From Ferroacidibacillus organovorans (GTDB taxonomy: Bacteria; Bacillota; Bacilli; Alicyclobacillales; SLC66): a stretch of DNA of 20,000 nucleotides. Each line of letters starts with the position of its first letter. Within the stretch, counting starts at the first letter, position 1. The notes beneath the pieces were generated by a model. That model ran no database searches and was not told where the DNA came from. It worked only from the letters and a program-made list of their open reading frames with translations. The translations under genes and the position numbers were made by a program. Positions 1 to 20,000 of the stretch are shown here, piece by piece. The stretch spans positions 48,247-68,246 of the forward strand of contig NZ_LSUQ01000011.1 in the NCBI RefSeq assembly GCF_001642725.1, read 5' to 3'.

Positions 1-879
1 AGAAGACGCGACAAGCGCTGCCGGATCGCCCGCGCGGCGCGCCACCTTCACAGCCGGGATCGGATGCCCCGTCACCTTGCGCGCCACCTCAATGACTTGA
101 TTTACGGAAAAGCCCTGCGCATTGCCGAGATTGAAGGACTCCGCCCCGCCTTCGCGACTGCGCAACCGCAAAACAGCGAGTCGGTGGGCGCTCGCCAAAT
201 CCGACACGTGAATGTAGTCGCGGATGCACGTTCCGTCCGGCGTAGGATAGTCATCGCCAAACACGGACACCGCCTCTCGCTGACCGAGCGCGACCTGCAG
301 CACGAGCGGGATGAGATGCGACTCTGGACGATGGTCCTCGCCGATCGGAAGCGTCGCGTGGGCACCCGCCGCATTGAAGTAGCGCAGGCGGACAGACTTT
401 AGCCCGTACGCCTGATAACACCAGTCCAGCATCTTTTCAATCGCCAGTTTCGTCTCGCCGTATGGATTCGTGGGCTCCTTCTTGGCAGACTCCTCAATCG
501 GCATCCGCTCAGGCTCTCCGTACACGGCGGCGGTCGATGAGAACACGATCCGCGAAACGCCCGCCTCCACCATGGCAGAGAGCAGCTTGGCGGTCGCGGC
601 AACGTTGTTTTCGTAGTATTTCAGCGGACTTTTTACACTCTCTCCGACGAGCGAATAGGCGGCAAAATGAACGACGGCATCCACATTGTGCTTTTTTAGC
701 ACCGCGATCATCTGCTCCGAATCGCGCAAGTCCATCGCATAAAATGGCGTGTCAAGCACCGCGCCCCTGTGCCCTGTGGTGAGGTTGTCAACCACCACCA
801 CCTCTTCCCCGTGTTCCTTGAGTTCCGCCACCGTGTGACTGCCGATGTACCCGGCCCCGCCCGTCACTAAAATCGCCAT
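1..879 (-). CDS. galE: UDP-glucose 4-epimerase, runs off the window start (3' end missing)
   Basis: Not in ORF track. Manual translation from ATG at 879 gives MAILVTGGAGYIGSHTVAELKEHGEEVVVVDNLTTGH (GGAGYIG Rossmann motif); GAGG RBS; follows galK. Confidence 0.96.
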   Translation of the reverse strand, partial: MAILVTGGAGYIGSHTVAELKEHGEEVVVVDNLTTGHRGAVLDTPFYAMDLRDSEQMIAVLKKHNVDAVVHFAAYSLVGESVKSPLKYYENNVAATAKLLSAMVEAGVSRIVFSSTAAVYGEPERMPIEESAKKEPTNPYGETKLAIEKMLDWCYQAYGLKSVRLRYFNAAGAHATLPIGEDHRPESHLIPLVLQVALGQREAVSVFGDDYPTPDGTCIRDYIHVSDLASAHRLAVLRLRSREGGAESFNLGNAQGFSVNQVIEVARKVTGHPIPAVKVARRAGDPAALVASS

Positions 880-902
880 CCTCTAACCCCCCGCCTCGAC
901 TT

Positions 903-2168
903 TTACTTGCCGCCGCACGAACCGTCACGCTCCATCTCGCGCGTGACCTCTTTGACTCCATCGCCGAGATCCGTGATGTAAAACGACGGCTCGTAACCGA
1001 TGATCCTTGTGTACTCTGCTCGCACTTCCGCGACAAACGCCTGCACGTAGTCATCCTGCACGAGATTCACGGTGCATCCACCAAACCCCGCGCCTGTCAT
1101 GCGCGCACCCATACAGCCCGGCGCGCGCCACGCGACCTCAGCCAAAGTGTCAAGCTCAAACCCCGTCACCTCATAATCATCCCGCAAAGAAACGTGCGAC
1201 GCATTCATCATCTGGCCAAACCATGCGATCTCGTTGCGGCGCAATACGTCCACCGCCTGCTTTGCCCGCTGGTTCTCCGTCACCACGTGGCGGGCGCGCT
1301 TGCGCAAAACCTCGCTTTCAAGTGTCGCCTCGAGCGTGGCATATTCCGCCTCGTCAAGATCAGCCAGATAGCGAATCCCTGGGCGCACGCGCTGCAGTTG
1401 ACGAAGCGCCTGCTCGCACTCGCCTCTGCGCTCGTTGTACTTCGAATCGGTCAAGCCGCGGCGCTTGTTTGTGTTGATGATCACTAAACGCACGCCCGCA
1501 ATCTGCATCGGAACTCGCTGGTAATCAAGCGTGTCACAATTCAGCGAGATGGCGTGGTCCGCCTTGCCAAGCGCCACCGCAAACTGGTCCATGATGCCAC
1601 AGTTGACCCCGACAAACTGGTTCTCAGCCGCCTGCGACATAAGCGCGAGGCGTTCCGGCGCAAGATCGGCCCCGAGCATTTCATTCAACATGAAAGCTGT
1701 GACAACCTCGATCGAGGCGGAACTCGAAAGACCCGCGCCACTCGGCAGGTTGCCAACGTAGAGCAGGTCAAGACCCGGAATGTCAAAACCTAGCTTCTGG
1801 AACTCACGGAGCACCCCTTTGGGGTAATTCGCATAGTCATCCTGCGCGCTGTAGTGAATCTCATCACTTGCGACCTCCACGACTTGCGAAAAGGAGGTCG
1901 ACGCGATGCGCACCAGCTTGTCACGGCGTACCCGAACGAAGACCCATGTGCCTAGATCAAGGGCTGCGGGCAAAACGTGACCGCCGTTGTAGTCCGTATG
2001 CTCACCAATCAGATTCACGCGCCCCGGCGCAAAGAACACGCGAACAGGCGCATCGCCTGTAATGTCTGGCTCAGGCGAAAAATCGAGAAACGTTTGCATA
2101 GCCTGCGCCAACTCATTTTGCAGCACTTCACTTGCTGTCTGACCCGCGAGACCGTTAGCATCCGTCAT
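903..2168 (-). CDS. galK: Galactokinase
   Basis: APGRVNLIGEHTDYNGG, GAGLSSSAS and GARMTGAGFGGC GHMP motifs. Confidence 0.97.
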   Translation of the reverse strand: MTDANGLAGQTASEVLQNELAQAMQTFLDFSPEPDITGDAPVRVFFAPGRVNLIGEHTDYNGGHVLPAALDLGTWVFVRVRRDKLVRIASTSFSQVVEVASDEIHYSAQDDYANYPKGVLREFQKLGFDIPGLDLLYVGNLPSGAGLSSSASIEVVTAFMLNEMLGADLAPERLALMSQAAENQFVGVNCGIMDQFAVALGKADHAISLNCDTLDYQRVPMQIAGVRLVIINTNKRRGLTDSKYNERRGECEQALRQLQRVRPGIRYLADLDEAEYATLEATLESEVLRKRARHVVTENQRAKQAVDVLRRNEIAWFGQMMNASHVSLRDDYEVTGFELDTLAEVAWRAPGCMGARMTGAGFGGCTVNLVQDDYVQAFVAEVRAEYTRIIGYEPSFYITDLGDGVKEVTREMERDGSCGGK

Positions 2169-3177
2169 GGTCGAATTCCTCCCCTCGTTTGAGAATGGCT
2201 GCGCGAAGCTGTGGCGCAGTGTCTTCCACTGCGAGCGGGTTGCATGGCGCCCACGCTCCAGACTCGGATGAGGCGAGATACTTTACCCTGTCTTTTGAAC
2301 GCAGCGGCGGGTAAAACTCGATGTGAAAATGATAGAATTCACGAGCATCCGGGAAATGCCCCGTCGGCGCGGTCGCGTTTGCCACATCCTGGTTCACAGG
2401 GCTTTGATGCAGCACCATCATGTAGGGGAATTCGCGGTCGAACAGCGCATCCATGCCCGCCGTCACACGTTTTAACATCTTGGCGAGATCGTCCCGCTCT
2501 TCACTTGTGAATTGAAGGAGATTCGACGTGTGCGACTTGCTGGAGATGAACGCGCCATACGGATAATCCGTAAAAAAGGGGATATAGCTCACAAACGAAT
2601 CCGTTTCCAAAAGCATTCTCTGCTGAAATGACGTCTCTTCTCGGTTGATATCGCAGATCAGGCAGGATCCTGTCGCAGTGTGATGGTCGCGGCAAGCTTC
2701 CAGCTCAACGCGAATCTTTTGCGGCACGTAAGGGTACGCATAGATTTGTCCGTGTGGGTGCGGCATGGTGACGCCAACCTCCGGCCCGCGATTCTCGAAA
2801 ATCAGGATGTATTGATGAGCAGGATCTTGTGCTAATGCCGCAAACCGCTCCGCCCACAAATCGACCAGTTTGCGCAGATGGGAAACGGAAAGCTGTGCGA
2901 GCGACGCGTGATGATCTGGAGAATAGAGGATGACTTCACATTTCCCGTACGCCTCTGCCGTTTGATAAAGCCCTGTGGCTACATCGTCCGGTTGTGGCGG
3001 GTGCTGCGACAATGCGGGGAAGTCATTGTCATACTGGTAAACGTCATAGTCTTCTGGAACCTTGCCCGAGCCGGGACAAAACGGGCAATCGTCCTTTGGC
3101 ATCTGCGGACGTCCCTGCCGATTGGATGCCACCATGGTCCAGTCTTTTAGCAATGGATTGTAGCGCAGTTCGGCCAC
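2155..3177 (-). CDS. galT: Galactose-1-phosphate uridylyltransferase (class I)
   Basis: ELRYNPL, CPFCPG, FENRG and the HPHGQ catalytic motif; AAAGGAGG RBS before GTG; overlaps galK start. Confidence 0.95.
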   Translation of the reverse strand: MAELRYNPLLKDWTMVASNRQGRPQMPKDDCPFCPGSGKVPEDYDVYQYDNDFPALSQHPPQPDDVATGLYQTAEAYGKCEVILYSPDHHASLAQLSVSHLRKLVDLWAERFAALAQDPAHQYILIFENRGPEVGVTMPHPHGQIYAYPYVPQKIRVELEACRDHHTATGSCLICDINREETSFQQRMLLETDSFVSYIPFFTDYPYGAFISSKSHTSNLLQFTSEERDDLAKMLKRVTAGMDALFDREFPYMMVLHQSPVNQDVANATAPTGHFPDAREFYHFHIEFYPPLRSKDRVKYLASSESGAWAPCNPLAVEDTAPQLRAAILKRGEEFDHDGC

Positions 3178-3237
3178 GGTAGCCCCTCCTTTCTAAATAA
3201 CGTGGGAGAACCGATCCCCCCACCTCAGCGCGCAAAT

Positions 3238-4119
3238 TTACGTGTCATCCGTCTCTGCACGCGCGATGATGACTTCTGGCCCGCGTCGGCGAAGTTCCGC
3301 AATCTCCGCTGCGTGCGGATCTGAGTCCCCGTCTTTTTCAGCAGATGCGTCTGTAATCACCACATCCACCTCATCCAGCATGGCGAGATGGGCGAATCCG
3401 CGCACCCCCCACTTGGTGTGATCAAACAGCAATACGGACGTCTCCGCCCTCTCCATTAAAACGCGATGGACAGACGCTTCTTGCAGATTGGGCGAACTAA
3501 CGCCGAATTCCAGATCCACGCCGTGCGCGCCAAGAAAGAGCAGGTCTGCGTGCAATTGGCGAGCGCTCTGCTCGGCAAGCGGCCCAACCAGCGCATCAGA
3601 CGGCGTGCGAAATTGTCCCCCCGTCAAGTGAATGTCACGCCAGCCATTGGCCTGAAGCGCGATGGCGATGTTGGTCGAATTCGTCACGAACGTGAGGGAC
3701 TCCCGTTTCATGCGCGCCTGGCTGCGACGTTCTTTCACCTCACGCTGTGCGACCGGTGTGCCCGAACCTGTCGCCAACGACTCGGGCTTGATCCACTTGG
3801 CGAGCGTCCAAGTCGTGGTTCCCGCCGACATGCTAATCGTCATGCCAGGCTCGATCAAGGATAATGCCTGCTTGGCAATGGCGGTCTTTTCGGCTTGTTG
3901 GAGCACGCGCTTGTTCATAAACGCCAGCTCGCTCGTGCTTTTCGCGGCGCGTCCCCCACCCGCCACTTTTTCCACCATGCCTTGCCGCTGCAACATCGTG
4001 AGATCGCGGCGGATTGTGATCTCCGAGACGTTGAGTTGCGCCGCCAGATCCTGAATCGATACAAAGCCTTTTTGACTCAACACGCGGAGAAGCGCGTCGT
4101 GACGCTCTGTCGGATACAT
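3238..4119 (-). CDS. DeoR/GlpR-family transcriptional regulator of the gal operon
   Basis: VSEITIRRDL HTH plus DeoR C-terminal domain (AGTTT, VTNS, LTGG); start moved to ATG 4119, which has a GAGGAGG RBS. Confidence 0.92.
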   Translation of the reverse strand: MYPTERHDALLRVLSQKGFVSIQDLAAQLNVSEITIRRDLTMLQRQGMVEKVAGGGRAAKSTSELAFMNKRVLQQAEKTAIAKQALSLIEPGMTISMSAGTTTWTLAKWIKPESLATGSGTPVAQREVKERRSQARMKRESLTFVTNSTNIAIALQANGWRDIHLTGGQFRTPSDALVGPLAEQSARQLHADLLFLGAHGVDLEFGVSSPNLQEASVHRVLMERAETSVLLFDHTKWGVRGFAHLAMLDEVDVVITDASAEKDGDSDPHAAEIAELRRRGPEVIIARAETDDT

Positions 4120-4252
4120 CGACGACCCCCTCCTCTCCATCTGCGCACGCTAATCTATGGCGCACGACCAAACGGCGAACTCGGCGCGGCGTATGGCGAA
4201 TCGGCGCAGCGTGGCCCCACGTTTCGCGAAAACAAACTTTGCGCTCGATGGC

Positions 4253-4305
4253 TCAATCATTGAATGATCTTATATTATCATTTTTTGATCAACACATTCG
4301 ATCGT
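4253..4305 (-). promoter_or_regulatory. AT-rich gal promoter region with phased ATC(A/G) repeats, candidate DeoR operators
   Basis: AATCAT 4255, TGATCT 4265, TTATCA 4275, TGATCA 4286, CGATCG 4299 (10/10/11/13-bp spacing). Confidence 0.5.
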
Positions 4306-5017
4306 TTTTGAAAATATTTTGCACGCTCCCTGCCAGTTCCCATTCCAGTCCCAGTTCTCTCTTGAAAGCCTCGAATCCTTTGCGTGTCACGCTTACAGCG
4401 CGCCCGCCTGGGACCCGTTCGATCCACAGAAGCTCAAACAACCGATGGGCCATCGCGGCTCCGAGCGCCCCCGCAATGTGGTGCCGCCGCTCACTCCAGT
4501 CCAGACACTGCCGGGCAAAATGGCGTCTGCCACTTCGAAGCTGCTCTGTGTCAACGCCGAATGATTGAAACCACGTTTCACCTTCGGATGACACCGTGAA
4601 ATCTCGATGATTCTCAAGCAAAAACCCCAGTTCCACCATCCGTTCAGTAAGCGCGACACCAACCTCCCCCGCCAGGTGGTCATAGCACGTGCGAGCAAAG
4701 TGCAGAGTCTTGGTTTGATCCGACTCGCGAAGCGAGCGGACAGGCTTGGACGGAGAGATCGCGCAAAGCGCCTCCAAGGCATGACCTATCTCTTGGTTTG
4801 CGAGTCGATAATAACGGTGGCGGCCATGTGATTCTTGAAGCAAAAGACCACCCTCTACCATTTTCGCGAGATGTGAACTCGCCGTTTGTGGTGTAATGCC
4901 TGCGGCGCGCGCCAGTTCACTGGCAGGCATCGCCTTGCCCCCGAGGAGGCGCATCAACATCTCTGCCCTAGAGGCATCTCCGATCAAAGAGGCAATTTCA
5001 ACGACGTTTGGGGTCAT
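4289..5017 (-). CDS. ArsR/SmtB-family regulator (YdfF-like)
   Basis: ITPQTASSHLAKM HTH, GRHRYYRLA, ARTCYDHLAG, CLDWSERRHH; alternative GTG start at 5029. Confidence 0.9.
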   Translation of the reverse strand: MTPNVVEIASLIGDASRAEMLMRLLGGKAMPASELARAAGITPQTASSHLAKMVEGGLLLQESHGRHRYYRLANQEIGHALEALCAISPSKPVRSLRESDQTKTLHFARTCYDHLAGEVGVALTERMVELGFLLENHRDFTVSSEGETWFQSFGVDTEQLRSGRRHFARQCLDWSERRHHIAGALGAAMAHRLFELLWIERVPGGRAVSVTRKGFEAFKRELGLEWELAGSVQNIFKNDRMC

Positions 5018-5070
5018 CCCCGTTTGCACCCCTTCTTTTTATCTCATCCTATCCGAATCATACATCCACG

Positions 5071-5088
5071 ATTCGATGATAATCGAAT
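5071..5088. promoter_or_regulatory. Palindromic operator ATTCGAT-N4-ATCGAAT between the divergent ArsR and flavin reductase genes
   Basis: Perfect 7-4-7 inverted repeat between -10-like hexamers TACAAT (+, 5100) and TATGAT (-, 5062). Confidence 0.75.
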
Positions 5089-5143
5089 GCTTATCGCTTT
5101 ACAATGAAGGGGACAGACAAACACGCACAGGAGGCGGACCGTT

Positions 5144-5761
5144 ATGCACGTTCAAGAAGAAATGACGAAGACGAGAACGATTCACCCAAAGATCTTGTAT
5201 TTTGGGACACCTGTGGTGCTCCTCACGACCCTTCAAGAAGACGGGACAAGCAACATCACACCGATGTCCTCCGCGTGGGCGCTTGGCAATCGCATCATTC
5301 TGGGGCTCGGTGAAGGAGGCCAAGGGCTTGTCAATCTGCGACGGCATAAAGAGTGTGTCGTCAACATCCCCAGCCCCGATCTGTGGCCTCAAGTCGAGGT
5401 GTTGGCGCCCCTGACCGGGGCAAATCCAGTCCCCGCGCATAAAAAGGGGGTCTTTCGATATGAAAAGGACAAATTTGCGGCGTCCGGTCTGTCTGCCATC
5501 CCCTCCCATCGTGTGGCGCCCAGCCGAATCGCCGAATGTCCGCTGCAAATCGAGGCAAGCGTGGTGAATCTTCGCGTGACAGGAGAAGATACCCGATTTG
5601 CAATCATTGAAACAGAAGCGGTATTGATTCACGCGCACGAGCGCATCATCATCGATGACACGCACATTGACCCATTAAAGTGGAGTCCACTGATCTACAA
5701 TTTTCGTCACTATTTTGGTCTTGGCGAACAAAGAGGTAAGACGTTTCGCGCAGAGGTTTGA
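5144..5761 (+). CDS. Flavin reductase-like FMN-binding protein (YdfE-like)
   Basis: PKILYFGTPVVL, NITPMSSAW, ECVVNIP, IAECPLQIE; AGGAGG RBS. Confidence 0.88.
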   Translation: MHVQEEMTKTRTIHPKILYFGTPVVLLTTLQEDGTSNITPMSSAWALGNRIILGLGEGGQGLVNLRRHKECVVNIPSPDLWPQVEVLAPLTGANPVPAHKKGVFRYEKDKFAASGLSAIPSHRVAPSRIAECPLQIEASVVNLRVTGEDTRFAIIETEAVLIHAHERIIIDDTHIDPLKWSPLIYNFRHYFGLGEQRGKTFRAEV

Positions 5762-5809
5762 GAATGCAGCTTGCAAATCCATGGTTCCGCCATGGCGTCT
5801 CCTGCTGGC

Positions 5810-7156
5810 TCACGCTAACTGCTGAACCCAATTGCGTGTCCTTCGATACCACAGAAAGAGTCCTGCACGCAACGCGTTATCTGCAGCAATGCTGACCCAC
5901 ACGGCTGGCAAGCCAAAGCCGAGGCGCCAGGCAAAGAGGTACACACCCAGTGTCCGAACACCCCAAATGCCAATCATCGTAGTGATCATGGGAAACTTGC
6001 TGTTGCCTCCGGCTTGAATGGCGGATGTGTCTACCAAGACGGCCGCCAAAAAAGGCTGGGAAAAGACATCGATGGCAAGGATGATGAACAGCAGGTGTAT
6101 GACATGTGGGTTGTGTGTGAATAAAAGGCCGATCCAAGGACTTAACACACACAAAAGAACGGCAACCGCTGTCATGGATACTGCCGACTCCATGTAGCTA
6201 AAGCGTCGATACATCCTCACATCAGATTCATTGCCGCTTCCAATGGCTTGTCCGATCGTGGCTGTGGTTGCGACAGCAAATCCGTTTCCAATTGCCGATC
6301 CGAATGTCGTGATGGTTCCTGCAATATTGTGTGTTGCATACACATCAATACCCATCCGCACGATGAGTCCAAAATATACGACTTGCCCAAGGCGCATGGA
6401 AAGGCGTTCCAATGCGGCAGGAATCGCAAATTGTGTCATACTCCAGCCGAGCGAGGTTGACAACTTCAAGTCTGAAACGCGCAAGGTGAGTGAGTCCACG
6501 CTACGGGATTTTTGCCAAAGGCGAATCAGAGCGTAAAGACGCGCGAGCACCATGGCGATGGCCGCGCCCTTGATGCCGAATCCGTGAAACGGTCCCACCC
6601 CGAAAATCAGCACATAATCAAATACAACGTGCAGACCGTTCATTTCAAGTCCCACACGAAATGGGGTCTTGGTGTCGCCAATAGCCCGAAATGCCGCCGA
6701 CTGCGCAGTAAACAACGCGATAAATGGAGAGATTCCAAGTACAACTGAAAAATACGGGAGTGCCGTACTCTGCAGAGTCCCTTGAGCGCCCATGACATGC
6801 AGCAGCGGTACCGCGAAAAAGAGGGAGATAAGCGAAGCGAAGAGGCCGATGATGAATGCAATGACAAAACCATGCCAAATCACTGAATGACTTCGTTCTT
6901 TGTTTTTCGCGCCAACCGCGCGGGACAAAAAGACCGAAAGCGCCGCCGACACCGCCGTAAACACACCAATGTAGGTCATACTGTAGACATTGGTCACACC
7001 CACTGCATCAATCGCGATAAGTCCCAGCTTCGCAATAAAGAAGGTGTCAACAACACCCAATAAATTCTGCAGATACGCCTCTCCAATGGCAGGCAATGCA
7101 ATATTGAACACCTGTTTAGCTTGAGTTGGGATTCGAGTGGCCAAACCCATACGCAT
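5810..7156 (-). CDS. MATE-family efflux transporter
   Basis: About 12 hydrophobic segments; VDTFFIAKLG, RAIGDTKTPF, GIKGAAIA motifs. Confidence 0.92.
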   Translation of the reverse strand: MRMGLATRIPTQAKQVFNIALPAIGEAYLQNLLGVVDTFFIAKLGLIAIDAVGVTNVYSMTYIGVFTAVSAALSVFLSRAVGAKNKERSHSVIWHGFVIAFIIGLFASLISLFFAVPLLHVMGAQGTLQSTALPYFSVVLGISPFIALFTAQSAAFRAIGDTKTPFRVGLEMNGLHVVFDYVLIFGVGPFHGFGIKGAAIAMVLARLYALIRLWQKSRSVDSLTLRVSDLKLSTSLGWSMTQFAIPAALERLSMRLGQVVYFGLIVRMGIDVYATHNIAGTITTFGSAIGNGFAVATTATIGQAIGSGNESDVRMYRRFSYMESAVSMTAVAVLLCVLSPWIGLLFTHNPHVIHLLFIILAIDVFSQPFLAAVLVDTSAIQAGGNSKFPMITTMIGIWGVRTLGVYLFAWRLGFGLPAVWVSIAADNALRAGLFLWYRRTRNWVQQLA

Positions 7157-7173
7157 CTTCCTTTCCGCGCCCC

Positions 7174-7191
7174 TCTTGAACTAGTTCAAGA
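7174..7191. repeat. Perfect 18-bp palindrome TCTTGAACTAGTTCAAGA
   Basis: Read directly; lies between the DUF925 remnant stop and the MATE RBS. Confidence 0.85.
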
Positions 7192-7207
7192 CATTTTTCC
7201 ACGTCTG

Positions 7208-7399
7208 TCACGGATGGATGATCCGAAGCCGCTGCCATTTTTCACACCAATCCTTTGTCGCTACCCGGTCATCATAAATCTTTTGTTTATTCCCCGATAT
7301 GAAAAAAGGAGTTGGACGAACAATTAAGTTTACCAAATCATCAACTCCATACGGCGCAACCAACTCCACCTGACCATCGTTGTCCAAATAAGCTCCGAT
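7208..7399 (-). pseudogene. C-terminal fragment of a DUF925-type nucleotidyltransferase family protein
   Basis: IGAYLDNDGQVELVAPYGVDDLVNLIVRPTP...YDDRVATKDWCEKW; N-terminal part absent. Confidence 0.75.
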
Positions 7400-7547
7400 G
7401 TATAGTTCCCAGCACCACAAACCACATCTAAAACTTGATCTTGATTACGTACCTGTAGATGTTGTCTGAGCCTATGTACAATCTCTGAATCGGCTTTGCG
7501 CGGGTATCGTAGATCTTACCGATCTCGTCGAATAGCTCACTCAACAT
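7400..7547 (-). pseudogene. N-terminal fragment of a class I SAM-dependent methyltransferase, frameshifted and truncated
   Basis: GGGGGG RBS, ATG 7547: MLSELFDEIGKIYDT / frameshift / RKADSEIVHRLRQHLQVRNQDQVLDVVCGAGNYT (motif I). Confidence 0.75.
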
Positions 7548-7597
7548 ACTTCCCCCCAACTTCATAACCCTGCAACCCACTCAATGACCATCACATT

Positions 7598-8134
7598 CTA
7601 AGCGAGGTCAATGTCCTCAAATAGTATATACGTGTTCTTTTCGATTTCCTGAAAGACACGAATGAAATCAACTGAGAAAGTCGGGAATGGAAAAAGAGTT
7701 ATCGACGCAAATGACCTCATTTCGCTGATTTCCTCTGAACTCATACCCCAATGGGTTTGTCCTAACGTTAGATGCGGGATGAATCGTTCCATCTCCATAT
7801 ACTGTTTCATAACTTCTGGTGGCGGTGAAACAGCTTCAACAAGCCGCTCGTGGAAGTCGTGAATTTCAGAGGATTCCACACTTAAATAGGCAACAGCCTC
7901 ACCAAAAGTTTTAGGTTGATCAATCGATACTGTGAATCGCGGAAATGATGCACAGGTACGTTTAATTGACTCCAGCCAGCGCAAATCGTCACCCAATCCG
8001 CTCTGCGCTTTGACGGTAATGTGGGGTTCGGCGACTTCCCATGTCCGATTGCTTTGCCACCTCTTCTGAAACTCGACAATCCTTTCTTTATAATCCGTTG
8101 GTGGAACGATTCCGACAAAATACTGCACCGTCAT
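7598..8134 (-). CDS. 2H phosphoesterase (2'-5' RNA ligase family)
   Basis: Two HxT motifs, PHITV and PHLTL; start reassigned to ATG 8134. Confidence 0.87.
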   Translation of the reverse strand: MTVQYFVGIVPPTDYKERIVEFQKRWQSNRTWEVAEPHITVKAQSGLGDDLRWLESIKRTCASFPRFTVSIDQPKTFGEAVAYLSVESSEIHDFHERLVEAVSPPPEVMKQYMEMERFIPHLTLGQTHWGMSSEEISEMRSFASITLFPFPTFSVDFIRVFQEIEKNTYILFEDIDLA

Positions 8135-8166
8135 ACCCCCGTCTATTTTTAACCGCCGAATAGAAA

Positions 8167-8199
8167 TCAAGGAGGGATGTGACGCCCTCCCCTCCTTGA
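8167..8199 (-). terminator. Probable intrinsic terminator
   Basis: TCAAGGAGGG...CCCTCCTTGA 10-bp stem followed by TTTCTATT on the minus strand, just after the stop at 8211. Confidence 0.6.
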
Positions 8200-8210
8200 G
8201 CAAATGGCAT

Positions 8211-8662
8211 TTACGACTTGCTGGCCACCATCATCATTTCAAAGTCGTCAATGGTAAGTGGCTTACGTTCAAATTTCCTTGTTGCGCAACCAAAACCAGC
8301 ATCGACTTCAAAGCAAGAATGCTCCTTCACATAAACAAATTGCCGCATCGAACTCAGGCTCGAACTGCATCCGTTTGGCATCTTGAACATGAAATTCCGC
8401 ACTGAGATTTTCCACGTCAGACGTTTTATTTGCAATGACGACAAAGCATTCCGAGATGTCTATGCAACGGTGCAAAATCCACGACGAGCCAATTCCAAAC
8501 TGTGCCGTCCTGCACCACAGCCAACATCCAAAATTCTGGAACCGACGGGTAAGTTCAACAACTTCATCAGAAAATCAACTTCTTGAACGCTTCCCTTCGC
8601 AAACCCATACTCAAGATAGTTTCCGCCTAAAAAATCTCCTATCGAACGGTAAAATGTGCCAT
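8211..8662 (-). pseudogene. Class I SAM-dependent methyltransferase pseudogene (two frameshifts plus an apparent internal deletion)
   Basis: MAHF/YRSIGDFLGGNYLEYGFAKGSVQEVDFL...RILDVGCGAGRHSLELARRGF..TV/IDIS...FDAAICLCEGAF // FEVDAGFGC...DDFEMMMVASKS*. Confidence 0.82.
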
Positions 8663-8668
8663 ATACCC

Positions 8669-9538
8669 CTAATCATAGTGATCTATACCGGAATATACAT
8701 CAACACATCGGATTACTTCCTGACGAACACGATCCCAGTTGAGATCATTGTTATCTATGACTTTCTTTCGTAACGGAAGTTGTCTCAAAACTTTTCGCTC
8801 TATATGGGTACGCACTACGAGAAATTCCACAAGCCCATCAAAACCTGTCAGCCCGTGACTTAACCCGTAACCCTGTTTTGTAAAATACTGAGTTACACCC
8901 TCTTTCCACTCCGATGAACGTTTCTCAAACGCCCTGTTTAGCGTGACGCGTACATCGCCAGGATGGAAATAGATGAGCTGAGGAAACAGCGGTTTAATGA
9001 CGTTTGCCAACTCTAACACATAATTGATAATCGCTTCTTCTGGTGCATCATAGCGACCGAGCATCGCTGTGAGGGGGTTCTGAATGAAACAACATTCAAA
9101 AATGGTTATTTCGTCCCTTTGCAGTTGCGTCTGTACGAACTCACGCCATCTAGTCAGATGCACTTCGCAGTATCGCTCTAACGGCAATATGCCATCGTAA
9201 ATGTCATGCTGCATAACGTCTGCCAAAAGCTCGTCTGGAAGTACATCACCCATTTCACGTCTACACTTACCATATGGAATAAACTTATAAGCGCCCCTGT
9301 CCTCAGTCATCGACCGAATCAACGCTATAGATGCGGAGTGTTTCTGCAAAATCCTGTTGTATTCCTGAACAGTGAAACAGGCGACTTTATCGTAATCAGC
9401 AGGATGATCCAAATCTCCTTCAAGAAAGAGGCTTACCTTCACCCCTGATTCTATTAAATGATCATAGATAAACTGAGCCGTGGTGGTCTTTCCTAATCCC
9501 CATACGCCTTCAACGACGATCAGTTTACACTTTGTCAT
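8669..9538 (-). CDS. Hypothetical P-loop protein, nucleoside/nucleotide kinase-like N-terminus
   Basis: LIVVEGVWGLGKTT Walker A; GGAGG RBS before ATG 9538; intact 289 aa. Confidence 0.75.
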   Translation of the reverse strand: MTKCKLIVVEGVWGLGKTTTAQFIYDHLIESGVKVSLFLEGDLDHPADYDKVACFTVQEYNRILQKHSASIALIRSMTEDRGAYKFIPYGKCRREMGDVLPDELLADVMQHDIYDGILPLERYCEVHLTRWREFVQTQLQRDEITIFECCFIQNPLTAMLGRYDAPEEAIINYVLELANVIKPLFPQLIYFHPGDVRVTLNRAFEKRSSEWKEGVTQYFTKQGYGLSHGLTGFDGLVEFLVVRTHIERKVLRQLPLRKKVIDNNDLNWDRVRQEVIRCVDVYSGIDHYD

Positions 9539-9745
9539 TGGAATTGTTCCTCCGATTCGCATAAGGAAGCGTTTGGGGATCTGTATTTTTTCCTCATTAT
9601 AATTTTAAAATTAAAAAATTACTAGTCATGCATTTCTAAACATGTTGCTAAAAATTATAGTCCTGCCCGTTTTCTCGTTTGAAACAGATGTCTATTTGTG
9701 TTGAAGCAAGTGATTATTGTTTAGAACTGAGGAATTTATGGGGCT

Positions 9746-9792
9746 ATAACTCGCGCTCCAACCTCGCCACGCACTCCACATGTGTCGAGTGC
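9746..9792 (-). mobile_element. attR-like site: duplicated 3' end of rlmD
   Basis: Minus strand reads HSTHVECVARLEREL*; 14-bp ACGCACTCCACATG (9769-9782) is identical to 12751-12764 inside rlmD; GCACTC-N10-GAGTGC inverted repeat. Confidence 0.85.
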
Positions 9793-9816
9793 TTAATATT
9801 GACATGAAAAGAGCCA

Positions 9817-10000
9817 TCATTCGGCCCCCGAAGACAATTGGGTTTCAAATCGGTCATGGATAACAATTTCATTGTAGTCCTTAACTTCAACACACTCAAT
9901 CAAGCGGTGCAGTACGTCACAAAGCAATGATGGACTACCAGTTTCCATCGCGGACTAATTTAAATCCCTGTTGTAGATCCCTTTGCTATTGTGGGTGATG
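9817..10000 (-). pseudogene. C-terminal remnant of a large serine recombinase
   Basis: GIYNRDLN*SAMETGSPSLLCDVLHRLIECVEVKDYNEIVIHDRFETQLSSGAE* resembles the LIxxIEV...I.IHYRF tail of serine integrases; ends ~25 bp from the att copy. Confidence 0.65.
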
Positions 10001-10033
10001 TCTAACAAAAAAGTCTACTTCAATACCAATGAA

Positions 10034-10048
10034 GGGTGTCAGACACCC
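10034..10048. repeat. REP-like palindrome GGGTGTC-A-GACACCC
   Basis: Perfect 7-1-7 inverted repeat; partial copy GTCAGACAC at 12625-12633. Confidence 0.6.
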
Positions 10049-10057
10049 ATGGTGCCT

Positions 10058-10874
10058 TTACAGCAGCACACTCTCATTTAAAAATCGATTGTCCCTGACG
10101 ATTTTTCTTATCTTTTTTATCGTGTTTGCGTGTTTTGGAACTCCGACGATCCGGTCGAGCAGTAGCAACCTTATGCAGGCAAGCGCATCAAAGATCTCCA
10201 ACTCGTTTGTCGTTACGCGTATCTCATTTTGATAATTGTGCAAAAACGTCAGGCTTTTGCTCTCACTGGATCCCCAAATTGCCCATTCGTCCAGTCAATC
10301 ACCGTGTATCGTCCATTTTCTTCTACGATATTACCTAAATTAAAATCGCCGTGAATGATTCGGTCCATGTTCATATCTGCGGACGCAATGAGACGGATCA
10401 GTTCCTCTTTCATCGACGGAAACGCCTCAATCCCTGAATAGAAATACTCAACAAAATCACACCTAGCGAGCACATTACCTCCCAATTTCTCCGGATGCAG
10501 CCGATGAATGTCAGCTAGAAGAGAGGCGACTATCTTAAAATGTTCGGACTTACCTTCGTTAGTGCAGCGCCGTGATAACGGGTTAGCAGCACACTATCCC
10601 CGGTCCAGGTTCGCCCACAGGCAATCGGCACCGACACCTGAACTCTCTGAAGATGTAGAGCTTCCAAAAGCCGATATTGGCGTAGAATGTCGGGTTTAGA
10701 TCGTTTATTCCGCACCTTCAACACAAAATGCTCCTCCCCTTGCGTAATCTTAACCACATCTGCCTCAAGCCCCGGTGAAAGAGGGTTAAGCGTAAGTTCA
10801 GCACACGAAGTAATCAGGTTATCCAAAATTGGATTTGTTTCATGCCATTCAATACCCGCCAATGAGTGAGTCAC
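10058..10874 (-). pseudogene. Aminoglycoside phosphotransferase/choline kinase-like pseudogene split over three frames
   Basis: FVLK N-lobe, HGDFNLGN catalytic motif and IDW; frame breaks near 10550 and 10265; AAAGGA RBS. Confidence 0.85.
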
Positions 10875-11305
10875 GAGATTTTCCTTTCTCTTTTGCGTCT
10901 TGTTAAGTTTACTTGCCCACTAATGACATAATCCAAATAATTCCTTGATGTACACTTATGTCACGTGGTCAACAATTAAGGTATCAAACATACATATGTT
11001 ACAAATCTGTCAAAAACAATAATCTAGTAATCAGCACGACACAAAGGATGATGCTGAAATAAAAATTAATTCTCTGATGTATGAGCTAAAGCCCTGTTTT
11101 TCAAAAAAATCACCCAAACACTTGAGCAGCAATTGCAAAAAGCTGTCCGCTGTGTGGAGGTAGTTCATCTCCGTTTAAAAGCATGATTGGGGGTTGAGTA
11201 ACCATCTCAAATCCGCACCGAACCGATATTGATATAAATTGTGTTCGCTTTTAATGTGGTATCCTTTGGTCATAGACCGTGTCAATAAAGTGCGAGGAGA
11301 TAGAG

Positions 11306-11655
11306 GTGACCACCCAACGAGAAGGACACACTACGAGTACGAGGCCTGCGTCCAGACCCATGATACCTTCTTCGTTTTCATTCATGGACTGGTCGTATTT
11401 GCTGGATGAACTGAACCGCTTGATGGAGGCCTTGCATATCAAAAGTTTTTAAGTCGTTGCTCATAAATGACGAAGGGAACGGGAAGAACAATCCGTTGCA
11501 GCGATGAACAAACAGGGATTTTGATACAAGATTACTCTGGGCTCGCCCGCATGCTGAGGAAGGAACAGCAGGATGCTCTCATTGACTGGCGCGAATACCA
11601 GAAGCGAATGGAGCAACATCGGCAAAACGGGATCAAACACGCTTCCTTATACTAA
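11306..11655 (+). pseudogene. Possible degraded hypothetical gene
   Basis: GAGGAG RBS plus GTG 11306, 48 codons to a stop, then a 62-aa ORF in another frame; no recognisable family. Confidence 0.3.
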
Positions 11656-11813
11656 TCGACAGAGTCACTAAACAAACGGGCAAGTCATTCCCGATCACAG
11701 TCGAAACTTGTCGAGAGGCTCGTGAATTGTGACTGAGTCAACGTATTCTTTGCTTTCGTAGAAGCTACGTTGTACTGCTAGTTTTTCGGAGCTTTCTTAA
11801 AAACCACCTGACC

Positions 11814-12227
11814 TTAGCCGATACTAAATGTGCCAATAACAGTCTTTCCATTAACAGCATAAAGCGGGATTTTTCTAACGCTACCAGGTTTTCGGTCCAT
11901 TGCCACAGCCTCTGCTGGCGTCTTGGGCATTGGCAAGAATTCGTCTTGTTTTAGCACATAACCAATAATGGGGTGTCCATTAGCATCTACCCCTTGTGTC
12001 AAAATCAAATCCGGCTCTGTGGCTAGAGATGTTGAATACATATCAGAGCCATACGTTTGGCCATTCTGGTTTTTTGGAAAGTCGATCTTGTGTACTATGG
12101 GTAGGGAATTCGGATGAGGTATAAATAGAGATTTTGCAAAGCTGAAACCAGACATACTCACCGTTATCCCTAGGATGAGAACACCGCCAATGACTGTCGT
12201 GCGCCCCGCAAACGGTTTAAACCACAT
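11814..12227 (-). CDS. Small secreted or membrane-anchored hypothetical protein
   Basis: N-terminal signal/TM segment; FPKNQNGQTYGS, EPDLI, PKTPAEA, IPLYAVNGKTVIGTF; GGGGGAAG RBS. Confidence 0.8.
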   Translation of the reverse strand: MWFKPFAGRTTVIGGVLILGITVSMSGFSFAKSLFIPHPNSLPIVHKIDFPKNQNGQTYGSDMYSTSLATEPDLILTQGVDANGHPIIGYVLKQDEFLPMPKTPAEAVAMDRKPGSVRKIPLYAVNGKTVIGTFSIG

Positions 12228-12239
12228 TTTCTTCCCCCC

Positions 12240-12365
12240 TTAGTAAGCTAGACTCGGGCTCTGATAAGTCTGGAAAGTTGTATACCCGTTGCCGTTATAA
12301 GCAGCGGTTGCTCGGATAGAGTAGTAAGTACCATTATTGTATTCGTAAGGCGTATTCTGCCTCAT
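12240..12365 (-). pseudogene. Tyr/Asn-rich 41-aa ORF, likely the C-terminal remnant of the upstream partner gene
   Basis: MRQNTPYEYNNGTYYSIRATAAYNGNGYTTFQTYQSPSLAY*; AGGAGG 11 nt upstream; stop 12 nt before the next start. Confidence 0.55.
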
Positions 12366-12664
12366 TCCGCCGCACGCCTCCTATAAAAACTCCATTACTG
12401 TTACAGAAATTACTGCAGTGGCCTTATTACGTGTTTACTAGAATGTTCTGTCGAATCACAGTGATAGCTTACCATAACATAATTATCTTTTCATGTCGGA
12501 ATTTGTCGTTCGCCGAAATGTCATCATCGATCCTATCTCAGTTCACGAAAACTAGATCATTATACAATCAGTTTAATAGACATGTTAGCACTACAACATC
12601 ACGTCGCTCCTACTTCAATTGTAGGTCAGACACTTTCTTGAAGACGCCTCTTCCGGTGTAAACG

Positions 12665-12693
12665 GAAGGCTCGATCCAATAGGTCGAGCCTTC
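12665..12693 (-). terminator. Hairpin terminator after rlmD
   Basis: GAAGGCTCGA-N9-TCGAGCCTTC 10-bp stem; weak U-tract (CGTTT). Confidence 0.65.
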
Positions 12694-12725
12694 TCCTCTG
12701 CGTCGGCAATTCCCATCTCCGAATT

Positions 12726-14273
12726 TTAGTCCACTCTGTATGTTGACACGACGCACTCCACATGGCTCGTCTGCGGGAACATGTCCAACGGCTGTGCGAC
12801 ATCGACCGCATACCCGCGATCGGCGAGAATGCGCAGATCGCGCGCGAGTGTGGCCGGATTGCACGAGACATAGACGATCCGTGCGGGGGCCGCGTCACAG
12901 ATCGCATCAAGCACCCGCTTCTCGCAACCCGCGCGCGGCGGGTCGAGAAACACCACGTCCGGATGCTCATCCTCTGCCAAGCGTGACACGACATCTTGCG
13001 CATCGCCGAGCATCATCCTGACATGGTGCATGCCATTTCGCTCAATGTTCATCTGCGCGTCGCTCACCGCTTCCTCGACGATCTCAACACCAACCACCGA
13101 ATCGGCCTGTCGACCCGCCATCAGCGTGAGCGTGCCAATGCCTGCGTAGATATCCCACACACGCTGCGTCCCCGTGAGACCCGCCAAAGCGAGCGCCTCC
13201 GCGTAGAGCCGCTCCGCCTGTGCCGGATTGACCTGCATGAACGAGCGCGACGAGACGCCAAATGTCAGCCCCGCGATACGCTCTTCCATCTGCGGTTGCC
13301 CGAACATGACGCGCTCCGCCACACCGTCATCCGCAATCAAACCCACCACTTTGACGCGCTGTGCCTCAAGTTCATTCCGAAACAAACGCACATCTTCAGG
13401 CGAAAATACCACACCTGTCTCTACGAGCAACGCAATCAGCACCTCCGCCGACCCATTCGTGCGCACACGGACGTGGTGCACCCCTCGCCACGGCGAGAGC
13501 ATGGCAGTCGACGTCCCCGCCCCCTGCCCCGGCGAAGCTGCCAACGTGTCATCACCCCGCTCCGGCGAAGCTGCCAACGTGTCATCACCCCGCTCCGGCG
13601 AAGCTGCCGACAGATCAGCCCCGCGCACTGCCTCATCCACACGGCGCATCGCCCTAACGATGCGCAACACATGTTCCGGCACAATCGCACAATCATCCGT
13701 ATCCACAGGATCGTGGCTGCCTTCTTCCACAAAGCCCACGGCGAATCGACCGTCCTCGACCGAAACCGTCCACGTCACCTTGTTGCGATACTGCCACACG
13801 TTTGGCGACGGAATCACGTCGCGCACCCACGCGCGAACATCTTCCTTAGGAAACCTCCCGATTCGCTCAAGCGCATCCAAAACGGTCTGCTTCTTCATCC
13901 GCAGTTGCGCCTCTGCGCTCATGTGCTGCAGATTGCACCCGCCACACTCCGCGTACACCGAACAGCGCGGCAAGACGCGCTCCGCCGCCGCTTCCACCAC
14001 CTGCAACAGCACCGCCCGCGCAAACGACCGCTCCACACGCTCCATGCGTACTGTGACCCGCTCTCCGATCAGCGCGCCTGGCACAAACACCGTGAAGCCC
14101 TCGACACGCGCGACACCCTCACCCTGAAAGCCGAGTCGATCGATCACCACTTCATAGGTCTGCCCCAGACGCACCGGAACAGCGCGCGCCGGCGTTCGCT
14201 CCCGGCGTCCATCCACACTCGCACCAGGCGTTCGCTCCCGGCGTCCACCCGCGCGCCCACTCTCCCGCTCCAT
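12726..14273 (-). CDS. rlmD: 23S rRNA (uracil-C5)-methyltransferase RlmD/RlmCD
   Basis: TRAM domain, CSVYAECGGC Fe-S motif, SFMQVN, DPPRAG, YVSCNPATLARD, DMFPQTSHVECV. Confidence 0.96.
   Translation of the reverse strand: MERESGRAGGRRERTPGASVDGRRERTPARAVPVRLGQTYEVVIDRLGFQGEGVARVEGFTVFVPGALIGERVTVRMERVERSFARAVLLQVVEAAAERVLPRCSVYAECGGCNLQHMSAEAQLRMKKQTVLDALERIGRFPKEDVRAWVRDVIPSPNVWQYRNKVTWTVSVEDGRFAVGFVEEGSHDPVDTDDCAIVPEHVLRIVRAMRRVDEAVRGADLSAASPERGDDTLAASPERGDDTLAASPGQGAGTSTAMLSPWRGVHHVRVRTNGSAEVLIALLVETGVVFSPEDVRLFRNELEAQRVKVVGLIADDGVAERVMFGQPQMEERIAGLTFGVSSRSFMQVNPAQAERLYAEALALAGLTGTQRVWDIYAGIGTLTLMAGRQADSVVGVEIVEEAVSDAQMNIERNGMHHVRMMLGDAQDVVSRLAEDEHPDVVFLDPPRAGCEKRVLDAICDAAPARIVYVSCNPATLARDLRILADRGYAVDVAQPLDMFPQTSHVECVVSTYRVD
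13529..13608. repeat. 33-bp in-frame tandem repeat (about 2.4 copies) in rlmD
   Basis: CCGGCGAAGCTGCCAACGTGTCATCACCCCGCT at 13529 and 13562, partial at 13595; encodes AASPERGDDTL. Confidence 0.95.
14191..14247. repeat. 21-bp direct repeat with 36-bp period in the rlmD N-terminus
   Basis: GGCGTTCGCTCCCGGCGTCCA at 14191 and 14227; GRRERTP twice. Confidence 0.9.
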
Positions 14274-14288
14274 CCAAACGCACAGCCT

Positions 14289-15176
14289 TTACCCTGAGAT
14301 GACCTGCAAGTGTCCCTCTTTAATCGTCACCTTGTGCGGCAATCGACCGCCGTACTCCCCATCGATGTTGAGGTCGACTTCTTCCTGCGACGAAAGCTCG
14401 ATTCGCTTCGCGTGAAAATAAACCACCCGCTCATCCTGCGTGTGATCGCCCATCAATGCGGTTGACACCAAGCGGATCAGATCTCCGAGGTTACTCTGTT
14501 TCACAATCAGCACATCAAGCCAGCCGTCACTCACCGACGCCCGCGGCGCCACGCGCTCAAACCCGCCCACCGCGCGCGAGTTCGTGACAAGGCAGAGCAT
14601 CGCCGGTCCCTCAAACTGCTCCGTATCCGAAGTGATCTTCATCTCGATCGCACGCAACCCCGGCAGCCGCTCAAGCCCCTTCATGTAATACGCCAAGTGC
14701 CCGAGCATCGTCTTCATCTTGCTCGGCACCTCATAGGTAATCTCCGTCAATCGCCCAAACGCCGCGATGTTCACAAAGTAGCGGTCCTCTCCGACACAGC
14801 CGAGGTCAAGCGACCGAATCTGCCCCTGCGCAATGCACCGCGCCGCCTCTTCCACATGGCGAGGAATCTCAAGCGCGCGCGCCAGATCATTCGCCGTCCC
14901 TGACGGGATGATCCCGAGAATCGGTCGTGTCTCACTCGCCGCGAGACCGTTTACCACCTCATTGACCGTGCCGTCGCCACCGCACGCCACAACGACCTTA
15001 AACCCGTCATTGGCAGCGCGGAATGCCTCTTTCGTTGCGTCCCCTGGCCCTGTTGTGGCGTGACACGACGCCTCGTATCCCGCGCTCTCAAGGATCTGAA
15101 GGATCTGCGGGAGATGCTGACGAAACGCCTCTTTTCCTGCCGTCGGATTGTAGATCAATCGAATGCGCGGTCGCAT
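14289..15176 (-). CDS. dgkB: Diacylglycerol kinase (DgkB/YegS family)
   Basis: IYNPTAG, GGDGTVNEVVNG, PSGTANDLAR, NIDGE; position between gatB and rlmD as in Bacillus. Confidence 0.9.
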   Translation of the reverse strand: MRPRIRLIYNPTAGKEAFRQHLPQILQILESAGYEASCHATTGPGDATKEAFRAANDGFKVVVACGGDGTVNEVVNGLAASETRPILGIIPSGTANDLARALEIPRHVEEAARCIAQGQIRSLDLGCVGEDRYFVNIAAFGRLTEITYEVPSKMKTMLGHLAYYMKGLERLPGLRAIEMKITSDTEQFEGPAMLCLVTNSRAVGGFERVAPRASVSDGWLDVLIVKQSNLGDLIRLVSTALMGDHTQDERVVYFHAKRIELSSQEEVDLNIDGEYGGRLPHKVTIKEGHLQVISG

Positions 15177-15205
15177 GTCACACCTCCCACAAGATCAGCC
15201 TACGA

Positions 15206-16648
15206 CTAACGCGCCTCGCGAATCGCCTGAATCTGCTCGCCAATCAAGCGATTGACCACCTGCGGGTTAGCCTTTCCCTTTGTCGCCTTCATCACTTGCC
15301 CCACGAGCGACGCGATCGCCTTGTCCTTTCCCGCGAGCAGATCCTCCACCGACTTTGGATTCGCCGCGATCACCTGCGTCACAATTCCCGCGAGCTCACC
15401 CTCGTCCGAAATCTGCGCGAGCCCCTGCGCTGCGATGATTTTGCTTGGCGACTCACCGTACTCCATCACGTGTTTAAGCACATCTTTTGCGATCGCCGCA
15501 GAAATTCCGCCGCGTTTCAAGTTTTCGAGCAAATCCGCGAGAAGCGCACCTGTGAGTTTGGTGTCGCGCAGTTCAATCCCTTGCGCCTTCAAGTTTGCCA
15601 GCACATCGCCCATAATCCAATTGCTCACAAGCTTTGCGTCAAGCACCCGCTCCACAGCCTGCTCAAACAGATCCGCAATGTCGCGTGACGATGTCAGCAC
15701 GCCCGCGTCATACACCGGGAGCTGATAGTCCGCAATCCAGCGCGCCCGCCGGGCGTCTGGCAACTCCGGAATCTCACGGAGACGCTCTTCAATGTACGCA
15801 TCACTTAGAAACATCCGCGGTAGATCCGGGTCCGGAAAATAGCGATAGTCATGCGCATCTTCTTTGCTTCTCATCGGGCTTGTCAGTCCCGTCGCCTCAT
15901 CAAAACGCAGCGTAACCTGTTCGATTGTCTCACCCGCCAACAGCGCACGCGTTTGGCGCACCTGCTCGCTCTCAAGCCCGCGCTGCACATTGCGGAAACT
16001 GTTCATGTTTTTGATCTCAGTCTTTGTGCCAAACGCCGCCTGTCCTGCAGGGCGGAGCGAGAGGTTCGCGTCACAGCGAAGCGACCCTTCTTCCATCTTG
16101 CACTCTGAGACGAGACAATACTGCATGATCGCCTTGATGCCCTCAAGATAGAGCCGCGCCTCTTCTGGCGAGCGCAGGTCTGGCTCGCTGACGATCTCAA
16201 TCAGCGGAATCCCCACCCGGTTCAAATCGACCAAGGACACGTCGCCAAACGGCGAGTGGTTCAGTTTTCCCGCATCCTCTTCGAGATGAACCCGCGTGAT
16301 GCCAATCCGCTTCTTCTCGCCGTCTATTTCAATATCCAGGTAACCGTTTGTGCCGATCGGTTCATCATACTGCGAGATCTGATACGCCTTTGGACTGTCC
16401 GGATAAAAGTAGTTCTTGCGGTCAAACTTGCTCTCCTTTGGCACCTTGCAGTTGAGCGCGAGCGCCGCGCGCACCGCGAGCTTCAGCGCCTCCTCGTTGA
16501 GCACCGGAAGCACACCCGGGCTCCCCATGCAGACAGGGCAAACGCGCGCGTTCGGCGGCGCGCCAAATTCCACCGCGCAGCCGCAAAAAATCTTCGTTTT
16601 CGTGCCGAGTTCCACATGCACCTCAAGGCCGATGACCGTTTCAAACAC
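15206..16648 (-). CDS. gatB: Asp/Glu-tRNA amidotransferase subunit B
   Basis: [37 protein letters not shown]; true start GTG 16648 with AAGGGGG RBS, overlapping the gatA stop. Confidence 0.97.
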
Positions 16649-18095
16649 GCGCGATTCCCCCTTGCCGACGTAGAGCGTCAAACGTTTGTCCCGCCGCCTT
16701 TTCATACGCGTGCGCAACGCGCAATAGCGTCTCCTCGTCATACATGCGGCCGATGAACTGAAGGCCGACGGGCAACCCGTCTGAGAGCCCACACGGCACG
16801 CTGATTGCGGGGAGTCCCGCCAGATTGACAGGGATGGTCAGCGCGTCATTTAAATACATCGTCAATGGATCATCCGTCTTCTCGCCAAGCTTAAACGCCG
16901 TCGACGGCGTCGTCGGTGACAAGAGCACATCCACATTCGCAAACGTGCACAAAAAGTCTTCGCGAATCAGTGTGCGAACACGCTGCGCGCGCTTGTAGTA
17001 CGCGTCGTAGTAGCCGGAAGAAAGCGCATATGTACCGATCAGAATGCGTCGCTTGACTTCTTTGCCAAACCCTTCGCCGCGCGTTTTTTTGTAAAGATCC
17101 AGCAAATCCGCGACCCCGTCCGCGCGATAGCCGTAGCGCACGCCGTCAAACCGCGAGAGATTGGACGACGCTTCAGCCGGTGCCAGAATGTAGTATGCCG
17201 CGAGCGCATATGACGTGTGCGGGAGGCTGACAGGCAGAATCGTTGCACCCAGCGCCTTCAACTGTTCAATCGCCGCGTTCACCGCGCGCGAGACGCCTTC
17301 CTCCACACCCTCGCCAAAGTACTCCTGCGGAATCCCTACGCGCAGGCCCTTGATCTCTCCCGTCAGCGCCGCGCGATAATCCGGCACGGGTAGGTTTGCC
17401 GACGTCGCATCGAGCGGATCGTGCCCCGCGATCGTCTGGAGAACCATCGCCGCGTCCTCTACTGTGCGCGTCAGCGGTCCGATCTGATCAAGTGAAGAGG
17501 CAAACGCGACAAGGCCAAAGCGCGACACCCGCCCATACGTCGGCTTTAGACCGACGACACCACAAAACGCCGCGGGCTGGCGAATCGACCCGCCCGTATC
17601 GGAGCCGAGCGCAAACGGCACGAAACCAGCCGCCACCGCCGCCGCCGCGCCGCCGCTCGATCCACCCGGCACACGTGTGAGATCCCACGGATTGCGCGTG
17701 ATTTGATAGGCTGAATTTTCCGTCGATGAACCCATCGCAAACTCGTCCATGTTGAGCGCGCCAAGAAGTGTCGCGCCAACCTCTTGCAACTTCTTGACAA
17801 CCGTTGCCGTGTGGGGTGGTCGATACCCTTTGAGGATCTTGCTGGCGCACGTCATCTCACGCCCCGCGACACAGAGGTTGTCTTTGAGCGCGTAAGGGAT
17901 TCCCGCGAGAGGCGACGCCTCATGTAGAGCCTGCGGAGCCGCTTCGGTCAACGCTTCCTCCATCCGCAAGAAAGCGCCAACCTCGCCGTCCCGTTTGCGA
18001 ATCGCCCGAAGCGCGTCCTGCGCGAGCGACGCCGAGGTGCGTTCGCCCGCGTCAAGCGCGGCGCGCATCTGCAGAATGTCCATCTCGCCGATCAC
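16641..18095 (-). CDS. gatA: Asp/Glu-tRNA amidotransferase subunit A
   Basis: [22 protein letters not shown] amidase signature. Confidence 0.97.
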
Positions 18096-18391
18096 GATGA
18101 CGCCCCCTCAAGCACCGCAGGTACGCGAAACTGACCGTCTTCCTCATCCGGCGCGTTTGCGACGGCGCGCTCCGTTCCAAGGGAAGGACGCGGTTCATCC
18201 GCGCGCGTCACCGTTTCCTTTACTCCAATGTGACTCGTCTCTTGTACATCGGTCACATCAAGCGACTGAAGGGTCTCTGCGTATTCGAGAATCCTTCCAA
18301 GATCGTGAACCAACGCGCCCGCCTCATCTTCAGAAATCGCGATGCGCGCGAGGTTTGCCACGTGATACACATCTTCGATCGACAAGTTCAT
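18092..18391 (-). CDS. gatC: Asp/Glu-tRNA amidotransferase subunit C
   Basis: [11 protein letters not shown]...FRVPAVL; GGAGG RBS; GTGA overlap with gatA. Confidence 0.95.
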
Positions 18392-18425
18392 AGCTAGCCT
18401 CCACCTGAAAATACCTAGTTTTTTA

Positions 18426-18434
18426 AGTATACCA
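18426..18434 (-). promoter_or_regulatory. Extended -10 promoter element for gatCAB
   Basis: TGgTATACT about 35 nt upstream of gatC; no good -35. Confidence 0.6.
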
Positions 18435-18460
18435 TAGCGTTTTACGCACTCGACGCACGC

Positions 18461-19405
18461 TCAGGACAACAAGAGCACAATCGAGAGCAGTGAAAAACAG
18501 ATCCCCAAGAGATAAAGAATCGTCACGGTTTGCTTTTGTGAGAGCCCAGAGCGCATCAATTGATGAAATGTATGCCCTTTATCCGCAACATAAATCGGAC
18601 GATTCTCACGAAATCGCCGAAAAATAACATAGAACGCGTCCATGATCGGAACGCCAAGCGCCAGCACAGGAATCGCGACAGACACAAGCGCCGCCGACTT
18701 GAATGCACCCTCTACCGCGATGCCAGCCAGGATAAACCCGAGAAAGGTCGCGCCCGCATCCCCCATGAAAATCCGCGCGGGATAGAAATTGTGACGCAAA
18801 AACCCAAGCGACACACCAACGAGAATCACCGCGAGCATCGCCATGGATGGGTGTCCTTTTACGACGGCGATAAAAAACAAGGTGGTTGCCGAGATCGCAG
18901 AAATGCCTGCCGCAAGTCCGTCCACACCGTCCAGAAAGTTCATCATGTTCGTGATTCCGATGACCCAGATCATCGTTGAGGCGATCCGAAGCCACTCCGG
19001 AAATACCACGTAGGACGGATGGAAAAAAGGAATGTTCAACCCCTGAACACTCACCCCGTAGGTCGGCAAAAGTGAAGCTGCGCCAATTTGCACAAGCAGT
19101 TTAGGCCACGCTGGGAGCTCTTTTGAGCGAGTCTTTGTGAAATCATCGATCAGGCCTAAAAAGAAGATGATGGTTCCACCCAGCAAAATGCCGTCAAGTT
19201 CTCGACTGCCTTTCGCGAAAAAGACAGCTGTAACGAAAAACCCGATGACAATCGCCACACCACCCATGAGCGGGATCGGATTTTTGTGTAACTTGCGATG
19301 ATTCGGCTGATCGACAAATCGGATGCGCAATGCCCATGTCTTGATCGGCGGGATAAGCGCCCACACCAAAACAAAGCTGATGACTGCCGCGAATGCATAC
19401 TGCAT
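18461..19405 (-). CDS. Undecaprenyl-phosphate GlcNAc-1-phosphate transferase (TagO/WecA, MraY/GT4 family)
   Basis: DQPNHRKLH..PIPLMGG, GLIDD, NMMNFLDGVDGLA, FMGDAG; ATG 19405 with AAGGA RBS. Confidence 0.9.
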   Translation of the reverse strand: MQYAFAAVISFVLVWALIPPIKTWALRIRFVDQPNHRKLHKNPIPLMGGVAIVIGFFVTAVFFAKGSRELDGILLGGTIIFFLGLIDDFTKTRSKELPAWPKLLVQIGAASLLPTYGVSVQGLNIPFFHPSYVVFPEWLRIASTMIWVIGITNMMNFLDGVDGLAAGISAISATTLFFIAVVKGHPSMAMLAVILVGVSLGFLRHNFYPARIFMGDAGATFLGFILAGIAVEGAFKSAALVSVAIPVLALGVPIMDAFYVIFRRFRENRPIYVADKGHTFHQLMRSGLSQKQTVTILYLLGICFSLLSIVLLLS

Positions 19406-19653
19406 GATGGAAAAAATCCTTCTTTCTGTTCCACATAGAGTGATCATGGTCTAACAAGAAGCAGTGCCGCATATCCTTGGTTGAACCTTTCGAATTCGGA
19501 CAAACGAGGAGTGATCCTTCTGAACTGGCTCGCCATTCTCGACGCGCTTTCCATTCCCGCCGCCTTTGTGGCAGGCCGCTACTCGACGCGCTTTCGCTTC
19601 GTGCGCGTGCGCCGTCGCTACAAACAGAATGTTGACTCGTTTATTCGCGGGCG

Positions 19654-20000
<347 letters not shown>

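What the first reader, a model, noticed from the sequence alone, without database searches (positions are those of the whole stretch)
7174..12620. Possible decayed integron-like cassette array separated by dif/Xer-like sites
Seen: unrelated small genes, mostly co-oriented, whose spacers carry related ~30-bp arm-core-arm motifs, written in gene orientation. 12620-12591(-) AATTGAAGTAG gagcgacg TGATGTTGTAG; 11788-11758(-) CGAAAAACTAG cagtacaac GTAGCTTCTAC; 11666-11695(+) CACTAAACAAA cgggcaag TCATTCCCGAT; 10930-10901(-) TATGTCATTAG tgggcaag TAAACTTAACA; 10025-10015(-) TATTGAAGTAG (left arm only); 9680-9651(-) AAACGAGAAAA cgggcagg ACTATAATTTT; 7586-7558(-) CATTGAGTGGGTTGCAGGGTTATGAAGTT; 7191-7174 TCTTGAACTAGTTCAAGA. 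Most sit just after a stop or just before an RBS, and the one plus-oriented copy follows the plus-strand gene remnant at 11306-11655. Established: 11 + 6-8 + 11 is tyrosine-recombinase (Xer/dif) site geometry. Inference: remnants of a consensus near TATTGAACTAA-CGGGCAGG-ATAGTTCAA that I recall, unverified, from Bacillales accessory arrays, i.e. single-gene cassettes exchanged by site-specific recombination. Copies are very degenerate and no tyrosine recombinase is in the window.
Basis: partly seen in the sequence, partly recalled or inferred. Interest (0 to 1): 0.8.

Follow-up and report, generated by a model that had tools for sequence, protein, structure and literature searches.

The report
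Decayed imported gene islet beside rlmCD

Summary
All 8 quoted strings are at the stated coordinates. As a family they do not beat chance. Right arms are as alike as random 11-mers. A de novo motif search on the 8 spacers scores no better than shuffles. Held-out sites score negative.

Window 7199-12656 is a 43.8% GC patchwork in a variable slot between matE and rlmCD. It holds 3 intact genes and at least 9 gene fragments. One fragment is a fossil attR junction of a large-serine-recombinase element that targets rlmCD (rumA), imported with foreign flanking DNA.

The recalled 28-mer is real elsewhere. It gives 21 matches in 17 of 401 genomes of the class and 0 in reversed controls. It forms co-oriented arrays between small APH, GNAT, nucleotidyltransferase and methyltransferase genes. 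Nucleotide homology between genomes breaks exactly at it.

P-loop and LigT homologues of the islet's genes carry the motif elsewhere. The window keeps at best vestiges: an exact 11-nt centre 98 nt upstream of its P-loop gene (5.7 bits, E 0.099). G000 has no significant copy.

Verdict: no cassette array that works here. A decayed relic is possible. The valuable lead lies in other genomes.

The parts
5810..7156 (-). matE efflux gene, the native left flank
   Evidence: Pfam MatE, E 4e-42. It is 93.6% identical to sister species G001 up to window 7171.
7174..7191 (.).
   Evidence: It lies 18 nt upstream of the matE start. It is unique in G000 at up to 2 mismatches. The stretch up to about 7198 is partly conserved upstream of matE in G025 and G027. 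True-site matrix score -63.2.
7208..7549 (-). NTP_transf_6 nucleotidyltransferase pseudogene
   Evidence: Pfam PF06042 matches the C-terminal 70 aa only. There is an in-frame stop at 7428-7430. Only residues 122-184 of the 184-192-aa homologues align.
7558..7586 (-).
   Evidence: It lies inside the 82%-identical block shared with G007 and is its least conserved part. It is not among the 11 R1 hits at E up to 10.
7598..8134 (-). Intact LigT-like 2H phosphoesterase (178 aa)
   Evidence: Pfam 2_5_RNA_ligase2, E 1e-15. It is 79% identical at protein level to G007 and 50-55% to f17 genomes. Its homologues have a motif copy beside them in 3 of 23 loci.
8167..8199 (-). Terminator-like hairpin after the methyltransferase gene
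   Evidence: It is conserved in G007.
8211..8660 (-). SAM methyltransferase pseudogene
   Evidence: Fragments lie in three frames. It is 77% identical to G061, which has about 256 more bases.
8669..9562 (-). Intact P-loop protein of family NF005250 / PRK06761 (297 aa)
   Evidence: NCBIfam 286.6 bits against a cut-off of 270. Best relative is Paenibacillus forsythiae at 66%. Neighbours are not shared in 80 loci.
9651..9680 (-). It holds the exact 11-nt motif centre at 9661-9671.
   Evidence: R1 gives 5.7 bits, E 0.099. A promoter-like TTCAAA-18-TATAAT lies at 9683-9654. The left arm aligns to the terminator stem of the G052/G054 element.
9670..9746 (-). First 75 nt or so of a repeated element that follows rlmCD in family f2 genomes
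   Evidence: 75-80% identical to G052 and G054, and 71-72% to G027 and G028.
9744..9782 (-). Foreign rlmCD 3' end (chromosome-side arm) with the att core CATGTGGAGTG at 9772-9782
   Evidence: The 14-nt core occurs only twice in G000, here and in rlmCD.
9783..9948 (-). Last ~44 codons of a large serine recombinase gene plus the element-side att arm
   Evidence: 84% nt identity over 158 nt, and 66% over 44 aa, to the 513-aa recombinase of G050. The element-side arm matches at 41 of 45 positions.
10015..10046 (+).
10058..10874 (-). APH-family phosphotransferase pseudogene in three frames
   Evidence: Pfam APH on two pieces. The ORFs lie in three frames.
10901..10930 (-).
   Evidence: It lies 27 nt upstream of the start and overlaps promoter-like hexamers. 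True-site matrix score -4.6.
10962..10990 (+). IS-end-like 29-mer
   Evidence: 27 of 29 identical to sequence 35-39 nt from the ends of contigs C2, C3 and C68.
11107..11245 (-). 3' fragment of a GNAT acetyltransferase gene
   Evidence: 83% nt identity to G056, where the gene is an Acetyltransf_18 protein.
11257..11409 (+). 5' fragment of an alpha/beta-hydrolase gene
   Evidence: 75% nt identity to G032. The full gene there is Abhydrolase_1.
11476..11557 (+). Short piece of an ISL3-family transposase gene
   Evidence: 77% nt identity to G009, where the gene is DDE_Tnp_ISL3.
11666..11695 (+).
   Evidence: R1 gives 4.4 bits, E 0.26 at 11669-11684. It is the best true-site matrix score of the island, -1.2.
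11758..11788 (-).
   Evidence: Homology to G001:C57 ends at 11777, inside it. True-site matrix score -53.9.
11814..12227 (-). Intact 137-aa gene that I call lipoprotein-like. That label is my reading of the sequence. No tool result backs it.
   Evidence: 93% nt identity to G001:C57. No Pfam or NCBIfam match.
12240..12369 (-). 3' fragment of a 154-aa secreted-protein gene
   Evidence: Homology to G001:C57 ends at 12369. The full gene is in G001.
12591..12633 (+).
   Evidence: True-site matrix score -27.0.
12665..12693 (-). Native rlmCD terminator. Homology to G001 resumes at 12657.
   Evidence: It is conserved in G017 and G032.
12726..14273 (-). Uninterrupted rlmCD (rumA-type) gene with the att core at 12754-12764, the native right flank
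   Evidence: Pfam TRAM plus tRNA_U5-meth_tr. attB-type sequence.

Best explanation
Window 7199-12656 is a low-GC patchwork of horizontally acquired accessory DNA. It sits in a slot between matE and rlmCD that differs even between sister species.

It holds three intact genes: a LigT-like phosphoesterase, a PRK06761 P-loop protein and a 137-aa lipoprotein-like gene. It also holds at least nine gene fragments. Several ordinary processes built and eroded it: import of foreign DNA, insertion-sequence activity and deletions.

One junction (9744-9948) is a fossil attR. It was left by a large-serine-recombinase element that had integrated into the conserved HVEC codons of the rlmCD gene of a different family. 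That junction arrived here together with the donor's flanking DNA.

Most are chance similarity in AT-rich spacers that also carry promoter hexamers, ribosome-binding regions and hairpin stems.

Shown: the anatomy, the foreign origin, the att junction, and the lack of a shared motif.
Inferred: the order of events, and how the foreign block was inserted.
Left open (my estimate is about 40%): that f, c and the a/e left arms are true vestiges of the 28-bp module-boundary site found in other Bacilli. The islet's gene families travel with that site elsewhere.
For: Composition: island GC is 0.438, against 0.557 and 0.583 for the flanks and 0.520 for the genome.

Sister species G001: homology stops at 7171 and resumes at 12657. 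G001 holds other content there, namely an IS256 fragment plus type I-C cas genes, and CDF, DUF6904 and IS21 genes.

Broken genes and fragments. IS-end-like 29-mer.

The att junction:
- The recombinase 3' end is 84% identical over 158 nt to a bona fide large serine recombinase with Resolvase, Recombinase and Zn_ribbon_recom domains.
- The element-side arm matches G050 at 41 of 45 positions, the chromosome-side arm at only 22 of 45.
- The chromosome-side arm plus 75 nt match the rlmCD 3' flank of G052, G054, G027 and G028.
- attL and attR were found in G050 (element about 19.6 kb, GC 0.449), G017 and G054. An uninterrupted attB was found in G000, G001, G032 and G052.
- Single serine integrases that target rumA are described for streptococcal ICEs (PMC4701971; I read the passages on rumA).

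No shared motif.

Synteny across two proposed sites.

Recombinase census: no integron integrase over the cut-off in G000. There are 9 tyrosine recombinase genes over the cut-off, none on the window's contig.
Against: - The exact 11-nt centre of the true motif lies 98 nt upstream of the P-loop gene on the coding strand. That is where 7 of 80 homologues carry a full copy.
- c and d are the two best matches of the island to the true-site matrix.
- Four distinct places score E up to 1.2 with model R1, where about 1.2 are expected. The model's E-values are rough.
- The a/e two-block repeat occurs twice here and nowhere else in 401 genomes of the class, and I cannot explain it.
- How a foreign attR junction came to lie 2.8 kb downstream of an intact native rlmCD is not explained.
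- The G000 assembly is a draft of 98 contigs.
Confidence: 0.55

Rival explanations
1. The islet descends as a block from a genuine array of single-gene modules bounded by the 28-bp 11-6-11 site. The sites have decayed beyond recognition since import into a host that lacks the system.
For: - Real arrays exist, with the same kinds of cargo: APH, GNAT, nucleotidyltransferase, methyltransferase and P-loop kinases.
- Breakpoints fall at the site.
- P-loop and LigT families carry the site elsewhere.
- The closest LigT relatives outside the order are in f17, the family with the arrays.
- The centre 11-mer lies in the expected place.
- The genes are co-oriented.
Against: - No hit in the window reaches even the weakest copies of a true array. 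The window's best hits are 5.7 and 4.4 bits. L161 copies range from 6.7 to 37.5 bits.
- The right arms are random.
- The de novo search is negative.
- The methyltransferase, LigT and nucleotidyltransferase block is syntenic without sites in G007 and G061.
- The islet also holds recombinase, rlmCD and IS debris that is not array cargo.
- Specific genes of the G232 array are not homologous to the islet's genes.
Confidence: 0.2
2. The stretch 10015-12633 is one discrete insertion bounded by a 24-32-nt two-block direct repeat (CTACTTCAAT ... GTCAGACAC). That would make it the remains of an unknown small mobile element or a duplication scar.
For: The two copies are the only matches in 64 genomes of the order and in 401 of the class, with 0 in controls. 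They are direct, and they flank the APH-to-secreted-gene segment.
Against: 27 of 300 island shuffles give some 9+9 gapped two-block match. The gapped alignment score is reached by 24.5% of shuffles. I found no empty site and no recombinase or transposase that fits.
Confidence: 0.1
3. The region is native DNA of this lineage, and its low GC and broken genes come from relaxed selection alone.
For: The matE leader up to about 7198 is native. AT-biased decay is known in pseudogenes (general knowledge, not from a call).
Against: - It is absent from sister species G001 apart from one 593-bp piece on another contig.
- Pieces match different genera and families at 70-84% identity.
- The intact genes have the same 44-45% GC as the broken ones.
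- The rlmCD fragment is of the f2 type.
Confidence: 0.05

Closest known systems
rumA (rlmCD)-targeting elements with a single large serine integrase, as in ICEs, IMEs and prophages of streptococci and Clostridioides (PMC4701971, passages read)
   Same: - The target is the same: the 3' part of the 23S rRNA U5-methyltransferase gene.
- The recombinase gene lies at the element end next to attR.
- A short shared core is flanked by imperfect inverted arms.
- attL and attR pairs were seen in G050, G017 and G054.
   Different: - Only a fossil is present here: the last ~44 codons of the recombinase plus attR, with no attL and no element body.
- The chromosome-side arm is foreign, of the f2 type, while the host's own rlmCD is intact.
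- In the streptococcal elements attR lies inside the integrase gene. Here the recombinase reading frame stops 34 nt before the core.
Integron cassette arrays (intI, attI, attC)
   Same: Small, unrelated, mostly co-oriented accessory genes of resistance-enzyme-like families.
   Different: - No integron integrase is over the cut-off in G000.
- There is no series of attC-like imperfect palindromes at gene ends.
- There is no shared site.
- The true arrays in other Bacilli use a 28-bp site and have no linked tyrosine recombinase gene.
dif-like (pdif) modules of Acinetobacter plasmids and Xer-dependent elements. This comparison is recalled and comes from no call.
   Same: The 11-6-11 geometry of the true motif, modules of one or a few genes, and no dedicated recombinase nearby.
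   Different: As I recall, pdif sites alternate in orientation around modules. The true motif copies are co-oriented within a cluster. Xer binding is untested. The window has no intact site.
Repetitive extragenic palindromes (REP/BIME-type), as an alternative nature for the true motif
   Same: A short palindromic intergenic repeat in many copies, at which ordinary repeat-driven recombination could shuffle neighbours.
   Different: The central 6 bp are strongly conserved and asymmetric, and the orientation is fixed relative to genes. The outermost variable pair (position 5 with position 26) can pair in only about half of the 21 copies, by my own reading of the rows of alignment A4. That speaks against an RNA stem.

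Membership tests
Integron | Integron integrase (intI) in or beside the array | tested here: not met
   TIGR02249: 0 matches over the cut-off of 265 bits in G000, best 89.5 bits. No tyrosine recombinase gene on contig C11.
Integron | attC-type imperfect palindromes at the 3' end of each cassette | tested here: not met
   Local inverted repeats (24 pairs within 150 nt) show no recurring structure at gene ends. No shared spacer motif.
dif/Xer-type module array | Sites with two conserved 11-bp arms around a 6-8-bp centre, alike among copies | tested here: not met
   Right arms 2.8 of 11, equal to random. Arm symmetry within a site is 2 to 6 of 11. Leave-one-out scores are negative for 4 of 5.
dif/Xer-type module array | Binding and cleavage by XerC/XerD (CodV/RipX) | not testable with these tools
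   Needs EMSA or in vivo recombination assays.
   R1 gives 0 hits in the window at E up to 1 in the 80-kb search, against 21 minus-strand hits in L161. On the island alone the best hits are 5.7 and 4.4 bits. G000 has 0 hits at E up to 0.01, against 8 to 26 in four f17 genomes.
   P-loop: 7 of 80 loci have a copy 60-140 nt upstream on the same strand. LigT: 3 of 23 loci have a co-oriented copy within 105 nt. Other islet genes were not tested.
rumA/rlmCD-targeting large-serine-recombinase element | Recombinase with Resolvase, Recombinase and zinc-ribbon domains | tested here: inconclusive
   The window keeps only the last ~44 codons, which have no Pfam match. They are 84% nt identical to the end of a complete 513-aa recombinase in G050.
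rumA/rlmCD-targeting large-serine-recombinase element | att core inside rlmCD with distinct element-side and chromosome-side arms | tested here: met
   The core CATGTGGAGTG is shared by attB, attL and attR of G000, G001, G032, G052, G050, G017 and G054. The window's element-side arm matches G050 at 41 of 45.
rumA/rlmCD-targeting large-serine-recombinase element | Complete element with attL, cargo and recombinase | tested here: not met
   There is no attL-type arm and no homology to the G050 element body. The host rlmCD is uninterrupted.
Genomic island | Deviant composition, absence from close relatives, and mobility-gene remnants | tested here: met

The most novel reading that the evidence does not exclude
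Bacilli hold an undescribed gene-cassette system. Single accessory genes, many of them resistance-enzyme-like, are bounded by a 28-bp 11-6-11 site: TTGAACTAAC-GGGCAG-GTTAGTTCAA, with a B. cereus-group variant. They are exchanged at that site without a linked integrase, for instance by the host's Xer-type recombinases. On this reading the islet in this window is a decayed, imported piece of such an array, and its P-loop gene still carries the centre of the site.
Probability: 0.22. Interest if true: 0.8.

Novelty: new member of a known kind. Interest (0 to 1): 0.5.

Why it matters
For this window the result is mostly a correction. The spacers are not a recombination-site family, and the locus is an ordinary decaying islet. 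Its one real recombination scar comes from a serine recombinase element of the rumA-targeting kind. That kind of element is now seen in three further genomes of this order (G050, G017, G054). G017 and G054 belong to different families, yet their recombinases are 87% identical.

The value lies in what the check turned up outside the window. I found no Rfam family. I found no relevant paper for its strings in three searches. If exchange at this site is enzymatic, it would be an integron-like way of shuffling accessory genes in Gram-positive bacteria. That can be tested directly with the genomes named here by handle.

Tried and rejected
- Rfam on the islet (E up to 1) and on four relatives' loci gave no match.
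- No tRNA gene lies in the window.
- Plasmid search: only single-gene matches at 68-75% identity, to the P-loop and LigT genes. Phage search: no match.
- I tested whether the P-loop gene's neighbours are conserved. Of 80 loci, none shares another islet gene except one with a nucleotidyltransferase 6 kb away.
- I considered that the island was integrated by the serine recombinase at the host's own rlmCD. I rejected this. The host's 3' end and terminator are the native f1 type, shared with G001, G017 and G032.
- I first read 9744-9950 as a plain rlmCD duplicate. One search corrected this.
- I considered the palindrome at 7174-7191 as an island end or att site. I rejected this because it lies in the conserved matE leader.
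- G000 has no close relative of the 190-aa tyrosine recombinase of G001:C57 (best 30% identity), nor of the rlmCD-targeting serine recombinases (34% or less).
- The G050 element body shares nothing else with the islet.
- The repeated element of G052 and G054 shows a terminator-like hairpin, but 0 of 22 pairs show compensatory change.
- Two direct protein comparisons between islet genes and G232 array genes found no homology.
- Earlier-findings look-ups returned nothing for this genome or for the motif.
- Script slips: one search printed nothing, one search failed on an import, and one search stopped at an N after printing its main results. One search repeated the rest.

Full report
**1. The observation**

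All eight strings are in the sequence at the stated places and strands. They lie in spacers of a run of small, mostly minus-strand genes. As a family they do not stand up.

- The five right arms share on average 2.8 of 11 positions. Random 11-mers of the island share 2.80. The six left arms share 5.0 of 11, but they were chosen by eye.
- I took eight spacers (1381 nt) from my gene map. The best gapped local alignment scores 12.5. That score is reached in 24.5% of 200 dinucleotide shuffles.
- A de novo one-site-per-spacer search gives 13.21, 18.41 and 21.22 bits at widths 11, 20 and 30. These are reached by 30, 5 and 37 of 40 shuffled sets.
- Leave-one-out scoring matrices give negative log-odds for 4 of 5 held-out 30-mers, with ranks 266 to 1050 of 10912. 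Only c ranks high, at 11.

**2. What the region is**

GC is 0.438 for 7199-12656. The two flanks have 0.557 and 0.583, and the genome 0.520. Intact and broken genes alike have 0.44-0.46.

The sister species G001 matches the window at 93.6% up to 7171 and at 91.2% from 12657 on. Between these points only 11777-12369 matches, at 93.1%, on a separate 3.9-kb contig. G001 has other content in the slot:
- next to rlmCD, an IS256-family fragment and type I-C cas genes;
- next to matE, CDF, CWC, DUF6904 and IS21 genes.

The gene map, read in gene orientation from rlmCD, is as follows.
- Native terminator (12665-12693), then 290 nt of non-coding DNA.
- The 3' fragment of a 154-aa secreted-protein gene and an intact 137-aa lipoprotein-like gene. 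Both are as in G001:C57. "Lipoprotein-like" is my reading of the sequence. It has no family match.
- On the other strand, the 5' end of an alpha/beta-hydrolase gene and a short ISL3 transposase piece.
- The 3' end of a GNAT gene.
- A 29-mer that is 27 of 29 identical to the ends of a multi-copy element that breaks three contigs.
- An APH gene broken into three frames.
- The recombinase/rlmCD junction described in section 3.
- An intact PRK06761 P-loop gene.
- A broken methyltransferase gene, which lacks about 256 bases that G061 has.
- An intact LigT-like gene.
- A nucleotidyltransferase gene with an in-frame stop and a missing middle.

The matE leader, including the 18-bp palindrome, is partly conserved upstream of matE in G025 and G027. 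It therefore belongs to the native flank.

**3. The recombination scar that is really there**

The 43-codon ORF at 9817-9948 is the C-terminal end of a large serine recombinase. It shows 84% nucleotide identity over 158 nt, and 66% over 44 residues, to a 513-aa protein of G050. That protein has Resolvase, Recombinase and zinc-ribbon domains.

It is followed by the core CATGTGGAGTG and by a second rlmCD 3' end.

Comparing junctions shows three states:
- uninterrupted rlmCD (attB) in G000, G001, G032 and G052;
- attL and attR around a 19.6-kb element of GC 0.449 in G050;
- attL and attR of a second recombinase type in G017 and G054.

The recombinases of G017 and G054 are 87% identical to each other and 32% identical to G050's.

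The window's element-side arm matches G050's at 41 of 45 positions. The chromosome-side arm matches at only 22 of 45. That chromosome-side arm, with the next 75 nt, resembles the DNA that follows rlmCD in four family-f2 genomes instead: G054 at 75%, G052 at 79-80%, and G027 and G028 at 71-72%.

In G052 and G054 that DNA is a repeated element of about 170 nt with a terminator-like hairpin. G052 has 5 copies and G054 has 3.

The host's own rlmCD keeps the native 3' end and terminator. These are shared with G001, G017 and G032. So the junction is a fossil attR formed in a foreign genome and imported with its flank.

Single serine integrases that target rumA, with att sites at the 3' ends of rumA and of the integrase gene, are described for streptococcal ICEs (PMC4701971, passages on rumA read).

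How the block was inserted here is not shown.

**4.

G007, of another genus, shares one 765-bp block at 82% identity. Both ends are cut by other DNA.

G061 keeps LigT next to the methyltransferase gene at 77% identity.

So homology runs across two proposed sites.

The P-loop gene has relatives in 80 fetched loci. None shares another islet gene within 6 kb, except one with a nucleotidyltransferase.

**5. The recalled consensus is real, but elsewhere**

In G000 the 28-mer has 0 matches at up to 4 substitutions and 1 at up to 6.

Across 401 genomes of the class it has 21 matches at up to 3 mismatches. These fall in 17 genomes, 11 of them among the 33 genomes of family f17. There are none in the 7 f1 and 28 f2 genomes searched, and none for the reversed control.

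The site is a discrete unit of about 30 bp. It is a 10-bp inverted repeat, TTGAACTAAC and GTTAGTTCAA, around a conserved GGGCAG. Its flanks are unrelated.

Array structure:
- In 8 of 21 fetched 3-kb loci there are further co-oriented copies 300-1300 bp away.
- A sequence-only model (R1) finds 21 minus-strand copies in 15 kb of G232. They bound nearly every gene or small gene block there.
- The genes in that stretch are AAA_18, CPT, two APH, GNAT, NmrA, MarR, a methyltransferase, a cold-shock protein, NTP_transf_2 and a pentapeptide protein.
- Whole genomes give 26, 24, 18 and 8 copies in G232, G285, G342 and G390 at E up to 0.01, and 0 in G000. The copies are clustered, with one strand per cluster.
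- No tyrosine recombinase gene lies in the large clusters.

Breakpoints:
- An alignment of five junctions shows 90%-plus identity of an upstream gene X up to the site in G342, G150, G390 and G285. Three different downstream genes follow.
- One downstream gene B is near-identical from the site onward at two places of G390, behind different upstream genes.

That is the signature of exchange at the site. The exchange could be site-specific, or it could be homologous recombination at a short repeat.

I found no Rfam family and no relevant paper by string or keywords. The 15 papers found are unrelated human primer matches.

**6. Link back to the window**

Seven of the 80 P-loop loci, all of the B. 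cereus group, carry a lineage variant of the site (CTTAAACTAAC-GGTCAG-GTTACTTTAAG). It lies 60-140 nt upstream of the gene on the coding strand. Two further loci, L098 and L068, hold arrays.

Three of 23 LigT loci carry a co-oriented copy within 105 nt of the gene.

In the window, R1's best hit is the exact 11-nt centre AACGGGCAGGA at 9661-9671 on the minus strand. It lies 98 nt upstream of the P-loop start (5.7 bits, E 0.099). The next hits are c (4.4 bits, E 0.26) and e (2.3 bits, E 1.2).

With a matrix of true sites, c and d are the best two positions of the island, but they score -1.2 and -4.6 bits. True sites score 37.7 to 48.0. Six of 100 shuffles do as well.

The left part of f is homologous to the terminator stem of the f2 repeat element. 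Its right part holds a TATAAT box. So only the centre could be a relic.

The left-arm-like strings a and e belong to a two-block direct repeat. That repeat is found nowhere else in 401 genomes, yet 27 of 300 shuffles give some comparable match.

I put the chance that any of these is a true vestige at about 40%.

**7. Verdict**

There is no working or coherent site family in this window and no tyrosine-recombinase system here. The locus is an ordinary decaying islet with a serine-recombinase att fossil.

The interest score reflects that lead, not the window.

Limits of this work:
- G000 is a draft assembly.
- R1's E-values are rough.
- The class sample is 401 genomes.
- Only two cargo families were tested for the motif link.

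Noticed in passing
L161 (G232:C1:3930000-3949999). Also G285:C1 5782871-5810813, G342:C1 4786841-4816985 and G390:C1 3721310-3818210.: True arrays: co-oriented copies of a 28-bp palindromic site bound nearly every small accessory gene. Homology between genomes breaks exactly at the site (alignment A6). There is no linked tyrosine recombinase gene. I found no Rfam family and no relevant paper.
   Followed up: partly
L037, L040, L044 (G052) and L038, L041 (G054). Remnant at window 9670-9746.: A repeated non-coding element of about 170 nt with a terminator-like hairpin. G052 has 5 copies and G054 has 3, often as pairs about 320 bp apart. One copy lies directly after rlmCD. Not in Rfam, and no covariation was seen.
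   Followed up: partly
L015 (G001:C57) 469-2649: The homologues of the secreted-protein and lipoprotein-like gene pair lie between a 190-aa tyrosine recombinase gene and a broken second copy of it. The recombinase has the catalytic domain only and matches invertase-like models. The contig also holds a DUF3847 gene. This may be an invertible or mobile unit.
   Followed up: no
L016 and L014 (G001): In the sister species the same matE-rlmCD slot holds an IS256 fragment plus a type I-C CRISPR-Cas operon on one side. On the other side it holds CDF, DUF6904 and IS21 genes.
   Followed up: partly
G000 contig ends C2, C3 and C68. Window 10962-10990.: A multi-copy element ends about 65 nt inside three contig ends. 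The window holds a 27-of-29 look-alike of its terminal part.
   Followed up: partly
L011 (G017) and L026 (G054): The rlmCD-targeting serine recombinases are 87% identical in two different families, with near-identical attL arms. This points to recent transfer of that element across families.
   Followed up: partly
window 10015-10046 and 12610-12633: The two-block direct repeat CTACTTCAAT ... GTCAGACAC is found twice here and in none of the other 400 class genomes. Its meaning is unknown.
   Followed up: yes
window 7174-7191: A perfect 18-bp palindrome lies 18 nt upstream of matE. It is unique in the genome. It may be an operator of the efflux gene.
   Followed up: partly
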